NCBI GenBank assembly: GCA_031370005.1
Contig: JANMPT010000039.1
Location: forward strand, 1 to 64,000
Length of the DNA stretch: 64,000 bases
Source of the DNA: Bdellovibrionales bacterium
Lineage (GTDB): Bacteria > Bdellovibrionota > Bdellovibrionia > Bdellovibrionales > Bdellovibrionaceae
Direction: 5' to 3'
The notes under the pieces were generated by a model. It had not been told where the DNA came from. It was given only the letters and a program-made list of their open reading frames with translations, and did no database searches. Below are positions 1-64,000 of the stretch, piece by piece. Position 1 is the stretch's first letter. Each line of letters begins with the position of its first letter. Position numbers and translations under genes: made by a program.

Positions 1-155
1 TGCCATTACAATTCAATAATATGCGATAGTAATTTCGCTTGCGGGTTTTTTGGGCTGTGATAAATTAATATTTAGTTATCAATGTTCCGCGTTCGATGTT
101 CCTAGAGTTTTGGTTTGCTCGTGGCTTCCGCGGTCTTAGAACCCTGGAGGTATTC

Positions 156-491
156 ATGGGTAAAAAGTTATATGTAGGAAATCTTCCATACTCAGTAGAC
201 GACGAAAGTCTTCACCACAAATTTTCTGAATTTGGGACTGTTTCTTCGGCAAAAGTTATCACGGATCGTGAAACCGGTCGTAGCAAAGGCTTTGGCTTTG
301 TCGAAATGGACTCTGACTCTGATGCAGACATGGCTATAGATAAATTAAATGGCGCACAAATGGATGGTCGCGCGATTAATGTTTCTGAAGCTAAGCCTCA
401 AGCTCCGCGCGAAGGCGGTGGCCGTGGTGGTTTCGGCGGCGGCGGGCGCAGCGGCGGAGGTCGTGGCGGCGGTGGCGGCGGAAGATACTAA
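156..491 (+). CDS. RRM-domain RNA-binding protein with Gly/Arg-rich tail
   Basis: RNP2 LYVGNL and RNP1 KGFGFVEM motifs; GGAGG RBS at 146-150 supports ATG 156 rather than 96. Confidence 0.95.
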   Translation: MGKKLYVGNLPYSVDDESLHHKFSEFGTVSSAKVITDRETGRSKGFGFVEMDSDSDADMAIDKLNGAQMDGRAINVSEAKPQAPREGGGRGGFGGGGRSGGGRGGGGGGRY

Positions 492-553
492 GTCCTACAA
501 TTTTGCTGTCTGATGACAGAAAATTACACGCTTGGACTTGTCTGCAAAGTCTC

Positions 554-588
554 ATATAGAGTCTCATGAAATCCATGAGACTCTATAT
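554..588. repeat. Perfect inverted repeat (15-bp arms, 5-nt loop) covering the tesA start codons
   Basis: ATATAGAGTCTCATG-aaatc-CATGAGACTCTATAT. Confidence 0.9.
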
Positions 589-1189
589 ATTATTTACTAC
601 TTTTTTATTTATCAGCTCTCTTTCTTTTTCACAGGCACCTGATCCTAAAACACTTATTATAATTGGTGATTCACTTACTGAAGGTTTGGGGGTTTCCAAG
701 GACAGTGCCTATCCTGCGCTCATAGAAAAAAAAATCAACGAGAGTGGTAAGAAGAATTGGGTCGTTATCAATGCTGGAATCAGCGGCTCAACGACGGCCT
801 CTGTCGTCAGTCGCATGAAGTGGCTTTTTAAGTCAAAACCAAGCCTTCTTTTGATAGTAATGGGAGCCAATGATGGCTTGCGCGGTCTTAAAATTGAAGA
901 GAGTGAGAAAAATCTTTCTCAAGCCATCGAATATGCTCAAGGGCAAAAAATTCCAATAATTTTAGGAGGCCTCTATATTCCGCCTAACTATGGGAAAGAC
1001 TATACGCTGAAATTTAAAAAAATGTACAAGGATCTATCAAAGAAATACAAAGTACAGCTGATCCCTTTTGTCCTCGATAAAGTGGCGGGGGATCCAAAGT
1101 TTAATCAAACTGATGGCCTTCATCCCAACGAGGCTGGTCATAAAATTATTGCAGAAACGGTTTATCAAAAAATTAAAGGTCTCTTATGA
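566..1189 (+). CDS. tesA: Secreted SGNH/GDSL arylesterase (TesA-like)
   Basis: Signal peptide; GDSLT, NAGISG, GAND and DGLHP blocks. Confidence 0.9.
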   Translation: MKSMRLYILFTTFLFISSLSFSQAPDPKTLIIIGDSLTEGLGVSKDSAYPALIEKKINESGKKNWVVINAGISGSTTASVVSRMKWLFKSKPSLLLIVMGANDGLRGLKIEESEKNLSQAIEYAQGQKIPIILGGLYIPPNYGKDYTLKFKKMYKDLSKKYKVQLIPFVLDKVAGDPKFNQTDGLHPNEAGHKIIAETVYQKIKGLL

Positions 1190-1851
1190 GTTTGCAGATC
1201 AGGAATCTTCAGAAGGCTTTCAATCAGGGTGAAGACAGAGTCACCGTTCTTGGGGGACTTAATGTGGATATTAAAAACAGTGAAGTGGTCGCTATCGTAG
1301 GGCAATCCGGAAGCGGCAAATCCACCTTATTATCATTGCTCGCAGGGCTAGATCGCGCAGACGCCGGTGAGCTAATGGTAGATGGCGTGAATATCAGCGC
1401 CATGAATGAAAAGCAGATCACAGAATTTCGTGGTCAAAACATAGGAATTGTTTTTCAGCAGTATCACTTGGTTTCGCATTTAACGTCTTTAGAAAATGTA
1501 ATGCTACCGATGGAGATTCTGGGGCGACCAGAAGCTGAATCTCATGCCCACGCTTTGCTGAAAGAAATGGGCCTTGAACATCGAATAAACCAATTTCCGA
1601 GTCGTATGAGTGGAGGCGAGTGTCAACGGGTCGCCATTGCGCGGGCCTTGGTCGTGCGCCCTAAGATTTTACTTGCTGATGAGCCAAGTGGAAATTTGGA
1701 CATTCATACGGGCGAAAAAGTTATGGATATTTTTTTTAACGCAGCAAAAAAATATAAAATCACCACGATTTTGGTAACTCACAGCGAAGTGCTGGCGAAG
1801 CGTTGTCAGCGAACCTTAAGACTTTCGGAAGGTCAGCTTTTGGAGGCTTAA
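1186..1851 (+). CDS. ABC transporter ATP-binding protein (YbbA/LolD-like)
   Basis: GQSGSGKS Walker A, MSGGECQR signature, LLADEP Walker B; ATGA overlap with tesA. Confidence 0.93.
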   Translation: MSLQIRNLQKAFNQGEDRVTVLGGLNVDIKNSEVVAIVGQSGSGKSTLLSLLAGLDRADAGELMVDGVNISAMNEKQITEFRGQNIGIVFQQYHLVSHLTSLENVMLPMEILGRPEAESHAHALLKEMGLEHRINQFPSRMSGGECQRVAIARALVVRPKILLADEPSGNLDIHTGEKVMDIFFNAAKKYKITTILVTHSEVLAKRCQRTLRLSEGQLLEA

Positions 1852-4374
1852 ATGTTTTTGAAGTGGGTTTATCGAGAGCTTCTGAGAAGTTGGAAGTTTG
1901 GTATTTTTTTTATTTTTAATTTAAGCCTAGGGCTCGCAGGCTATGTCTCGCTAGAGGCCTTCAAAGTTTCTTTGCAGGATACCTTAAATCAGAATTCCAA
2001 AGCCATATTATCGGCGGATCTCGCGGTGTCGGCGCGTCGCGAACTGACTGAGAATGAAAAATCAGCAATGCAAAAGATAATGTCAGAGGATTCTAAGACG
2101 AGCGTGTCCTATGAGTTCTTCGCCATGATGAGCTCGGACAAGGGCTCCCGTCTGGTCATGGTGCGCGCTATTGATAAGAACTATCCCCTGTATGGATCTT
2201 TGACGCTGGCCTCAGGAGCAAAAATTATTGGATCCAGATCAGCATGGATTTATCCAGAGCTTGAGACCCAACTCGGCCTTCACAAGGGGGACAGTCTTCA
2301 GCTCGGACAATTGCAATTAAAGGTTGCCGACGTGGTCATAAAAGATGGAACGCAAACCTTTCGAGCAGCGTCCATTGCACCACGAGTTTTCATTGACCGC
2401 GCCTTGCTTGCGCAATCAGGCTTAATCCAGTTCGGAAGTACATATTCTGTTAATTACCTTTTTAAATTAAAGAATGATCAACTCACTGCTGAGAAGAAAG
2501 CTGAGCTTCTTAAAGCTTTAATAGATCCTGCTATACAAGTGGAAACGGCAAAAACCGTAAGTGCAGACTCCAGTCGGCAACTCGGTTATCTATCGGATTA
2601 CTTAGGCCTTGTTGCAATCATTGCGCTTTTCATGTCGGCCCTTGGTGCAGCATATTTGTTCAGACTATTTATGACTCAAAGAATGCGAGAAGTGGCGATT
2701 TTGCGAACTCTTGGCCTGCAGGCCAGCCGCGCAGTGAGCTTGTATGCTGTACAGGTTACAATTCTGGGGCTTTTGTCTTTGATTCCCACCGTGATGGCGT
2801 CCTCCTTAGTACTGCCACTATTAAGTCGACTGCTAGCAAGTCTGACCCCTTTCAATTTATATCCTACGATGGCACTAAAAGCGGTCTTTATGGCCTTGAT
2901 TCTTGGTGTAATTGGCAGTTTCGTAATTTGTTTGCCATTCCTTTTGAAGATTCGAGATTTAAAACCTGCGCGGCTTTTTGCCGAAGAGAAGTTTTCTTCT
3001 TCTATTGAGATTAATAAGCCGTGGTTTTTTTTACCAGGAGTCATTCTTTTTTGGATGCTCGCCGTGGCTCAGTCAAATTCCCTTAAGGTGGGTTCATTAT
3101 TTGTTGGCGCATTTTTCGGGGTATTGGTGGTTTTATCTGCTGCCGGGATGTCGTTGCTTTTAATTTTAAGATTTGCTGCTAGGGCAAAGAGCTGGATTAT
3201 TAAATACGCTTTGTTGGGCCTTTCTCGAAGGCGATCGAGCAGTCTTGCTGTTTTTATTGCGTTAGGTCTTGGGTCTTTATTAATCAATGTATTGCCGCAA
3301 TTAAAAGTTGGTCTACAGAATGAATTTAAAACTGAGTCCGCGTCAAAGATTCCAAGTCTTTTTTTGTTTGATATTCAAGACGAGCAAGTGGCGCCCTTGC
3401 AGGATTTTTTAAGACAAGAAAAAGTTGAAGACCTTGGTTTTTCTCCGCTTGTTCGCGCACGAATTCTGAAAGTGAATGATCAGCCTTTTGAAAGAAGTAT
3501 TGAAGAGGGCGCTTACAAGACTCGCGAGGAAGAAGCAGAGGCGCGTTTTCGCAATCGCGGAGTGAATATTTCATATCGCGAAAAGATCTCAGATGCTGAA
3601 AGAATTATAGAGGGTCAAAACTTTTCAGGGGTCTATGATGCCTCTAAACAAAAGTATCCAGAGGTCTCTGTCGAAGCTAAATATGCTGAACGCTTGGGGG
3701 TTAAGATTGGCGATATTTTACAATTTGACGTGCAAGGCGTGGAGATCAAAGGTCAGGTCATCAATTTTCGCAAGGTGAAGTGGACGAGTTTCCAACCGAA
3801 CTTTTTCATTTTAATTCAAAATGGGGTTTTGAATGATGCACCTAAGACATTTATCACGGCACTGCCAAGAATGAGTGTCTCTAAAAAGGATGACCTTCAG
3901 ATGCTGCTGGCGAAAAGATTCTCGAATATTTCTATTGTTGATGTCCAAAGAACTGTCGACGAGGTTTTAAAGATTGCTGATCAGATGAGCTGGTCTTTGG
4001 AGTTGATGGCCGCGTTAGCGTTGTTTACAGGTTATGTTGTTTTATATTCCATCGTCAGTGGTCAGGTTCGTCTTCGCCGTTGGGAGTTGAATATGTTAAA
4101 GATTATGGGGGCTAAGTTTAATGAGGTTTTAAGATATCTTGTCATCGAATTTGTGAGCTTGTCTTTTGGCGCAGGCCTGGTGGGCGCTAGCTTGAGTGTG
4201 GTGGTCAGTTATTTTATTTCTTATTATGTTTTTGAAGGCAGTTTTATTTTTAGCTGGCAATGGCCGGTTTTGACGATCTTTGGAGTTTGCGTACTCAGTG
4301 CACTGGTCGCTTTTTTCGCCGGTCGTCGAGTTGTCCATGAAAGTCCACTTGTGATTCTACAGGAAGAGAGCTAA
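1852..4374 (+). CDS. FtsX-like ABC permease (YbbP family)
   Basis: 840 aa, two FtsX-like TM clusters, FLFDIQ and FQPNFF motifs; follows TesA and ATPase genes. Confidence 0.88.
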   Translation: MFLKWVYRELLRSWKFGIFFIFNLSLGLAGYVSLEAFKVSLQDTLNQNSKAILSADLAVSARRELTENEKSAMQKIMSEDSKTSVSYEFFAMMSSDKGSRLVMVRAIDKNYPLYGSLTLASGAKIIGSRSAWIYPELETQLGLHKGDSLQLGQLQLKVADVVIKDGTQTFRAASIAPRVFIDRALLAQSGLIQFGSTYSVNYLFKLKNDQLTAEKKAELLKALIDPAIQVETAKTVSADSSRQLGYLSDYLGLVAIIALFMSALGAAYLFRLFMTQRMREVAILRTLGLQASRAVSLYAVQVTILGLLSLIPTVMASSLVLPLLSRLLASLTPFNLYPTMALKAVFMALILGVIGSFVICLPFLLKIRDLKPARLFAEEKFSSSIEINKPWFFLPGVILFWMLAVAQSNSLKVGSLFVGAFFGVLVVLSAAGMSLLLILRFAARAKSWIIKYALLGLSRRRSSSLAVFIALGLGSLLINVLPQLKVGLQNEFKTESASKIPSLFLFDIQDEQVAPLQDFLRQEKVEDLGFSPLVRARILKVNDQPFERSIEEGAYKTREEEAEARFRNRGVNISYREKISDAERIIEGQNFSGVYDASKQKYPEVSVEAKYAERLGVKIGDILQFDVQGVEIKGQVINFRKVKWTSFQPNFFILIQNGVLNDAPKTFITALPRMSVSKKDDLQMLLAKRFSNISIVDVQRTVDEVLKIADQMSWSLELMAALALFTGYVVLYSIVSGQVRLRRWELNMLKIMGAKFNEVLRYLVIEFVSLSFGAGLVGASLSVVVSYFISYYVFEGSFIFSWQWPVLTIFGVCVLSALVAFFAGRRVVHESPLVILQEES

Positions 4375-4383
4375 AACTCTGCC

Positions 4384-5394
4384 ATGAGCGCGCAAGATAT
4401 CTCAAAAGCCATAGAGCTCCTGGCAAAGGGGTTTGTCGTGGGGATTCCCACCGAGACGGTCTATGGCTTGGCGGCACGGATTGACTCCCCTGAGGGAATT
4501 CAGACGATTTTTAAAGTCAAAGAACGTCCTTTCTTTGATCCTTTGATTGTTCATATCTCGGACCGAGGGCAACTCAAAAATATAGTTGCTAGTTTTCCAC
4601 CAGTGGCTGAAGCCCTGGCTGATAAATTTTGGCCCGGCGCTCTAACCATGGTCCTTCCTAAAAACAAGAATCTGAACTCGATGATTACTGCGGGACTAGA
4701 CTCCGTAGCGGTACGCATGCCGGCTCATCCTTTGGCTTTGGAACTGATTCATGCAGCAGGGGTCCCGCTAGCGGCACCGAGTGCGAACAAATTTGGAAAA
4801 ACCAGTCCGACGACGGCCAAGCACGTTCGTCATGAGTTTCAAAAAGAGAACATTTTTGTGCTTGAGGGTGGAGATAGTCAAATCGGCATTGAGTCCACGG
4901 TGCTATTGGTGAAAGAACGCGATGGAAAGAACATGCTTTCTATTTTGCGTAAAGGTCATATTTTAAAGTCAGTTATTGAAACATATTTAAATAGCAAAGG
5001 TCTTGCTTTTGAATTTTTTGAGCCCAGGGATAAAAAAGAATCACCGGGCCAGATGAAGCATCACTATATGCCGCCAGTGCCTTTGGTTTTGTGTTTAGAC
5101 CGTAAAAAATCTGAGGCAGATCTAAAGGTCACGATCCAGCAAAAAATCTCGGAGCTTCCAGATAAAATTGAAGAAGTCAAAATTGTAAAGCCCGCCGGTC
5201 TAGTGGAAAATTTAGCATATATGCATTTGCCGGAGGACGCGGCTCTGGCGGCAAGAAGTTTCTATGCCCTGCTACGAGAGCTAGCTGCGCAGAAGCCGGA
5301 TTGCATTGTTCTTTATAAAGAGGCAGCTCATTCTGAGGAGCGCTGGGAAAGCCTTTATGATCGTATCAACAAAGCCGCAAGTTTAATCATTTAG
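4384..5394 (+). CDS. sua5: L-threonylcarbamoyladenylate synthase (Sua5 type)
   Basis: PTETVYGL, PSAN, GIEST and SPGQMKHHY motifs. Confidence 0.93.
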   Translation: MSAQDISKAIELLAKGFVVGIPTETVYGLAARIDSPEGIQTIFKVKERPFFDPLIVHISDRGQLKNIVASFPPVAEALADKFWPGALTMVLPKNKNLNSMITAGLDSVAVRMPAHPLALELIHAAGVPLAAPSANKFGKTSPTTAKHVRHEFQKENIFVLEGGDSQIGIESTVLLVKERDGKNMLSILRKGHILKSVIETYLNSKGLAFEFFEPRDKKESPGQMKHHYMPPVPLVLCLDRKKSEADLKVTIQQKISELPDKIEEVKIVKPAGLVENLAYMHLPEDAALAARSFYALLRELAAQKPDCIVLYKEAAHSEERWESLYDRINKAASLII

Positions 5395-5508
5395 CACTTC
5401 GCAAAGATATCCTAGACCATTGGTGTTGAATAAAACACTGACGCACTCCTAACCCAACCTTAACAAAAAGTTGGTTATCATTTATTTAAATAAGAAAAGG
5501 GGGATTTG

Positions 5509-6348
5509 ATGCTGAACACTCTGCACTCCATGTATCAGATGCGACAAAACCGAATCAAGCACTTCAAGCCAAAAATAGAAGTCTATTCAGAGGTGGGTCC
5601 TTTCCTAGTCAAAACAGTATCTACAGTTGAGGAGCTCAAAGAAGCTCTTCACCTTCGTTATCAAGTTTTTCATCGTGAGATGATCGGAAAAAGCAAAGTA
5701 GTGGGCGTGGATGTTGATGAGTTTGACTTTCATTGCGATCACTTAGTGATTGTCGAAAAAAAGACAAACAAAATCGTAGGTACTTATCGTTTGAATTGTT
5801 CAGAGTTTTCAGGTGATTTTTACTCAGCCAGGGAATTCAATCTGAATCGTATTCTAGCTCAGCCGGGAATTAAGCTGGAGCTTGGGCGCGCTTGTATTCA
5901 GAAGGATTTCCGTCGTGGCATTGTGATCTCGCTGTTGTGGAGAGGTATTGCGGAGTATATGGCTTCTAGCCAAGCACAAATTTTGTTTGGTTGCGCGAGC
6001 ATTAAAACCGAAAATCCGCGACAGGCGGCGTTGCTTTACAAATACTTCATCGCGAAAGGCCGTATTATTCCTGAGTACCTGGCAATACCGACAAAAACCT
6101 ACATGATGCCAAAGTTAGATTTGTGGATTCAGTACTTTCAAAATCCATTGACAGAGGTTGAGGTGAAAGAGGTCGAGGATCTTCTGCCGCCCCTTTGTCG
6201 AGCATATCTCAAGATCGGTGCCTATATTGGTGGTGAACCGGCCTGGGATGCTGAGTTTAAATGCATTGATTTCTTGACGATCCTACACCGTGAAGATTTA
6301 AATAGAACACTGTGGAAGCGATACAAGCTGGACTCCGAGGAGTCATAA
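5509..6348 (+). CDS. GNAT-family ornithine N-acyltransferase (OlsB-like)
   Basis: LRYQVF, DEFDFHCDHL, VGTYRL, ELGRAC, LFGCAS, LPPLCRAYL, DAEFKCID motifs; paired with a PlsC-type gene. Confidence 0.8.
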   Translation: MLNTLHSMYQMRQNRIKHFKPKIEVYSEVGPFLVKTVSTVEELKEALHLRYQVFHREMIGKSKVVGVDVDEFDFHCDHLVIVEKKTNKIVGTYRLNCSEFSGDFYSAREFNLNRILAQPGIKLELGRACIQKDFRRGIVISLLWRGIAEYMASSQAQILFGCASIKTENPRQAALLYKYFIAKGRIIPEYLAIPTKTYMMPKLDLWIQYFQNPLTEVEVKEVEDLLPPLCRAYLKIGAYIGGEPAWDAEFKCIDFLTILHREDLNRTLWKRYKLDSEES

Positions 6349-7112
6349 GACTTTTTTTTGCTGTGATAGTTATCGCAATGTTCTTTGCCAAGGGCATGTA
6401 CATAAGATGGCGACACCGCCATGATATAGTGGCTCGGCGCAAAGGTTATGGCGAAAATGCACAAAGCCATTGTGCGCTTATGCTCAAGGTTTTCAAAATT
6501 GAAGTGATCGTTAAAGGCGCCCCAGCAGCAGGAACCAATTTCTTGTATGTGGGAAACCACATGGGATTTGTGGATATCTTTGTTTTAGCCTCTATCATGC
6601 CAGCTCTTTTTATCACGTCACAAGAAATGCGTGAAACCCCATTCCTTGGTGACCTTTGTGAAGTCGCCGGCTGTATTTTTGTCGAGCGTCGCAGTCGCAC
6701 TAAAATCATGAATGAGCTTGGATCCCTGAAAGAAGCTCTCGAGCAGGGTTTTAATGTCGTTCTTTATCCCGAGGCTACCTCCACGAATGGTGAGGCCGTT
6801 TTGCCATTTAAGAAAACTTTGATGATGGCAGGACCTCAAGCAGCGCGCCCGATTCAACCGGGGTGTATAAATTTTATTGAAATTGATGGCGAAGATTTTA
6901 ACCTGAACACTCGAGACAATGTTTGCTGGTACGGCGACATGAGTTTTGCAGAGGCCATGTGGAACTCTCTGACTTCTTCTTCTATGAAAGTCGAAATACG
7001 CTTTTTAGAGCCAATACACGAGTCCGCAACGGCGGATCGCAGTCTTGTAGCCATGAAGGCACATGCTTTGGTAAGCGCTCATTTTAAATCACCACGACCT
7101 GTCAGGGCCTGA
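6312..7112 (+). CDS. Lysophospholipid / lyso-ornithine lipid acyltransferase (OlsA/PlsC family)
   Basis: HxxxxD (NHMGFVD) and YPEATST motifs; start uncertain. Confidence 0.85.
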   Translation: MEAIQAGLRGVIRLFFAVIVIAMFFAKGMYIRWRHRHDIVARRKGYGENAQSHCALMLKVFKIEVIVKGAPAAGTNFLYVGNHMGFVDIFVLASIMPALFITSQEMRETPFLGDLCEVAGCIFVERRSRTKIMNELGSLKEALEQGFNVVLYPEATSTNGEAVLPFKKTLMMAGPQAARPIQPGCINFIEIDGEDFNLNTRDNVCWYGDMSFAEAMWNSLTSSSMKVEIRFLEPIHESATADRSLVAMKAHALVSAHFKSPRPVRA

Positions 7113-8917
7113 TTGAGCTCCTCCATCAGGTTTAATATTTTTTCTTCAATTTCAATGACCTGATCAGATACGTGGTGCAAATCTATTGAAAGAGTCTGCG
7201 CAGGAGGTCCTGATATTGTAATAAGTTTTTCTGTCATTTCCATTTGTTTTTTTGTGAGTTCCAGGAGTGTTTTCTCGAGATCGGAAATTTCTTTTTGTAT
7301 TTTTTTAATTGAGGCGTCAAGACGCTTTCGCTCATCTTTGTAATTAAACTTAGATGCTGCATTGCTGGCAATGGTTTTGATTTCAGTCTTTTTAGAATCA
7401 GCGGAGTTCACAAAGGTATTAAGTTCTGATAAATAACCCTTTTGCAGGCTCCAGACATACTCATCATAAGAGCCCGGATAAAGAAGCAAACTGCCGTTTC
7501 TAACTTCGAGAATTTGATTCGCCACGCGGCCAATGAAGGCTCGGTCATGGCTGACGGTGATAATACTGCCTTCGTATCTCGCCAGCGCTTCAGTAAGGGC
7601 CTCCACAGTGTCGAAGTCCAAATGATTCGTGGGCTCATCGAGTAATAGCAGAGGAGCTTTTTTTAAAAGAATTTGGCCAAGGGCTACGCGGGCTTTTTCA
7701 CCCCCGGAGAGCACCTTGATGTTTTTTTTCACAGCTTCGCCAGTAAAAAGCAGAGAGCCGGCGATATTCAAAACTTCCTGTTGGAGAACTGAGGGATGGG
7801 CAGCATGGTTTAGGGCCTGAAGCACTGTCCAGTTGGGATTTAACTGTTCAGCACTGTGTTGAGAAAAAAAAGCTAAGCTTACATTTAGGCCAAACTTGAG
7901 TTCACCAGCAAGAAGTGGCATTTGCTGGCCAAGTGCCTTTAGCAAAGTGGATTTCCCAGCCCCATTGAGACCAACAATCCCTAGGTGCATACCGCGTTCA
8001 AGACGAAGTTCTACATTTTTTAAAATACTTTTTCCGGGATAACCGCACTCGCCCTTGGTGATACTAAGGATTTCTTTGCCAGTTTTCACAGGTGTTGGAA
8101 TTTGAATTGAGGCTCTAAGGGGTAAGTCTTTGATTTCAATTTTTTCCATTTTCTCGAGATTTCGCAACTTACTTTGAGCTTGCTTAGCTTTTGTCGCCTT
8201 TGCTCCAAAGCGTGTAACGAATTCCATCACGGATTTCTTTTTTGACTCTTGATTAAGCATTTGTTTTTGCAAAATTTCACGGAGTAAGGATTTTTGCTCG
8301 AAGTAATCGTCTAAGTTCCCAGGAAACTTAGTGATATCCCCGGCTTCGACTTCAATAATATGGTCAGTAGTACGAAGCAAGAACTCTCGATCATGTGAAA
8401 TCATCAGAAAGGCACCAGGAAAATCCTGAAGAAAACTTTCAAAAACAAGCAAAGTCTCCAGATCTAAAAAGTTGGTGGGCTCATCGAGCAGTAAAAGATT
8501 GGGCTCTTGACCAATCAAGAAAAGAAGCTTCACCCGCATGCGATAACCACCGCTCAGTTCTGTAAGACGAGAGCTAAAGTGAGTTTCTGTAAGTCCAAGC
8601 TTAAGACCTAATTGTTTCAAGTCCCAAATGGGTTTCAAACAATTATTAGTTAGATAATCTTCGACAACCTCTTCGAGATTCCACTCGACTTCTTGCTCTA
8701 GATAGCCAAGGCGCAACTGTTGCGAACGGGTGACTTGGCCTTCATCGAGGGTTTCCTGCTGAGCTAAGATTTTAAACAATGTGGTTTTACCAGCCCCATT
8801 GGGACCGATCACACCGGCATGTTCCCCTTCATTGATTGCAAAGCTCGCAGAATCAAAAAGTTTGCGGCTGCCAAATCCCTTAGCCCCGTTTTGAAGTTGA
8901 ATTAGTGTAATACCCAT
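7079..8917 (-). CDS. ABC-F family ATPase
   Basis: Two ABC cassettes (GPNGAGKT, GLNGAGKS; DEPTNFLD, DEPTNHLD), no TM segments, C-terminal coiled coil. Confidence 0.93.
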   Translation of the reverse strand: MGITLIQLQNGAKGFGSRKLFDSASFAINEGEHAGVIGPNGAGKTTLFKILAQQETLDEGQVTRSQQLRLGYLEQEVEWNLEEVVEDYLTNNCLKPIWDLKQLGLKLGLTETHFSSRLTELSGGYRMRVKLLFLIGQEPNLLLLDEPTNFLDLETLLVFESFLQDFPGAFLMISHDREFLLRTTDHIIEVEAGDITKFPGNLDDYFEQKSLLREILQKQMLNQESKKKSVMEFVTRFGAKATKAKQAQSKLRNLEKMEKIEIKDLPLRASIQIPTPVKTGKEILSITKGECGYPGKSILKNVELRLERGMHLGIVGLNGAGKSTLLKALGQQMPLLAGELKFGLNVSLAFFSQHSAEQLNPNWTVLQALNHAAHPSVLQQEVLNIAGSLLFTGEAVKKNIKVLSGGEKARVALGQILLKKAPLLLLDEPTNHLDFDTVEALTEALARYEGSIITVSHDRAFIGRVANQILEVRNGSLLLYPGSYDEYVWSLQKGYLSELNTFVNSADSKKTEIKTIASNAASKFNYKDERKRLDASIKKIQKEISDLEKTLLELTKKQMEMTEKLITISGPPAQTLSIDLHHVSDQVIEIEEKILNLMEELNQALTGRGDLK

Positions 8918-9285
8918 TATTTATGTTTTCGCTCCGCGCGGACTTCTTTTACACGGTTTTTGCCGTCGACAAAGACGACATTTGGTTTATGTTTAGAAGC
9001 TTTTTCATCGGGCATTCCGCAATAAGCTACGATAATCACAAGATCGCCTTTTTGAGCATGGCGAGCGGCCGCACCGTTCAAACAAACTTCGCCTTTTTTA
9101 CCCTCGATTACGTAAGTGGAAAGACGGGCTCCATTGTTACAATTTAATATATCGACGCGTTCATTAATAAATAAACCCGCTGCTTTAATGAGCTTGGGAT
9201 CAATGGAAATAGAACCCTCGTAGCTGAGATTTGCATCAGTGACCGTCGCTCTGTGGATTTTACACTTCATCATGGTTACGAACAT
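8917..9285 (-). CDS. panD: Aspartate 1-decarboxylase
   Basis: [13 protein letters not shown] autocleavage site, CLNGAAAR; start taken at MFVTMMK. Confidence 0.95.
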
Positions 9286-10075
9286 AGTCTTTTCCTCCTG
9301 CCAATTGCGCATTCATTTTTAATGAGTACAACAAACCCTTAAGTACCAAATCTGGAATAATCGCATCAAATATTTTTTCTTTTTCGAAAAGATTTGCAAA
9401 GCCACCAGTGCCAATAATAAAAGGCTTGTCTCCGTTGAAGGCTTCTTTTGTAATTCGCTCGCTGATTTCTTTTATAGTGCCAATGTGGCCATAATAAAGA
9501 CCCGATTGAAGACTTTCAATTGTTGAGCGTCCTAAGGCTTCTCCGGTGGAAATGATTTCTACAGAAGGGAGCTTCGAGGTCTTAGCCTCTAAGGACTCCA
9601 TTGAAAGCCGAAGCCCAGCTACAATGGAGCCTCCCAGGTAATCTTTGTCTTTAGTAATTGCGCAGAAAGTGGTGGCAGTTCCCAAGTCCACGATAATCAG
9701 ATTGTCATTTGGAAAAAGATGAGTTGCCGCAATTGAATTGGCGATACGATCAGCACCAACTTCCACAGGGTTGCGATACTTGATTTTAAGCCCTGTCTTT
9801 ACTCCGACTTGTAAAATAAATGGATTAATATTGAAATATTTCATACAAGCGCCGCGCAATGAGTAAATCACATCCGGAACGACTGAGCAAAAAGCAATTT
9901 GTTTTACCTTCGTGGGAACAATATTGTTTTCACGAAGTACAGTTCTTAAAAAAATCCCGACCTCGTCTGAGGATGAGCCTTGTTTAGAGTTTTTACGGAA
10001 AGAAAGCAGCATTTTTTCTTTTTCAAAAATTCCACCGTAAATTTGAGTATTCCCAACATCAAGGGCGAGGATCAT
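9260..10075 (-). CDS. coaX: Type III pantothenate kinase
   Basis: [21 protein letters not shown] motifs. Confidence 0.95.
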
Positions 10076-11343
10076 AGGATTTTCTCCTTCATAAAAATCT
10101 GTAAGAGCTCAGCGGCAAGAGTTTCGATATTTTCTAGACGGACTTTCGTTTGAGCGCCATATAGTGCAAATAAATGTTGTCGTTTAGTTTTGTCAATCTC
10201 AGTGGTATCATTTTGAACAACATAATCGGCCTGAGAGCGATCACGTAGCGTTGCCACTGCCCAGTCGCGCTCTTGTTCCGCAGACTTGCTTGTAAGCTTA
10301 AAGGCAACTAACTTGATGTTTTTATTGCGGCTGTAGGATTTAATTTGATCCACAATCTTCGGATTGTTTTTTAGGTGGATACTTAGTTTATCGTTTGATT
10401 GTATTTTTGGAAAACCACCAGGACTGTGAACCTTGCCATTGATTTCAAGATTTTCTACTGAAAAGTCACTGACGGCCGCTGTATGGATCACGACATCAAA
10501 TTCATGATTTGCCAAAAGTAATTTTAAATTCTCATGTAAAGAATTGAAAGTGCTAAAGGTGCTTTGTTCAACTCGTCGGTCAGCGACTTTTCCATTTTCA
10601 GCATGTAGTAAGTGAACTTGACAGCCAAAGTCAGTCAAAAATTCTGCGAGTTTTGCTCCAGTTTCCCCTGAGCTCAAGTTGGCGATGACTCGGATATCGT
10701 CAATATGCTCCACCGTTCCACCTGCGGTAACAAGTATGCGGAGAGGATTTAAATCTGATTTATTGACAACTTCCTTCACAGAAGGAGTTGTTTTGATAGA
10801 AGTAGCAGGAAGTCTTTGGTTGATTTCTTTTAAAATCAAATCAGGGTCTAAGAGTTTTCCAAAGCCTGTTTCTCCGCATGCAAGTACGCCTGATGCGGTC
10901 TCTAAAATATCGAGTCCTATTTCGCGTAAGCGCTTGATAGAGGTCTGAGTTACCGGATGCAGATACATACTGGTATTCATTGCAGGGGCAAGTAGGAATG
11001 GTTTTTTAAAATCATGAGCCAAGAACAGCGTTGTTAGCAAGTCATCGCCGACACCTTGAGCGAGTTTATTTATATAATTCGCTGTTGACGGAGCCACAAC
11101 TATCAAATCTGCCCAGCGCATAAGATGGATATGATCCATGAGGCCACCTGGTGTATACAAATCACTAATGACACTTTTGCCGGTGAGGCCTTCAAAGGTC
11201 GCATTACCCACAAATTGCAAGGCACTCGGCGAAGCCACAACTTGAACGTCATGTCCATTTTGCACAAGACGCGAAATCACCTGGCAGGCTTTGTAGCAGG
11301 CGATAGAGCCCGTCATCATGAATAATATTTTAGATTTGGACAT
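10072..11343 (-). CDS. coaBC: Bifunctional PPC decarboxylase / PPC synthetase
   Basis: TGSIAC, HI, PAMNTSM, LACGETG, VTAGGT, NLSSG, AAVSDF motifs. Confidence 0.95.
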
Positions 11344-12088
11344 TATCAATCAACCTCACATCACCTAAAAAGGCAGCGGCAAAACGACGTCCTTTTAAGT
11401 CTGTCACATAGTCCACCTTAAAACCCAGGGTGGTCAGTATTGCGGCAGCTTCATTCGCATTTTTGGCCGTTTTGATTGTCTCATAAATAATCGGCGCTTT
11501 TGCCCGCTCTTCAGTGGTTAAACGGGAGTTGCGCGAACTCATAGCCAAACCATCGGTTTCGCGCACTGTTGGAACTGGAACAATAATTAAATCCATAAAG
11601 AATGCTCGTGTCATTCCTTGAATCAAAGTCAATTGCTGAAAGTCTTTTTCACCGAAATAAGCCTTGGTGGGTGAAACCACATTAAAGAGTTTCATCACAA
11701 CAGAAAGGACACCATCAAAGTGCCCAGGACGTGTGGCACCACAAAGGAGACTGCCAAAATCATTTTCAATTACTTTGTAGTGATAACCATCCGGGTACAT
11801 TTCCTCAAAACGGGGGTAGAAGATTACATTCACTCCGGTTTTTTCAGCCAAAAACAGGTCCTGTTCCCAAGTGGAAGGATATGTTTCAAAATCTTTGGGG
11901 TTATTGAACTGAGTTGGATTCACGAAGATGCTCATTACACAGAGTTCGTTTTCGGCGCGGCAACGTTTTAGTAGACTTTCATGACCTGAGTGCAGTGCCC
12001 CCATGGTTGGAACAAAGCCAAGGGTCATACCTGCCTGGTCACGGCGCCACTGTTTAAACTCTTGAGGGCTTCGAATCACACGAGTCAT
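11330..12088 (-). CDS. panC: Pantoate-beta-alanine ligase
   Basis: PTMGALHSGH, FVNPTQF, RPGHF, GEKDFQQ, AMSSRN, RLIDN. Confidence 0.96.
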   Translation of the reverse strand: MTRVIRSPQEFKQWRRDQAGMTLGFVPTMGALHSGHESLLKRCRAENELCVMSIFVNPTQFNNPKDFETYPSTWEQDLFLAEKTGVNVIFYPRFEEMYPDGYHYKVIENDFGSLLCGATRPGHFDGVLSVVMKLFNVVSPTKAYFGEKDFQQLTLIQGMTRAFFMDLIIVPVPTVRETDGLAMSSRNSRLTTEERAKAPIIYETIKTAKNANEAAAILTTLGFKVDYVTDLKGRRFAAAFLGDVRLIDNVQI

Positions 12089-12873
12089 GAGTAGCTTTCT
12101 TTTTCACTGGGGAATTCTTTATTGATGACGTCAGCATGATATTTATTAAAAGTCTTTTTAAACTCCTCAAAGCCGTCAAAATATTTACGTAAGAATTTTG
12201 GCGTAAAGCCGTCATTCATACCTAGAAGATCTTGCAAAACCAAGACTTGTCCGTCGCAATCAAGTCCCGCGCCGATACCGATTGTGGGGATTTCAATTTC
12301 TTTGGTTATTTCTCGGGCCAATTGCGATGGGACGCACTCAAGCACGACACTGAAGCAACCGGCATCCTGCAATTGGCGGGCGTGTTGTCTAATTAATATT
12401 TGAGCTTTTTCATCGCGACCTTGAACCTTAAATCCGCCCAGTTGATTCACCGACTGAGGGGTCAGGCCCAGGTGTCCCATGACGGGGACTCCTGAGTCCA
12501 CGCAATGACGAATCAGCTCGAGATTTCCCGCAGCTCCCTCAAGCTTCACTGCGTGGGCGCCGGCCCTCATGATTTGTTCAATACAAGTCATGTTTTTGGA
12601 AAGAGATTTTCGATAAGACATAAACGGAAGATCGCCGATGATTAGCTTTTTAGAAGCACCTTTGGAAACAGCGGCAGTATGCAGAGCCATCATTTCAATA
12701 GAGGCACTGAGCGTGGTCGGAAAACCATGCATTACCATCGCCAAACTGTCGCCTACAAGCAGGCAATCAACATCAGTCTCATTAAGGATCTTTGCAAAGG
12801 TATAATCGTAGCAGGTGACCATTGAAATTTTTTGTCCTTTACGCTTTCTTTCTTGGTAGTCCAGAATGTTCAT
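12085..12873 (-). CDS. panB: 3-methyl-2-oxobutanoate hydroxymethyltransferase
   Basis: LVGDSL, DLPFMSY, VKLEG, GHLGLTPQ, GIGAG. Confidence 0.96.
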   Translation of the reverse strand: MNILDYQERKRKGQKISMVTCYDYTFAKILNETDVDCLLVGDSLAMVMHGFPTTLSASIEMMALHTAAVSKGASKKLIIGDLPFMSYRKSLSKNMTCIEQIMRAGAHAVKLEGAAGNLELIRHCVDSGVPVMGHLGLTPQSVNQLGGFKVQGRDEKAQILIRQHARQLQDAGCFSVVLECVPSQLAREITKEIEIPTIGIGAGLDCDGQVLVLQDLLGMNDGFTPKFLRKYFDGFEEFKKTFNKYHADVINKEFPSEKESYS

Positions 12874-13583
12874 AAAGCTCTCTCCTTTGTGTCCAGAAGT
12901 TCTGGATGAACAGCGTTAACAAATGCAAAATAAATATTTTGAAATTTATCGTTCTCCAAGGCCTCAATATTTTTAATGATAGTGTCTTTGTCTTTGCGAA
13001 CCAGTGGTCCTGTGAGAGCTGTATTTGGATTTTTCAGAGTGTTTTCTAGAATTGTCTCAAGGTAAACTCGAGCAGCTTCTTGGGGTATTCCCAAAGCTTC
13101 AAACTCCGCAAACATTTTTTGCCAAAGGATCACCGGGAAGTTTCCGCCCATGACACACAAAGCGTGATAAAGGGCCTTTTTCTCTGGCGCAATGAGAGAA
13201 AAATGATTGGGAACGCCTGGCAAAGCCTCAATAAGGCTATTTGCGCCGGTTAAGATAAAGTGAATACGGAGGTAAGTTTCGCGATCATAGGCCTCTGGTC
13301 CGAAGCTCATCAAGGGATGAGCGGCGATTAAATTAGAAATACTGAGTGCCCCAGAAAAATGAACCACAGTTTTATTAAAGCCAGCGAGGTTCATGTGATA
13401 GAAGCTCTCAATCGCCGAGTCAGAAATAGCTAAGAGCACATGAGAAGCTTGGACGACTTTAGTTTTTAAAAGGTGTGGATCCTGTGAACGATCCCAACTG
13501 AGCGGTGAGAGCTCAAGAAGATGAAGGTAGTGATTCAAGTGCTTAGCAAGTTTGCCTGCACCAATAATTAAAATCTTTTTCAT
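12870..13583 (-). CDS. Rossmann-like / DUF2520 protein, probable PanG-type ketopantoate reductase
   Basis: IIGAG, VHFSGA, HPLMSF, YHA and LTGPLVR motifs; first gene of the pan operon; start taken at MKKILII. Confidence 0.78.
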   Translation of the reverse strand: MKKILIIGAGKLAKHLNHYLHLLELSPLSWDRSQDPHLLKTKVVQASHVLLAISDSAIESFYHMNLAGFNKTVVHFSGALSISNLIAAHPLMSFGPEAYDRETYLRIHFILTGANSLIEALPGVPNHFSLIAPEKKALYHALCVMGGNFPVILWQKMFAEFEALGIPQEAARVYLETILENTLKNPNTALTGPLVRKDKDTIIKNIEALENDKFQNIYFAFVNAVHPELLDTKERAL

Positions 13584-13730
13584 AATGTCGGGTACCTGTC
13601 TGGTCTCTAAAACCTTTTGATCAAGTCCTATGCACTTAGATTGAACAATCTTAGTTATATTTCTTAATAAAAACAAGCCTTTCTTGAGCGGAAGCTTGCT
13701 AAGTTACAGGAGGAGTGTTAACCCCCGGGG

Positions 13731-14459
13731 ATGAAGCATTTGTACTGGATTCTCGTTTTAATTGTGATTTTTTTGGGTGTTGGACTTTCGGTGTACTTCG
13801 GACAAGAGACGGTCAGTATTACTAAACTTGGCTATAATCACTATAGTGCTCCAGAGAAGTTTGTTGAGAGACTGATTTTAAAAACACAAAATGAACTGAA
13901 AAGCGCTCAGCTTGTAATGCTGGGCGTGATGCCAGGGCGTAGGGTCGATTTGGAAGTTTGGAAAGCCTTTTTGGATCAAACTGAACACAACGAGCTTACG
14001 TATCAAGTCTTAATTGTGGATCCTGATCTGCCAATGGCAAAGGAGTTTTTTCCGAACGCAATTAAAATGGATCTGAAAAAAGAAATCATACGTTTTATCG
14101 AAGGAGTTAAAAATGCCCAGTCTCATGGGCTGCGCATGGCGGTTATTGCACCAAGTATTTATACCTCCCAGCTTTTGCAAGGAAATCCAATGGATAATAT
14201 TAAGAAAAACTCCGACCTCAAGCCCATAAGTTTTTCTGTAATTGGTTTCCCACGCACTCCAGAACAGGAGACCTCAATGGAAATTCCCTGTATGATGGGA
14301 CAAAACAATCGTGATGGCGTGGGAGCCATTGGTTGCGAGGCACAGAGAGCGGCCCGACTTCTTTATCGTAAAAAATCAAAACCAGGATTCTATGAAGGCT
14401 TGATTGATCAGGTCGGTGATCAAGACTATCTAGTCCTTTTTAATGCACCACAAAATTAG
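13731..14459 (+). CDS. Hypothetical protein with N-terminal membrane anchor
   Basis: 242-aa ORF, AGGAGGAG upstream, hydrophobic N-terminus. Confidence 0.75.
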   Translation: MKHLYWILVLIVIFLGVGLSVYFGQETVSITKLGYNHYSAPEKFVERLILKTQNELKSAQLVMLGVMPGRRVDLEVWKAFLDQTEHNELTYQVLIVDPDLPMAKEFFPNAIKMDLKKEIIRFIEGVKNAQSHGLRMAVIAPSIYTSQLLQGNPMDNIKKNSDLKPISFSVIGFPRTPEQETSMEIPCMMGQNNRDGVGAIGCEAQRAARLLYRKKSKPGFYEGLIDQVGDQDYLVLFNAPQN

Positions 14460-14462
14460 TAA

Positions 14463-15839
14463 CTAATACATTTCATGGGAGAGTGGGCGGCGAGGTGCTC
14501 TAAAATAAGTTCTTGGCGAGAGCTCTAAGAGGTCAGAAATCTTAGTCATATAGACACAGGCATAGCGATCGAGCTGATAAGCGAAGTAACTCTCTTCATT
14601 TCCCGCGCGCATCAACTGACCCCAGCGTTCATTGTATAGAGCTTGCTGCTTTTTAATAAGTTGACTGATTTGAGCGTCGATTTCTGAAATAGATTTTTGC
14701 AATTGCTCAATGGTAGCTTCATTTAAATCCGCGTGCTTTTCAATTTTCCTTGTCATGAGCTGCGTGAGCTTATCTTCAAAAGGTTCTTTTTTATGCATCA
14801 GAGTTTCAATCTCTAGATTTGTAGGCTCGGCTTCTTTGTTGTTTGCAATTTCCTCAGCGAGCTCCTCTATGACCATTGCAGTTCGCCAATTGCAGTCTTT
14901 TTTCAAACGAAGAATATCACCATATATGTGGTCTCCGATGTAGAGAATATCGTCTCCATTAAGGCCTAAATCCTCGGTAAATTTTTTCGCATTTCCGCCT
15001 TGGTAAATGCCAGGACCAAATTTATTGTTCAAATTGGTCATGGTTCCATCTTGAGGGTTTACGACTAAGAATTTTTGATCCTCATAGAAGAACTTTGGTT
15101 TAGAGGCTAAGGTTACTACAACTTCGAAAAGATCGTGCCAGGATTTTCCATCTTTTAAAAAAGGGTTGATTGCGTGATCCAACAAAAGCTTAGAGTAGTG
15201 AAAATCAGAATTCGTTAAAACGAAAATTTTCTTACCGTGCTTAAGGAACTTCTCAAGCCCTTGAACGACGCTTTCGTCTTTGATAATATAGTGGGCAAGA
15301 TTTTTTTTGACCTCGTCCTTTAAGCTACCATCGCGATGCGCTTCGTCCAGAGCATCCAAAACGTCATCAGCGATTTGAGCGTATTCAGGATAAGTGCCGG
15401 CTTTATCACTGTCTTTAAGATCGACGATCTGACCAAAGAGGACCGCCAAAGATATAGAAAACGAAGTATCAACGGCCATATAGTTGGCGTTGCTCAGGTC
15501 GATGTAAGTACTTTTATAAAGTTTTTGATGGATCTTAAAGTCCAAAGGCTTCATTCCATGATAGCTGGCACGGATTGCAGTGTAGCGATTGAGTTTTAGC
15601 AAGTTGCCCTTTTGGCGGTCAATCACAAGGCCTCGGATGGCGAATTTATAGTCAAAAAGAAATTTGCGAAGAGTTTCAGGGTAGTTTTTGCCCTTGATCA
15701 GCTTGTCGACCATTGTAGTGTGAGAAAGTCTTTCGAAGTTTTCACTGTTGTAGCGAACCAAGGTATGGTCCATGTCGAACCCGATGTAGCGAATTCTTTT
15801 GAGATTAAGCGTTCGGTTTACGTAGACTTTTCCAGTCAT
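14463..15839 (-). CDS. HAD-IG family 5'-nucleotidase (cN-II-like)
   Basis: GFDMDHTL, LTNS, YIGDHIYGDI motifs; start taken at MTGKV. Confidence 0.92.
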   Translation of the reverse strand: MTGKVYVNRTLNLKRIRYIGFDMDHTLVRYNSENFERLSHTTMVDKLIKGKNYPETLRKFLFDYKFAIRGLVIDRQKGNLLKLNRYTAIRASYHGMKPLDFKIHQKLYKSTYIDLSNANYMAVDTSFSISLAVLFGQIVDLKDSDKAGTYPEYAQIADDVLDALDEAHRDGSLKDEVKKNLAHYIIKDESVVQGLEKFLKHGKKIFVLTNSDFHYSKLLLDHAINPFLKDGKSWHDLFEVVVTLASKPKFFYEDQKFLVVNPQDGTMTNLNNKFGPGIYQGGNAKKFTEDLGLNGDDILYIGDHIYGDILRLKKDCNWRTAMVIEELAEEIANNKEAEPTNLEIETLMHKKEPFEDKLTQLMTRKIEKHADLNEATIEQLQKSISEIDAQISQLIKKQQALYNERWGQLMRAGNEESYFAYQLDRYACVYMTKISDLLELSPRTYFRAPRRPLSHEMY

Positions 15840-15943
15840 AGAAGAAAAAATCCTTTTCCAAATGAGCAAATGATTAATTTAAGTTTGCACTATAGTCAAG
15901 ACGGCCATCTTATCGTAGGATACTTAAGACAGCAAGGAAACTG

Positions 15944-17173
15944 ATGACTCTCACACTTTCACCAGAGCAAGAACATGCTTTAGAGCTTCTCCGCTCAGGC
16001 GAGAACATTTTTTTAACAGGCGGAGCCGGAAGCGGCAAAAGCCACTTGATTCGCCATTTTATGGACGAGTTAGACCCCAAACAAACACCAATTTTGGCTT
16101 CCACAGGGGCTGCTGCAGTGCTTTTGGGTGGCAGAACATTTCATAGTTTTTTTGGACTAGGCATTATGGAGGGTGGCGGCGATGCCACTTATGAGCGTTG
16201 CTCTAAAGACTATCGACTTCTCAACCGCCTAAAAAAAGTCGAAGGCGTCATTATTGATGAAATTTCCATGATTCCAGGTGCCGCCTTGATGGTTGCAGAG
16301 GCACTTTCACAAAAAGCAAGGGACTCAAAACTCCCATGGGGAGGAATGCGGGTAATCAGCGTCGGCGATTTTGCACAGTTGCCGCCAGTGACCCGAGCTG
16401 GCCCCCGAGACTGGGCTTTTTTAAGTGAGGCATGGGGACGTAGTGGTTTTCAAGTTTGTCAGCTGTCTCATAATCAAAGAGTTCAAGACAATAGCTTTTT
16501 GGATGTTCTTGCCGATGTTCGCTATGGAAAAGTGACTTCGCGGGTTTTTGATTTTCTTAGTGAAAGAGTCAGACCCCATGATGAAGAAGATTCTGGCACG
16601 AGGCTTTTTGGACGTCGAGATATGTCTGAAAATTTTAATCAAAAGAAACTGGCAGAAATTAATGAAATAGAAGTTAGCATTGATTCGATTTATTTAGGTT
16701 CGGAAAAACATATTGAAGCCTTAATGAAAACTGCACCCGTACCCCAAAGGCTTACTATAAAAGTTGGTTGCCGAGTCATTTTTCTTCAAAATGATCCACA
16801 AAAACGCTGGATCAACGGCACGCGTGGCAACGTCACAAAAATTGAAATAGATAAGATCACAGTTAAAAAAGATGCTGGTCGAGAGGTCAGTGTGGATAAG
16901 GCCTCCTTTAGTATGCAAGATGCGGAGGGAAATGTGACAGCAACAGTTATCCAATTTCCATTAATGCTTGCTTATGCGACAACTATTCACAAAAGCCAGG
17001 GGGCAACTCTAGATGAGGTCTGGTGTGATCTTCGTTCTCTGTGGGAGCCCGGGCAGGCTTATGTAGCCCTCAGTCGCCTGAGAACCGCGAACGGTTTGAA
17101 GTTGGTGGGTTGGAATCCACGTTCGATTATTGTTGATCCAAAGGTTTTAGGATTTTATCAAAGTTTGGTATGA
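15944..17173 (+). CDS. PIF1-family SF1B DNA helicase
   Basis: GGAGSGKS, TFHSFFG, IDEISM, GDFAQLPPV, AYATTIHKSQG, YVALSR. Confidence 0.93.
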   Translation: MTLTLSPEQEHALELLRSGENIFLTGGAGSGKSHLIRHFMDELDPKQTPILASTGAAAVLLGGRTFHSFFGLGIMEGGGDATYERCSKDYRLLNRLKKVEGVIIDEISMIPGAALMVAEALSQKARDSKLPWGGMRVISVGDFAQLPPVTRAGPRDWAFLSEAWGRSGFQVCQLSHNQRVQDNSFLDVLADVRYGKVTSRVFDFLSERVRPHDEEDSGTRLFGRRDMSENFNQKKLAEINEIEVSIDSIYLGSEKHIEALMKTAPVPQRLTIKVGCRVIFLQNDPQKRWINGTRGNVTKIEIDKITVKKDAGREVSVDKASFSMQDAEGNVTATVIQFPLMLAYATTIHKSQGATLDEVWCDLRSLWEPGQAYVALSRLRTANGLKLVGWNPRSIIVDPKVLGFYQSLV

Positions 17174-18306
17174 TGATGGGCGCAATTGTGAAAGTGACTT
17201 CTGCTGAACTGATGAGGATGGCTATAGACGAGGCCGCAAAAGGAGCGACTCGCGTGAGTCCAAATCCTATGGTCGGCGCAGTTGTTATAGATGGCGATGG
17301 GAATTTTCTTGGAAGTGGCTATCATGAGTTTTACGGCGGGCCTCACGCGGAGGTGAATGCTCTTAAAAATCTTTCTTCGGAGCAGCTGAAGGGAGCCACC
17401 GTTTTCGTAACCCTAGAGCCTTGTGCCCATGAAGGCAAAACCCCATCTTGTGCAAAAATGATGGCGAGACTTCCTCTGCGAAAAGTTATTTATGGTCTTG
17501 TAGATCCCAATCCATTAGTGGCTGGGCGGGGGGCTGAGATTTTGCAAGCAGCTGGCATTGAGACTGAGATTTTTTCTGAAACACATCCTGAGTTTAAATC
17601 CGAACTTGAAGAATCCTGTGAGGCTTTTCTGTGGAACTTCCGTCAGAAGAAAGTTTTTGTTTCATTAAAGATAGCGCAAAGCCTTGATGGTCAAATCGGC
17701 CTTAAAAATGGCGAAAGCAAATGGATCACTAATGAGAAGTCCCGTGTGTATGCACATTATTTGAGGGCTTGTCATGATGCTACACTTGTGGGGCGAGGCA
17801 CAATTAAGACGGACAACCCCGCTTTGAATATTCGTCACGATCAGGTTGAAAAAACTAATAAAGTTGTTGTGATTGATCCACGTGGCAGCCTGCTGAAATT
17901 AGCTTCGCAGCTACAGGTGACACGTCTTCATAGTTCTCAAAATCTTTTTTGGTGCTTGAGCGATAAAAAACTTGATATTCGCAGTGTGCCTTTTGCGACA
18001 CTACTAAAAATTAAAGAAAGCAAGGAAGGCTCCCTAGATTTGTCGGATCTTTTGCAGAAGCTTTGGGACCTGGGACTTCGTTCAGTGATGATTGAAGGCG
18101 GAGGACTAACTGCTTCAGAATTTTTAAAAGCAGGGCTTGTGAATCGTCTTTATCTTTTTCAGGCCCCGATGATCATCGGCGCTGAGGGGGGACGATCCTG
18201 GACGGCGACGCTTAATATCTCTGAGATGAAGCGACGACTTAGCTTAAAAAACTCTAAAACAATGGCTTTCGGTGATGATATTCTGATCACTGGGCGTTTA
18301 TGCTGA
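17170..18306 (+). CDS. ribD: Riboflavin biosynthesis deaminase/reductase
   Basis: PNPMVG, HAE, TLEPCAH..TPSC, SLDG, IEGG motifs. Confidence 0.96.
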   Translation: MMMGAIVKVTSAELMRMAIDEAAKGATRVSPNPMVGAVVIDGDGNFLGSGYHEFYGGPHAEVNALKNLSSEQLKGATVFVTLEPCAHEGKTPSCAKMMARLPLRKVIYGLVDPNPLVAGRGAEILQAAGIETEIFSETHPEFKSELEESCEAFLWNFRQKKVFVSLKIAQSLDGQIGLKNGESKWITNEKSRVYAHYLRACHDATLVGRGTIKTDNPALNIRHDQVEKTNKVVVIDPRGSLLKLASQLQVTRLHSSQNLFWCLSDKKLDIRSVPFATLLKIKESKEGSLDLSDLLQKLWDLGLRSVMIEGGGLTASEFLKAGLVNRLYLFQAPMIIGAEGGRSWTATLNISEMKRRLSLKNSKTMAFGDDILITGRLC

Positions 18307-18512
18307 AAATTTTACAGGACGCAAGTCCATACGCTAGTGGTCAATTGTCAGGTAGCAGCGAGCTTGTTTACCCCATGTGTGCTTATATTTGAATTGGCCA
18401 TGACAACGCGAAGCATTCACTTCTGGTCTTTCGACAGCATAGCAAGGGAAGCGCTGCTTGTGCTAAAATAAAAAAACAACAGGTTAACTGTTTGAGGAGT
18501 TCTTAAGTATTT

Positions 18513-18926
18513 ATGGGCGAAGACGGTAGTAGTATTAGTAGCAGATCAAGAGTAAAAAATTTAAAAAATGAATGGGCACTTTTCTGGGAGAGCATCGCAG
18601 GCGAAGGTCAAGAGGCTAACAGCTTTGAGACTGGCAGGTTGGAGGTTCTTAATCCAGATCAACTTCGAGACATCATCAAAGCATTAAGCCAAGATCGTAA
18701 GCGCTTAAACCAAAAACTAGAGTCTCTTCATAAAGAGCTGGAGCTTAATTCTGCTAAGTTGGAAAGCATCCGTCTAGTGGGTGGTGAGGATGATGAAACT
18801 CTCAAGAGAATTAATGAGCTGAGTGACATTGGCCAGATTTTAAGCGAGCAACTTAACAAACTAGACGAAAAAATTAAGTGGACCAGAGTTCGCCAAGAAG
18901 AGGTTCAGGCCGAGCCTAGAGTATAG
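18513..18926 (+). CDS. Hypothetical coiled-coil protein
   Basis: 137-aa ORF, GAGGAG upstream, heptad-rich. Confidence 0.7.
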   Translation: MGEDGSSISSRSRVKNLKNEWALFWESIAGEGQEANSFETGRLEVLNPDQLRDIIKALSQDRKRLNQKLESLHKELELNSAKLESIRLVGGEDDETLKRINELSDIGQILSEQLNKLDEKIKWTRVRQEEVQAEPRV

Positions 18927-19004
18927 TCTAGGCCTGCTTTTCTGCCGCTTTTGGTCGCGGATTTTTTCTTTTTCAGAGGATCCCAGACTCCAGTTTCCGA
19001 GCCC

Positions 19005-19033
19005 AATAACCGTTAACTTAGTTAGCGGTTATT
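19005..19033. promoter_or_regulatory. Inverted repeat upstream of the MotB/MotA-like cluster (candidate operator)
   Basis: AATAACCGTTAAC-tta-GTTAGCGGTTATT, 13-bp arms with 1 mismatch. Confidence 0.45.
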
Positions 19034-19069
19034 AAGACCGTTAAAGTAATTTGATGGCGGTGCGGAAAT

Positions 19070-20758
19070 ATGTCGTTCAATTATCACAAAAATAAAGAAG
19101 GACATTCACAAGACAATTTTTGGACGTCTTATTCAGATCTCTTTTTGGGTCTGAGTACGATCTTTTTATTGTTGTATGTGATTTCTAGTCTTCGAACAAG
19201 CACAGACGCGATTCGTACACAAGTTGAGTCCCAAAAGCTCTCTATGGAAGTTAATGAGCTAAAGGGACAGCTCCAAATGTATGAGAACGTGAAAAATGAG
19301 TATATGAACAATGCCCCAAAGGATGAGGTTCAAGAGTACCAAGAGCTGATGGATAAGCTAACACTTTTGCAGGAAGATGCAAAAACGGAAAAAGATAAGC
19401 TAGTTGAGCAGGCTGTAGAAAACGACAAGAAAGCGAAAGCCCTTAATAAGTATCAACAGATGGTTCGCAATGTGATGAACGCCAACAAGATGGCGAAGTC
19501 AAAAATTGTGAATCGGGATGATCTAATTAAAGACCAAGACGTGACAATCGAGACCAAAGACAACGAAATTGGTGATTTACAAAAAGATATCCAACAGAAA
19601 AAACATTTGATAGCTGAAGGCGAAAGAAAAATCGACGACGCTAATAATTATTTGAAATCAAAAGCCATCGAGTTGAAACAGGCATTGCGGACCAATAAGA
19701 TTTCCAAACAAAGATATAATGCGCGTATGGCTCAAGTCCGTGCAGAGAACGACAAGCGTGTGAATCAATTGGCCTTGGCAAACGAAAAGTATTCAGAGCA
19801 GCTTGAAGCAACAACTGGCCAACTAAAGCAAGTTAGCACTCAGTTAAATCAAACGAATAGTCAATTGGCTCAAACCCAGGGGGCCCTCGCACAAAAAGAA
19901 GGCGAGGCTCGTGGTCTCTATGGCGAGTTACAAAAACAAGCGGCTGAAGGTCAGGCAAAGATTACTGGACTCCAGGCAGGTTTTGCGGCTGAGAAGGCGC
20001 GTGAGCGTGCATTGTTTGATTCGCAACTTGGAAAAAATAAAGCAATGGGTGCCGCAGAAAGAGCTCGCCGGGAAGGCCAATTTAAGGCAGCGATGGCGGC
20101 AAAGGAGCGTGAGCTAGGCGGCAAGTTGGCCGCTCTCGGCGGTCAATTAAAAAATACAGAAGGCCAGTTGGCAAAAGCTAAAGCAGAAATCGAAGCCCGC
20201 AAGTCTGTCGCAGACGAAGTTAAAAAGGGTTTTGCTAGAGCAGGAATCAAGGCTGATATTGATATGGAGACCGGCGATGTCGTTCTTGATTTTGGTCAAG
20301 CATATTTTGATAGCGACTCAGATCACCTCAAAAACGAAATGAAAAATGTTCTTGAAAAAGCCATGCCAATATACTCGAGGTCATTATTTGGTAATCCTAA
20401 GATCTCTGATAAAATTTCAGCAGTTGAGATTGTCGGCTTTGCTTCGCCGACCTATAAAGGGCGGTTCATCGACCCGAAGAGTCCCAATCCCGAGGACAAA
20501 CAGGCTATCAAATATAATATGGATTTAAGCTATCGACGTGCCAATGCAATTTTTGGATATGTTTTGGACGACAATAATATGAAATTTCAGCATCAAAAAG
20601 AGTTGGTTTCTTTAATGAAAGTATCGGGGCGAAGTTTTTTGGAAACCTTGCCTGCGGGTAACAGAAATGTGGCTAATGCGAATGAGTTTTGTAAGCAGAA
20701 TGATTGCAAAAAAGCACAAAGAGTCATTATTCGATTTAATGTGGATCAAAAAAAATAA
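19070..20758 (+). CDS. MotB/ZorB-like membrane protein with long coiled coil and C-terminal OmpA-like domain
   Basis: FWTSYSDLFLGL TM with conserved Asp23; roughly 340 aa coiled coil; FDSDS..VEIVGFAS..NMDLSYRRA..QRVIIRF. Confidence 0.8.
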   Translation: MSFNYHKNKEGHSQDNFWTSYSDLFLGLSTIFLLLYVISSLRTSTDAIRTQVESQKLSMEVNELKGQLQMYENVKNEYMNNAPKDEVQEYQELMDKLTLLQEDAKTEKDKLVEQAVENDKKAKALNKYQQMVRNVMNANKMAKSKIVNRDDLIKDQDVTIETKDNEIGDLQKDIQQKKHLIAEGERKIDDANNYLKSKAIELKQALRTNKISKQRYNARMAQVRAENDKRVNQLALANEKYSEQLEATTGQLKQVSTQLNQTNSQLAQTQGALAQKEGEARGLYGELQKQAAEGQAKITGLQAGFAAEKARERALFDSQLGKNKAMGAAERARREGQFKAAMAAKERELGGKLAALGGQLKNTEGQLAKAKAEIEARKSVADEVKKGFARAGIKADIDMETGDVVLDFGQAYFDSDSDHLKNEMKNVLEKAMPIYSRSLFGNPKISDKISAVEIVGFASPTYKGRFIDPKSPNPEDKQAIKYNMDLSYRRANAIFGYVLDDNNMKFQHQKELVSLMKVSGRSFLETLPAGNRNVANANEFCKQNDCKKAQRVIIRFNVDQKK

Positions 20759-20770
20759 AAGAGGTGTGTT

Positions 20771-21700
20771 GTGAATGCTAAAACAATCGCAGAATATTTT
20801 ATAATATGCCTGCCCTATGCAATGGCGAGTGTGTTTGTTTGTGGAGTCGCTTTCCGTGCGATTATCTATTATACAGTTCGACGTCATGAGTGGTTTGCTC
20901 GTGAATTCGAAAAACGCGTCAATCGTTTCATGGAAACCGAAGTGCCAGGAAGAGCCCAAGGCGTTTCTTTCTTCGTTCTTTCAAAAAGAATGCTAGAAAG
21001 GACCTACTATGAGGTATTTGAGATCCGAGATCGCATGAAAAGAAGAAGACCTGATATTATGATGAGCTGGAGTGACCGCCTCTTTTTGGTAAAACAAGGC
21101 TGCGCTTGGCTAGTGAAAGACATCTTAAAGCAAATAAAGTTCTTAAAATGGACGGAGGACACTCCGAAGCTATTAAATATTACAAAAGCAACTCTTCAAC
21201 ACAACCCGTGCTTTAACCGCGTTTTCGGTGTTTTTCCAATGGTTGGGCTAAATGATATTATTTCGATTCTTCCAGGGCTTTTTGTAGTTGCCGGTATCCT
21301 GGGTACTTTCATCGGGATTTCAAGTGGATTGAACGACTTGGGGGGAATGAATCTTCAGGATTTGGAAAACACTAAAAATATCATGGATAAGTTCCTTCAC
21401 GAGATTTCTTTCGCAATGAAGTCATCCATTGTGGGGATTGTACTTTCGTTATTAAGCCACGTGGTAAACACAATGATGTCTCCGGAAAGATCTTACGTTT
21501 CCATGGTCGACCGCTTTGAAAGTGCGATGGATCTTCTTTGGTATCGCAGCGATAACAACGAATATCCTGCGGATAATAAACCATTTGATGAACACAAGGA
21601 CGCTGTTGATGCACTAGCTGAAGATGCGTTAAATAAAGAAATTAACAGAGGTATGAGAACTCGCGAAATGCTTGAGGTCCGTAAACCGAAAGCATCTTAG
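20771..21700 (+). CDS. MotA/TolQ/ExbB (ZorA-like) ion-channel subunit
   Basis: N-terminal TM plus LPGLFVVAGILGTFIGI and FAMKSSIVGI helices; GTG start with GAGG RBS. Confidence 0.8.
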   Translation: MNAKTIAEYFIICLPYAMASVFVCGVAFRAIIYYTVRRHEWFAREFEKRVNRFMETEVPGRAQGVSFFVLSKRMLERTYYEVFEIRDRMKRRRPDIMMSWSDRLFLVKQGCAWLVKDILKQIKFLKWTEDTPKLLNITKATLQHNPCFNRVFGVFPMVGLNDIISILPGLFVVAGILGTFIGISSGLNDLGGMNLQDLENTKNIMDKFLHEISFAMKSSIVGIVLSLLSHVVNTMMSPERSYVSMVDRFESAMDLLWYRSDNNEYPADNKPFDEHKDAVDALAEDALNKEINRGMRTREMLEVRKPKAS

Positions 21701-21728
21701 CTAGCTCTTATGTTATGGGAACTAAAAG

Positions 21729-24041
21729 ATGTTGAATACTGTTTGTCGCTATACAGTTAAGGTCCATCGAAAGGACCAAACAATGATAAAAATCGTGAAT
21801 GAATCCTCATTCACGATTGGTCGTTCCATGGACTGTACAATTCCACTAACAGAAGACAGCATTAGCCGCGTGCATATCGTCGTACATCGTCGTCAAGATC
21901 AGATTTGGATTGAGGATAAAGGCTCTTCCAATGGAACATTTGTGAATAATGTTCGTATCGCGCAAAATTCTTTAGTGAATGTGGTCGCCAATGATCGCAT
22001 TCGCGTAGGTAAATCAGATTACATTGTTAGTATCGCTCTTGAGGTTGTAGAAAAAGAAGACGGGTCTCCAAAAACGGTAGGCAACGCCGAAGAAACAGAA
22101 CTGCTCAGTGCGAAACAGGCACTTCAGCCGACCTTAATGCCGAAAGACAAAGCTGCGATAAAATCAGAGCAACGACCCGAGCGTCTTGAGCCAAAGCAAG
22201 AGGCAAAAGCGAAAAATGAAGCTCCTGAGTATAATAATGATCATCCGCAGTTTGAAGGCGAAAGAATTATTCACGAGGCGCACAAAAAGGCGGCACAAAT
22301 TATTTATGACGGCGAGGTGCAGGCTGAAAAGAGAGTTCAGGCCATTCACATTGAGGCCCGTGATCGTCAGGCACAAGCAGAGATTTTCTATAAAAAGAAA
22401 ATTTATGAGGCCCACAAAGAGGCTGATAATATTCTTATTACCTTTCAAAAGCAGGGCCAAGAACTTCTGGAACAGGCAAGACAATTGGCACACGAAATTC
22501 GTGATGAGATCGACTTGTTCTCTCAAAATCTTCGAGAGAAAGCTCGTAAGGAAGCGGAAGAAATTAGCGATGAGGCACGCCAAGAGGCCGAGCTGCTGAA
22601 GCAAGAGGCCTACGAGAAAGCCCGAAGCAAAGCGGAGATCGAAGCCGAAGACCTGGTTGTAAGCGCCAATGCGGAGTCTCAAGATATTTTGAACTTTGCG
22701 ACACAGCAAGCTGCCGCAATGCTAACGAAAGCCCGCACCGAAATGGAATCAGAGCTGCAGGGTCTTAAAGAACAGCTTGAGGAAAAGAAAAAGAACCTCA
22801 GCATTTTCAAAAAAGAACAAGAAGAGTTTAATATAAAAGCCCTTGGTGACCAAGAAGAGTTAGAAAGAAAGATTTTGGAGTCCAAGAGTGAGTATCAAGC
22901 ACTCTTTGAACAACTTGAAAAGGCACAACGCGAACTTAGGGAAGCGCGTACTGAGGATGGCAATCTTCAAGAAAAAATACGAGATCAGAAGAAGGCTAGT
23001 GCTGAGTTGGAACACCAAATTGGCCAACTTTACGGAGATACAAAGACTCTTGAGAGAAAAAACAAAGAGCTACAGGAGCATTTGGGTCACTTTAGTTTAG
23101 ATATTCAGGCGGCGGAAGAAAAAAAGAAAATGATGGAAAACGATTTAACTCAACAAAAGGCACTTCTTAGTGAGCGTCTTGAAAAAGAAAGCCAACAAAT
23201 AATTAATGAGTCAGAAGAACGGATTCAGGAATCCCAACTAGAGATGAACAAACGCTTGCAAAAGCTTGAACGCGAAATGTTAGAAGAGATCATGGGTCGT
23301 AAAGAAACCTTGGTTAAAGACATCATCGTAATTATCGAAACGCGCATTGCGAAGGTTTTAGAGCCTGCGAAATGGGATCTGGTTTCGAGTCAAATTTTTG
23401 AAGGCATTTCTGAGACTCTCGAAGGAAAGTCAGTTAGTTTCAGCGAAAATACAAAGGCGCCAAAGCAGTCGGCTTCTTTACAAAGAAAGAAAAAGAGAGA
23501 TAACCTTCGTTGGATGACAGGTGGAATCACGGCTGGAATTGTTGTTTCTTTCTTAGGGTTACATACTTACAGTAGAATTTTGAGAGATAAGAGCCCAATG
23601 AGAACGATTGCGGCTGAGGAAAGTCGCAAGCGGCAAGAGGATCTTGATCGTCGCAAGTTTAATCCGACTCAGGTGACTGAGATTAAAGATACCTATACAG
23701 ATGCAGTTATTTACACCTCAGGCTTTGTGGCGGCATATCAAAATCCAGTATATCAGCAGAAGCTTTATAAAGCCGCGTCCGCATATTTGTTAAAAACTTG
23801 GCGTGTGGATGAAGACAAATCTATTCAAGTACTTTCAATGTCAAGTGCCTTGATCAAAGAGTTGAATGACAGGAGACAAAGCATTCATCCCGATTATATC
23901 AAAGATGGTATTGCAAAAATGCACGCACTTGAAAAAGAAAGTTTAGATAGGATGAAGATTCTTTTGGGCTCAGAAGTACGCCTAGAGTCTTACCGACGGT
24001 TCGAAAGAAAATTTTTCGAATCCGAGATTCTAAGGAAATAA
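21729..24041 (+). CDS. FHA-domain, long coiled-coil, single-TM protein
   Basis: FHA motifs IGR, SRVH, SSNGT; E/K/A-rich heptads; TM WMTGGITAGIVVSFLGL near the C-terminus. Confidence 0.85.
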   Translation: MLNTVCRYTVKVHRKDQTMIKIVNESSFTIGRSMDCTIPLTEDSISRVHIVVHRRQDQIWIEDKGSSNGTFVNNVRIAQNSLVNVVANDRIRVGKSDYIVSIALEVVEKEDGSPKTVGNAEETELLSAKQALQPTLMPKDKAAIKSEQRPERLEPKQEAKAKNEAPEYNNDHPQFEGERIIHEAHKKAAQIIYDGEVQAEKRVQAIHIEARDRQAQAEIFYKKKIYEAHKEADNILITFQKQGQELLEQARQLAHEIRDEIDLFSQNLREKARKEAEEISDEARQEAELLKQEAYEKARSKAEIEAEDLVVSANAESQDILNFATQQAAAMLTKARTEMESELQGLKEQLEEKKKNLSIFKKEQEEFNIKALGDQEELERKILESKSEYQALFEQLEKAQRELREARTEDGNLQEKIRDQKKASAELEHQIGQLYGDTKTLERKNKELQEHLGHFSLDIQAAEEKKKMMENDLTQQKALLSERLEKESQQIINESEERIQESQLEMNKRLQKLEREMLEEIMGRKETLVKDIIVIIETRIAKVLEPAKWDLVSSQIFEGISETLEGKSVSFSENTKAPKQSASLQRKKKRDNLRWMTGGITAGIVVSFLGLHTYSRILRDKSPMRTIAAEESRKRQEDLDRRKFNPTQVTEIKDTYTDAVIYTSGFVAAYQNPVYQQKLYKAASAYLLKTWRVDEDKSIQVLSMSSALIKELNDRRQSIHPDYIKDGIAKMHALEKESLDRMKILLGSEVRLESYRRFERKFFESEILRK

Positions 24042-24051
24042 GCTGCTTGTT

Positions 24052-24840
24052 TCAACGATGTTTTTTTCGAAGCTCATTGTATTCTTGAAGCTTTCGAATG
24101 CACTGCTGTAGTACAGTTTCGAGAATCATCCATTCTTTTTTGGTAGGAGTATTTTGCAGAAGCATTCTGCGCAGTACAGTGTAGGCATTCATTTTCTTTT
24201 TTGACAGATCAAAACCCAGTTCTAAAAGTAAGGTTCTGAGTGTTTCATCAGGATTGATACCTTCAATACCTTGGGGTACTCGCCGTTGATCTCCGCCGTC
24301 AAGCGGTGTGCGCTCTCTGCCGCCCCAGATTTTACGCAGTGAGAACATTGCAAGTAGGGTGGCCTGGGCAAGGTTTAAACTCCAGTTATCACCAAAGGTT
24401 GGAATGCAGGCGCAGAAGTTTGCGATTTCAAGGTCTGCATTGCTTAAGCCCCAGTCTTCGGGGCCGAAAATCAAATGAACAGGGTAAGGAGTCTGATCCT
24501 CGTTTTTAGATTGAAACTGAGGAGATTTTTCCTTGATATCTGAAAGGATGTCATCGATGTCGCGAACTTGACGACCTCTACCATCACGAGCTGAAAAACA
24601 GATTTTAATACTTTCGGACTCATTTTTTAAAAACTCAGCCCATGTATTATACGTAATGCGGTTTTGTAATCCAGCCTGGCCAGTGGCTGCGGTTTGTTGG
24701 GCTTCGTAGGTAATTTCGCACTGGGGATCGACAAGAACTAAATGATCAAAGCCCATATTGCTCATCGCACGAGAGGTCGCGCCAATGTTGCGTTCATAAA
24801 TGGTGCGAACAAGAACAATGCGGACTTCAAAGCTGCGCAT
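24052..24840 (-). CDS. SPOUT RNA methyltransferase (TrmJ/LasT family)
   Basis: NIGATSRAMSNMG, IFGPEDWGL, SLNLAQA. Confidence 0.9.
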   Translation of the reverse strand: MRSFEVRIVLVRTIYERNIGATSRAMSNMGFDHLVLVDPQCEITYEAQQTAATGQAGLQNRITYNTWAEFLKNESESIKICFSARDGRGRQVRDIDDILSDIKEKSPQFQSKNEDQTPYPVHLIFGPEDWGLSNADLEIANFCACIPTFGDNWSLNLAQATLLAMFSLRKIWGGRERTPLDGGDQRRVPQGIEGINPDETLRTLLLELGFDLSKKKMNAYTVLRRMLLQNTPTKKEWMILETVLQQCIRKLQEYNELRKKHR

Positions 24841-26566
24841 GTGCTAAACCATCCCGAATCATTGAGCTCACCTTGGGATACTGAGCTGCAAGCATTTCAA
24901 GATCTTCATGTAGTTTTTGCCTTAGATTTGTACCTGGAGCTCGACTAACAAGCAGCTCATAAGCTTCGAGTCTTAACAGCCAATCTGTTTTAAATTTTTG
25001 ATCGTGCTTCATTAAAATGTTACGCAATCTGCTTTCTAGTTCCTCACCCTGGATTTTTTGCTCACGAATTTCGCGAATATTCGCATACTGCACGTGGAAT
25101 AGCTTTTCCTCATCAGAGTAAACGCGTTGAGGAACGCGGCTAGCAAGGAAGTCGTCGGTTTCGCCAAAGGCCTCGCGGTCAGCAGGGCCGCCAAAAACTG
25201 AGGGCACGGAGGAGCCAATGACCATATCAAAAGTTCCCCAGGAGGGATCAAAAAGAACGCGATCTTGATAAGTAGCCTTTGCATTGGTCAAAGATAAGAT
25301 AATGGTTTTACCTTCCTGCTCCACGCGGCCATTGAAGGTCCCTGTCACATGAATGCCACTGGTGAATTCGAGGTCTAATTTTTTACCAGGGGCCGCGCTG
25401 AGTAAATCCCACTGGCTGTCAGAAAGCTCTGAAGGGCAAATGTTGGGGAAGTTTTTGAGTTTTCCGATGGGTGTTCCAAAGCCCTGAGAATGATAAGCAG
25501 TTCCATGGCCATGGAGTTCCACATTTTTATAGGACAGTTGGCAAGGGCCTTGGAAGCGCAGGTAGGCCACTTCTAGTGAGGGATGCGGCGGAGTTAGGGC
25601 TTCAATCGCAACGCCCGAGATTTGAATTCCAGAGTTGAGTTGTATGGTATTTACAGATTCAGCCCGAATGGCTTTTTGTACACTAATCAAGCCGCCATTG
25701 CGGAAGGCCATTTGATCCGCCATTTCGTTTAGGACCTTCACGAGAGTCTTGAAATCAGGAGTCACAAATAACAGAGGCTGAGGCTCCGTGATATCATAAC
25801 CCTGTTTAATGCAAGCGATAGTGAGAGGAACCTTTTTCACTGTGTCACTCAAGTACCATTTGGCCTCGCCGACACTCGAAAGTAGACCAGCTCCCAAAAT
25901 CTTAGGATTTTTTATTTCGCCGATAAGACCATACTCTGCGGTCCACCAATTCATACGGCCAAGTTCGGCGGCTTCAGAAATATATTTAATATTCTTCGCG
26001 ACTCTTTCGAGCTTTTCTTCAGATGCTTTGATTTGTTCAGGTGAGGAGGAAGGGCTTTCTTTGATGTCAGAAAGCTCGCGAATGGCTTCGTAGAGGTCGA
26101 TATCTTCTTTGCTAATAATTGCATTGCGAGAAACCTGAGCATACTGACGAAGATAGTCGGCAAACTCTGGATTTGCCAAAATCGGGGCATGGCCTGCAGC
26201 TTCATGAACGATATCTGGAGCTGGAGTGTATTGCAAATGCTCCAGAGTACGCATATCAGTAGCCACGGGTAGAATACCCAAAGATTGAAGCTCCATAAAG
26301 GCCGCTGGCGGAATGAAACCACTGACTGGTATAGCTCTCCAGCCAAACTTTTGCAGTTTGGCACTGATTTTTTCTATATGGGGAATGCTCTCGATTTCAA
26401 TTCCGGTTTTCTCAAGGCCCTCAAGATAAGACTCATGGGCATGGACAGATAAAAAAGCCGTCAGTTGACGTAAAACATAACGCCAAGAAGCCTGCTCCAC
26501 TGGTGTGTATTTAGTATAATTTTGCTCAACAACGTATTTGCGAAGGTGTTGTGGAAGGGTTTCCAT
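24827..26566 (-). CDS. phhA: Phenylalanine 4-hydroxylase, long form with C-terminal extension
   Basis: YTPAPDIVHEAAGH iron ligands, WWTAEYGLI, GAGLLSS, YDITEPQP. Confidence 0.9.
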   Translation of the reverse strand: METLPQHLRKYVVEQNYTKYTPVEQASWRYVLRQLTAFLSVHAHESYLEGLEKTGIEIESIPHIEKISAKLQKFGWRAIPVSGFIPPAAFMELQSLGILPVATDMRTLEHLQYTPAPDIVHEAAGHAPILANPEFADYLRQYAQVSRNAIISKEDIDLYEAIRELSDIKESPSSSPEQIKASEEKLERVAKNIKYISEAAELGRMNWWTAEYGLIGEIKNPKILGAGLLSSVGEAKWYLSDTVKKVPLTIACIKQGYDITEPQPLLFVTPDFKTLVKVLNEMADQMAFRNGGLISVQKAIRAESVNTIQLNSGIQISGVAIEALTPPHPSLEVAYLRFQGPCQLSYKNVELHGHGTAYHSQGFGTPIGKLKNFPNICPSELSDSQWDLLSAAPGKKLDLEFTSGIHVTGTFNGRVEQEGKTIILSLTNAKATYQDRVLFDPSWGTFDMVIGSSVPSVFGGPADREAFGETDDFLASRVPQRVYSDEEKLFHVQYANIREIREQKIQGEELESRLRNILMKHDQKFKTDWLLRLEAYELLVSRAPGTNLRQKLHEDLEMLAAQYPKVSSMIRDGLAHAQL

Positions 26567-26576
26567 CTATTGTCCT

Positions 26577-27545
26577 TTACAGCCAAGGGTCTAACTTCGT
26601 GAGATAGTTTCTCACGTAGTCGTCTACTGCTTTTTCTAGAGGCCATTTGGCGGGGCTCATCCCGGCTTTCAACCATTTTTCGGTTTTTGCTTCTGTGTAA
26701 TACTGATACTGATCTCGGATATTTTTGGGCATTTCCAGCCAATTGATTTTCAATGGCTTATCCAGGGCCGCAAACATAGCATTTGCAAGATCTAGCCAAG
26801 TACGAGGCTTGCCAAAGCCCATATTGTAAACGCCATTGACTGGCTTTTTTTCCATAAGTTCCGACATCCAACAAGTTATGTCCTTCACGTAAACAAAGTC
26901 ACGCATGAACTCCCCGTCTTTGTATTTCGGATTCGCTGATTTAAATAAACCCAATGAGCTATTTTCTTTTATTTGATTAAAAGCCTTAAACGCAACGCTC
27001 GACATAAAGTCTTTGTGGTATTCATTGGGACCAAAGACATTAAAAAACTTCAAACCATACCAGAGTGGAGGAGTGTGAGTTTGCCTCACCGCCCAGCGAT
27101 CAAAAAGGACTTTTGACTCTCCATAAAGATTTAAAGGCTTTAACTCCTCAGGATCTGTCATGTCGTCAAAACCCAATTCGCCGGAACCATAGGTTGCTGC
27201 TGAACTTGCGTAGATCAGATTTTTTTTAAATTGCGTGCACCACTCAAAGATTCTTTGAGTGAAATAGGTATTGTTTTCCCACAGAAAATCCTTATCTGTT
27301 TCAGTGGTAGAGGAGCAGGCACCCATATGAATAATCCAAGTCACTTTATCTTGGGCCTCTTTACTATCAAGGAAAGGCCAGAGTTCGTCTTTGAGTAAGA
27401 ATTTGGAGTACTCTCTGTGCTTCAGAACATTGCGGGCTTCAAGGCCGACTGAATCAACGCAGACAATATCAGTATTGCCCTTTTGATTGAGTTCCCAAAC
27501 CATTGCACTGCCAATAAACCCATTTGCTCCAGTTACTACAATCAC
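26577..27545 (-). CDS. hldD: ADP-L-glycero-D-manno-heptose 6-epimerase
   Basis: VTGANGFIG, GACSSTTE, YASSAATYG, PLNLYGESK, RDFVYV. Confidence 0.95.
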   Translation of the reverse strand: MIVVTGANGFIGSAMVWELNQKGNTDIVCVDSVGLEARNVLKHREYSKFLLKDELWPFLDSKEAQDKVTWIIHMGACSSTTETDKDFLWENNTYFTQRIFEWCTQFKKNLIYASSAATYGSGELGFDDMTDPEELKPLNLYGESKVLFDRWAVRQTHTPPLWYGLKFFNVFGPNEYHKDFMSSVAFKAFNQIKENSSLGLFKSANPKYKDGEFMRDFVYVKDITCWMSELMEKKPVNGVYNMGFGKPRTWLDLANAMFAALDKPLKINWLEMPKNIRDQYQYYTEAKTEKWLKAGMSPAKWPLEKAVDDYVRNYLTKLDPWL

Positions 27546-27688
27546 CAGGTATTCTCCTTAATCTTGCTTTTTACAATGTAGATAATTCACGATCTAAACT
27601 CAAGGTGCAAAGCCCCTAGTCAGCACTGAATTTTCTTTAAAACATCCATGCTGAAGACCACTAGAGTCGAGCTGGAGCAAAAAAAGGG

Positions 27689-27704
27689 CGGCACAGGGGT
27701 TGCT
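27689..27704 (+). promoter_or_regulatory. Putative sigma54 (-24/-12) promoter for the S41 protease
   Basis: CGGCAC-AGGGG-TTGCT matches YGGCAC-N5-TTGCW. Confidence 0.6.
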
Positions 27705-27734
27705 AATTCTGAGCCTCATCGGAGGGCGTTTTAC

Positions 27735-29306
27735 GTGCTAAAAAGACCGAGTTTCATAGTTGCTGTTTTGCTGACGCTAATTGTTGCGGGGACTTTTGTT
27801 GTCAATAGCAAAACACAGAAACTTTCCAAGGTAAAAACAGCAGAGGAGTACTGGGCTGAGACAGGCCTCAGTTCTGAAACGCTCGAGGAACTATTGCAAG
27901 AGGGGTCTTGCAATAGTTCTGAGCGTTATTTCTTTGCCTGTGTTGCTTCTGTGCAGTCGGTAGCGCAGAAGTATGGATTAGACCTCACCACTGAGGGGCA
28001 GCTAGTGCCAGTGTCGAAATCCCAAAGCCAATCCTCTACTCATCTTTTTAGTGAGAGGGAAGTCTTGGCTCCTTGGAAGGTTTTCCTTTCTTCTCAGTCT
28101 CAAATTCCTAATATTCCATTCCTTAAGATTTGGAGAGAACTTCTCGAGAAACATATTAAGCCCAAGCAAGTAAGTTTTGCGGTGGGTATTGGAATGAATG
28201 GGTTTTTATCTATTTTCCGTGATCCTCATACGTATCTACTTCCAGCAAAGATGTATAGTGAGGTGGTATCGAAGGCCAATCACAGGAGTCTTTCTATCGG
28301 TGTCGTAATTGGTCGCGATGAGGATCAATACTTCGTAAAAAAGGTGATTGCAAACTCGTCTTCATTTCTTGCGGGCCTTCATAAGGGGGATGTTATTTTG
28401 TCTGTAAATGGGCACAGGGCGGGTCCGCTTTCTGCTCAGGAGCTCAGCGACTTCCTGCGAGGCGACGAGGGAAGCGCGCTCAACTTAACAGTCCGACATC
28501 ATGGCGAGATTAAAAGTATCAATGTGATTCGCACTGAGCAGCGGCTTCCGACGGTGAGTACGCAGGTACTTGATGGTATTAAGCCCGTAGGCGTTTTAAC
28601 GATTAATAAATTTGCTATCAACGCGTGCACTGAAGTGAAGAGCGCTCTTAAAAGCCTAAAACAACAAGGTATTCAGGGTTTACTATTGGATTTGCGTGAC
28701 AATCCAGGGGGCCAAATGGAAGAGGCCACTTGTGTAACGAGTTTGTTTATTGGCCCAGGCAAAAAAGTATATCAGATCAAGCCCTTATCCGATGATATTC
28801 AACAAGAGACCTCTTATGGCGCGGAAGAGCAACAGTATCAGGGTCCAATGGCAGTATTGATTAATTCGGGCTCTGCTAGCGCCGCCGAAATTGTTGCCGG
28901 AGCATTGCAAGACTACAAGCGAGCTGTTCTTGTGGGAGAGCGAAGCTTTGGTAAAGGCTCGTTCCAAGAGGGTGAGATCTGGTCAAAAAATATAAATATC
29001 GTAATTTTCGAGACGAAAGGTTTTTACTATTTACCTTCGGGGAGGACCCCGCAGCTTGTGGGCTTAGAGCCTGATGTAAAGGTCAACTTTAAAGACAATT
29101 TTGCGCTACGTGAAGCGGATCAGTTCTGGTATCCTCTGGTGCCTGAAAACTTATCTGTTCCAATGGAGTTTGCTGCGGATTTGCAGCCGGACCTTGCGGC
29201 TTGCATTAGCTTCGACAGCGATCTGCTGTCTTCTGATGATCCAGAGATAAAAGAAGCTCATCGGGTTTTAAGTTGTCGTGGAATTGCAGAACGAGGAGCA
29301 AGATGA
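27735..29306 (+). CDS. S41 family C-terminal processing protease with PDZ domain
   Basis: DPHT, DLRDNPGG, SASAAE, SFGKG; GTG start at 27735 after GGAGG (27721), followed by a TM/signal segment. Confidence 0.92.
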   Translation: MLKRPSFIVAVLLTLIVAGTFVVNSKTQKLSKVKTAEEYWAETGLSSETLEELLQEGSCNSSERYFFACVASVQSVAQKYGLDLTTEGQLVPVSKSQSQSSTHLFSEREVLAPWKVFLSSQSQIPNIPFLKIWRELLEKHIKPKQVSFAVGIGMNGFLSIFRDPHTYLLPAKMYSEVVSKANHRSLSIGVVIGRDEDQYFVKKVIANSSSFLAGLHKGDVILSVNGHRAGPLSAQELSDFLRGDEGSALNLTVRHHGEIKSINVIRTEQRLPTVSTQVLDGIKPVGVLTINKFAINACTEVKSALKSLKQQGIQGLLLDLRDNPGGQMEEATCVTSLFIGPGKKVYQIKPLSDDIQQETSYGAEEQQYQGPMAVLINSGSASAAEIVAGALQDYKRAVLVGERSFGKGSFQEGEIWSKNINIVIFETKGFYYLPSGRTPQLVGLEPDVKVNFKDNFALREADQFWYPLVPENLSVPMEFAADLQPDLAACISFDSDLLSSDDPEIKEAHRVLSCRGIAERGAR

Positions 29307-29953
29307 TCCATACTGAGCTTTTTAAATTTAGATACATTCCGGCGAAAAAGCGTTCTGAAAAGCTAATGATAGTTTTTCATGGGAAAGGTGACAGCATCCG
29401 CCCCTTTCGGCATTTCGATGAGGAAATGAAAGTGCCTCAGATGAATTATTTATTGCTGAATGCGCCAAAGAGATTTCTTGATGGTTACTCTTGGTATGGA
29501 GATCCGCCCTATGAGCGAGAAGGTGTTATCAGGATTCGTGAAAAACTTTTTCAGCTTCTAGCAGAGCTAGAAATGCAAGGCTGGCAAAGCGAGAACATTT
29601 TTCTTTTTGGATTCTCTCAAGGCTGCTTAATCAGTGCTGATATTGGTTTGAACTATCCAAAACGCTTGGGTGGTATTGTGGGCGTTAGCGGCTACTTTCA
29701 CTTTTATCCAAGATGGCGTCAGCAGCTTTCAAAAAATACCTTGAAGACACCCTGGGTTTTCACCCATGGTCGTCGGGATGACCTTCTAAAGCTTGATGAA
29801 ACCAAGCACGGAGTTGACAAGCTTCGCACTGCTGGTTTTGACGTCGACTGGATTGAGCTCGATAAGGACCACGTTCTTACTGATGAGGAAATGCCAATGA
29901 TTCGTAAATGGGTTCGTGATCAGCTTAAAGAAAAATCAAGCATCTCGAATTGA
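29303..29953 (+). CDS. Phospholipase/carboxylesterase (alpha/beta hydrolase)
   Basis: FHGKGD, GFSQG, HGRRD and DH motifs; ATGA overlap with the upstream gene. Confidence 0.88.
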   Translation: MIHTELFKFRYIPAKKRSEKLMIVFHGKGDSIRPFRHFDEEMKVPQMNYLLLNAPKRFLDGYSWYGDPPYEREGVIRIREKLFQLLAELEMQGWQSENIFLFGFSQGCLISADIGLNYPKRLGGIVGVSGYFHFYPRWRQQLSKNTLKTPWVFTHGRRDDLLKLDETKHGVDKLRTAGFDVDWIELDKDHVLTDEEMPMIRKWVRDQLKEKSSISN

Positions 29954-31129
29954 TCAATTTTTAACCGTCAAGTTGCCCTTGGCAGTGACACTAAGGGCTT
30001 CAATCATTTGCGGCAAATCAAAGATGTTTACGAATTGAATAGTCAGTTTTTTATTTTTAACGACTCTTGTTCTTGAATCCGATGTCACGACCCAGTTCGG
30101 CCCCTTTGAATAGCTTTTTCTAAAAATATAAAGATTGTCATCTTCAAAGTGCTTCTCTTGCCACTTGCATTCAATAGAAAGAACTGTGTCCCGAGCTAAA
30201 GGCAGTACAAAATCAATCTCGTGCTGATTTTTTGTTCGCCAATAATGGAGCTGATTTCCATGTCCCTGAGATTGAAAAGTTTCAAGGACTAGGTTTTCCA
30301 GGTAGACACCGTAGTCTTCGTTGCGAGGCTCGTGGATTCCTTTTACAAAACAACTAAATCCCGTGTCAAATCCATATACTTTTGGCTGGCTAACAATTTC
30401 CTGTAATGGGTTGGTAGAAAATGGCTTTAGGAGACTTATCGTCTTGGTGCTTTCTAAAATATCAAGGTATTTAATTGTTGTGGGTCTTGTTACTCCGCTG
30501 GCTTGCGCTAACTTCGTGATTTCAAACTGGCTTCCGTTAGCAATGAGTAAGTACTCAAGAACTTTCAAAAACGGTTGTCGCTTTTCGACAGCAAAAAGCT
30601 CTTGGACATCTCGGGCATAAAACGAATCCATCCACTCGGAAAAAAAATCGTTATCCACGTTTTCGCCTAATAAAGATGGCGGAAGACCCCCATGTAAAAT
30701 CCTTTTTTTAAGTGTGCTGCGAAAGTCTGCAAGTTCACTAACCAGAACTGGTAAAAAGTGAAGATTTCTTTTTCGATCAGTAAGGGAGTCCTTAAACTTC
30801 TTACTAGCAATCAAGGTGGATGAACCTGTAGCGAGTATTTTTTTATCTTTAAAATGATCAGCGCCTATTTTCAAAAGCATGGAGGCTTCGGGAAGTTGAT
30901 GAATTTCGTCAAATATGACAGTTTTCGTTTTGAGATTTTTATAAAAATCTTCGGGGTCTTCAAGACGTTTTTGTTCGCTAGGGAGATCGCAGTTGATAAA
31001 GGTGGAATCAGGGATAGAAGCGGCAAGAGTTGTCTTACCAGAGCGACGGACGCCAGCGAGCCATACGATGGGCCTTTTCGACCAGGATTTCTGTATTTTT
31101 TGAAGCCAAAATGTCCTCTTTATATCCAT
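29954..31129 (-). CDS. AAA_14 ATPase with DUF4143 and C-terminal PD-(D/E)xK-like motif
   Basis: GVRRSGKT, FDEIH, TGSS, GGLP, PKVYGFDTG, EIDFV..IECK. Confidence 0.9.
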   Translation of the reverse strand: MDIKRTFWLQKIQKSWSKRPIVWLAGVRRSGKTTLAASIPDSTFINCDLPSEQKRLEDPEDFYKNLKTKTVIFDEIHQLPEASMLLKIGADHFKDKKILATGSSTLIASKKFKDSLTDRKRNLHFLPVLVSELADFRSTLKKRILHGGLPPSLLGENVDNDFFSEWMDSFYARDVQELFAVEKRQPFLKVLEYLLIANGSQFEITKLAQASGVTRPTTIKYLDILESTKTISLLKPFSTNPLQEIVSQPKVYGFDTGFSCFVKGIHEPRNEDYGVYLENLVLETFQSQGHGNQLHYWRTKNQHEIDFVLPLARDTVLSIECKWQEKHFEDDNLYIFRKSYSKGPNWVVTSDSRTRVVKNKKLTIQFVNIFDLPQMIEALSVTAKGNLTVKN

Positions 31130-31172
31130 AAGTATACTTTACATATAGTATTACTATATGTAAAGTATACTT
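31130..31172. promoter_or_regulatory. 43-bp palindrome containing a symmetric sigma70-like promoter, abutting the AAA gene ATG
   Basis: AAGTATACTTTACATATAGTA-T-TACTATATGTAAAGTATACTT; TTTACA-N17-TAAAGT readable on both strands. Confidence 0.75.
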
Positions 31173-31185
31173 TCACTAAGAAAGG

Positions 31186-31872
31186 CTAGAACTTTCTTAG
31201 TAGGCCTACGACAATGCCCTGAATATTTACTTCATAGGGCGAGAACCACATTGATTGAAACTTTTCATTGGCCGGACGGAGCTCTACCATGAGCTCATCG
31301 TGGCTTCCACGAGGCGGAGTGCGGAGGTAAAAGCGCTTCACTGTGGCTTCATTTTCTACAGTTGCCACAACGATATCTCCATTGGCTGCACTGGCTTGCT
31401 GCTGTACAAGAATCGTATCTCCATCCAAAATGCCTTCATTGATCATGGAATCGCCAGAAACTCGCAGGGCGAAGGTCTTGTGAGCTTGGCGTACCAGACT
31501 TGAGGGAACACTAATGAATTCATCGTGCTTCAAGGACTCAATCGGGCCACCGGCCGCTACTTTACCAAGGAGAGGAAGAGACAGGACCTCCTCCTTGCTT
31601 TGGAGGAGCGATGTCGGAGGAGGCCCTGTAGATGTATTCAGCAAATGCTGCACAATCTGTATTGCACGTTTCTGATTGGCCTGGTTTTTCACATAGCCCT
31701 TGCGGATTAGTTGCTTCAGATAATTTTGGACCGAGTTAAACGACGCGAATCCAAAATGATCCCTAATCTCCTGGTATGACGGAGAAATTCCAGAACTTTT
31801 CTGAAAGCCTTCTATAAACTCTAAGAAGGCTTTCTCTTTTGCTGTAAGGGGGAGGGGCAAATTATCAATCAT
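31186..31872 (-). CDS. lexA: LexA repressor
   Basis: PSYQEI wHTH, VAAG cleavage site, GDSM serine, ATVKR lysine; start taken at MIDNLP. Confidence 0.95.
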   Translation of the reverse strand: MIDNLPLPLTAKEKAFLEFIEGFQKSSGISPSYQEIRDHFGFASFNSVQNYLKQLIRKGYVKNQANQKRAIQIVQHLLNTSTGPPPTSLLQSKEEVLSLPLLGKVAAGGPIESLKHDEFISVPSSLVRQAHKTFALRVSGDSMINEGILDGDTILVQQQASAANGDIVVATVENEATVKRFYLRTPPRGSHDELMVELRPANEKFQSMWFSPYEVNIQGIVVGLLRKF

Positions 31873-31874
31873 AA

Positions 31875-31912
31875 ACTTACATATCAATTACATATGTAAT
31901 TGATATGTAAGT
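31875..31912. promoter_or_regulatory. 38-bp perfect palindrome, candidate LexA auto-operator
   Basis: ACTTACATATCAATTACAT|ATGTAATTGATATGTAAGT, 2 nt from the lexA ATG; TTGACT -35-like hexamer at its distal edge. Confidence 0.7.
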
Positions 31913-31972
31913 CAAAAAATAATTTAAAAGGTCTAGGGATTATGTCGCATAGCTTAATGGGAGCCCAAATAA

Positions 31973-32236
31973 TCACTCATTCGAGATGAGACAATTTCCG
32001 AGACCACTTTTGTTTTTGCAAGTAGGGGAGCTTGGGGCAGCCACGCGTATTAATTTGTTAGGATCAATTTTCTCTGGGATGGCAATTGAGCTAATCGCAC
32101 GCTTTTGCGGCATGAGATTTCTGGATGCGACCTGACTTTCAGTGACCGGTAAAAAAGAGCAGTTTTGGTAAAGCAGAATCACTGCTGGGTTAACAACCAA
32201 AAGAACCGCTAAACTAAATCCACGCCGCCTGAGCAC
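31973..32236 (-). CDS. Small lipoprotein with LYQNC lipobox
   Basis: Basic N-terminus, hydrophobic stretch, LYQNCS; GAGGGGG RBS before GTG. Confidence 0.7.
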   Translation of the reverse strand: MLRRRGFSLAVLLVVNPAVILLYQNCSFLPVTESQVASRNLMPQKRAISSIAIPEKIDPNKLIRVAAPSSPTCKNKSGLGNCLISNE

Positions 32237-32426
32237 GAAACCCCCTCAATAAAAATATGGTTATCACTTTATTCTACGGAAGAAGTGGCCTAGGACCTTA
32301 GTCTAAAATCAAAAATTCTCAGAACGAGACGAAAAAAGTTTCTAACAATTCTAATAAAAAGGAAATCTCGTCTTGAGAGTGAGTAAAGGACTGGCAATAA
32401 TAGAAGAAGAAACATAAAAGGATATT

Positions 32427-33308
32427 ATGAGAACTGTTGTTGTCCTAGTTTTGAGCTTTATTTTTGCTTCCCAGGCTTTTGCGGCGAATTTTACAGATCT
32501 ATCGAAAAAGTGTATGGAAAGCTTAAAAGCTTTTCCTGGAAAAGTTGATACTGTGTTATTGCAGAGGGCTTGTGACAAGGTTCAAATTGATGACGCATGT
32601 GTGAGCGTTGATGGGCGCCCCATTTTTCACTACGAAAAAATTTCTAGCAACCCTAGAGCGAAGAGGGTTCTTGTCTTTAGCCTGATTCATGGCGATGAAA
32701 CTCACGCGGGCACTGTGGGACGATATTGGATGGAGCGCCTTGAGAGTTTTGACCCGCGCAACTCGTGGCGTGTAGTGCCTGTTTTAAATCCGGATGGTGT
32801 TCAGGCGAAGACGAGAACCAACGCAAATAATGTTGATTTGAATCGCAACTTTCCAACGAAAGATTGGGATCAGCTCGCAAAGTCCTATTGGAAAAAGCAA
32901 GCTAAAGAGAATCCGCGTCGCAATCCTGGCGATGCGGCCGGCAGTGAGGTCGAAACTAAGTGCGCTATGAAACATCTTGAAGAGTTTAAGCCAGATTTCA
33001 TTGTGTCTGTGCACACGCCGCTGAAAGTTTTAGACTTTGATGGGCCGAAGGTGGTTTTTCCAAAGTATGATTATTTACCTTGGAGATCCTTGGGGCACTT
33101 TCCAGGTAGCCTTGGTCGTTATATGTGGTTTGAAAGACAGACTCCGGTTTTGACCACCGAACTTAGGGAAGACTTGCCGGCAAGTCTGACGCCTCTTGAA
33201 AGGCTGCAAGACGTGATCGGTACGCTAGTGAAAATCGAAATTAAACCTAGGAGCGCAGATTCTCAACCCCCCAGCCATGTGGTGAAAACCTTTGCCCCTG
33301 TTGAGTAG
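32427..33308 (+). CDS. Secreted M14 zinc carboxypeptidase / murein peptide amidase (MpaA-like)
   Basis: Signal peptide; IHGDE, LNPDG, DLNRNF, SEVET, SVH motifs. Confidence 0.88.
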   Translation: MRTVVVLVLSFIFASQAFAANFTDLSKKCMESLKAFPGKVDTVLLQRACDKVQIDDACVSVDGRPIFHYEKISSNPRAKRVLVFSLIHGDETHAGTVGRYWMERLESFDPRNSWRVVPVLNPDGVQAKTRTNANNVDLNRNFPTKDWDQLAKSYWKKQAKENPRRNPGDAAGSEVETKCAMKHLEEFKPDFIVSVHTPLKVLDFDGPKVVFPKYDYLPWRSLGHFPGSLGRYMWFERQTPVLTTELREDLPASLTPLERLQDVIGTLVKIEIKPRSADSQPPSHVVKTFAPVE

Positions 33309-33332
33309 CATGAAATTAGAAAATTCATTGTT

Positions 33333-33746
33333 CTAATGAATCATTGTATTTTGCAAAACCTGGTGAATCTCAATATCACGCTCCTGCTGCGTAACAACGC
33401 TATCCTGGATTGCCAAAAGCCTCTTTAGTAAGAGGTCCTTGGCTATACGGATAGCAACGAAAATATCTTTGTCGACGCCTTCGGCGGCAATTTTCGAATC
33501 ACCCTCTTTCAAGGAGATTGAAATCCTATAAAGGGATTTCAAATCTTCCATTTTAAACTCTTTGCCTTCTGCTTCATATTGAAGCGCTAGCTTGGTGGGA
33601 TCTTTCGAAATAACAGCAACCACAGTTTGCGGAGTCACGTAGGGCTGAAACTCGGCAATTTGCTGGTAAACGTATGATTTTACTTCGGGGCTGTCCTCGA
33701 GGGCTATCTCAAGGACTTCTAGCCCCGGATTCAGAAGGTCAGACAT
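33333..33746 (-). CDS. Hypothetical protein, possible divergent HPF/RaiA (S30AE) fold
   Basis: AGGAGG RBS; IAAEGVDKDIFVAIRIAKDLLLKRL resembles the HPF C-terminal helix. Confidence 0.55.
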   Translation of the reverse strand: MSDLLNPGLEVLEIALEDSPEVKSYVYQQIAEFQPYVTPQTVVAVISKDPTKLALQYEAEGKEFKMEDLKSLYRISISLKEGDSKIAAEGVDKDIFVAIRIAKDLLLKRLLAIQDSVVTQQERDIEIHQVLQNTMIH

Positions 33747-33919
33747 TAGATCCTCCTATTCCGTGTTACATACATCTCTTATTATATTGTATCAATGAGT
33801 CCAAATTAAGTCAGGCCAGGCTTCTTAGAAATAAAAAATATATTTGAAATTGAATACATTTGATTTAAAATCTCGACCTTGGACGTGTTTAAGATATTTG
33901 GATCTTAAAATGAGACATT

Positions 33920-34654
33920 ATGTTTGATAACAAGAAATCCGCACCAGGAGCCAGTTTGAGCGAAACTTCTAGCATGAAAACACATTTGCCAAGGCTTGAA
34001 AATTCGTGGCAAGCGAAACTAGAGTCAGAATTTGAAAAAGATTATATGGAAAATTTGCAAAAATTTTTGATTTCCCAAAAAGAATCTAGAAAAATAATAT
34101 ACCCAGAATGCGAAGAATATTTTGCTGCAATGGACCTGACGCCTTTCGACAAAGTCAAAGTTGTGATTATTGGTCAGGATCCTTATCATGGCGTCGGGCA
34201 GGCACATGGCTTGAGTTTCTCTGTTCGTGAAGGCGTTCGCGTTCCTCCGTCCTTAGCTAACATTTTCAAAGAGCTTCACGAAGATCTGGGCTTGCCCATA
34301 CCAAAGAGCGGAGACCTAACCTCCTGGGCCAAGCAAGGTGTTTTGCTTTTAAACGCGGTTTTAACTGTGGAAGGTGGCAGGGCAGCGGCCCATCAGGGCA
34401 AGGGGTGGGAGCAATTCACTGATCAAGTGATTGTGGCTCTGGATCAAAACCGTGAGCACTTGGTATATATTTTGTGGGGAAGTTATGCTCAGAAAAAAGC
34501 AGCTTTCGTCGATCGCACAAGAAATCTTGTATTAGAGTCCTCACATCCGTCACCGCTGTCCTCATATCGAGGTTTTTTTGGTTCAAGGCCTTTTTCTAAA
34601 GCGAATAAATACCTGGGCGAACATGGAGTTAAGGAAATTGATTGGTCTTTATAG
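33920..34654 (+). CDS. ung: Uracil-DNA glycosylase family 1
   Basis: GQDPYH, PPSL, GVLLLN, LWG, HPSPLS; start may be 33974. Confidence 0.96.
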   Translation: MFDNKKSAPGASLSETSSMKTHLPRLENSWQAKLESEFEKDYMENLQKFLISQKESRKIIYPECEEYFAAMDLTPFDKVKVVIIGQDPYHGVGQAHGLSFSVREGVRVPPSLANIFKELHEDLGLPIPKSGDLTSWAKQGVLLLNAVLTVEGGRAAAHQGKGWEQFTDQVIVALDQNREHLVYILWGSYAQKKAAFVDRTRNLVLESSHPSPLSSYRGFFGSRPFSKANKYLGEHGVKEIDWSL

Positions 34655-34699
34655 CGATTCTAACGGAAGATAAATTTGAAACAATCAAGGAGCGTAATT

Positions 34700-35125
34700 A
34701 TGACGTTTATTAAAATTCTAATGGTGCTGGGGCTTGCGGGGTCTGTCGTTTACGCGGCTGGCAATGGGCAAAAAGTTAAACAAAAAGCTTCGGAAACTAT
34801 GCAGGCTGCCGGTGAATATACTCAGGAACAAAAGGCAGAGATTCAACAAAGTCTTGAAGATAAAATGGGCAAAATCTCTGAGGAAATCGGAGAATTAAAA
34901 AAAGAAGTGGCGATAGCTTCCGGCAAGGCAAAAAAAGAAATGAATCAAGAAATCAAATCTCTAGAAAAAAAGCAGATGTCTCTTAAAAAAGATTTAGCTC
35001 GTTGGAAAAATAGTACGGGCAAAGCATGGGAAGAAATGAAAAACGGAATGAACCAGGCATTTGATAATCTTTCGGATTCATACCAGAAGGCAAAAAAAGA
35101 ACTCTCTGAAACTAAATCTGAGTAA
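34700..35125 (+). CDS. Secreted helical coiled-coil protein
   Basis: AAGGAG RBS, signal peptide ending VYA, K/E-rich helices, AWEEMKNG motif. Confidence 0.72.
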   Translation: MTFIKILMVLGLAGSVVYAAGNGQKVKQKASETMQAAGEYTQEQKAEIQQSLEDKMGKISEEIGELKKEVAIASGKAKKEMNQEIKSLEKKQMSLKKDLARWKNSTGKAWEEMKNGMNQAFDNLSDSYQKAKKELSETKSE

Positions 35126-35172
35126 TTTTTGAAGATAGATTTCTATTATCGCCTAAAGTTAGGAGTTCGACA

Positions 35173-36978
35173 ATGATCACAGTGATTATTGGTCAAAGGG
35201 GAGTTGGCAAGACTCAGTTGCTGAAAAGGATCCACCGCTATACAGCAGACGAAAAAATGCCTTGTTTTGATCTTGATCAAGAAATTGAAAAATACGAGAA
35301 AAAGACCATCCAGGAAATTTTCGAGAAAAAAGGCGAAGAGTATTTTCGTGAATTAGAAAAAAGAATCTTCAATGAAATTATTTTGTCTCATCCAAACTGT
35401 TGGTTAGCAGTCGGGGGCGGTTTTCCTGTAGGATTTCTTCCAGAGACCACTCGAGTTCTTTGGGTGCAAAGAACTACGGATCAGGCCGGCCGAGTTTTTT
35501 TAGATCGTCCGCGCCTTGAAAAAGAATTGTCCCCACTTGGTGAGTTCGAGAAACGAGCGAAAAACCGCGAATTTTATTTTAAAAATGTGTATGACCAAAT
35601 TTACTTAATACCCGAAGGCTTGACGGAGCTAGATCCTTTAGAGAAAGAAATCTTGATTCTGCATAAGAAAGTATTTTCGGGGACATTAACCATATTGCCC
35701 GAGTTATTTCTAAAGAAAACTCGTTGGCAAACTTTTATCGAGAATTATTCCAATCGCGGTGTTGAGTTTTTTGAGATAAGAGATGATTTGTTAAATCACG
35801 ACCAACTTCAAACGTGTTTGGGCTCTTTGTTTTCGGAAAAGTTTATTTTTTCTTTTCGCTCCGGAAAAACAGAGAACCCTCCGCAAAGCAGTCAAATTGA
35901 ATACTTTGACTGGGCCATTGAACTAGGTGCAATGCCTCAGCCAGTCCGTTTTTTAAAACAGCGTCTAATAGTTTCTTTACACGAAATTCAAGAAGGTGAG
36001 GCTTTTGAGCAAGCTATTCACAGATTGAATGCGGAGTCTGGTAAGTGCGTTCATTTGAAATTTGCACCGATTGTGAAGACTTTTGAGGATTTGTTTTTAG
36101 GTTATTTGTGGCAGCAGGGCGATCCGAAAAATCGCAGTTTTCTGCCTCATTCGGCAAATGGGCGCTGGGCTTGGTTTCGGTTGTGGATGAAGGGCGGCCA
36201 ACTTTTGAACTTCTGGCGCGAGGCTGAGGGCAGCGCACAGGACCAGCCGACAGTTTATGAATGGTTGAGCGTGCATTTTATTAAAACTCACTTCGCTGCA
36301 GTTCTTGGCAAACCGGTGTCTCAAAGTTGGTCGCCTATCGAGCAGAAAAACTTTTTTGAAGAGCGAAATGAGCCCACTTTTCGCATTGAGATCGACCAGT
36401 CAGAGTGGGATGTGGCTTTGACAATCTTGGCTATATTGGGTCTTCGTCATGCGGCAGTGACCTCGCCACTCAAAGAAGAGGCTTTTCATAGTTGCAAAGT
36501 GAAAACAGAAAAGGCCGAGCTTCTTCGCTCAGTAAATACACTTTTTTATAGCTCAGAAAATAAATATTGGATCGGCCACAATACCGACATTATAGGCTTT
36601 AAACACCTCACGGAGGACATCGGTACAGAACAATGTGTGGTTCTGTGGGGTGGTGGCGGAACGCTGAATATGATGAAAAGGGTGCTTCCGCAATCCTATT
36701 GCTTTTCAGTGACTCGTGGAGAGGTTCGCGAGGAGGACCTGGCACGCTGGAAAAATGAGATGATGCCAGACGTTTTAGTCTGGGCCGCGCCACGAAAACA
36801 CGATATGAAGTGGCCAAGCCCTGATTGGAAACCTAAGCTGGTGGTGGATTTAAACTACACTGATGATTCAGCGGGGCGTGAATACGCACAAAGAGTGGGT
36901 GCAGAGTATCGTTCGGGTATAAAGATGTTTCAAGTTCAAGCTCAGTATCAAAGAGATTTTTGGGAGAATCAAGAATGA
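35173..36978 (+). CDS. Trifunctional shikimate kinase / type I 3-dehydroquinase / shikimate dehydrogenase (AroK-AroD-AroE fusion)
   Basis: AroK: GQRGVGKT, DLD, GEEYFRELE, GGG. AroD: EIRDD, FSFR, SLH, LKFA. AroE: SWSP, VTSPLK, VNT, NTD, GGGG, DLNY, QA. Confidence 0.82.
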   Translation: MITVIIGQRGVGKTQLLKRIHRYTADEKMPCFDLDQEIEKYEKKTIQEIFEKKGEEYFRELEKRIFNEIILSHPNCWLAVGGGFPVGFLPETTRVLWVQRTTDQAGRVFLDRPRLEKELSPLGEFEKRAKNREFYFKNVYDQIYLIPEGLTELDPLEKEILILHKKVFSGTLTILPELFLKKTRWQTFIENYSNRGVEFFEIRDDLLNHDQLQTCLGSLFSEKFIFSFRSGKTENPPQSSQIEYFDWAIELGAMPQPVRFLKQRLIVSLHEIQEGEAFEQAIHRLNAESGKCVHLKFAPIVKTFEDLFLGYLWQQGDPKNRSFLPHSANGRWAWFRLWMKGGQLLNFWREAEGSAQDQPTVYEWLSVHFIKTHFAAVLGKPVSQSWSPIEQKNFFEERNEPTFRIEIDQSEWDVALTILAILGLRHAAVTSPLKEEAFHSCKVKTEKAELLRSVNTLFYSSENKYWIGHNTDIIGFKHLTEDIGTEQCVVLWGGGGTLNMMKRVLPQSYCFSVTRGEVREEDLARWKNEMMPDVLVWAAPRKHDMKWPSPDWKPKLVVDLNYTDDSAGREYAQRVGAEYRSGIKMFQVQAQYQRDFWENQE

Positions 36979-37991
36979 GTGCAAGTTCCTTTGGATCAAG
37001 ATTTGTTGTGACTAGCTTTGGAGAATCTCACGGTAACGCCTTAGGTGTGGTGATTGACGGTTGCCCTGCGGGCCTTTTATTTGATGAAGCTCTTTTGAAA
37101 AAAGAATTGGAACGTCGTCGTCCCGGTGGCGAATTGGTTTCGCAGCGAAAAGAAGAAGATGCCTCAGAGGTCTTAAGTGGGGTTTTCGAGGGAAAAACAA
37201 TCGGCACCCCGATAGCAATCATTGTTAGAAATAAAGATCAAAAATCTCACGACTATGAGCAAATCAAAGGCTCTCCACGTGCTGGTCATGCTGACGATGT
37301 TTGGCAAATGAAATTTGGTCATCGTGATCACCGAGGTGGCGGGCGGTCTTCGGGTCGCGAAACTGTGGCTCGTGTAATGGCGGGCGCGGTGGCCCAGATG
37401 CTTTGTAAGCAGCTTGCTCCGGAGCTGCAACTGAAAGTTTATGCTGGCCAGGTGGGCAGCTACGTACTTTCAGAGACAGAGCGCAATCAAGTCTGGAATC
37501 AAGATATTGAAAAGTTCACGGCACGTTTTCCCTCTGCTCAGCACGAAAAGGTAAAAGAGCTTTTGTCCCTGGCACAAGCCCAAGGTGAGAGCTACGGCGG
37601 GGTCGCAGAAATCCGCATTAAAAGCCCACCCGCAGGCCTTGGTCAGCCGGTCTTTCATAAGCTTAAGGCGGATCTTGCCCAAGCCTATATGAGTGTCGGA
37701 GCAACCTCAGGCGTTGAGCTTGGTGCAGGAGCTGAGGCCCCTAAAGAAAAAGGAACGGACTTCCACAAATCATCTCAATCCGAGAACTACGGTGGCATCC
37801 GTGGTGGCATCTCTACGGGTGAGGAAATTTTTCTGAAAGCACACTTCAAGCCAACATCGTCGATTCTCGATGTGGCGAAGAAGGGCCGTCATGATCCTTA
37901 CATCGTGACTAGAGCAATTCCGGTACTTGAGGCCATGACGTGGTTGGTGCTTGCAGATCACTTGCTTTGGGCAAAGACGGATCGAGTTTAG
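36975..37991 (+). CDS. aroC: Chorismate synthase
   Basis: FGESHG, PRAGHAD, GGGRSSGRET, GGISTG, FKPTSS, GRHDP. Confidence 0.96.
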   Translation: MSASSFGSRFVVTSFGESHGNALGVVIDGCPAGLLFDEALLKKELERRRPGGELVSQRKEEDASEVLSGVFEGKTIGTPIAIIVRNKDQKSHDYEQIKGSPRAGHADDVWQMKFGHRDHRGGGRSSGRETVARVMAGAVAQMLCKQLAPELQLKVYAGQVGSYVLSETERNQVWNQDIEKFTARFPSAQHEKVKELLSLAQAQGESYGGVAEIRIKSPPAGLGQPVFHKLKADLAQAYMSVGATSGVELGAGAEAPKEKGTDFHKSSQSENYGGIRGGISTGEEIFLKAHFKPTSSILDVAKKGRHDPYIVTRAIPVLEAMTWLVLADHLLWAKTDRV

Positions 37992-38605
37992 TAAATTGAT
38001 GTGATAGTACTAAAAAGCTTTGAGGTGCAGGCGATGGGTGCCATCATTCTGCAGGAAATTGTGAATTTAGGATAGCTCTTACTTGTTCCATTTTGAAGAA
38101 CCACCTGAATCTTGTCATAAAGTGTCGTCAGGATCGGGGAGTTGGCCAGTGCTCGCTGCGATAGAGTTTTAACATCATCAGCCCCCATGAAATTCACCAA
38201 GGTGGCTCCAGTGTCCGCTTCCTGGGAAATGGAAGTCATATTCTCTTTTGCTTTGGAGGGATCAATGTAAACACTGCAGGACTCACTGTCAGAGTCGCCA
38301 CTTTGAATCGACACATTCGCTGTGCAGACAATTTTAAATGCTTCGTCTGAAGTCATGAAATAAACTATAGAGTTTTTGAAACCTTCTTGGTCGGGTGACA
38401 ATGTTTGATCGATGTATAAGCCTGGGCGGATCGCTTCTGAATCGGAAGTAAGAAAAACCGCAGAGGCGCTCAGAGTTTCATAGATTCGCGCTGAGTCCTT
38501 GGAGCCTATAGAAAGAAAGGCCTGTTGATTAGCCGCAATGGCATTTGCAGAGTATGTCCAAGTCAAAGCTCCTGATGCGATTAGAAAAAGTGTGATATTT
38601 TTCAT
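37988..38605 (-). CDS. Secreted hypothetical protein
   Basis: AGGAG RBS, signal peptide (SANA), 4 Cys. Confidence 0.75.
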   Translation of the reverse strand: MKNITLFLIASGALTWTYSANAIAANQQAFLSIGSKDSARIYETLSASAVFLTSDSEAIRPGLYIDQTLSPDQEGFKNSIVYFMTSDEAFKIVCTANVSIQSGDSDSESCSVYIDPSKAKENMTSISQEADTGATLVNFMGADDVKTLSQRALANSPILTTLYDKIQVVLQNGTSKSYPKFTISCRMMAPIACTSKLFSTITSIY

Positions 38606-38659
38606 GAAAAGTCTCCTACAGTTAGTGTCCGAGAGTGTGCGTATATCATGAGCGGGTTT

Positions 38660-39406
38660 TTAATTCAATAAAAAGTGAGGAGGAAGAGTATCCGAATACT
38701 TTTTTTTCCATTTCCAATCGACGGTCTCTTCATTTACTAAGACAAAAAGCAACGCATCTTTAGGTTTTTCTTTGAATGCATATTCAACGCTAGAGAGCCG
38801 CTGTAGGCTTGATGGAATATAAACTGCTATAGCTTGAAAGCTGAAGGCGGGAGGATCTTGAAAAGGCGCTAGCATGTGCGAGATAACGTTGTCGTTTTCA
38901 CTAAACGGTATTGTAGACACTTCAGCGGCGCTCAAATCCAGAGTTACTCCATAAGTTACCTTATCATCTGTTATGCCAAGACTTGCCCTTTCCTCGCGCG
39001 ACGAATCGTAGCCTGGAACATCGAAAACGTGAGATTGATCGTTTCGGTCCGAACCTGTTTCTAGTGCTATTTCAATTCGTTTGGCTGAGAATAATCTAAT
39101 AAATACGGCATCAGACTCTATTCCCAGCTTTTGCAGTTTGGTGCGAATTGCTGGCAACAACAATCTCCATGAAGGCATCAAAATTACTTTAGAGTGGCCT
39201 GCTTCAACGCGCTTCATAACTAAGGCATATTCTACTGGATATATGAGTTGATCCTGGTTAACTGTGGTAGCGAACAATGAAGCACATTTTGGTGCTTGTG
39301 CAAACACCGCAGGATATGACAAAAAAAGTAACAGGGCCGCAAAAAAGAGGGACGTTTTCGTCCTAAATCTCAGATGGGCATAAGTTGATTTGGTTTTGCC
39401 TGCCAT
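38660..39406 (-). CDS. Secreted hypothetical protein with CxxLF motif after the signal peptide
   Basis: Hydrophobic signal ending AVFA, then QAPKCASLF; start uncertain. Confidence 0.7.
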   Translation of the reverse strand: MAGKTKSTYAHLRFRTKTSLFFAALLLFLSYPAVFAQAPKCASLFATTVNQDQLIYPVEYALVMKRVEAGHSKVILMPSWRLLLPAIRTKLQKLGIESDAVFIRLFSAKRIEIALETGSDRNDQSHVFDVPGYDSSREERASLGITDDKVTYGVTLDLSAAEVSTIPFSENDNVISHMLAPFQDPPAFSFQAIAVYIPSSLQRLSSVEYAFKEKPKDALLFVLVNEETVDWKWKKKYSDTLPPHFLLN

Positions 39407-39418
39407 GGAGTCACATAG

Positions 39419-39435
39419 TGCAAGTGTGGTGCCAA
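39419..39435 (-). promoter_or_regulatory. Putative sigma54 promoter
   Basis: Minus strand TTGGCAC-CACAC-TTGCA is an exact match to TGGCAC-N5-TTGCW. Confidence 0.72.
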
Positions 39436-39489
39436 ATCTGCACTAAAGTCTTGTAAGACTTTGGTAGTTTTCGACCGAAAAAACAAGAG

Positions 39490-40461
39490 ATGGTAAATTT
39501 CGCAAATTTGGATAAAAAACAAAAGCTTAGCATTTTCGGCGTCATGTTAATTCTGATTCTTTTTTTGTCTTATGATCCGTTTTTGAGTAACACTTCTAAT
39601 GATGAGGTTTCACGAAGCACCAAGCCACCGCAAATTAAAAACTCACTAGAAAATGCTACAATGTCCAAACGGCCCATAGGGGGGGCCTCCCTTCGCGTAC
39701 ACAAGTCGGCGCTGTTAAAATTCGATAAAAAAGTCATAAAAATCTCAACAAATGAGCAAAATAGCCCAAGTAGTTCGATAAGAATGCCGGCAGGTGATTC
39801 TTATTATGGCGTTGTCCCCGAGCCAGATTTTTTATTACCGAATAAAAGACTATCCATTATGCTTGGACGTGAGTTTGTCACCGTGTCTAAAGCTCCAAAT
39901 GGATATCTATTGGGCTCAGATCTATCTGGAGAAATTAGATACGAAAATTTTATAAAAAAAGATGAAGTGAGCGGTTATCTTTTAGATATATCCTTAGGCA
40001 CCTCGTTATTCCATAGCACCTCCGGAAATCTTCAAGTCTCTCAAACTAGATTTTATGGGTTTAGCTTTGATTTAAAATATATAAAAAAAATAAACTTGGG
40101 TGATATAAAGTTAACAGCCGGCGCGAAATACATATTTGGTATGGACGTTCAAGGCTCGCAGACACAAATTATAGGCAGCACTGTTCCGGGAGTTGGGATT
40201 GGATTTGATTATAAGCTGTTACAAATGGAAAATACTTCTGTCCTGTGGAGATATGATTTTAAATATTATTTTCAAGGTTTGGATAATGACTTTTGGCTGA
40301 GCGGCCTTAGTCATAGGCATGAGTTGTTGTTCTCAATTGAGAAAGGCCATTTAAAAAATTGGGACCTCGGTGTCTACTATAATTATCAGCAGGGCCTTAC
40401 AACCTCTGCGACTATTGAAACAGATTCTGCGGGGATGAGCTTTGGGCATAGATTTGATTAA
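39490..40461 (+). CDS. Probable outer-membrane beta-barrel protein with N-terminal anchor
   Basis: Alternating aromatic/hydrophobic strands (FSFDLKY, IGFDY, WRYDFKYY, WDLGVYY, SFGHRF). Confidence 0.6.
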   Translation: MVNFANLDKKQKLSIFGVMLILILFLSYDPFLSNTSNDEVSRSTKPPQIKNSLENATMSKRPIGGASLRVHKSALLKFDKKVIKISTNEQNSPSSSIRMPAGDSYYGVVPEPDFLLPNKRLSIMLGREFVTVSKAPNGYLLGSDLSGEIRYENFIKKDEVSGYLLDISLGTSLFHSTSGNLQVSQTRFYGFSFDLKYIKKINLGDIKLTAGAKYIFGMDVQGSQTQIIGSTVPGVGIGFDYKLLQMENTSVLWRYDFKYYFQGLDNDFWLSGLSHRHELLFSIEKGHLKNWDLGVYYNYQQGLTTSATIETDSAGMSFGHRFD

Positions 40462-40489
40462 TTAGAGTGATTGAAAAGCTAAAAACGAG

Positions 40490-41881
40490 TCAATAAACTG
40501 TATCCACAGAGTAAGTGGTTGCGCCAACTGAGCAATATAAAACCCCTGCTGGTGACATCTGACAGGCATCAGAAACGCCCCGATTATCGACCTGATACCA
40601 TGAGGTGCCATTATTAGTGCTTTTATAAATGCCAGCAGGTGATATGGCAAAAAGATGTCCAAGGGAGTTCTGAAAAATTTTGGCAATAGTTTTATCAGTG
40701 TTAACTGCGCTCCAAGAGGCTCCGGAGTCTGTGCTGCGCTGGAGCCCTAGCACATGGGCATTGTCTGTGATAAAATATTGGCCTAAGTTATCAATGAGCT
40801 GAGTTTTATAATCTCCAGCCATTGTTGATAGAGTGTTTAAATTTGTCCAGGTTACTCCATCCGTTGTTCTAAAATACTTATATGTGCCCGTTCCAGCAAT
40901 CCCGCATGAATAAATAAGGGTTGATCCATTGCTAAACATGTTATTATTCATGGTCACGCTTGTTCCGGCACTACTGCTACAGCCAGGCCGGCTTAGCGCG
41001 CTAAATGTCGCTCCAGCATCGATGCTAACCTGTGTTCCAAAATATTCAACTCCCCAGCCTGACCAATCCGAAGAATGCATATATAGAAAAATCACTCCGT
41101 TATTCAAAACGGCCGCGGACACTGAGGTTGGCGTTCCACTTACATTCGCTGTCACAGGAATGATACTCAACGTCGACCAAGTTCCGTTATCGCTTTTCCG
41201 AATTATAAAACTTCCTCCTGATACCCCGCTATTAGGATCAAGGGCGCTGATGCCAGCAACGTAAATATACTTATGCAAAGGGTTAGAGTAATTAAAGCTC
41301 ACAGTGAAGGCCTGTGAAAAAGTGTCGCCTGCATCAATTCCGGTGGTTAAATGAGGAAAACTATCGACTGTAACCCAATTTTGACCATAGTCGGTGCTTT
41401 TTTTGACCGTCCAAATTAGAGAAGATGAGCTCGGCACGACATAAAATAAATTTCCATCAGGATCCATATACGAACTATTAAGATTTGAACGGCTAGCGAC
41501 AGACTGCAAGCTTCGGATTGGAAAAGTTAGCGTGCCCGCCAAGTTATTACTGTCGAGCGCTACAACCTTATCTGTCGTGATCGTGGTCGCTAATGTGGGC
41601 GTGTAGATACCTGTGGCAGAATTAATCGGAAAACCACTAGAAGAAAAATAGTTATAACTTCCGGTGCCTCCGGAGGCAGAAAAAGTGATCGACTCACCGG
41701 GCATTACTGTTGGCAGAGACGCAGTAAGGACCAAGCTTGAGGTCGCCCCAGAACCAGCGCTTGTGCCGCTCGTGATAAGCCCTTTACTACTGTTTTGGAC
41801 GCAGGATAAAAAAGCTAGTGCTACAAAAATAACACCTATCAATGGCCAATGTTGGTTTTTTTTGTTGAGCACCATTATCAT
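40490..41881 (-). CDS. Lipoprotein with Ig-like N-domain and BNR/Asp-box beta-propeller
   Basis: LAFLSC lipobox; Asp-boxes STDYGQNW, SIDAGATF, TTDGVTW, STDSGASW, STNNGTSW; real start may be 41875. Confidence 0.8.
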   Translation of the reverse strand: MIMVLNKKNQHWPLIGVIFVALAFLSCVQNSSKGLITSGTSAGSGATSSLVLTASLPTVMPGESITFSASGGTGSYNYFSSSGFPINSATGIYTPTLATTITTDKVVALDSNNLAGTLTFPIRSLQSVASRSNLNSSYMDPDGNLFYVVPSSSSLIWTVKKSTDYGQNWVTVDSFPHLTTGIDAGDTFSQAFTVSFNYSNPLHKYIYVAGISALDPNSGVSGGSFIIRKSDNGTWSTLSIIPVTANVSGTPTSVSAAVLNNGVIFLYMHSSDWSGWGVEYFGTQVSIDAGATFSALSRPGCSSSAGTSVTMNNNMFSNGSTLIYSCGIAGTGTYKYFRTTDGVTWTNLNTLSTMAGDYKTQLIDNLGQYFITDNAHVLGLQRSTDSGASWSAVNTDKTIAKIFQNSLGHLFAISPAGIYKSTNNGTSWYQVDNRGVSDACQMSPAGVLYCSVGATTYSVDTVY

Positions 41882-41883
41882 GT

Positions 41884-41909
41884 TATCGGTTTATTTTGCT
41901 AAAACTTGA
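41884..41909 (-). promoter_or_regulatory. Putative sigma28 (FliA) promoter
   Basis: Minus strand TCAAG about 15 nt upstream of CCGATAA. Confidence 0.55.
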
Positions 41910-41916
41910 GAGGCCG

Positions 41917-41966
41917 TTGACAGGGTGATAGGGCTAAAGCGTCTTCGTTTCAAAACGAGATTCAAA
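41917..41966. repeat. 50-bp conserved intergenic element, copy 1
   Basis: 38/50 identical to 43694-43743. Confidence 0.8.
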
Positions 41967-42094
41967 GGTAAATTTTGTGGACGACCTCACTGCCCAGGAA
42001 TCGCAGAACTGAAAACAGCCCACGAAAGTGGAAACAGAAGTAAGTAACCGATAAAAACAGGCTAACTCCCAACAGATACAGCGTCGTAAAAAAC

Positions 42095-43513
42095 TTATAG
42101 TGATGGTAAAGTGACAGCGCTTAATGAATCTCCCATTTCGCCCGGCTGATCGCCGCGATCATTCGTATCACCAAGACCTAACTGACCTGAACTATTGAAA
42201 CCCCAACATTTAATTTCTTTAGCTTTCGAAATTGCACAAACGTGAGCGCCCCCGGCGGTGATGAATTCGGGAACAAAGTTAGTTCCGAGATTTACAAACG
42301 GAAGCGCGTCTCCCATTTCATTCGCGTCGTCACCGCGATTTAAAGTGTCGCCAAGGCCTAGCTGTCCATGCTCATTGTTGCCCCAGCACTTGATATGTTT
42401 ATCAGTAAACAGAGCGCACGCAAAATAGCTACCTACAGCAATCTGTTCCGCTATGAGGCCGGTTCCTAAATCAATTGGCAAAAGGTTATCGCCGGTTGTT
42501 GCGGCGTCATAACCGCGATAAGCTTTGTCGCCTTGTCCTAGCCGTCCATCCTCATTGTTTCCCCAACATTTAATTTTTCCTCCCAACAGCAACGCGCAAG
42601 AAAAGTCGACCTTAGCCGCAACATCAATTGCGACTTGCCCGCTTCCCAAATTTACCGCTCGCAAGTTAGCGCCCATTTCATTACTTATGCCGCCTCTTCT
42701 TTGAACCGACTCTCCTGCACCTAAGGCGCCAGAGAAATAAGTAATCCCACTACCTAGCACAAAACTATTGCGTCCCCAGCACCTTACGACTCCGGTTATC
42801 GATAACGAGCATGCGTGTAGATCCCCCACTGTAACTTTCTGAATCTGCTCTGGAAGGCTCGTCGCGAGATATGTAGAGGCCATATTTATACTTAAAGTTT
42901 CATGTCCCAGTTGCCCCTCGGTATTATTTCCCCAGCAGATAACCGCACCGAGCTGATTAAGTCCGCAGGCAAACGTTCTACCAATACTTATTGAGTTCAG
43001 CTGTGAAAACTGACTGCTGAAAGCTCCATAGGGTAAATTGGCTCCCATATCAGCGGATTCATCGCCAATAAAGGGGCCAAGCCCAGAAATTATTTGAGAA
43101 ATATTTTGATGATTAGCGCTGCCCCAACACTTAATTGCTCCAGATAAGGAAAGGGCACAAGCAGTATCCGTTCCAACTGAAATAGATTTGGATTCAAAAC
43201 CTAGGTTGATTGGAACAAGATTTGCCACTTCATTGGCGCCGTCACCAATATTCGTGATTGAACCCTGCCCCAAAATTCCTTTGTAACCTGTCCAGATTTG
43301 ACCATTTTCGCCCCAACAATAACCTGACCCCACTCCACTTAAATAACAGGTCGACAAGTTCCCCAGTGTCAACAAGGCTTGAGAAGCCGCCGGAGAGACC
43401 GGAATTTGTAGACTTGATCCGTCGGTTTCGAAATTCGAAGAACAAGAGACCAACCCAAAGGCTATTGTCGTTATTGATATCAAAATCAAGAGAACGAGAT
43501 TGAGGCTTCTCAT
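42095..43513 (-). CDS. RCC1-repeat beta-propeller lipoprotein
   Basis: GLVSC lipobox; seven CWG units, several with GQLG, and GD..EMG loops. Confidence 0.9.
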   Translation of the reverse strand: MRSLNLVLLILISITTIAFGLVSCSSNFETDGSSLQIPVSPAASQALLTLGNLSTCYLSGVGSGYCWGENGQIWTGYKGILGQGSITNIGDGANEVANLVPINLGFESKSISVGTDTACALSLSGAIKCWGSANHQNISQIISGLGPFIGDESADMGANLPYGAFSSQFSQLNSISIGRTFACGLNQLGAVICWGNNTEGQLGHETLSINMASTYLATSLPEQIQKVTVGDLHACSLSITGVVRCWGRNSFVLGSGITYFSGALGAGESVQRRGGISNEMGANLRAVNLGSGQVAIDVAAKVDFSCALLLGGKIKCWGNNEDGRLGQGDKAYRGYDAATTGDNLLPIDLGTGLIAEQIAVGSYFACALFTDKHIKCWGNNEHGQLGLGDTLNRGDDANEMGDALPFVNLGTNFVPEFITAGGAHVCAISKAKEIKCWGFNSSGQLGLGDTNDRGDQPGEMGDSLSAVTLPSL

Positions 43514-43693
43514 ACTATGCTTATCGGTTCGATCTCACGATTTCTCAAATGAAATTAGGCACAGATTATGACTCATTTTGAAATTCTAGCTATGGAGGTG
43601 CCGTCTCGGTGCAAGTACGTTTTTCCGCAAACGTTTCCATTTGAGACAGGCCAGCTCATGGCGCGGCTTGGGATTTCATAAGGAACTGCTGCA

Positions 43694-43743
43694 TTGACAG
43701 GCAATACAAGCTAAAACGACTTCGCTTCAAAACGAGATTAAAA
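43694..43743. repeat. 50-bp conserved intergenic element, copy 2
   Basis: TTGACAGG-N8-GCTAAAACGACTTCGCTTCAAAACGAGATTAAAA. Confidence 0.8.
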
Positions 43744-43746
43744 TTC

Positions 43747-43773
43747 CTGCCACGGGCACAATGCCTATGGCAG
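43747..43773 (-). terminator. Putative intrinsic terminator for the 43781-44095 gene
   Basis: CTGCCA..GGCA-loop-TGCC..TGGCAG hairpin followed by GAATTTT on the minus strand. Confidence 0.45.
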
Positions 43774-43780
43774 TCACTTG

Positions 43781-44065
43781 TTAGTTCGATCTTGTCACTT
43801 GTTGAACCTGGCAACCAGACTGTGTTTCGCTTGCGACAACTTCAAAGCTATAGCTTGCGTTATTTGAGCACAAGGTTTCAACCCAGTAAGTACTAGGCTC
43901 TAAAATGCCAGCATCAGTAACCTTACACTTAAACTGATTATCGCTTTCAGCATAAGCCTGATTTAGAGCAGATTGTTTAGCAGCCTTAAAGCATCCAATT
44001 GGTGATGCCATTGATACGCTGGAAAGGGCAAACGAAGCGAAAAATAGTGCGAAAACTGATTTCAT
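43781..44065 (-). CDS. Small secreted Cys-containing protein
   Basis: GGAG RBS before MKSVFALFF; signal ending SMA; 4 Cys. Confidence 0.75.
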   Translation of the reverse strand: MKSVFALFFASFALSSVSMASPIGCFKAAKQSALNQAYAESDNQFKCKVTDAGILEPSTYWVETLCSNNASYSFEVVASETQSGCQVQQVTRSN

Positions 44066-44200
44066 AAAAACTCCCATGTGTGTGTTCAAGAGCACGTACC
44101 ACCGCCGCCTCTGAATTCCAAGGTCATTATCTGAAACTAAATATGCGCTTAAGGTATTGTAATAGCTACTTTAGCTTGCTTTAGGCGAAGGCGCCTTATT

Positions 44201-44239
44201 TTTTACTAGATAGATCTAGTAAAATCACTAGATCTATCT
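44201..44239. promoter_or_regulatory. Overlapping inverted repeats upstream of the second AAA/DUF4143 gene
   Basis: TTTTACTAGAT-ag-ATCTAGTAAAA (44201-44224) and AGATAGATCTAGT-aaaatc-ACTAGATCTATCT (44208-44239). Confidence 0.7.
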
Positions 44240-44263
44240 GCCATAATATGATAAGTTGTTCCG

Positions 44264-45415
44264 ATGAAGTTCATAATAGAAGCCGCTTTTGTCAAAGAGC
44301 TCCGGGAGAATCTGAAGGATAGTCCTCAATTTTTGCAGGTGGTCCTTGGGCCCCGCCAGGTTGGAAAAACAACGGGTGTTTTGCAGCTTTTAAAGAATAG
44401 CCAATCTGAAAGTCTTTATTATTCTGCCGATGAGGAGGTCTCTCCATCTGCAAATTGGATTGAGGAAAAGTGGCAGGGGATTTTCTTAAAGCATCCCAAT
44501 GGGGTACTGGTCCTTGATGAGATTCAGAAAATTCCGGATTGGTCTTCTGTGGTTAAGAGGGTTTGGGATAGGCAAAAAAAAAATGGTAAATCGAATATCA
44601 AGCTTATTCTACTGGGCTCGAGTTCTTTGCAAATTCAGAAAGGACTAAGCGAAAGCCTGAGCGGTCGATTTCAGCTGGTTCGTGCAGTACACTGGGATAT
44701 TGCTAGATCCGAAAAACTTGTGAAGATGGGTGTTGATGGCTTTATTCGGTTTGGCGGCTATCCAGGTTCTTACCCTTTGATTTCTAAGCCTCAGCAGTGG
44801 GAAAAATATATCCGTGATTCAATTATAGAGACCGTGATTGGGAAGGATATTCTTCATATCGCGCGGGTTAATAAACCCGCTCTTTTTCGCCAGGTATTTG
44901 GAATATTGATGTCTTATCCCGCCCAGGAAATTAGCTATACAAAACTTCTTGGCCAGCTGCAGGATTCAGGAAATACTGACCTGGTAAAGCATTACTTAGA
45001 GCTTTATGAGGGAGCCTATTTAATAAAAGCCCTTCAAAAATATTCGGGAAAATCCATAGTCACAAGGTCCTCCTCGCCAAAATTAATTCCACTTTGCGGG
45101 GCGCTCATTGATCGTCGTCTTTTGAAAAGTGAGGAGGGCTACGGGCGAGCTTTTGAGGCCGCAGTGGGGGCGTGCCTTGTTAACAATGAACTAGAAATAT
45201 TTTATTGGCGCGAGGGCAACCTAGAAGTGGATTATGTCGTTCTTTACGCAGGTGACATTTTCGCGATTGAGGTGAAGTCCGGTCGAAAAAAATCCTCTAA
45301 AGGCCTCAATGAGTTCGCGAAAAGATTTAAAACGGCAAAAAAAGTTTATATAACCAATGACAATATCGAGAAGTTTTTAACGAATCCAAAAATATTTTTA
45401 GAGGCATTAACATAG
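44264..45415 (+). CDS. AAA_14 ATPase with DUF4143 and PD-(D/E)xK-like C-terminus
   Basis: GPRQVGKT, LDEIQ, LGSS, ESLSGR, GGYP, SPK, EVDYV..IEVK. Confidence 0.9.
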   Translation: MKFIIEAAFVKELRENLKDSPQFLQVVLGPRQVGKTTGVLQLLKNSQSESLYYSADEEVSPSANWIEEKWQGIFLKHPNGVLVLDEIQKIPDWSSVVKRVWDRQKKNGKSNIKLILLGSSSLQIQKGLSESLSGRFQLVRAVHWDIARSEKLVKMGVDGFIRFGGYPGSYPLISKPQQWEKYIRDSIIETVIGKDILHIARVNKPALFRQVFGILMSYPAQEISYTKLLGQLQDSGNTDLVKHYLELYEGAYLIKALQKYSGKSIVTRSSSPKLIPLCGALIDRRLLKSEEGYGRAFEAAVGACLVNNELEIFYWREGNLEVDYVVLYAGDIFAIEVKSGRKKSSKGLNEFAKRFKTAKKVYITNDNIEKFLTNPKIFLEALT

Positions 45416-45427
45416 ATGGAACGCAGA

Positions 45428-45515
45428 TTTACTTAGTGGTTCCTTGGTAGATATAAGCAATGCCTCCGGTGAGGGCAGTAAAACCCATTTTACTAAAGTC
45501 ACCTGTTTCGTCCAT
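45428..45515 (-). repeat. Exact 88-bp duplicate of the ubiE/menG 3' end (displaced gene fragment)
   Basis: Identical to 46419-46506 (offset 991). Confidence 0.95.
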
Positions 45516-45612
45516 AAAAGATTTAAGAACTGGCAGATGGTTGCTGACACGGTCGGTACTGGTCAGGCGCTTGTCAGACAGAATAGCTAAATTTTTAAAA
45601 ACAAAAAAAAAT

Positions 45613-45912
45613 CTAAGCTACAAGTTTAAAAGTAAGGTGAACGTTCGCCTTATTTAACTGATCTTGAATACAAGCTTTGATTGCCAAGGCTTGCGAAAGT
45701 TTTGCTTTAGTAGCTATTTTCTTGGCTAAAGTGACTGATACAAGTTGGCGACCTTTTTCAACATCGCACAAAGTCCCTTTTGCTAAACCCAGTTTTTGAG
45801 CCATTTCAGTTTGCGTAAGGCCTAAAGACTCACGAGCAGCTCGTAAAAACAAAGCAAAAGTCACGGGGCCATGTTTCTTTTCTAAAATTGGAGATAATCT
45901 TTTAGTACTCAT
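45613..45912 (-). CDS. XRE-family HTH antitoxin (HigA-like)
   Basis: LTQTEMAQKLGLAKGTLCDVEKG HTH; 11-nt overlap with the toxin gene. Confidence 0.88.
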   Translation of the reverse strand: MSTKRLSPILEKKHGPVTFALFLRAARESLGLTQTEMAQKLGLAKGTLCDVEKGRQLVSVTLAKKIATKAKLSQALAIKACIQDQLNKANVHLTFKLVA

Positions 45913-46189
45913 GTTTATTCACCTCTATCACTGTTATTAAAACTAAATCTTTGCTCTCGTTTTCGACATAAATCACACGGTAGCTTCGATTGAGCCGTGC
46001 TGAGCGCTGGCCCTTTCGATCACCCTTTAGGGGTTCATCGTGGTAGCCTTTAAGCTTTCTGATATCGACTATACCAGTTAATTCAATAGACTCAACCCAG
46101 ATAAACAAGGCTTCGCTAATTTGCTTTGGGAGTTTCTTAATCTGTTTTTCTGCAAATTTAGAAATGAAGACTTGTGTTTTTTTACTCAC
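45902..46189 (-). CDS. RelE/HigB-family mRNA interferase toxin
   Basis: YHDEPLKGDRKGQRSARLNRSYRVIY..EVNKHEY; toxin-first gene order. Confidence 0.88.
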   Translation of the reverse strand: MSKKTQVFISKFAEKQIKKLPKQISEALFIWVESIELTGIVDIRKLKGYHDEPLKGDRKGQRSARLNRSYRVIYVENESKDLVLITVIEVNKHEY

Positions 46190-46194
46190 AAGTA

Positions 46195-46224
46195 ATCGTA
46201 AGGCATTTTGCCTTACATTGTCAA
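46195..46224 (-). promoter_or_regulatory. Sigma70 promoter and operator palindrome of the TA operon
   Basis: TTGACA-N18-TACGAT ending 5 nt before GTG; GTAAGGCA-N3-TGCCTTAC at 46198-46216. Confidence 0.75.
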
Positions 46225-46419
46225 GCTGATTTTGTAGACTGAAGTAAATAGGACGGGCCTATAGTTGTTTTGGAGTTGGGCCGCCCAGGAATGCATGCCT
46301 GAGCTGGTCGACCCCTGCGAAGCACCCCTCCACGGGGCCCACAATAAAATTCAAAAAACAAATCGACGCAAAAAAGCTTCGATAAGAATGGGACTATAAA
46401 AAGAAAAATATGCTAGCCT

Positions 46420-47133
46420 TTACTTAGTGGTTCCTTGGTAGATATAAGCAATGCCTCCGGTGAGGGCAGTAAAACCCATTTTACTAAAGTCACCTGTTTC
46501 GTCCATGAGTGCAATAAACTCTTCACGGCAAGGGAAGGCCGCGGAGGATTTTTGTAGATACTCATAAGCTTCGCCTTGGCCCGTTACGAGGCCACCAAGT
46601 TTCGGCAATATTTTTTCAGAATAGAAATTATAAAGTGGACCCAGTACCGGCATTTTTACTTGCCCAAATTCGAGAACCATCACTTGGCCACCTGGCTTCG
46701 TCACGCGAGCCATCTCTTTAAGACCCTTTACCGAGTCTCCGACATTGCGAATCCCAAAAGAGATACTGCAGATATCAAAAGTATTATCGGGATATTGTAG
46801 CTGAGTCACATCCGCTTGTTCAAAGCGAATATCAAGACCCCTTGCCAAGGCCTTTGCCGGAGCTGGGGTCAGCATTTCGGCACAGAAATCGGTGCCAATC
46901 ACTTGGCCAGTGGGGCCAACGGCTTTTTTGAATTCAATTGCAAGATCACCTGTGCCGGTAGCGCAGTCGAGAACAGCTTGTCCCGCATAAGCGTCGCTCA
47001 TTTTCACCAATTTTTTGCGCCATAAATGGTGAACTCCCATGGATAGCACATTATTGCCCTTATCGTAGTTCGCCGCGACTTTGCTGAACATATTGCGAAT
47101 GATTTCGGGATTTGGAGAGTGTTTTGGTAGCAC
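46420..47133 (-). CDS. ubiE: Demethylmenaquinone methyltransferase (UbiE/MenG)
   Basis: YDKGN, LDCATGTGD, FGIRNV, LEF, YEYL; menaquinone gene context. Confidence 0.94.
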   Translation of the reverse strand: MLPKHSPNPEIIRNMFSKVAANYDKGNNVLSMGVHHLWRKKLVKMSDAYAGQAVLDCATGTGDLAIEFKKAVGPTGQVIGTDFCAEMLTPAPAKALARGLDIRFEQADVTQLQYPDNTFDICSISFGIRNVGDSVKGLKEMARVTKPGGQVMVLEFGQVKMPVLGPLYNFYSEKILPKLGGLVTGQGEAYEYLQKSSAAFPCREEFIALMDETGDFSKMGFTALTGGIAYIYQGTTK

Positions 47134-47142
47134 GAGCGGTCC

Positions 47143-47982
47143 TTATTGGTGGGTGAGCTTTTGCAAAGGACGATCAAGTGCTGTTAGTACTTTTTCAATT
47201 TTCGACATCATCTTTGCGAAGTCGTCAAATGTCAGAGCCTGAGGCCCATCAGATAAGGCTTCTGCAGGGCGGGGATGCACCTCGACGATAATGCCATCTG
47301 CGCCAGAGGCCGCCGCCGCAATGGCGAGGTCTGGGACTAAGGCTCGAATACCTACAGCATGGGAGGGATCGACGATAACTGGGAAGTGAGTATTTTTCTT
47401 AACGTAAACAACCGCATTGAGATCCAAAGTATTGCGAGTGGCAGTTTCAAAGGTTCGGATGCCGCGTTCGCAGAGGATCACGTTTTGATTGCCGCCGGCA
47501 GTGATATACTCAGCGGCTTTTATCCACTCGTCGATCAAGGCAGCAAAGCCACGTTTCAAAAGGATCGGCTTATTAGTACGGCCGAGCTCTTTCAGCAAGG
47601 AGTAGTTGTGCATGTTGCGAGAACCTACTTGGAACATATCAACAAGGTCAGCGACTTCTTCGATTTGGCGGACATCAGTGATTTCTGATACGAGACCCAT
47701 TTGTGTCTCTTTACAAACAGACCGGATAAGATCAAAAGACGATTCGCCCATGCCCTGGAAGTTCTTAGCGGAAGTTCTCATTTTCCAAATGCCACCACGA
47801 AGTAAGCAAGCTCCTTGGCTTTTAACAGCTTTTGCTGTTTCAAGAAATTGGGCATGGCTTTCAATTGAGCAGGGGCCAGCTAAAACAGAGAATTGAGGGC
47901 CCCCAATTTTGAGAGTCCCGTAGGCCGTCTTGATCTTGACGATTTGGGTTGAGGGAGTTGTTTGCATACTTTCGATTTCCAT
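47143..47982 (-). CDS. aroF: DAHP synthase, class I-beta
   Basis: AGPCSIES, KMRTS, QVGSRNM, LLKRG, LCERGIR, DPSH, EVHP, DGPQ. Confidence 0.93.
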   Translation of the reverse strand: MEIESMQTTPSTQIVKIKTAYGTLKIGGPQFSVLAGPCSIESHAQFLETAKAVKSQGACLLRGGIWKMRTSAKNFQGMGESSFDLIRSVCKETQMGLVSEITDVRQIEEVADLVDMFQVGSRNMHNYSLLKELGRTNKPILLKRGFAALIDEWIKAAEYITAGGNQNVILCERGIRTFETATRNTLDLNAVVYVKKNTHFPVIVDPSHAVGIRALVPDLAIAAAASGADGIIVEVHPRPAEALSDGPQALTFDDFAKMMSKIEKVLTALDRPLQKLTHQ

Positions 47983-48094
47983 ATTACGAACATCCCAGGT
48001 TAGTTTTTGTGCGGCAATTAGTTATCAAATTCTTACCACAGCTATTGACCCTTTGGGTCAAAAAACCGAGGATTTTGTGGAAGCGCAGGTTAGC

Positions 48095-49159
48095 ATGAAG
48101 CCATCGAGTTTTACAAACTTTTTAGAATCCGGAGCCCTCTTGCGCTCTGGTCCTGAAAGCTGGCTTTTACTAGAGGGGCCCTTTACTGCAAAGGATCAAG
48201 TGGCTCTTGGCGAAGTGGCTTTGTTCCATCCAGATTTTTTTACTGGAACTGAAAACAGTTATTGGATTCCGCAGTTATTTTATAGACTTACTGATCGCGA
48301 CCTGGAAGTTCTATGCTCTGGATTAGATACATCTATGCTGCAACCTCTGGCTTGGCGAGAGGCTGAGTTACAAAGTTTTACCACTTCTTTTAAGACCATT
48401 TTAGAGCGTATTCATCAGGGTGCTCTTAAAAAAGCGGTGCCTATCGTTTTCGAGGCTTCAACAGGCAATATCGACCCGACAAGGATCGTTGCAATGATCA
48501 AGGAGTTGCTGAAGGCTCCACCAAATTTATATGTGTTTGGTTCCTGGCAAAATGGATGCGGGATTTTAGGAGCCACACCTGAGGTTCTTTTGAAGCAGGA
48601 GGGTCGTACTTTGAAGACTTTGGCTATTGCTGGAACCTGTCCTAAAGAAGATGCCGCTGATCGAAGTTCGTTGTTAGAGGACCCAAAAGAGCTTCATGAG
48701 CATGACTTGGTAGCGCAAGATATTTTTCAAAGCCTTGCACGCTATGGTGGTGCAAAAACTGAGGGACCTGAAATTCTTGAGCTGGCAACCTTACTCCATT
48801 TAAAAACAGATATCGAATGCCAACTCTCTGAGAACAAGGATTTTTCTTTTTTTGGAGCCTGTCGGACGCTGCATCCAACACCCGCTCTTGGGGTTTCTCC
48901 GCGTGACTATGGCTACGAGTGGATGAGCAGCTTGCCAGAGCAAAAAGAACGTCGTGGCTTCGGCGCTCCCTGGGGAATTTCGTGGTCAGCGGAGGAGGCT
49001 TTGTGCTTAGTTGCCATTCGCAATATTCAGTGGAATCCGGCTGGGTCTAGAATTGGTTCTGGATGTGGTATCGTCGCTCAGAGTGATTTACATCAAGAGT
49101 GGCGAGAGCTTTTCCAAAAAAGGAGATCGGTGAAAAAGTTGTTGGGATTAGAGACATGA
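48095..49159 (+). CDS. menF: Isochorismate synthase (chorismate-binding enzyme)
   Basis: KKAV, GATPE, AIAGT, KELHEH, LHPTPALG, AIR, GCGIV; ATGA overlap with menD; start at MKPSS. Confidence 0.88.
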   Translation: MKPSSFTNFLESGALLRSGPESWLLLEGPFTAKDQVALGEVALFHPDFFTGTENSYWIPQLFYRLTDRDLEVLCSGLDTSMLQPLAWREAELQSFTTSFKTILERIHQGALKKAVPIVFEASTGNIDPTRIVAMIKELLKAPPNLYVFGSWQNGCGILGATPEVLLKQEGRTLKTLAIAGTCPKEDAADRSSLLEDPKELHEHDLVAQDIFQSLARYGGAKTEGPEILELATLLHLKTDIECQLSENKDFSFFGACRTLHPTPALGVSPRDYGYEWMSSLPEQKERRGFGAPWGISWSAEEALCLVAIRNIQWNPAGSRIGSGCGIVAQSDLHQEWRELFQKRRSVKKLLGLET

Positions 49160-50739
49160 CAAATATGCAGTTGGCAGCCAAGGTGCTGCAAGGTCTGGTG
49201 TCATCTGGTATTCGTGAATTCTGCCTCTGCGCGGGAGCCAGAAACAGCCCTTTTGTGCACACCTTAGAAGAGAGTCAGGGCATCAAAGTTTATTCTTTTT
49301 TTGACGAACGTTCGGCGTCTTTTTTTGCTTTGGGCCGTATGGCGCAAACGCAAAGACCAATGGCAGTAATTACTACTTCCGGGACAGCGGTAGCAGAGCT
49401 TTTGCCGGCAGCAATTGAAGCTACTTATTCCTCTTTGCCTTTGGTCATGGTGACTGCAGATCGTCCAAAGTCATATCGTGGCTCCGGGGCGCCACAGAGC
49501 ATTCAACAAGTAGGGATTTTCTCTTATTATATTGAAGCATCTTTAGATATTGATGCGGCGAACAGTCACTTCTCAGTAAAGGGGCTGACTTGGAAAAAAC
49601 CCATTCATATCAATGTATGTTTTGATGAGCCATTGATCGATGGTCCTATGGTGAAACTGGAAATGTCAACGACCAGCGAGTGGGTGAAGTTCCCAGAAAA
49701 CGTGGAACACACAGCGGAACATGAGACGACTCACTTTTTAAAGATCTACAATCCGATTGTCATTCTTGGAACCTTGCCGACAAAGGCACAGCTGCCAGTT
49801 TTGAGTTTCCTTAAAAAAATTCAATGTCCAATTTACGCTGAAGGGATCTCCGGGCTTCGTGGCCATCCGGAACTTATGCACTTAGAGATTCGCTCTGGTG
49901 AAAATTATATCAATCGACTTTTTGATCAAGGTACTTGCAATGCAGTTCTCCGAATTGGTGGCGTTCCTACAGCCAGGTTATGGAGAGACCTTGAAGGAAA
50001 ACGCAAAAATATCCCTGTTTTTTCTGTGGGCTACAATCATTATTCGGGACTGAGTCGCGCGGTGACTCACTTTACTCATTTGGCCTCTCTGCCGATGATT
50101 CAAAGTCCGGAAAGGTTTAAGGATCTGGGACCTCTTCTAAAAGAAGATTTACAAATCGCGTATAAAAAGGACGAACTTTTGGCGAAATATCCGCGCTCTG
50201 AGCCCTCTATGGTTTGGGCCTTGTCGAAAAAACTCAAAGGGCAGTCTGTGTATTTAGGAAACAGCCTGCCGATTCGTCACTGGGATTTGGTCGCTGACTT
50301 TGATTCTTATCCTTCACAGGTGGTGGGAAATCGCGGCGCAAATGGAATCGATGGTCAAGTGGCCACATTCTTAGGCTGGGCAGATTCTGCCACAGAAAAT
50401 TGGTGTCTGATTGGGGACCTAACAGCAATGTATGACCTGTCTGCCTTGTGGATCACTCCTCAACTTGAAAGCAAAAAGATGCGGATCGTGGTTATCAACA
50501 ATAGAGGTGGCCAGATTTTCCAACATTTGTTTAAAAAAGATATTTTTCTTAATCGTCATGATCTTGAGTTTGAACATTGGGCTAAAATGTTTCACTGGGA
50601 CTATCAGGTCTGGGAAACGATTCCAGCAGATAGCCAACAAGAGACTGTACTTGGAGAGCATCAAGTCATTGAATTAATTCCAGACCCACAACAAACTGAG
50701 GCCTTCCATCGCGAGTGGGATTTAATTTGGAAAAAGTAA
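49156..50739 (+). CDS. menD: SEPHCHC synthase
   Basis: GARNSP, DERSASF, TTSGTA, TADRP, GNSLPIR, NRGANGIDG, GDL..D, NNRGGQIF. Confidence 0.95.
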   Translation: MTNMQLAAKVLQGLVSSGIREFCLCAGARNSPFVHTLEESQGIKVYSFFDERSASFFALGRMAQTQRPMAVITTSGTAVAELLPAAIEATYSSLPLVMVTADRPKSYRGSGAPQSIQQVGIFSYYIEASLDIDAANSHFSVKGLTWKKPIHINVCFDEPLIDGPMVKLEMSTTSEWVKFPENVEHTAEHETTHFLKIYNPIVILGTLPTKAQLPVLSFLKKIQCPIYAEGISGLRGHPELMHLEIRSGENYINRLFDQGTCNAVLRIGGVPTARLWRDLEGKRKNIPVFSVGYNHYSGLSRAVTHFTHLASLPMIQSPERFKDLGPLLKEDLQIAYKKDELLAKYPRSEPSMVWALSKKLKGQSVYLGNSLPIRHWDLVADFDSYPSQVVGNRGANGIDGQVATFLGWADSATENWCLIGDLTAMYDLSALWITPQLESKKMRIVVINNRGGQIFQHLFKKDIFLNRHDLEFEHWAKMFHWDYQVWETIPADSQQETVLGEHQVIELIPDPQQTEAFHREWDLIWKK

Positions 50740-51509
50740 GATCCGAAAATCCTATTGGGAATAAAATTAAGATCATCTGCCTTCACGGATTTTTGGGCCT
50801 TCCATCGGATTGGGATTTGATTCGAAACTATTTTATGGCGTCGTCCCTTGCAGACCAATTTGAGTGGTGGTCTGTTGATTATTTGAATACTCCCGGTCTT
50901 GATCCCAGAAACGATTTTACAGCCTGGGCTAAAAATTTTAATAACAAAGTACTTCAGCGTTTTCCTGAGGGGCCTCGTATTTTAGTGGGTTACTCTTTGG
51001 GTGGACGCTTAGCTTTGCATGCCTTGAAGGTGGCCTCTGAGCTTTATGACAACGCTATCTTTATTTCCACAAATCCAGGTCTGCTGCGTGATAAAGAAAA
51101 AGCTGAGCGAGAGAAAAGCGACCAACAGTGGTCTGAGAAATTTTTAAAAACTCCTTGGGCAGAGCTTATGAACGAATGGAAAACGCAACCAGTTTTTAAA
51201 GATAGCCTAACTGAACCGCATCGCCTAGAGGCCAGCTATGACCGCAGCATGTTGGCGCAGTCGCTGCAGCAGTGGTCACTGGTACGACAAGAAGATTTCC
51301 GCGACTTCATTGCACAAAAGGGCTCTCAGATTTTGTGGGTCTGCGGGGAGAAAGACATTAAGTTTGCGAGCATTGCTATGGAGCTGGAGAAGCGCTCTGC
51401 CAAAATTCAGTCGGTGACTTTGCCGAAGGTTTCTCACCGTATTCTCTTTGATCAGCCTAGCGGGTTAGCACAGGCAATGCTTTCTTATATTTCACAAGAT
51501 CATGGCTAA
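50715..51509 (+). CDS. menH: SHCHC synthase (alpha/beta hydrolase)
   Basis: LHGFLG, GYSLGGRLA, W..QPVF, GEKDIKF; follows menD. Confidence 0.88.
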   Translation: MGFNLEKVRSENPIGNKIKIICLHGFLGLPSDWDLIRNYFMASSLADQFEWWSVDYLNTPGLDPRNDFTAWAKNFNNKVLQRFPEGPRILVGYSLGGRLALHALKVASELYDNAIFISTNPGLLRDKEKAEREKSDQQWSEKFLKTPWAELMNEWKTQPVFKDSLTEPHRLEASYDRSMLAQSLQQWSLVRQEDFRDFIAQKGSQILWVCGEKDIKFASIAMELEKRSAKIQSVTLPKVSHRILFDQPSGLAQAMLSYISQDHG

Positions 51510-52345
51510 AGTTCGGCCATCATGTTTTGAATCCATGTTTGATAGAGCAAGGCATTGGTGTAAACAACACCCTTGTTGCAATTGTTGTCTACATCATCAA
51601 CTGAAGAATGGTTGGCAACGCCCCAGAAGTAGTACTTGAGCTGCCCATGAGAGTCCTTCATGTAGAAATACGCGGGGCCACCTGAATCCCCATGGCAAAC
51701 AGATGAACCTTTACTTTGATCTAAAAGAATTTCTGTGGAGCTATAGTTGGGATTGGAGACAGTCAGTGTTGTGTAACGTAAGACTCCCGCACCCACCTGA
51801 GTCTGAGCGTTTTTAATGCCATAGCCTAGAACAATGGTTTTGGCACCTTTAAGAATTTTCTGGTCTTCAGGTAAAAACTCCACAGCTTTGTATCCTTTCG
51901 GCAAAGCAATACCCTCAAATTTAATAACGGCGATGTCGCCAGTATTGATATCTTCACTTTGTCGAAGTGCCCAGTACGGAAAGGCCTGCATTGCAATCAC
52001 ACGGCGTCGTTCGGTTTTGCCATTTGGTTTAGCAGCAAAAAATATATAGAGGTTATTTGGATTTTCTTTATCCAAGCAATGGGCGGCGGTTAGAGCATAT
52101 TGGTTGCCAATCAAGGAGGCAGAGCAAACTTCTTGAGTGAAACTATTGATCAATAGTACAACGCTTTTTGACAGAGAGCTGTTGTTAGCAACATCATTGC
52201 CTGCAATGATGTTGGAGGGATTTCCTTCATCGGCTGAGTATTTTATTTGAAATTGTTTCGCTGGAGTGCAGGCGCTAAGGTTGAGGCCCAAAAGCACACC
52301 GGCAAGTATAGCGAAATTTTTTGAACCCCTCATAATCCAACCCAT
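51506..52345 (-). CDS. S1 trypsin-like serine protease, lipoprotein
   Basis: NLSAC lipobox; LTAAHC, DIAVI, GDSGGP catalytic triad; start may be 52333. Confidence 0.92.
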   Translation of the reverse strand: MGWIMRGSKNFAILAGVLLGLNLSACTPAKQFQIKYSADEGNPSNIIAGNDVANNSSLSKSVVLLINSFTQEVCSASLIGNQYALTAAHCLDKENPNNLYIFFAAKPNGKTERRRVIAMQAFPYWALRQSEDINTGDIAVIKFEGIALPKGYKAVEFLPEDQKILKGAKTIVLGYGIKNAQTQVGAGVLRYTTLTVSNPNYSSTEILLDQSKGSSVCHGDSGGPAYFYMKDSHGQLKYYFWGVANHSSVDDVDNNCNKGVVYTNALLYQTWIQNMMAEL

Positions 52346-52472
52346 CCTATTTCCAAGTTCTGTCTACTTCTATGCGCCGCATTGCGTTATGGCATCATCG
52401 CTGAACTCGGATGGAATCTCAAGGGCAATATTTAGACTTTATAAATAATATCAAAGGTTTTCAGGCGATAAA

Positions 52473-53429
52473 CTAGTAGATTTTACACGCTTCGGCGGCC
52501 TCAATGAGAGCACTTTTGGTATCTGGTTCGGAAGCCGCGTGACCGGCACTTGAAGTGAATCGAAGTTCTGCTTCGGGCCAAGCCTTATGCAGGTCCCAAG
52601 CGCTGCGGGCAGGACAGACTATGTCGTAACGACCCTGTACTATAAAGCCTGGAATATGGCGAATTTTATGAACATTTTCGAGAATCCAATTGTTCGTAGG
52701 GAAGAAGGCATTATTCACAAAATAATGGCACTCGATGCTTGCAAATGAAATTGCGAAGTCTGGGTCATCAAATTCATCAATTGCTTTGCGGCTTACAATT
52801 AATCTAGAGGTCGCAGCTTCCCACTTGCTCCAAGCTTTTGCGGCCTCTAACTGTGTCGTGTAATTAGTATCTGTCAAACGTTTGTAATAGGCCTTTACGA
52901 GTTGGTTTTGCTCTACCTTTGGAATGGGTTTAAGGTACTCATCCCAAATATCTGGAAAAATATGGGAAGCTCCATCCTGGTAAAACCAATGAATTTCAGA
53001 AGGACGGCATAAAAAGACCCCGCGCAAAATCAAAGCCGCAGCTCTTTCCGGGTGAGTGATCGCGTAAGTGAGAGCTAAGGTGGAGCCCCAGCTGCCACCA
53101 AAGACGATCCAGCTTTTAATATCGAGGTGAGTACGGATTTTTTCAATATCGCTAATAAGACTCCAGGTATCATTTTCGCGAAGCTCGGCTATCGGGCGGC
53201 TTTTTCCGGAGCCCCGCTGATCAAATAAAATAATGCGATAGTGAGTTGGATCAAAAAAACGGCGGTGTTCAGGGTGTATGCCGCCGCCAGGTCCGCCATG
53301 AAGAAATACAATTGGCCGCCCCTTTGGATTCCCGACTTGCTCATAATAGAGTTCATGGATATCAGAGACCTTCATGCGGCCTGTTTCATAGGGTTCAATT
53401 TCGGGATAAAATTCGCGCAGTTCTGTCAT
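52473..53429 (-). CDS. pip: Proline iminopeptidase
   Basis: HGGPG, DQRGSG, GGSWG, GRYD, GH; ATGA overlap with add. Confidence 0.94.
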   Translation of the reverse strand: MTELREFYPEIEPYETGRMKVSDIHELYYEQVGNPKGRPIVFLHGGPGGGIHPEHRRFFDPTHYRIILFDQRGSGKSRPIAELRENDTWSLISDIEKIRTHLDIKSWIVFGGSWGSTLALTYAITHPERAAALILRGVFLCRPSEIHWFYQDGASHIFPDIWDEYLKPIPKVEQNQLVKAYYKRLTDTNYTTQLEAAKAWSKWEAATSRLIVSRKAIDEFDDPDFAISFASIECHYFVNNAFFPTNNWILENVHKIRHIPGFIVQGRYDIVCPARSAWDLHKAWPEAELRFTSSAGHAASEPDTKSALIEAAEACKIY

Positions 53430-54475
53430 GGTTGGATTTTTCTCGGCCAAAATTTTTGCCGTTCTTTGAGATCAATAAAACTTACCGAGGCCGCAATGTC
53501 GTTGGCTTTTTTGAAATCTGCAAGGCTAAAACTATGCACTCGGTGAAGAACTTCGTAGTCATCTGAAAGCTGGGTGCCGAAGATTCCCGGATCATCGGAG
53601 TTTATCGTTACCTTAATGCCCGCGTTCATCAGGGAGCGAATTGGATGGTCCTCATGAGTTTTGCAGGCTTGGGTGAGCCAGTTGCTGATGGGACAGACTT
53701 CTAGTGGAATGCCTTTATCGCGGACAAAGCGAAGCACATCTGGGTCATTGATGATTTGAATGCCATGACCGATGCGTTCAGCGCCTAAAATTTCAATTGA
53801 GTCTTTGACCCATTGTGCGGAGAGTGGAGTGTCGGCTTCGCCAGAATGCACGGTGATGTGGAGGCCTGCTTCGCGAGCTTTTAAAAACAAGCCGGTGAAT
53901 TTTTTGGGGTCAAAGCCATCTTCATTGTCAGCGAGATCAATAGCAATGAAACTTTCTTTGTGCTCAATTGCGAAATCGCAAACATTTTTTGCTACTTCAA
54001 TTTGTTTAGTTCTTTGCATAATGCAGATTAAACCTACTGCCATAGGGAAATTTTTCTTTGCAAGGTCTACGCCCTTACAGAAAGATCGATGAATCTTTCC
54101 AAAACTTAGAGAGCTATGACCGTCAGCAATAAAGCTCGGCGCATAGCGAAGTTCTAGAATGCGAACACCCTCATTGTAGGCATCTTCACAGGCCTCATAG
54201 GCTAGGCGAATAAGTATTTCTTCAGAGTGAAGGAGTTTTTGTGCATGTAAAAATTTGCTCAAGACAGCACGAAGGTCCTTCATTTGTCCAGTGACGAGCA
54301 GAAAATCTCTCTGAGCGCTATAATCCTGTGGCAGCTCGAGCCCAACATGAGGGGCAAGCTCAACCATGGTGCTCCAACGCATTGAGCAGTCGAGGTGCCG
54401 ATGCAGTTCTACTTTTGGAAGCGCTTTTAATTCATGAGAATAAATTTTTGTTAAATTCATACTCTCAGATATCAT
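53426..54475 (-). CDS. add: Adenosine deaminase
   Basis: ELHRHLD, ELRYAP, TVHSGE, RIGHG, EVCPISN, NSDDP. Confidence 0.92.
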   Translation of the reverse strand: MISESMNLTKIYSHELKALPKVELHRHLDCSMRWSTMVELAPHVGLELPQDYSAQRDFLLVTGQMKDLRAVLSKFLHAQKLLHSEEILIRLAYEACEDAYNEGVRILELRYAPSFIADGHSSLSFGKIHRSFCKGVDLAKKNFPMAVGLICIMQRTKQIEVAKNVCDFAIEHKESFIAIDLADNEDGFDPKKFTGLFLKAREAGLHITVHSGEADTPLSAQWVKDSIEILGAERIGHGIQIINDPDVLRFVRDKGIPLEVCPISNWLTQACKTHEDHPIRSLMNAGIKVTINSDDPGIFGTQLSDDYEVLHRVHSFSLADFKKANDIAASVSFIDLKERQKFWPRKIQP

Positions 54476-54541
54476 TCTTGCCCCGTCCTAAGCATCTCTT
54501 TTTGTTGACGCAAATATACATTTTAGAAGAGGATATCGTCT

Positions 54542-56563
54542 ATGACAGAACCAATGAAAATCACGAATAAACTTGCTGGGAATCCGAGCCAAGAGCCTCA
54601 ATTCAAAACCTATGTCACTATTGACAAGGATGGAAAGAAGATTCCAGCGGTGGACCCACGGGCTACCCGCGCCCTTATCTCTTTGATGGATATGAATGCC
54701 GTTCTTGGTGGCGCGGCTTCACATTACGGCGGTCCTGCGGCGATGGCTGAGCTGATGTCAGCACTTCATGCGCACGTTTTTCATGAAGCTAAAACTGCTG
54801 GCAAGCAATGGTTTGATCTTTACAACTTGGTGAATGATGCCGGTCACTGTGAAAACGGCTTGTATGCCTTGAAAGCTAATTATGGCTTGGCGGGGTTAAG
54901 CCTGAATGCACTTAAAAAATTTCGTTCAATTGATAGTCCTTTAACTGGGCATGGAGAGGTTCACTGCTTTCCTCAAGGAGTTTTTATTAGTAATGGTCCT
55001 TTGGGCTCAGCCTTTCCGCAAACTCAGGGCGTGTCTATTGGGGATGCCTTAGCTGGGCGCGATCGCGTGACTGTGACAGTGGTTTCTGATGGAGCTAGCA
55101 TGGAGGGAGAGGCCAAAGAATCTTTTGCTGCGATTCCGGGTTTAGCAAAAGCAGGCAAGATGGCTCCATATGTGATGATCATTAGTGATAACAATACAAA
55201 ACTCACAGGGCGTATTGACACGGAAAGTTTTTCTATGGCTCCGACTTTTGAGTCTCTGAAAACTTTGGGTTGGAATGTGATTGTGCTTGAAAAAGCCCAC
55301 GATCTTCAAGCCTGCTATGATACCTTGACTAAAGCTATCGATGTGGCCCGCAAAAATCCAAAGCAACCAGTGGCAATTCATGCAAAAACCATCAAAGGCA
55401 TTGGCACAAAGAAAACAGCAGAGTCCGCAAGTGGTGGTCATGGTTTTCCATTAAAAAGCCCTTCAGAGTTGCCAGCGTTCTTGAGTGAAATTTACAACGG
55501 AGAACAACTTCCGACAGAGTTTTCTATTTGGATTGAAGAACTCAACAAATTAGAAACTCATATCAAGGCCACGTCGACAAAAGATACGGGTGAGAAAATT
55601 CAAAACGGTGTGGCGAGTGCTTTGATTCGCGCCAGAAAAGAAAACTTACCGGTGATTTCAGTAACTGCGGATCTTCCTGGCTCCACAGGACTTGCGGCGT
55701 ACCGTAAGGAATTCCCTGCGGACTCCATTGATGTGGGGGTTGCCGAAAGTAATATGATCTCCACGGCGGCAGGACTTTCTAAGGTGGGCTATATCCCGGT
55801 TGTAGACACTTTTGCACAGTTTGGAGTGACCAAGGGAGCTTTGCCATTCATTATGAGTTCTTTGTCTGAGGCTCCGGTGATTGCAATCTTCTCACACACG
55901 GGTTTTCAAGATGCAGCCGATGGAGCTTCTCATCAAAGTTTAAGCTATATGGCGATGCTGGCGTCTATTCCACATGTCGAGACCTATGCTTTGACTTGCA
56001 GTGAGGAGGCCGATGCATTGGTTTATCAAGCACTTTACAAAACAGCAGAAGCACGCAGTAAGGGAAAGGTGCCTCCGTCATATGTGTTTTTCTTAGGTCG
56101 AGAGAACTTCCCGAAATCATATACAGCAGGTCTTAAGTATGAACTCGGCCGTGGGCAGACTCTTTTTGATAATACGGACAAGTTCCCGACCAGCGTCACT
56201 TTGATTGCCGCGGGCTCCATGGTTCCTGAGGCTTTGAAAGCCGCTCAAGAGTTGATAAATCACAAAATTGGCTCTGTTGTGGTGAATCCGTCATGCTTGA
56301 ACCATCTGGATTTAGCTTTGCTGGAAGAGAGTCTTGCAAAAACCAATAATACCTTTATCACCGTTGAGGATCATCAGATCATCGGCGGATTGGGACAGAT
56401 GATTTGTCACGCATTGGCAGAAGAGGGCATGAGTTTTAAGTGTCATACTTTGGGTGTGCGTGGTGAGTTCGGACAAAGCGCTTATACAGCCCTGGATCTA
56501 TATAAGAAACACGGCATTGACAGTGAGGCGATCACTGACAATGCGGTTGAACTTATAGACTAA
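54542..56563 (+). CDS. tkt: Transketolase (ThDP-dependent, single chain)
   Basis: SHYGG, AGH, GHGE, NGPLG, SDG..EG..DNN, TIKG, GVAE, DGASHQ, EDH motifs. Confidence 0.85.
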   Translation: MTEPMKITNKLAGNPSQEPQFKTYVTIDKDGKKIPAVDPRATRALISLMDMNAVLGGAASHYGGPAAMAELMSALHAHVFHEAKTAGKQWFDLYNLVNDAGHCENGLYALKANYGLAGLSLNALKKFRSIDSPLTGHGEVHCFPQGVFISNGPLGSAFPQTQGVSIGDALAGRDRVTVTVVSDGASMEGEAKESFAAIPGLAKAGKMAPYVMIISDNNTKLTGRIDTESFSMAPTFESLKTLGWNVIVLEKAHDLQACYDTLTKAIDVARKNPKQPVAIHAKTIKGIGTKKTAESASGGHGFPLKSPSELPAFLSEIYNGEQLPTEFSIWIEELNKLETHIKATSTKDTGEKIQNGVASALIRARKENLPVISVTADLPGSTGLAAYRKEFPADSIDVGVAESNMISTAAGLSKVGYIPVVDTFAQFGVTKGALPFIMSSLSEAPVIAIFSHTGFQDAADGASHQSLSYMAMLASIPHVETYALTCSEEADALVYQALYKTAEARSKGKVPPSYVFFLGRENFPKSYTAGLKYELGRGQTLFDNTDKFPTSVTLIAAGSMVPEALKAAQELINHKIGSVVVNPSCLNHLDLALLEESLAKTNNTFITVEDHQIIGGLGQMICHALAEEGMSFKCHTLGVRGEFGQSAYTALDLYKKHGIDSEAITDNAVELID

Positions 56564-56582
56564 GACTTCTTGAAAGCTTAAA

Positions 56583-57074
56583 TTAAGCAGCTTCCCGATG
56601 ACCAGCAATACCTGACATGCCAGTTAGTTGCTCATGGGAGAATGCAGACACGATGTCGACAAGTATGATCACGTGATTGTCGACCTTGCCCATGCCTCGA
56701 ACAAAGGACATAGTCGTTTCGTTGCCAAGGACAGGAGAAGGCTCTATTTGATTATCCGTCAAATCCACGACTTCTTTTACTGAATCTACGATCATACCAA
56801 CTTGGCCGATCTCAGTGTCTAGAACAATAATACAGGTGTCACGTGTATGCTCTTGTGCGCCCATTCCGAATTTCACCCGTAAGTTAACAACAGGAATTAT
56901 TTTACCTCGAAGATTCATTACGCCTTTAACATATTCTGGTGTGCGTGGTACTGGAGTGATTTCGACGACACGGTTGATTTCTCGTACCGTTTCTATAGGC
57001 ACTCCATATTGCTCATTTTGCAGTTGGAATGTCAGGTATTGTCCTGCCTTAGCTTTTTTTGTTAGATCACTCAT
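56583..57074 (-). CDS. cheW: Chemotaxis adaptor CheW
   Basis: YLTF, VREI, GVMNLRGKIIPV, VDSV. Confidence 0.95.
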   Translation of the reverse strand: MSDLTKKAKAGQYLTFQLQNEQYGVPIETVREINRVVEITPVPRTPEYVKGVMNLRGKIIPVVNLRVKFGMGAQEHTRDTCIIVLDTEIGQVGMIVDSVKEVVDLTDNQIEPSPVLGNETTMSFVRGMGKVDNHVIILVDIVSAFSHEQLTGMSGIAGHREAA

Positions 57075-57315
57075 CTTTTTGCACCTTTCATATAAATTCG
57101 AAATGCCACATGTTCTTTTCGATGGTTTTGGTCGCTTACTTTAGTCAAATTTGATGAATTCACTTAAAAAGATCCTTATGTCTCAGACCGAATCATATTA
57201 TTCAAAATTCATCATATTTAAAAAAATACTTTTTAAACAAGATTTTGTTCTAAGTTTAGTTTTATTTACTTTACCTCGACGAAGGGACATTTTAAGTAAT
57301 TTCAACACACAGACC

Positions 57316-57345
57316 CAGACAGTTTTTTTATGGTTGAACCGATAA
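57316..57345 (+). promoter_or_regulatory. Putative sigma28 promoter of cheARB
   Basis: CCGATAA at 57339-57345 with a weak -35 (ACAGTTT). Confidence 0.45.
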
Positions 57346-57382
57346 ATGCCTGTGATGTTTTTATTGAATACAGGAGCTTTGA

Positions 57383-59326
57383 ATGAGTGATGACAACTCT
57401 TTTTTCGTAGAACTACAGATGGAATTTTTGAATGAGTCTGCATTTCTTCTTGAATCGTATGAAGAGTGCATGATGAGTTTGGAGAACGGCACAAATCCTG
57501 CGGAAGACCTTTCTCAGATTTTTCGAGTGGCTCATTCTGTGAAGGGTGGCGCGGCTGCGGTCGGGTTGCCGGATCTTTGTAAATTTGCTCATGTGATGGA
57601 GGACCTTTTATCTGTACTGCGTGCCAGTCCGGAGTTGGTGAACTCTAGTGTGATCTCTTTGCTTTTACAGTCGGGTGATGAGCTGAAGAAGCGTATTTCT
57701 TGTCTGCAAAAAGGTGAGAACAACCCTTGGGATCCGAGTGTTCTCGTAGAGCAGTTAATTCTGACAAATGAAAGTTTAACAGGAGCTGCTAAGGTCAGCC
57801 ACAAGACGGTGGCTTCGGCCCCATCGGTGCCAGCAGGCCCTGTAGAAGTAAAAGAGGAAGCTCCAGATGACTTCTTTGCTAATCGAGAACTAATGGCAGA
57901 ACTTCTTGGTGAAATGAATCCAGAGGATCGCGCAGCTTATGAAGAAAAAGAATGCAAGCCTGCGCCGATAGTTGCAGCAATAGCGCCAATATCAGAGCCG
58001 CCCGTTTCTGCAATCAAAACTGTTTCTACGTCAATCTCTACATCGAAGGGCCCGCAAAAGCCACAGAATGTTGTGATCAAGGTGGATACGGGACGGGTTG
58101 ATTCTGTTCTAGATGCCGTTGGGGAATTGGTAGTTTTGAAAAACCAATTGGTCGACGATGATTACATTAAAGCGGGAGGCAACATCCGCCTCGAAGGCAT
58201 CGTGGATCAGTTGGACAAAGCTGTCCGCGAACTTTATGAAAAAACTCTTAGTATACGTATGACGCCGCTGAAATCTCTCTTCGTGAAAATTCAACGGATT
58301 GTTCGCGATGTTTCCTTAAACCTAAGCAAACCAGTGGATTTGCAGCTTATCGGCGAGGAGACTGAGGTTGAAAGAACAGTTTTTGAATTGCTAGGGGACC
58401 CAATGGTGCATTTGGTGAGAAATGCCATGGATCATGGGATTGAGGATAGTCAAACGCGTGCAGAAAGAAATAAACCAGCAACCGCCAAAGTGACTGTCAC
58501 TGCAAAACAATCTGGCGGAAATGTGATGATTGATATTATTGACGATGGTGGTGGTATTAACCGCGAAAAAGTATTGAAAAAAGCTATTGAGAAAAATTTG
58601 ATTGCTCCAGGCATAGATCCGAATTCACTGTCTGATGATCAAGTTTTTCAATTTATTTTTGCTGCGGGTTTTTCTACAGCAGATAAGGTAAGCGATCTTT
58701 CGGGTCGTGGTGTGGGGCTGGATGTCGTTCGCTCGAATTTAGAGAAAATCAGCGGTAAAATTCATATTTCCTCAAAGCTGGGTCTGGGGACAACTTTTCG
58801 TCTGACAATTCCCCTGACTACGGCCATTACAGATGGGATCGTGGTAGCACTTGACGGTGAAAGATACATTCTTCCAATTCACGCTATTCGTGAAATTGTG
58901 CGAGTAATGCCAAAAGACTATACTGAAATTCCAGGAGCTGGAAAAGTAGCAAAGGTCCGTGAAGTCCTTGTCCCAGTGATCAATATTGGAAACACATTGG
59001 GATATATCAGTCGCGATATGAACAGTAAGAGCAAGGGACAAGACGGACAACAACGCAAAGCAGAGTCGCTGAGTTCGCGTCGTGAAGAAACCATGCTGGT
59101 TATTATTGAATCTGCTACAGGTCAAATGGCCTTGCCCGTTGATGATGTTTTAGGTCAAGCCCAAGTTGTAGTGAAGCCATTGGCGACGGGCCAAAATATT
59201 CCTGAAGTTGCAGGGGCCGCTATTCTCGGGGATGGCCGTACTGTTTTGATCTTAGATCCGACGATGATCGTAGCAAAAGCTGTTCGCGGAGGTCTCGGCC
59301 GCGAACTTAAGGAGCATGCGGCATGA
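57383..59326 (+). CDS. cheA: Chemotaxis histidine kinase CheA
   Basis: AHSVKG Hpt, HLVRNAMDHG, DDGGG, GFST, SGRGVG, C-terminal CheW domain; no evident P2. Confidence 0.96.
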   Translation: MSDDNSFFVELQMEFLNESAFLLESYEECMMSLENGTNPAEDLSQIFRVAHSVKGGAAAVGLPDLCKFAHVMEDLLSVLRASPELVNSSVISLLLQSGDELKKRISCLQKGENNPWDPSVLVEQLILTNESLTGAAKVSHKTVASAPSVPAGPVEVKEEAPDDFFANRELMAELLGEMNPEDRAAYEEKECKPAPIVAAIAPISEPPVSAIKTVSTSISTSKGPQKPQNVVIKVDTGRVDSVLDAVGELVVLKNQLVDDDYIKAGGNIRLEGIVDQLDKAVRELYEKTLSIRMTPLKSLFVKIQRIVRDVSLNLSKPVDLQLIGEETEVERTVFELLGDPMVHLVRNAMDHGIEDSQTRAERNKPATAKVTVTAKQSGGNVMIDIIDDGGGINREKVLKKAIEKNLIAPGIDPNSLSDDQVFQFIFAAGFSTADKVSDLSGRGVGLDVVRSNLEKISGKIHISSKLGLGTTFRLTIPLTTAITDGIVVALDGERYILPIHAIREIVRVMPKDYTEIPGAGKVAKVREVLVPVINIGNTLGYISRDMNSKSKGQDGQQRKAESLSSRREETMLVIIESATGQMALPVDDVLGQAQVVVKPLATGQNIPEVAGAAILGDGRTVLILDPTMIVAKAVRGGLGRELKEHAA

Positions 59327-60210
59327 GCACGGCAAGGAAACTAGACAAGAGCATTAGTACACATAACGTGTTTGAGATGCAAGATTTGGAATTATCGACA
59401 AAGACTTACGAGCTCTTTGCGACAAAGATGTATGATATTGCCGGGGTAGATTTGCCATATTCGCCGAAGAATCATGCACTTCTAAAAAACCGACTGGTAA
59501 AAATTCTTCGAAAGCGCAGTCTGGCGTCCTATGAGCAATACTGGGACCTGCTCAAGAACGGCTCAACAGAAGTGATCTCAGAGTTCGTTTCGGCTCTTAC
59601 AACTAATATGACATCTTTTTTCAGGGAGTCTGCGCACTTTGATTTTCTCGAAAGGATTTTACCAGAGAAATTTGAGAAAATACCTGAGTTGCGCATTTGG
59701 TGTTGTGCAAGTAGTACGGGGCAAGAGCCCTATACGATTGCGATGACTGTGTGCGAGGGGCTTTCTGAAGCACAATGCTCGCGGGCTAAGATTTTGGCGA
59801 CAGATATTGATGAGCAAGTTATAAAAAAAGCTTCTATGGGCATTTATGAGGATAAAGACTTGCAAGCATTAAATCCGATGCTTCGGCAAAAGTATTTTGC
59901 CAAAGTCAAAGGCGCTGGAAAGCGCGCGGGCGAAGAGCACTATCAAGCAAAAGATGATATTCATAAATTAATTCGTTTTGCATATTTTAATTTAATGAAT
60001 GAGTCTTATGTTTTCCAACACAAATTCCACATTATTTTCTGTCGAAATGTTTTGATTTACTTTGATGAGCCCACCACGAAGCGAGTTATTAGTAACTTGG
60101 CCAGTGCTTTGGCTCCAGGCGGATACCTCATTTTAGGTCATTCGGAATCCGGTAATGTGAAACATACAGAACTTAAGTCGCTCTCTAGAGCGATTTACCA
60201 AAAGTTATAG
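59323..60210 (+). CDS. cheR: Chemotaxis methyltransferase CheR
   Basis: TTNMTSFFRE, SSTGQEPY, ATDID, FCRNVLIYF, LGHSE. Confidence 0.96.
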   Translation: MSTARKLDKSISTHNVFEMQDLELSTKTYELFATKMYDIAGVDLPYSPKNHALLKNRLVKILRKRSLASYEQYWDLLKNGSTEVISEFVSALTTNMTSFFRESAHFDFLERILPEKFEKIPELRIWCCASSTGQEPYTIAMTVCEGLSEAQCSRAKILATDIDEQVIKKASMGIYEDKDLQALNPMLRQKYFAKVKGAGKRAGEEHYQAKDDIHKLIRFAYFNLMNESYVFQHKFHIIFCRNVLIYFDEPTTKRVISNLASALAPGGYLILGHSESGNVKHTELKSLSRAIYQKL

Positions 60211-60217
60211 GTGATAA

Positions 60218-61276
60218 GTGAGTAAAATACGTGTTCTTATTGTTGATGACTCAGCTGTGATCCGCAGGCTTTTGGAAAGGTTTCTTTCGTCTTCGCCTGA
60301 TATTGAGGTTGTTGGCTCCGCTGCAGATCCCTATATAGCACGTGATAAACTTGTACAGTTGAAACCAGACGTGATGACTTTGGATGTGGAAATGCCACGG
60401 ATGGATGGTATTAGCTTTCTTGAAAAAGTGATGCAACACATGCCAATTCGTACGATTATTTTTTCGAGTCTTGCAAAGACCGGCTCCGAGACTTATTTTC
60501 GCGCTCTAGAAGTGGGTGCTATCGAGATTATGGAGAAACCGGCCATTGATGTGTCTCAATCCATGCAGTCTTTAGCCGCTGAAATTATTGAAAAAGTCAA
60601 AACTGTAGCTCGTGCTCGTCTGACGCCTATTAAAAAAGTGTCAGCTCCTGGAGCTCCTGTGCAAAAAGCAACGGGCAGTGCTTTGGCTCGCACAACGCAC
60701 CAATTGATTGCCGTGGCTTCTTCCACAGGTGGGACCGAGGCTTTGAAGGTTTTTCTTGCGGGCATGCCGGCAAATATTCCAGGGACTTTGGTGGTCCAAC
60801 ATATGCCGCCGGGGTTTACAAAATCTTTTGCAGACAATCTAAATAAGATGTTCCCATTTGAAGTGAAAGAGGCTCAAGAGGGGGACCAAGTGGTTCCGGG
60901 CCGTGTGCTAATTGCTCCGGGTAACTTTCATATGGAACTTTATAGAAATGGTGCCTATTACCATGTAAAACTACATCAAGAGGCTCCTCTACACAGTGTC
61001 CGCCCTGCGGCTGATTATCTAATGAAATCGGTGGCAAAATTCGTTGGTAAAAATGCTTGCGGAGTGGTGCTCACTGGAATGGGAAAAGATGGCGCTGAGG
61101 GCTTGCTTGAAATGAAAAAAGCCGGTGCTTACACAGTTGCTCAAAATGAAGCGACCTGTGTGGTTTACGGAATGCCACAAGCGGCCTTTAATCTGGGGGC
61201 GACAGATAAGGTCTTGCCTTTGGACAAAATTGCTGGCGATTTGTTACACAGAATAAATGCGAAGGATGCGGCTTAA
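60218..61276 (+). CDS. cheB: Chemotaxis methylesterase CheB
   Basis: Receiver VDDS/LDVEMP; STGG, QHMP, LTGMGKDG, VVYGMP. Confidence 0.96.
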   Translation: MSKIRVLIVDDSAVIRRLLERFLSSSPDIEVVGSAADPYIARDKLVQLKPDVMTLDVEMPRMDGISFLEKVMQHMPIRTIIFSSLAKTGSETYFRALEVGAIEIMEKPAIDVSQSMQSLAAEIIEKVKTVARARLTPIKKVSAPGAPVQKATGSALARTTHQLIAVASSTGGTEALKVFLAGMPANIPGTLVVQHMPPGFTKSFADNLNKMFPFEVKEAQEGDQVVPGRVLIAPGNFHMELYRNGAYYHVKLHQEAPLHSVRPAADYLMKSVAKFVGKNACGVVLTGMGKDGAEGLLEMKKAGAYTVAQNEATCVVYGMPQAAFNLGATDKVLPLDKIAGDLLHRINAKDAA

Positions 61277-61284
61277 AGTTGCAA

Positions 61285-62475
61285 CTAGTGTTGGACGTCT
61301 TGGATTTCTTTGGGCGTTGATTTGCCTTCGAATCGTTTCAGCTGATTTTGCCAGAACAACAACAGCGCGCCGGAGACTGAGCAATCAATTTGGGCAAGCT
61401 TCAAGGCCAGGGGCAGGGCTTCATTGCGAAGGAAGCCGATTTGGCGACGCTCCCCTTTTCGCATGTACAAATCGACTCGCAGTAAGTGATGCAACAATTG
61501 CAAAGCTTTAAAAAAAGCAGCTTGTTCTTGCTTGAACATACCGAGTTCTTCGCGCAAAAAGAACTGTAGTCGCTCATCATTTTGGATCTCATCCAAATTC
61601 CACGATCCTTCGCCATGATGAGCTTTTAAGAAAGCAAATACAAATGCCGAAAGCAATTCAGTGGGGTCATCAAAACGAATTCCGCAGGATTTCAGTCGAA
61701 GAAGATGAGCTTCAAAAATGATCATTTTTTCATCATCTTTAAAAATTGCATTAAGCCCTGAAAGTATATTATCAAGTACGCCCAAGTCGTAAAGTTCCAT
61801 GAAGGCCAGAGTTGGATCTGGCAAGCGGAGGATTTTGAGATATTCCTCTCGCCGACGAGGTAAAACCGCACGCTTTAACTCCGGCGCGCACTGAACAATG
61901 GCGGCTCTCATTTGAGGCTCAATGATGAAATTCAACTTATGAGTTAGGCGTACCGCGCGAAGGATGCGAATCGGGTCTTCGACAAAACGGGTAACAGAGT
62001 CACCAATCATCCGCAGAGTACGGTTTTCGATGTCCTTGAGACCTTCGCAGTAGTCGAGGATTTTTTGCTGAACAGGATCATAGAATAAGGCATTGATGGT
62101 GAAATCGCGTCTTTTTGCATCTTCCTCGCAAGAGCCAAAGTAATTATCGCCGACGACTTCGGATTCGCCGTCTTCAAGTTCCTCAGCGCTGACTGTGCGG
62201 CGGAAGGTGGCGACCTCAAACTGTTGATCACCACGGCGAACGAGCACTAAGCGAAAGCGCTTACCAATAACATAGGCATGGGGAATTTTCCGACGCACTT
62301 GATTCGGGAGGGCGCTCGTGGCGATATCGAAGTCTTTTGGATGAATACCTGCTAACAAATCGCGAACGCAACCGCCGACTAGATAGGTTTCAAAGCCTTC
62401 GTCCTGAAGGATGCGCACGATTTCACGGGCATAGGGGTCGATCCAGTCTTCATGTAGTTGGGGTCTAATATTCAA
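61285..62475 (-). CDS. pcnB: Poly(A) polymerase (PcnB-type nucleotidyltransferase)
   Basis: VGGCVRD, KDFD, IGKRFRLV signature, EVATFR, RRDFTIN, EDPIRILRA. Confidence 0.88.
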   Translation of the reverse strand: MNIRPQLHEDWIDPYAREIVRILQDEGFETYLVGGCVRDLLAGIHPKDFDIATSALPNQVRRKIPHAYVIGKRFRLVLVRRGDQQFEVATFRRTVSAEELEDGESEVVGDNYFGSCEEDAKRRDFTINALFYDPVQQKILDYCEGLKDIENRTLRMIGDSVTRFVEDPIRILRAVRLTHKLNFIIEPQMRAAIVQCAPELKRAVLPRRREEYLKILRLPDPTLAFMELYDLGVLDNILSGLNAIFKDDEKMIIFEAHLLRLKSCGIRFDDPTELLSAFVFAFLKAHHGEGSWNLDEIQNDERLQFFLREELGMFKQEQAAFFKALQLLHHLLRVDLYMRKGERRQIGFLRNEALPLALKLAQIDCSVSGALLLFWQNQLKRFEGKSTPKEIQDVQH

Positions 62476-62573
62476 TACGTACTCACAGGTTTAAGCTCTG
62501 AATAAATTCAGCCGGAACTTTTGTTGTAACGGAAGGGCTAGACCCTGTCAAATTTTGAGGTATAATTCGGCCC

Positions 62574-63365
62574 ATGTCTTACCTTGATTTGTATAATTAT
62601 CAGATTACGGGTCCAGAAAATGGCCGTCGCTGGGTCTTTGCCCATGGTCTCATGGGTTATGGTGCCAACTGGCGCAAAATTATTTCTGGTTTGGAGTCCA
62701 CGGAACGCGTATTGACCTTTGATCAGCGAGGGCATGGTCGCTCCCAAAAACCTGTCGATGGCTATGCTCCTGAGGATTATGCTGGGGATATTTTAAAGAT
62801 CACTGATGAGCTTGGTTGGGACAAATTCATTCTTGTGGGCCATTCTATGGGCGGTAGAAACGCTCTAAATTTTGCCTTTCAACATCCGGAAAAAATTATT
62901 AAACTTGTGATTGAAGACATTGGACCCGAGGCGGCACCTGACGCTGTTGAGTACTATGAAAAACTGCTTGGAATGGTGCCAACGCCCTTCCCAAATCGGG
63001 AGGCCGCGCGGGCATTTTTTCGAAAGGATTTTTTTTCACAGATCCTTGGGCAGTTTTTGTATGCAAACATCGAAGACAAGCCCGACGGAAGTGCAGATTG
63101 GCGTTTTTCTAAGCAAGCAATCCTGAAATCGGTGATAAATGGCAGAGCTGAAGATCGCTGGCGAGAGGTTGAGTCTTTGAAAGTGCAAAGCTTGTGGATA
63201 CGCGGGGCTCAGTCTGAGGAGTTTAGTCATGAGAGCTTTGAAAAAGTTCTGAGTAGTAACAGCTTGATTACGGGCGTCGAAATACCTAATGCGGGGCATT
63301 GGGTCCACTCAGATCAAGCGAATTTATTTCTACAGGAGCTGAGGAATTTCGCTGGTGGCTTTTAG
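62574..63365 (+). CDS. Alpha/beta hydrolase (YbfF-like esterase)
   Basis: HGLMG, DQRGHG, GHSMGG, AGHWVH. Confidence 0.88.
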   Translation: MSYLDLYNYQITGPENGRRWVFAHGLMGYGANWRKIISGLESTERVLTFDQRGHGRSQKPVDGYAPEDYAGDILKITDELGWDKFILVGHSMGGRNALNFAFQHPEKIIKLVIEDIGPEAAPDAVEYYEKLLGMVPTPFPNREAARAFFRKDFFSQILGQFLYANIEDKPDGSADWRFSKQAILKSVINGRAEDRWREVESLKVQSLWIRGAQSEEFSHESFEKVLSSNSLITGVEIPNAGHWVHSDQANLFLQELRNFAGGF

Positions 63366-63458
63366 GTCTGACTAAACTGCCTGTTTCTTTGACTTTTCCA
63401 TAAGTTCTCATTACTTTGGCTTTTTTATGATCTAAATATAGTCCTTTGGAGTAGAACC

Positions 63459-64000
63459 TTGAATTTTTCTGAGTTTAATCTAGATCCCAGCCTCAAATCC
63501 GCTATCAAAAAACTTAATTATGAGGAGTGCACGCCTGTCCAAGAGCTATCGATTCCAGTAACCCTTGAGGGTAAAGACGTGGCCGGCCTCGCGCAAACTG
63601 GTACAGGCAAAACTGCTGCCTTCTTGCTTCCAATCATGGAAAGAATTTTACGTGCTCGTCCTTTGGCGCCGGATACATCTGAAGAAATCAAAGCCCTTGC
63701 CGCAAAACGCGCCTTCCCTGATTGGAAACCACAAAATTTTATTTTAATCTTAGTTCCCACACGTGAGTTGGCTGAGCAGGTTCATGAAAATGTTGAAAAA
63801 CTTTCTGAATTCTCTGGGCTGCGCGGTTTTGCCATCTATGGTGGCACTGGCTATGATAAACAAAAAGAAGCGCTCAAAAATGGAGTTGAGTTTATCGTCG
63901 CGACTCCTGGCCGTTTGATCGATCTTTATAAAGAGCATTTGGTTGATTTAAAGCAGGTTCGTGCAATCATTTTTGATGAAGCGGATCGTATGTTCGATAT
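63459..64000 (+). CDS. DEAD-box RNA helicase (RhlB/RhlE-like), truncated by the window end
   Basis: Absent from the ORF track; TTG start after GGAG; reads FSEFNL..TPVQ..AQTGTGKT..PTRELA..ATPGRL..DEADRMFD. Confidence 0.93.
   Translation, partial: MNFSEFNLDPSLKSAIKKLNYEECTPVQELSIPVTLEGKDVAGLAQTGTGKTAAFLLPIMERILRARPLAPDTSEEIKALAAKRAFPDWKPQNFILILVPTRELAEQVHENVEKLSEFSGLRGFAIYGGTGYDKQKEALKNGVEFIVATPGRLIDLYKEHLVDLKQVRAIIFDEADRMFD

Follow-up and report, generated by a model that had tools for sequence, protein, structure and literature searches.

The three-gene operon at positions 19070-24041 of the window, the whole 64,000-nucleotide stretch of Bdellovibrionales DNA analysed here, raises the question of what a ZorAB-related ion motor does where no Zorya effector is encoded beside it. 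To our knowledge, motors of the ZorAB type are known solely as phage sensors. The first-pass annotation had described an orphan motor that might belong to an undescribed system coupled to phospho-Thr signalling. That the window holds no Zor effector was borne out by a PADLOC scan, in which none of the 48 other ORFs of at least 150 aa matched a Zor effector. The label 'orphan' made the motor appear more unusual than it is, as the operon is found widely in the phylum.

The three genes share one direction and are separated, according to the ORF list, by gaps of 12 and 28 nt, as had been noted. The B gene (19070-20758, + strand) encodes a 562-aa protein of the ZorB/MotB type, orthologous to Bd1167 and matched by PADLOC ZorB1 at E 2.6e-31. 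It is followed by the A gene (20771-21700, + strand), which starts with GTG and encodes a ZorA-like protein of 309 aa orthologous to Bd1168, and by the F gene (21729-24041, + strand), whose 770-aa product is the orthologue of Bd1169. The motifs FWTSYSD23L, GFAS, LPG..GILGTFIG and AMKSSIVG are all present in the translations, and the structural observation of the trio is confirmed. The third-position GC content (GC3) of the operon resembles that of adjacent genes; a MotA/ExbB/TolQ gene lies 12.7 kb beyond the end of the window.

A appears closest to ZorA by both sequence and modelled fold. The best PDB match of its profile is ZorA (E 2.5e-9), with only ZorA chains falling under E 0.01, and ZorA is also the best Foldseek match of the A model (pLDDT 86; E 8e-4). 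Structural comparison by VIA ranks ZorA first (Z 12.2, 198 aligned, rmsd 3.7), with a small gap to ExbB (Z 11.0) and at Z values below about 13, which are common for helical folds. The MotA/ExbB-type fold proposed for A is supported by these searches, the top matches being ZorA, TolQ and ExbB, with MotA absent from those listed. Among family models, Pfam 38 ZorA-like_t1 (PF28082) is precomputed on this protein, while in the Pfam scan, which covered 10 ORFs of the window, MotA_ExbB (residues 173-235) matched under the Pfam cut-off, and the NCBIfam score was 41.9 bits against a cut-off of 100. The model comprises three TMs, a cytoplasmic domain that includes a short beta-hairpin (150-156), and a tail of about 74 aa past TM3, close to the 70 aa first estimated; the tails of the longest A homologues are Pro- or acid-rich and of low complexity. 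Residues P168, I176, T179 and S219 correspond to ZorA P136, I144, T147 and S184, and T179 is kept in 94/94 alignment rows and S219 in 93/94, so that A would combine the MotA/TolQ/ExbB TM fold and the polar Thr/Ser ring of the 5:2 superfamily. At the junction of TM3 and tail, D254/W257 align with D217/Y220 of the ZorA Ca2+ site, while E86/E89 fall outside the aligned stretch.

B consists of a short cytoplasmic N-terminus, a single TM helix (about residues 22-41; 19133-19192, + strand), a long periplasmic stalk and an OmpA-like peptidoglycan (PG)-binding domain. The TM carries Asp23 (codon 19136-19138), which is predicted to bind the ion and is D in 60/60 rows of one alignment and 81/81 of another; this N-terminal part is recognized by MotB_plug (8-42) and by the ZorB N-terminus, and MotB_plug, like OmpA (412-504), scores under the Pfam cut-off. 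In PMC11946911, the ZorB substitution D26N is reported to eliminate Zorya function. The stalk (about residues 45-375; 19202-20194, + strand) is predicted to be helical, and its position on the periplasmic side, about 330 aa between the TM and the OmpA-like domain, agrees with the initial description; the membrane-proximal part (45-160) is conserved and residues 160-360 are variable. If it formed a straight helix at 0.15 nm per residue, it would extend for about 49 nm. The distance from the Asp to the GxAS motif ranges from 361 to 530 aa in 64 F-linked rows and from 397 to 898 aa in 11 others. The coiled coil claimed for the rods of B and F is shown in part only, 2 of about 10 windows of the B stalk and 3 windows of F passing a crude heptad test at p<0.05. 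Stalk lengths differ from that of the window's B by a multiple of 7 in 26/64 rows, against about 9 expected, in a count that includes this B itself and related, non-independent rows.

The C-terminal domain of B (20195-20755, + strand) is of the ZorB type: the top PDB match of its profile is type II ZorB (8vvi_A, E 2.6e-10), followed by MotB (E 0.0016). It contains GFAS, NxxLSxxRA with the invariant R490, and a conserved Cys541/Cys546 pair. The replacement of GHTD by GFAS reported earlier is real, but Ser in place of Asp is already the pattern of ZorB, whose counterpart reads GHTS, and the local novelty is therefore limited to the change of His to Phe. At the His position, 71/71 F-linked B proteins have Phe or Tyr, with S459 and R490 invariant; as His141 of type II ZorB is needed for PG binding, wall binding may differ from that of ZorB. 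D23, G456, S459, N483 and R490 are retained in 81/81 rows, and the near-invariance of these residues together with T179 and S219 of A indicates that motif conservation in the two aligned families is not due to chance. With ZorA (by sequence and fold) and ZorB as best PDB matches, the assignment as a ZorAB-type ion-motor pair appears sound.

F begins with a cytoplasmic FHA domain (residues 29-94; 21813-22010, + strand; Pfam FHA, E 4.5e-16), followed by a Pro-containing linker, a predicted helical rod (about 176-560), a basic stretch, a Gly-rich TM helix (about 595-613; 23511-23567, + strand) preceded by RKKKR, which points to an N-in orientation, and a periplasmic domain of about 157 aa (23568-24038, + strand), in agreement with the FHA-rod-TM-C-domain order first read from the sequence. 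R32, S46, H49 and N68, which we take to be the canonical pThr-binding set, are all present in 71/78 F proteins. The intact FHA residues and the one Ser/Thr kinase in the source genome make coupling of the motor to phospho-Thr via F plausible at the sequence level. The TM of TonB/TolA-type transducers carries a conserved His in an SHLS motif; no conserved TM His was found among the F proteins compared, whose alignment consensus in the TM is GxxxG. The C-domain, all-helical in the model, matches no known family: it gave no sequence match in the PDB, no match in Atlas and no Foldseek match at E<=0.001. The VIA matches, a CagA domain (114 aligned at rmsd 3.4, Z 8.4), the RsbR N-domain (91 aligned at rmsd 2.4, Z 7.8) and numerous globins, have middling scores inside the noise range of helical bundles, and no fold is assigned; no TonB domain occurred among the listed matches, the best of which were middling. 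Complex prediction with A(1-262)x2, B(1-140)x2 and the F TM/C-domain yielded scores of 0.00 and 0.01, which speak neither for nor against binding. Docking of the FHA domain on T35 of A, found in 97% of F-linked and 25% of F-less rows, was discarded as confounded by relatedness.

Compared with the ZorAB cores of E. coli type I (8QYD), Shewanella type I (8VVN) and Sulfuricurvum type II (8VVI), the pair shares the A fold, the Thr/Ser filter, the helix end equivalent to D217/Y220 and the short cytoplasmic beta-hairpin, as well as a B subunit with a TM Asp and a GxxS-type PG domain. Unlike ZorA, A has no long helical cytoplasmic tail, and unlike ZorB, whose domain starts near residue 53, B carries the long stalk. 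The PG-motif change, the FHA-TM partner, the stable chromosomal site and scores far under the NCBIfam cut-offs also set the operon apart. It is not Zorya, because the long tail and linked ZorC/D/E are missing and the gene order is reversed; no published description of a B-A-F motor was found in the literature, as the original proposal of an undescribed system had anticipated. The B-before-A order is real but less unusual than implied, since Salmonella SiiAB is also B-type first. MotAB and PomAB share the TM Asp, the OmpA-like wall anchor and the weak MotB_plug match, whereas no flagellar neighbour is common to the 112 loci surveyed, and separate MotA-family genes occur elsewhere in the source genome.

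Orthologous to Bd1167-1169, the B-A-F trio forms an operon that occurs widely across Bdellovibrionota. Across GTDB loci, B lies upstream of A in 69/73 and F downstream in 71/73, the misses being contig ends; every one of the 81 genomes whose A match reaches E<=1.1e-75 also carries F, and A and F are missing together from the same 5/38 family genomes (hand count), which answers the question of co-conservation in the affirmative. In the closed genome G204, A and F are about 0.9 Mb apart. The motor can exist without F, as 17/39 hand-picked distant loci with an A gene have none. Distant B-A paralogues lack F, and at 6 loci of one clade a cNMP-binding gene stands in its place, suggesting that a signalling partner recurs. 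The F-linked branch has a support of 66 in a tree built by a quick method only. No A-F fusion was found among 23 A homologues of at least 370 aa. The idea that F replaces the tail, so that F-less A should be long, was abandoned, as most F-less A proteins also measure 281-341 aa.

In B. bacteriovorus, the operon is expressed mainly in the attack phase and is dispensable for laboratory predation. The tables of Karunker 2013 give a single TSS for Bd1167-68-69, with RPKM of 932/1354/527 in attack phase versus 35/23/14 in growth, i.e. one transcript 26-55-fold more abundant than in the growth phase. In a published proteome, all three proteins were detected (41/16/52 unique peptides), with levels at a minimum at 3-4 h and back up by 6-7 h. 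CGATA is enriched upstream of B (23/67 versus 7 expected), but FliA control is not claimed, as no FliA site is present in the promoter mapped for Bd1167; a sigma-70 scan did not exceed chance (10 versus 8.9). Transposon mutants of Bd1167, Bd1168 and Bd1169 were neutral in four predation conditions in a screen of pooled mutants of a host-independent strain with two prey species. Their W values of 1.51-1.99 lie around the page median of 1.81, so that a W of about 1.8 does not represent a fitness gain, whereas predation genes have W<0.1. Neutral mutants show what the motor does not do, not what it does. Lambert 2010 termed Bd1167 crescentin-like. The labels 'microtubule binding' and 'Ala/Glu-rich', attached to Bd1167-1169 since the first genome, are mis-annotations. 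Bd1167 is reportedly perhaps mentioned in the work of Fenton et al. 2010 on Ccrp. A link to the cryo-ET 'rose-like complex' was considered and dropped, there being no evidence for it.

The reading preferred here, at a probability of roughly 0.45, is that the operon encodes an accessory ZorAB-derived A5B2 ion motor, likely sensing envelope disturbance and signalling inward through F; ZorAB itself has been proposed as an envelope sensor (PMC11946911). By analogy with ZorAB and MotAB, five A subunits would surround two B helices, Asp23 and the T179/S219 ring would conduct H+ or Na+, the channel would open once the B domain grips peptidoglycan, and A would rotate against wall-anchored B. As it would exceed the distance from membrane to wall, the stalk would be tilted or folded and would serve as an extended lever or tether signalling displacement of the envelope. 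In the weakest steps of the scheme, F would dock within the membrane onto the motor, like GltG in models of AglRQS, and the function of the missing ZorA tail would fall to the long cytoplasmic rod of F, whose tip would read pThr.

A tail-less, Zorya-derived anti-phage system, in which the motor would detect phage breach during the exposed attack phase and F would recruit unlinked effectors, or the open channel would depolarize the cell, is unlikely but accounts for several observations: the ZorAB ancestry, the expression while the cell is outside prey, the neutrality of mutants when no phage is present, and the patchy loss with one likely transfer (two genomes of another family, G252 and G086 of f22, nest among the window's family). 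Against it, neither an effector nor any common neighbour gene was found across 112 loci, and a ZorE profile matched 0/5 genomes while its control matched; a ZorC profile and PF15611 gave no match in a genome search in which no control matched either. Every truncation of the ZorA tail abolishes Zorya defence according to PMC11946911, and the window's A has no such tail. The trio is also mostly single copy, with 77% identity between the window and B. bacteriovorus and a neighbour-like GC3, and nothing matching it turned up among 50,697 phage and 72,556 plasmid records. Loss is clean at a stable site in two closed genomes, and where the operon is missing in Bdellovibrio a chemoreceptor gene is found instead, with no other defence system, so that a defence hotspot at the empty site was rejected.

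An envelope-sensing motor is likewise favoured over a machine producing force for gliding or for predation, be it prey contact, invasion or exit, in which F would be a transducer like GltG or TolA; this alternative is quite improbable. Attack-phase expression and occurrence across predatory Bdellovibrionota would fit such a role, as does the likeness to AglRQS-GltG, in which a 5:2-type motor adjoins a bitopic protein whose cytoplasmic N-terminus bears an FHA domain; FHA-TM proteins adjoin AglR/TolQ-type genes elsewhere in the source genome, and GltG has been docked on AglR in published modelling. The neutral W values of all three genes and the three closed Bdellovibrio genomes without the operon (G061, G171 and G230) nevertheless weaken the proposal that predation, invasion or polar scaffolding requires the motor, a direction suggested at first, and 8 further MotA/ExbB/TolQ genes are present in the genome. 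Unlike AglRQS, TolQRA and ExbBD-TonB, the B subunit has an OmpA-like domain (with OmpA, ZorB and MotB matches) rather than an ExbD/TolR domain. F differs from GltG, TolA and TonB in having the long rod in the cytoplasm and a short, all-helical part in the periplasm, and from TonB transducers in having neither the TM His nor a recognizable TonB C-domain.

It is similarly improbable that the proteins form a periplasmic strut or tether stiffening the small non-growing attack-phase cell, with a channel that only regulates wall attachment: the very long, variable rods on B and F, the PG-binding domain and the crescentin-like label would suit this function, but the label took no account of the TM, the Asp or the OmpA-like domain, active use of ions and signalling are implied by the invariance of the pore residues and by the intact FHA domain, and mutants are neutral. 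Least probable is an accessory channel that energizes either the release or the retention of a secreted adhesin or surface fibre encoded elsewhere, since the SPI4 SiiAB pair, although a non-flagellar and, according to 10.1101/641415, proton-conducting channel with a B-type gene first, a TM Asp and a PG-binding domain, has there a disordered SiiA linker in place of a helical stalk, has no partner F and is absent (as SiiA) from the PDB matches of the B domain profile, and neither type I secretion genes nor a giant adhesin occurred in ORFs adjoining the operon or among common neighbours of the 112 loci.

The preferred reading of an accessory envelope-sensing motor may be extended, somewhat doubtfully, to a phylum-wide non-defence branch of ZorAB, whose long arm would have been shifted from the A tail to the B stalk and whose output protein would be swappable, constituting an ion-driven rotary mechanosensor of the envelope coupled to protein phosphorylation. 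The outputs exchanged in this branch would be FHA-rod-TM in the main clade and the cNMP-binding protein in the paralogue clade. The operon represents a conserved, well-expressed ZorAB relative of rearranged architecture that has no effector linked to it and occurs in a predator amenable to genetics. As its genes are identified and mutants are viable, both the role of a Zor motor without Zorya effectors and the recipient of the signal that its rotation would give are directly testable, although a simple predation defect is not to be expected in view of the published neutral fitness. Such a motor would widen the 5:2 repertoire and bear on the origin of Zorya; if the mechanosensor branch is real, it may serve as a present-day model for the sensor that gave rise to Zorya defence.

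The genes at 19070..20758 (+) (B, a ZorB/MotB-type subunit, 562 aa), 20771..21700 (+) (A, a ZorA-like subunit, 309 aa) and 21729..24041 (+) (F, an FHA-rod-TM protein, 770 aa) constitute a real, hitherto undescribed variant of the 5:2 ion motors. Translation of the window reproduces the three ORFs, gaps and motifs reported in the first-pass annotation, and no description of the system was found in the literature on Bdellovibrio, Bd1165-Bd1170, Zorya, crescentin/Ccrp, SiiAB and effector-less ZorAB, a body of work that took in few subscription papers.

Library matches to B and A (Pfam, NCBIfam, PADLOC) are weak but concordant. A matches 18 PADLOC ZorA models and six NCBIfam ZorA models, the latter all below cut-off, and its precomputed family, PF28082, is named ZorA-like_t1 in the Atlas. 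A profile of 110 A rows returned solely ZorA chains from the PDB below E 0.01 (best E 2.5e-9), and a hand count along this alignment places P168, I176, T179 and S219 opposite P136, I144, T147 and S184 of E. coli ZorA, residues that PMC11946911 tested as kink, gate and filter. As T179 and S219 are both polar, the ion conducted by the predicted pore could be H+ or Na+. The Foldseek comparison proposed at first pass likewise puts ZorA nearest to the A model (pLDDT 86; E 8e-4), as does VIA (Z 12.2, 198 aligned, rmsd 3.7), where ExbB (11.0) and TolQ (9.8) follow closely. The model has a tail of 74 aa, as short as had been claimed, and a small beta-hairpin at residues 150-156; a cytoplasmic beta-sheet is termed Zorya-specific in PMC12505986.

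B matches PADLOC ZorB1 (E 2.6e-31) and, below Pfam cut-offs, MotB_plug and OmpA, and the Asp assigned to its TM, D23, is invariant across the aligned rows. The best PDB match to its C-terminal domain profile is type II ZorB (8vvi_A, E 2.6e-10). The GFAS motif, initially read as replacing the usual GHTD, is present but aligns with GHTS of this chain, so that Ser for Asp is already the ZorB pattern and the local change is His to Phe/Tyr, seen in 71/71 F-linked B rows; mutation of H141 in type II ZorB is described in PMC11890865 as disrupting PG binding. A Cys pair kept in 80/81 rows fits a periplasmic site. The stalk is conserved at residues ~45-160 and variable further on, and its designation as a coiled coil holds in part: length changes tend toward heptad phase (26/64 rows), but only two windows passed a crude test for periodicity. 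At ~330 residues it would span ~49 nm, against a gap of ~9 nm between inner membrane and wall in E. coli (PMC11946911), from which we infer that it cannot stand upright beneath the wall. From these parts, a rotary ion motor anchored in the wall is predicted.

F carries an FHA match (Pfam, E 4.5e-16), with R32, S46, H49 and N68 complete in 71/78 F proteins. The basic stretch preceding its TM indicates an N-in orientation, and no conserved His was found in the TM among the F proteins compared. The periplasmic part is mostly ~150-175 aa, in proteins of 654 to >1,200 aa, and the C-terminal domain is all-helical in the predicted model, without an assignable fold. The window's genome encodes one Ser/Thr kinase above the Pfam cut-off, and other FHA genes in it adjoin ExbB/TolQ-type clusters, an arrangement like that of GltG in Myxococcus as presented in PMC11761067. 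Three tandem FHA genes lie near an ExbB/ExbD pair (locus L132:2822-7442, G000:C2), and a TPR-TPR-FHA-TolQ-ExbD-ExbD cluster (L133:3144-7046, G000:C43) resembles Agl-Glt gliding genes.

The operon is flanked by housekeeping genes (Pif1-like helicase, RibD, SpoU methylase, aromatic amino-acid hydroxylase), and its GC3 is like theirs. Directly 5' of it, a 137-aa helical ORF without a Pfam family (18513-18926 (+)) is ~80% conserved, in two close relatives only, and a hairpin (18914-18933) separates this ORF from B. The window ORFs matching PADLOC candidate system PDC-S01 (29954-31129 (-), E 2e-55; 44264-45415 (+), E 5e-130) and a PADLOC CARF-ADA deaminase model (53426-54475) may be housekeeping relatives.

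Across 73 GTDB loci, the synteny survey found B upstream in 69 and F downstream in 71, every exception being a contig end. At the 72 loci with a whole A ORF, F is intact and adjacent in 57 and truncated or split in three, 12 loci being too short. Of 301 phylum genomes searched, 125 match A and 88 match the F C-terminal domain, 86 of the latter strongly; by hand count, A is present in 84 of these 86, and F occurs in each of the 81 genomes whose A match reaches E<=1.1e-75, in keeping with the expected co-conservation. Within the window's family 33/38 genomes have both and the same five have neither, an absence confirmed by profile searches whose positive controls worked for B and F. The Rrf2-to-FtsY interval, the operon site in other Bdellovibrio, is 2 kb in the closed genomes G171 and G230, and in G171 holds a chemoreceptor gene instead. 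The closed genome G204 retains both A (C1:2113542) and F (C1:1196384), ~0.9 Mb apart. Shorter frames (550-614 aa) with F-type C-terminal domains (G268:C25:25509, G308:C43:155660, G109:C10:18920) occur in genomes without an A match to a single-sequence query, or as second copies.

A hand-picked, non-random set of 40 distant loci comprised 20 with F, 17 without, two too short and one without a whole A. Wherever both were found, B lies 5' of A, the order originally proposed. In a quick tree built from 68 A rows, a single branch splits the F-linked rows from the others (support 66, 0/500 shuffles), and two genomes of family f22 nest within the window's family, which suggests transfer of the operon into them; phage and plasmid collections gave no match. 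At L112:879-3554 in G252, one of these two f22 genomes, a second FHA-TM gene converges on an operon copy that looks horizontally acquired. Six among the most distant B-A pairs have a ~155-aa gene after them (L088:6961-7425, L089:6060-6542, L103:7197-7658, L127:6547-7017, and in L128 and L129), cNMP-binding in 3/3 scanned and a putative second signalling partner; B of this paralogue clade often carries GHAS and a stalk of up to ~900 aa. A divergent membrane ankyrin-repeat gene lies upstream of F-less B-A pairs of family f24 in 3/3 loci checked (L093:8767-11232, L098:2486-4573, L131:8359-10005). No other neighbour is common to >10/112 loci, bar antisense shadows of the operon.

The trio can be assigned by inference, and tightly, to Bd1167-1169 and to their counterparts in strain 109J. 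The protein P0085 (CAE79081.1, AHZ86390.1) is 77% identical and 301 aa long; Bd1168 has 906 nt (301 aa) and Bd1169 2,385 nt (794 aa), F at locus L021 has 794 aa, and the published Bd1167 promoter is letter-identical to the stretch upstream of B in L021. The 109J table order RS15520-RS15565 equals, gene for gene, that of locus L016 (nitroreductase, Rrf2, GNAT, B, A, F, two hypotheticals, DUF4423, FtsY). In PMC3627812, a single mapped transcript spans Bd1167-1169, the promoter has no FliA site, and attack phase exceeds growth phase 26-fold (Bd1167), 55-fold (Bd1168) and 36-fold (Bd1169). According to PMC2797640, where Bd1167 is labelled crescentin-like, Bd1167 and Bd1168 stand at 0.6-fold and Bd1169 at 0.8-fold (p 0.06) at 30 min, Bd1168 being unchanged in host-independent growth. 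All three orthologues were detected in the proteome of PMC12546842, with a 0.7-1.2 log2 drop by 3-4 h and subsequent recovery.

A role needed for predation, one of the functions entertained at first pass, is weakened by the transposon screen of PMC6561027, in which the fitness scores (W) of the three orthologues in four prey conditions (1.75-1.88, 1.74-1.98, 1.51-1.99) are typical of the 44 other measured genes on the same page of supplement 5 (median 1.81, quartiles 1.30-2.25, six ND rows dropped), with predation genes at W <0.1. In the host-independent strain used there, then, neither axenic growth nor pooled predation requires the operon.

B-A is predicted to work like ZorAB, but B-A-F has neither the long ZorA tail nor linked effectors, which sets it apart from Zorya. 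A defence motor with unlinked effectors would share much of the mechanics of an envelope sensor, with phage as the trigger, and is the strongest of the less likely readings, though an unlikely one. An engine for predation or gliding is improbable, and a strut comparably so; a secretion accessory is very improbable. The absence of a tail, effector and Ton/Tol-type transducer, together with the recurring signalling partner, favours an envelope sensor, to which a tentative probability of about 0.45 is assigned. In such a sensor, envelope displacement would act on the long tether of B and open the ion channel, and F would convey the channel state into the cytoplasm, either to phosphorylated proteins or from them.
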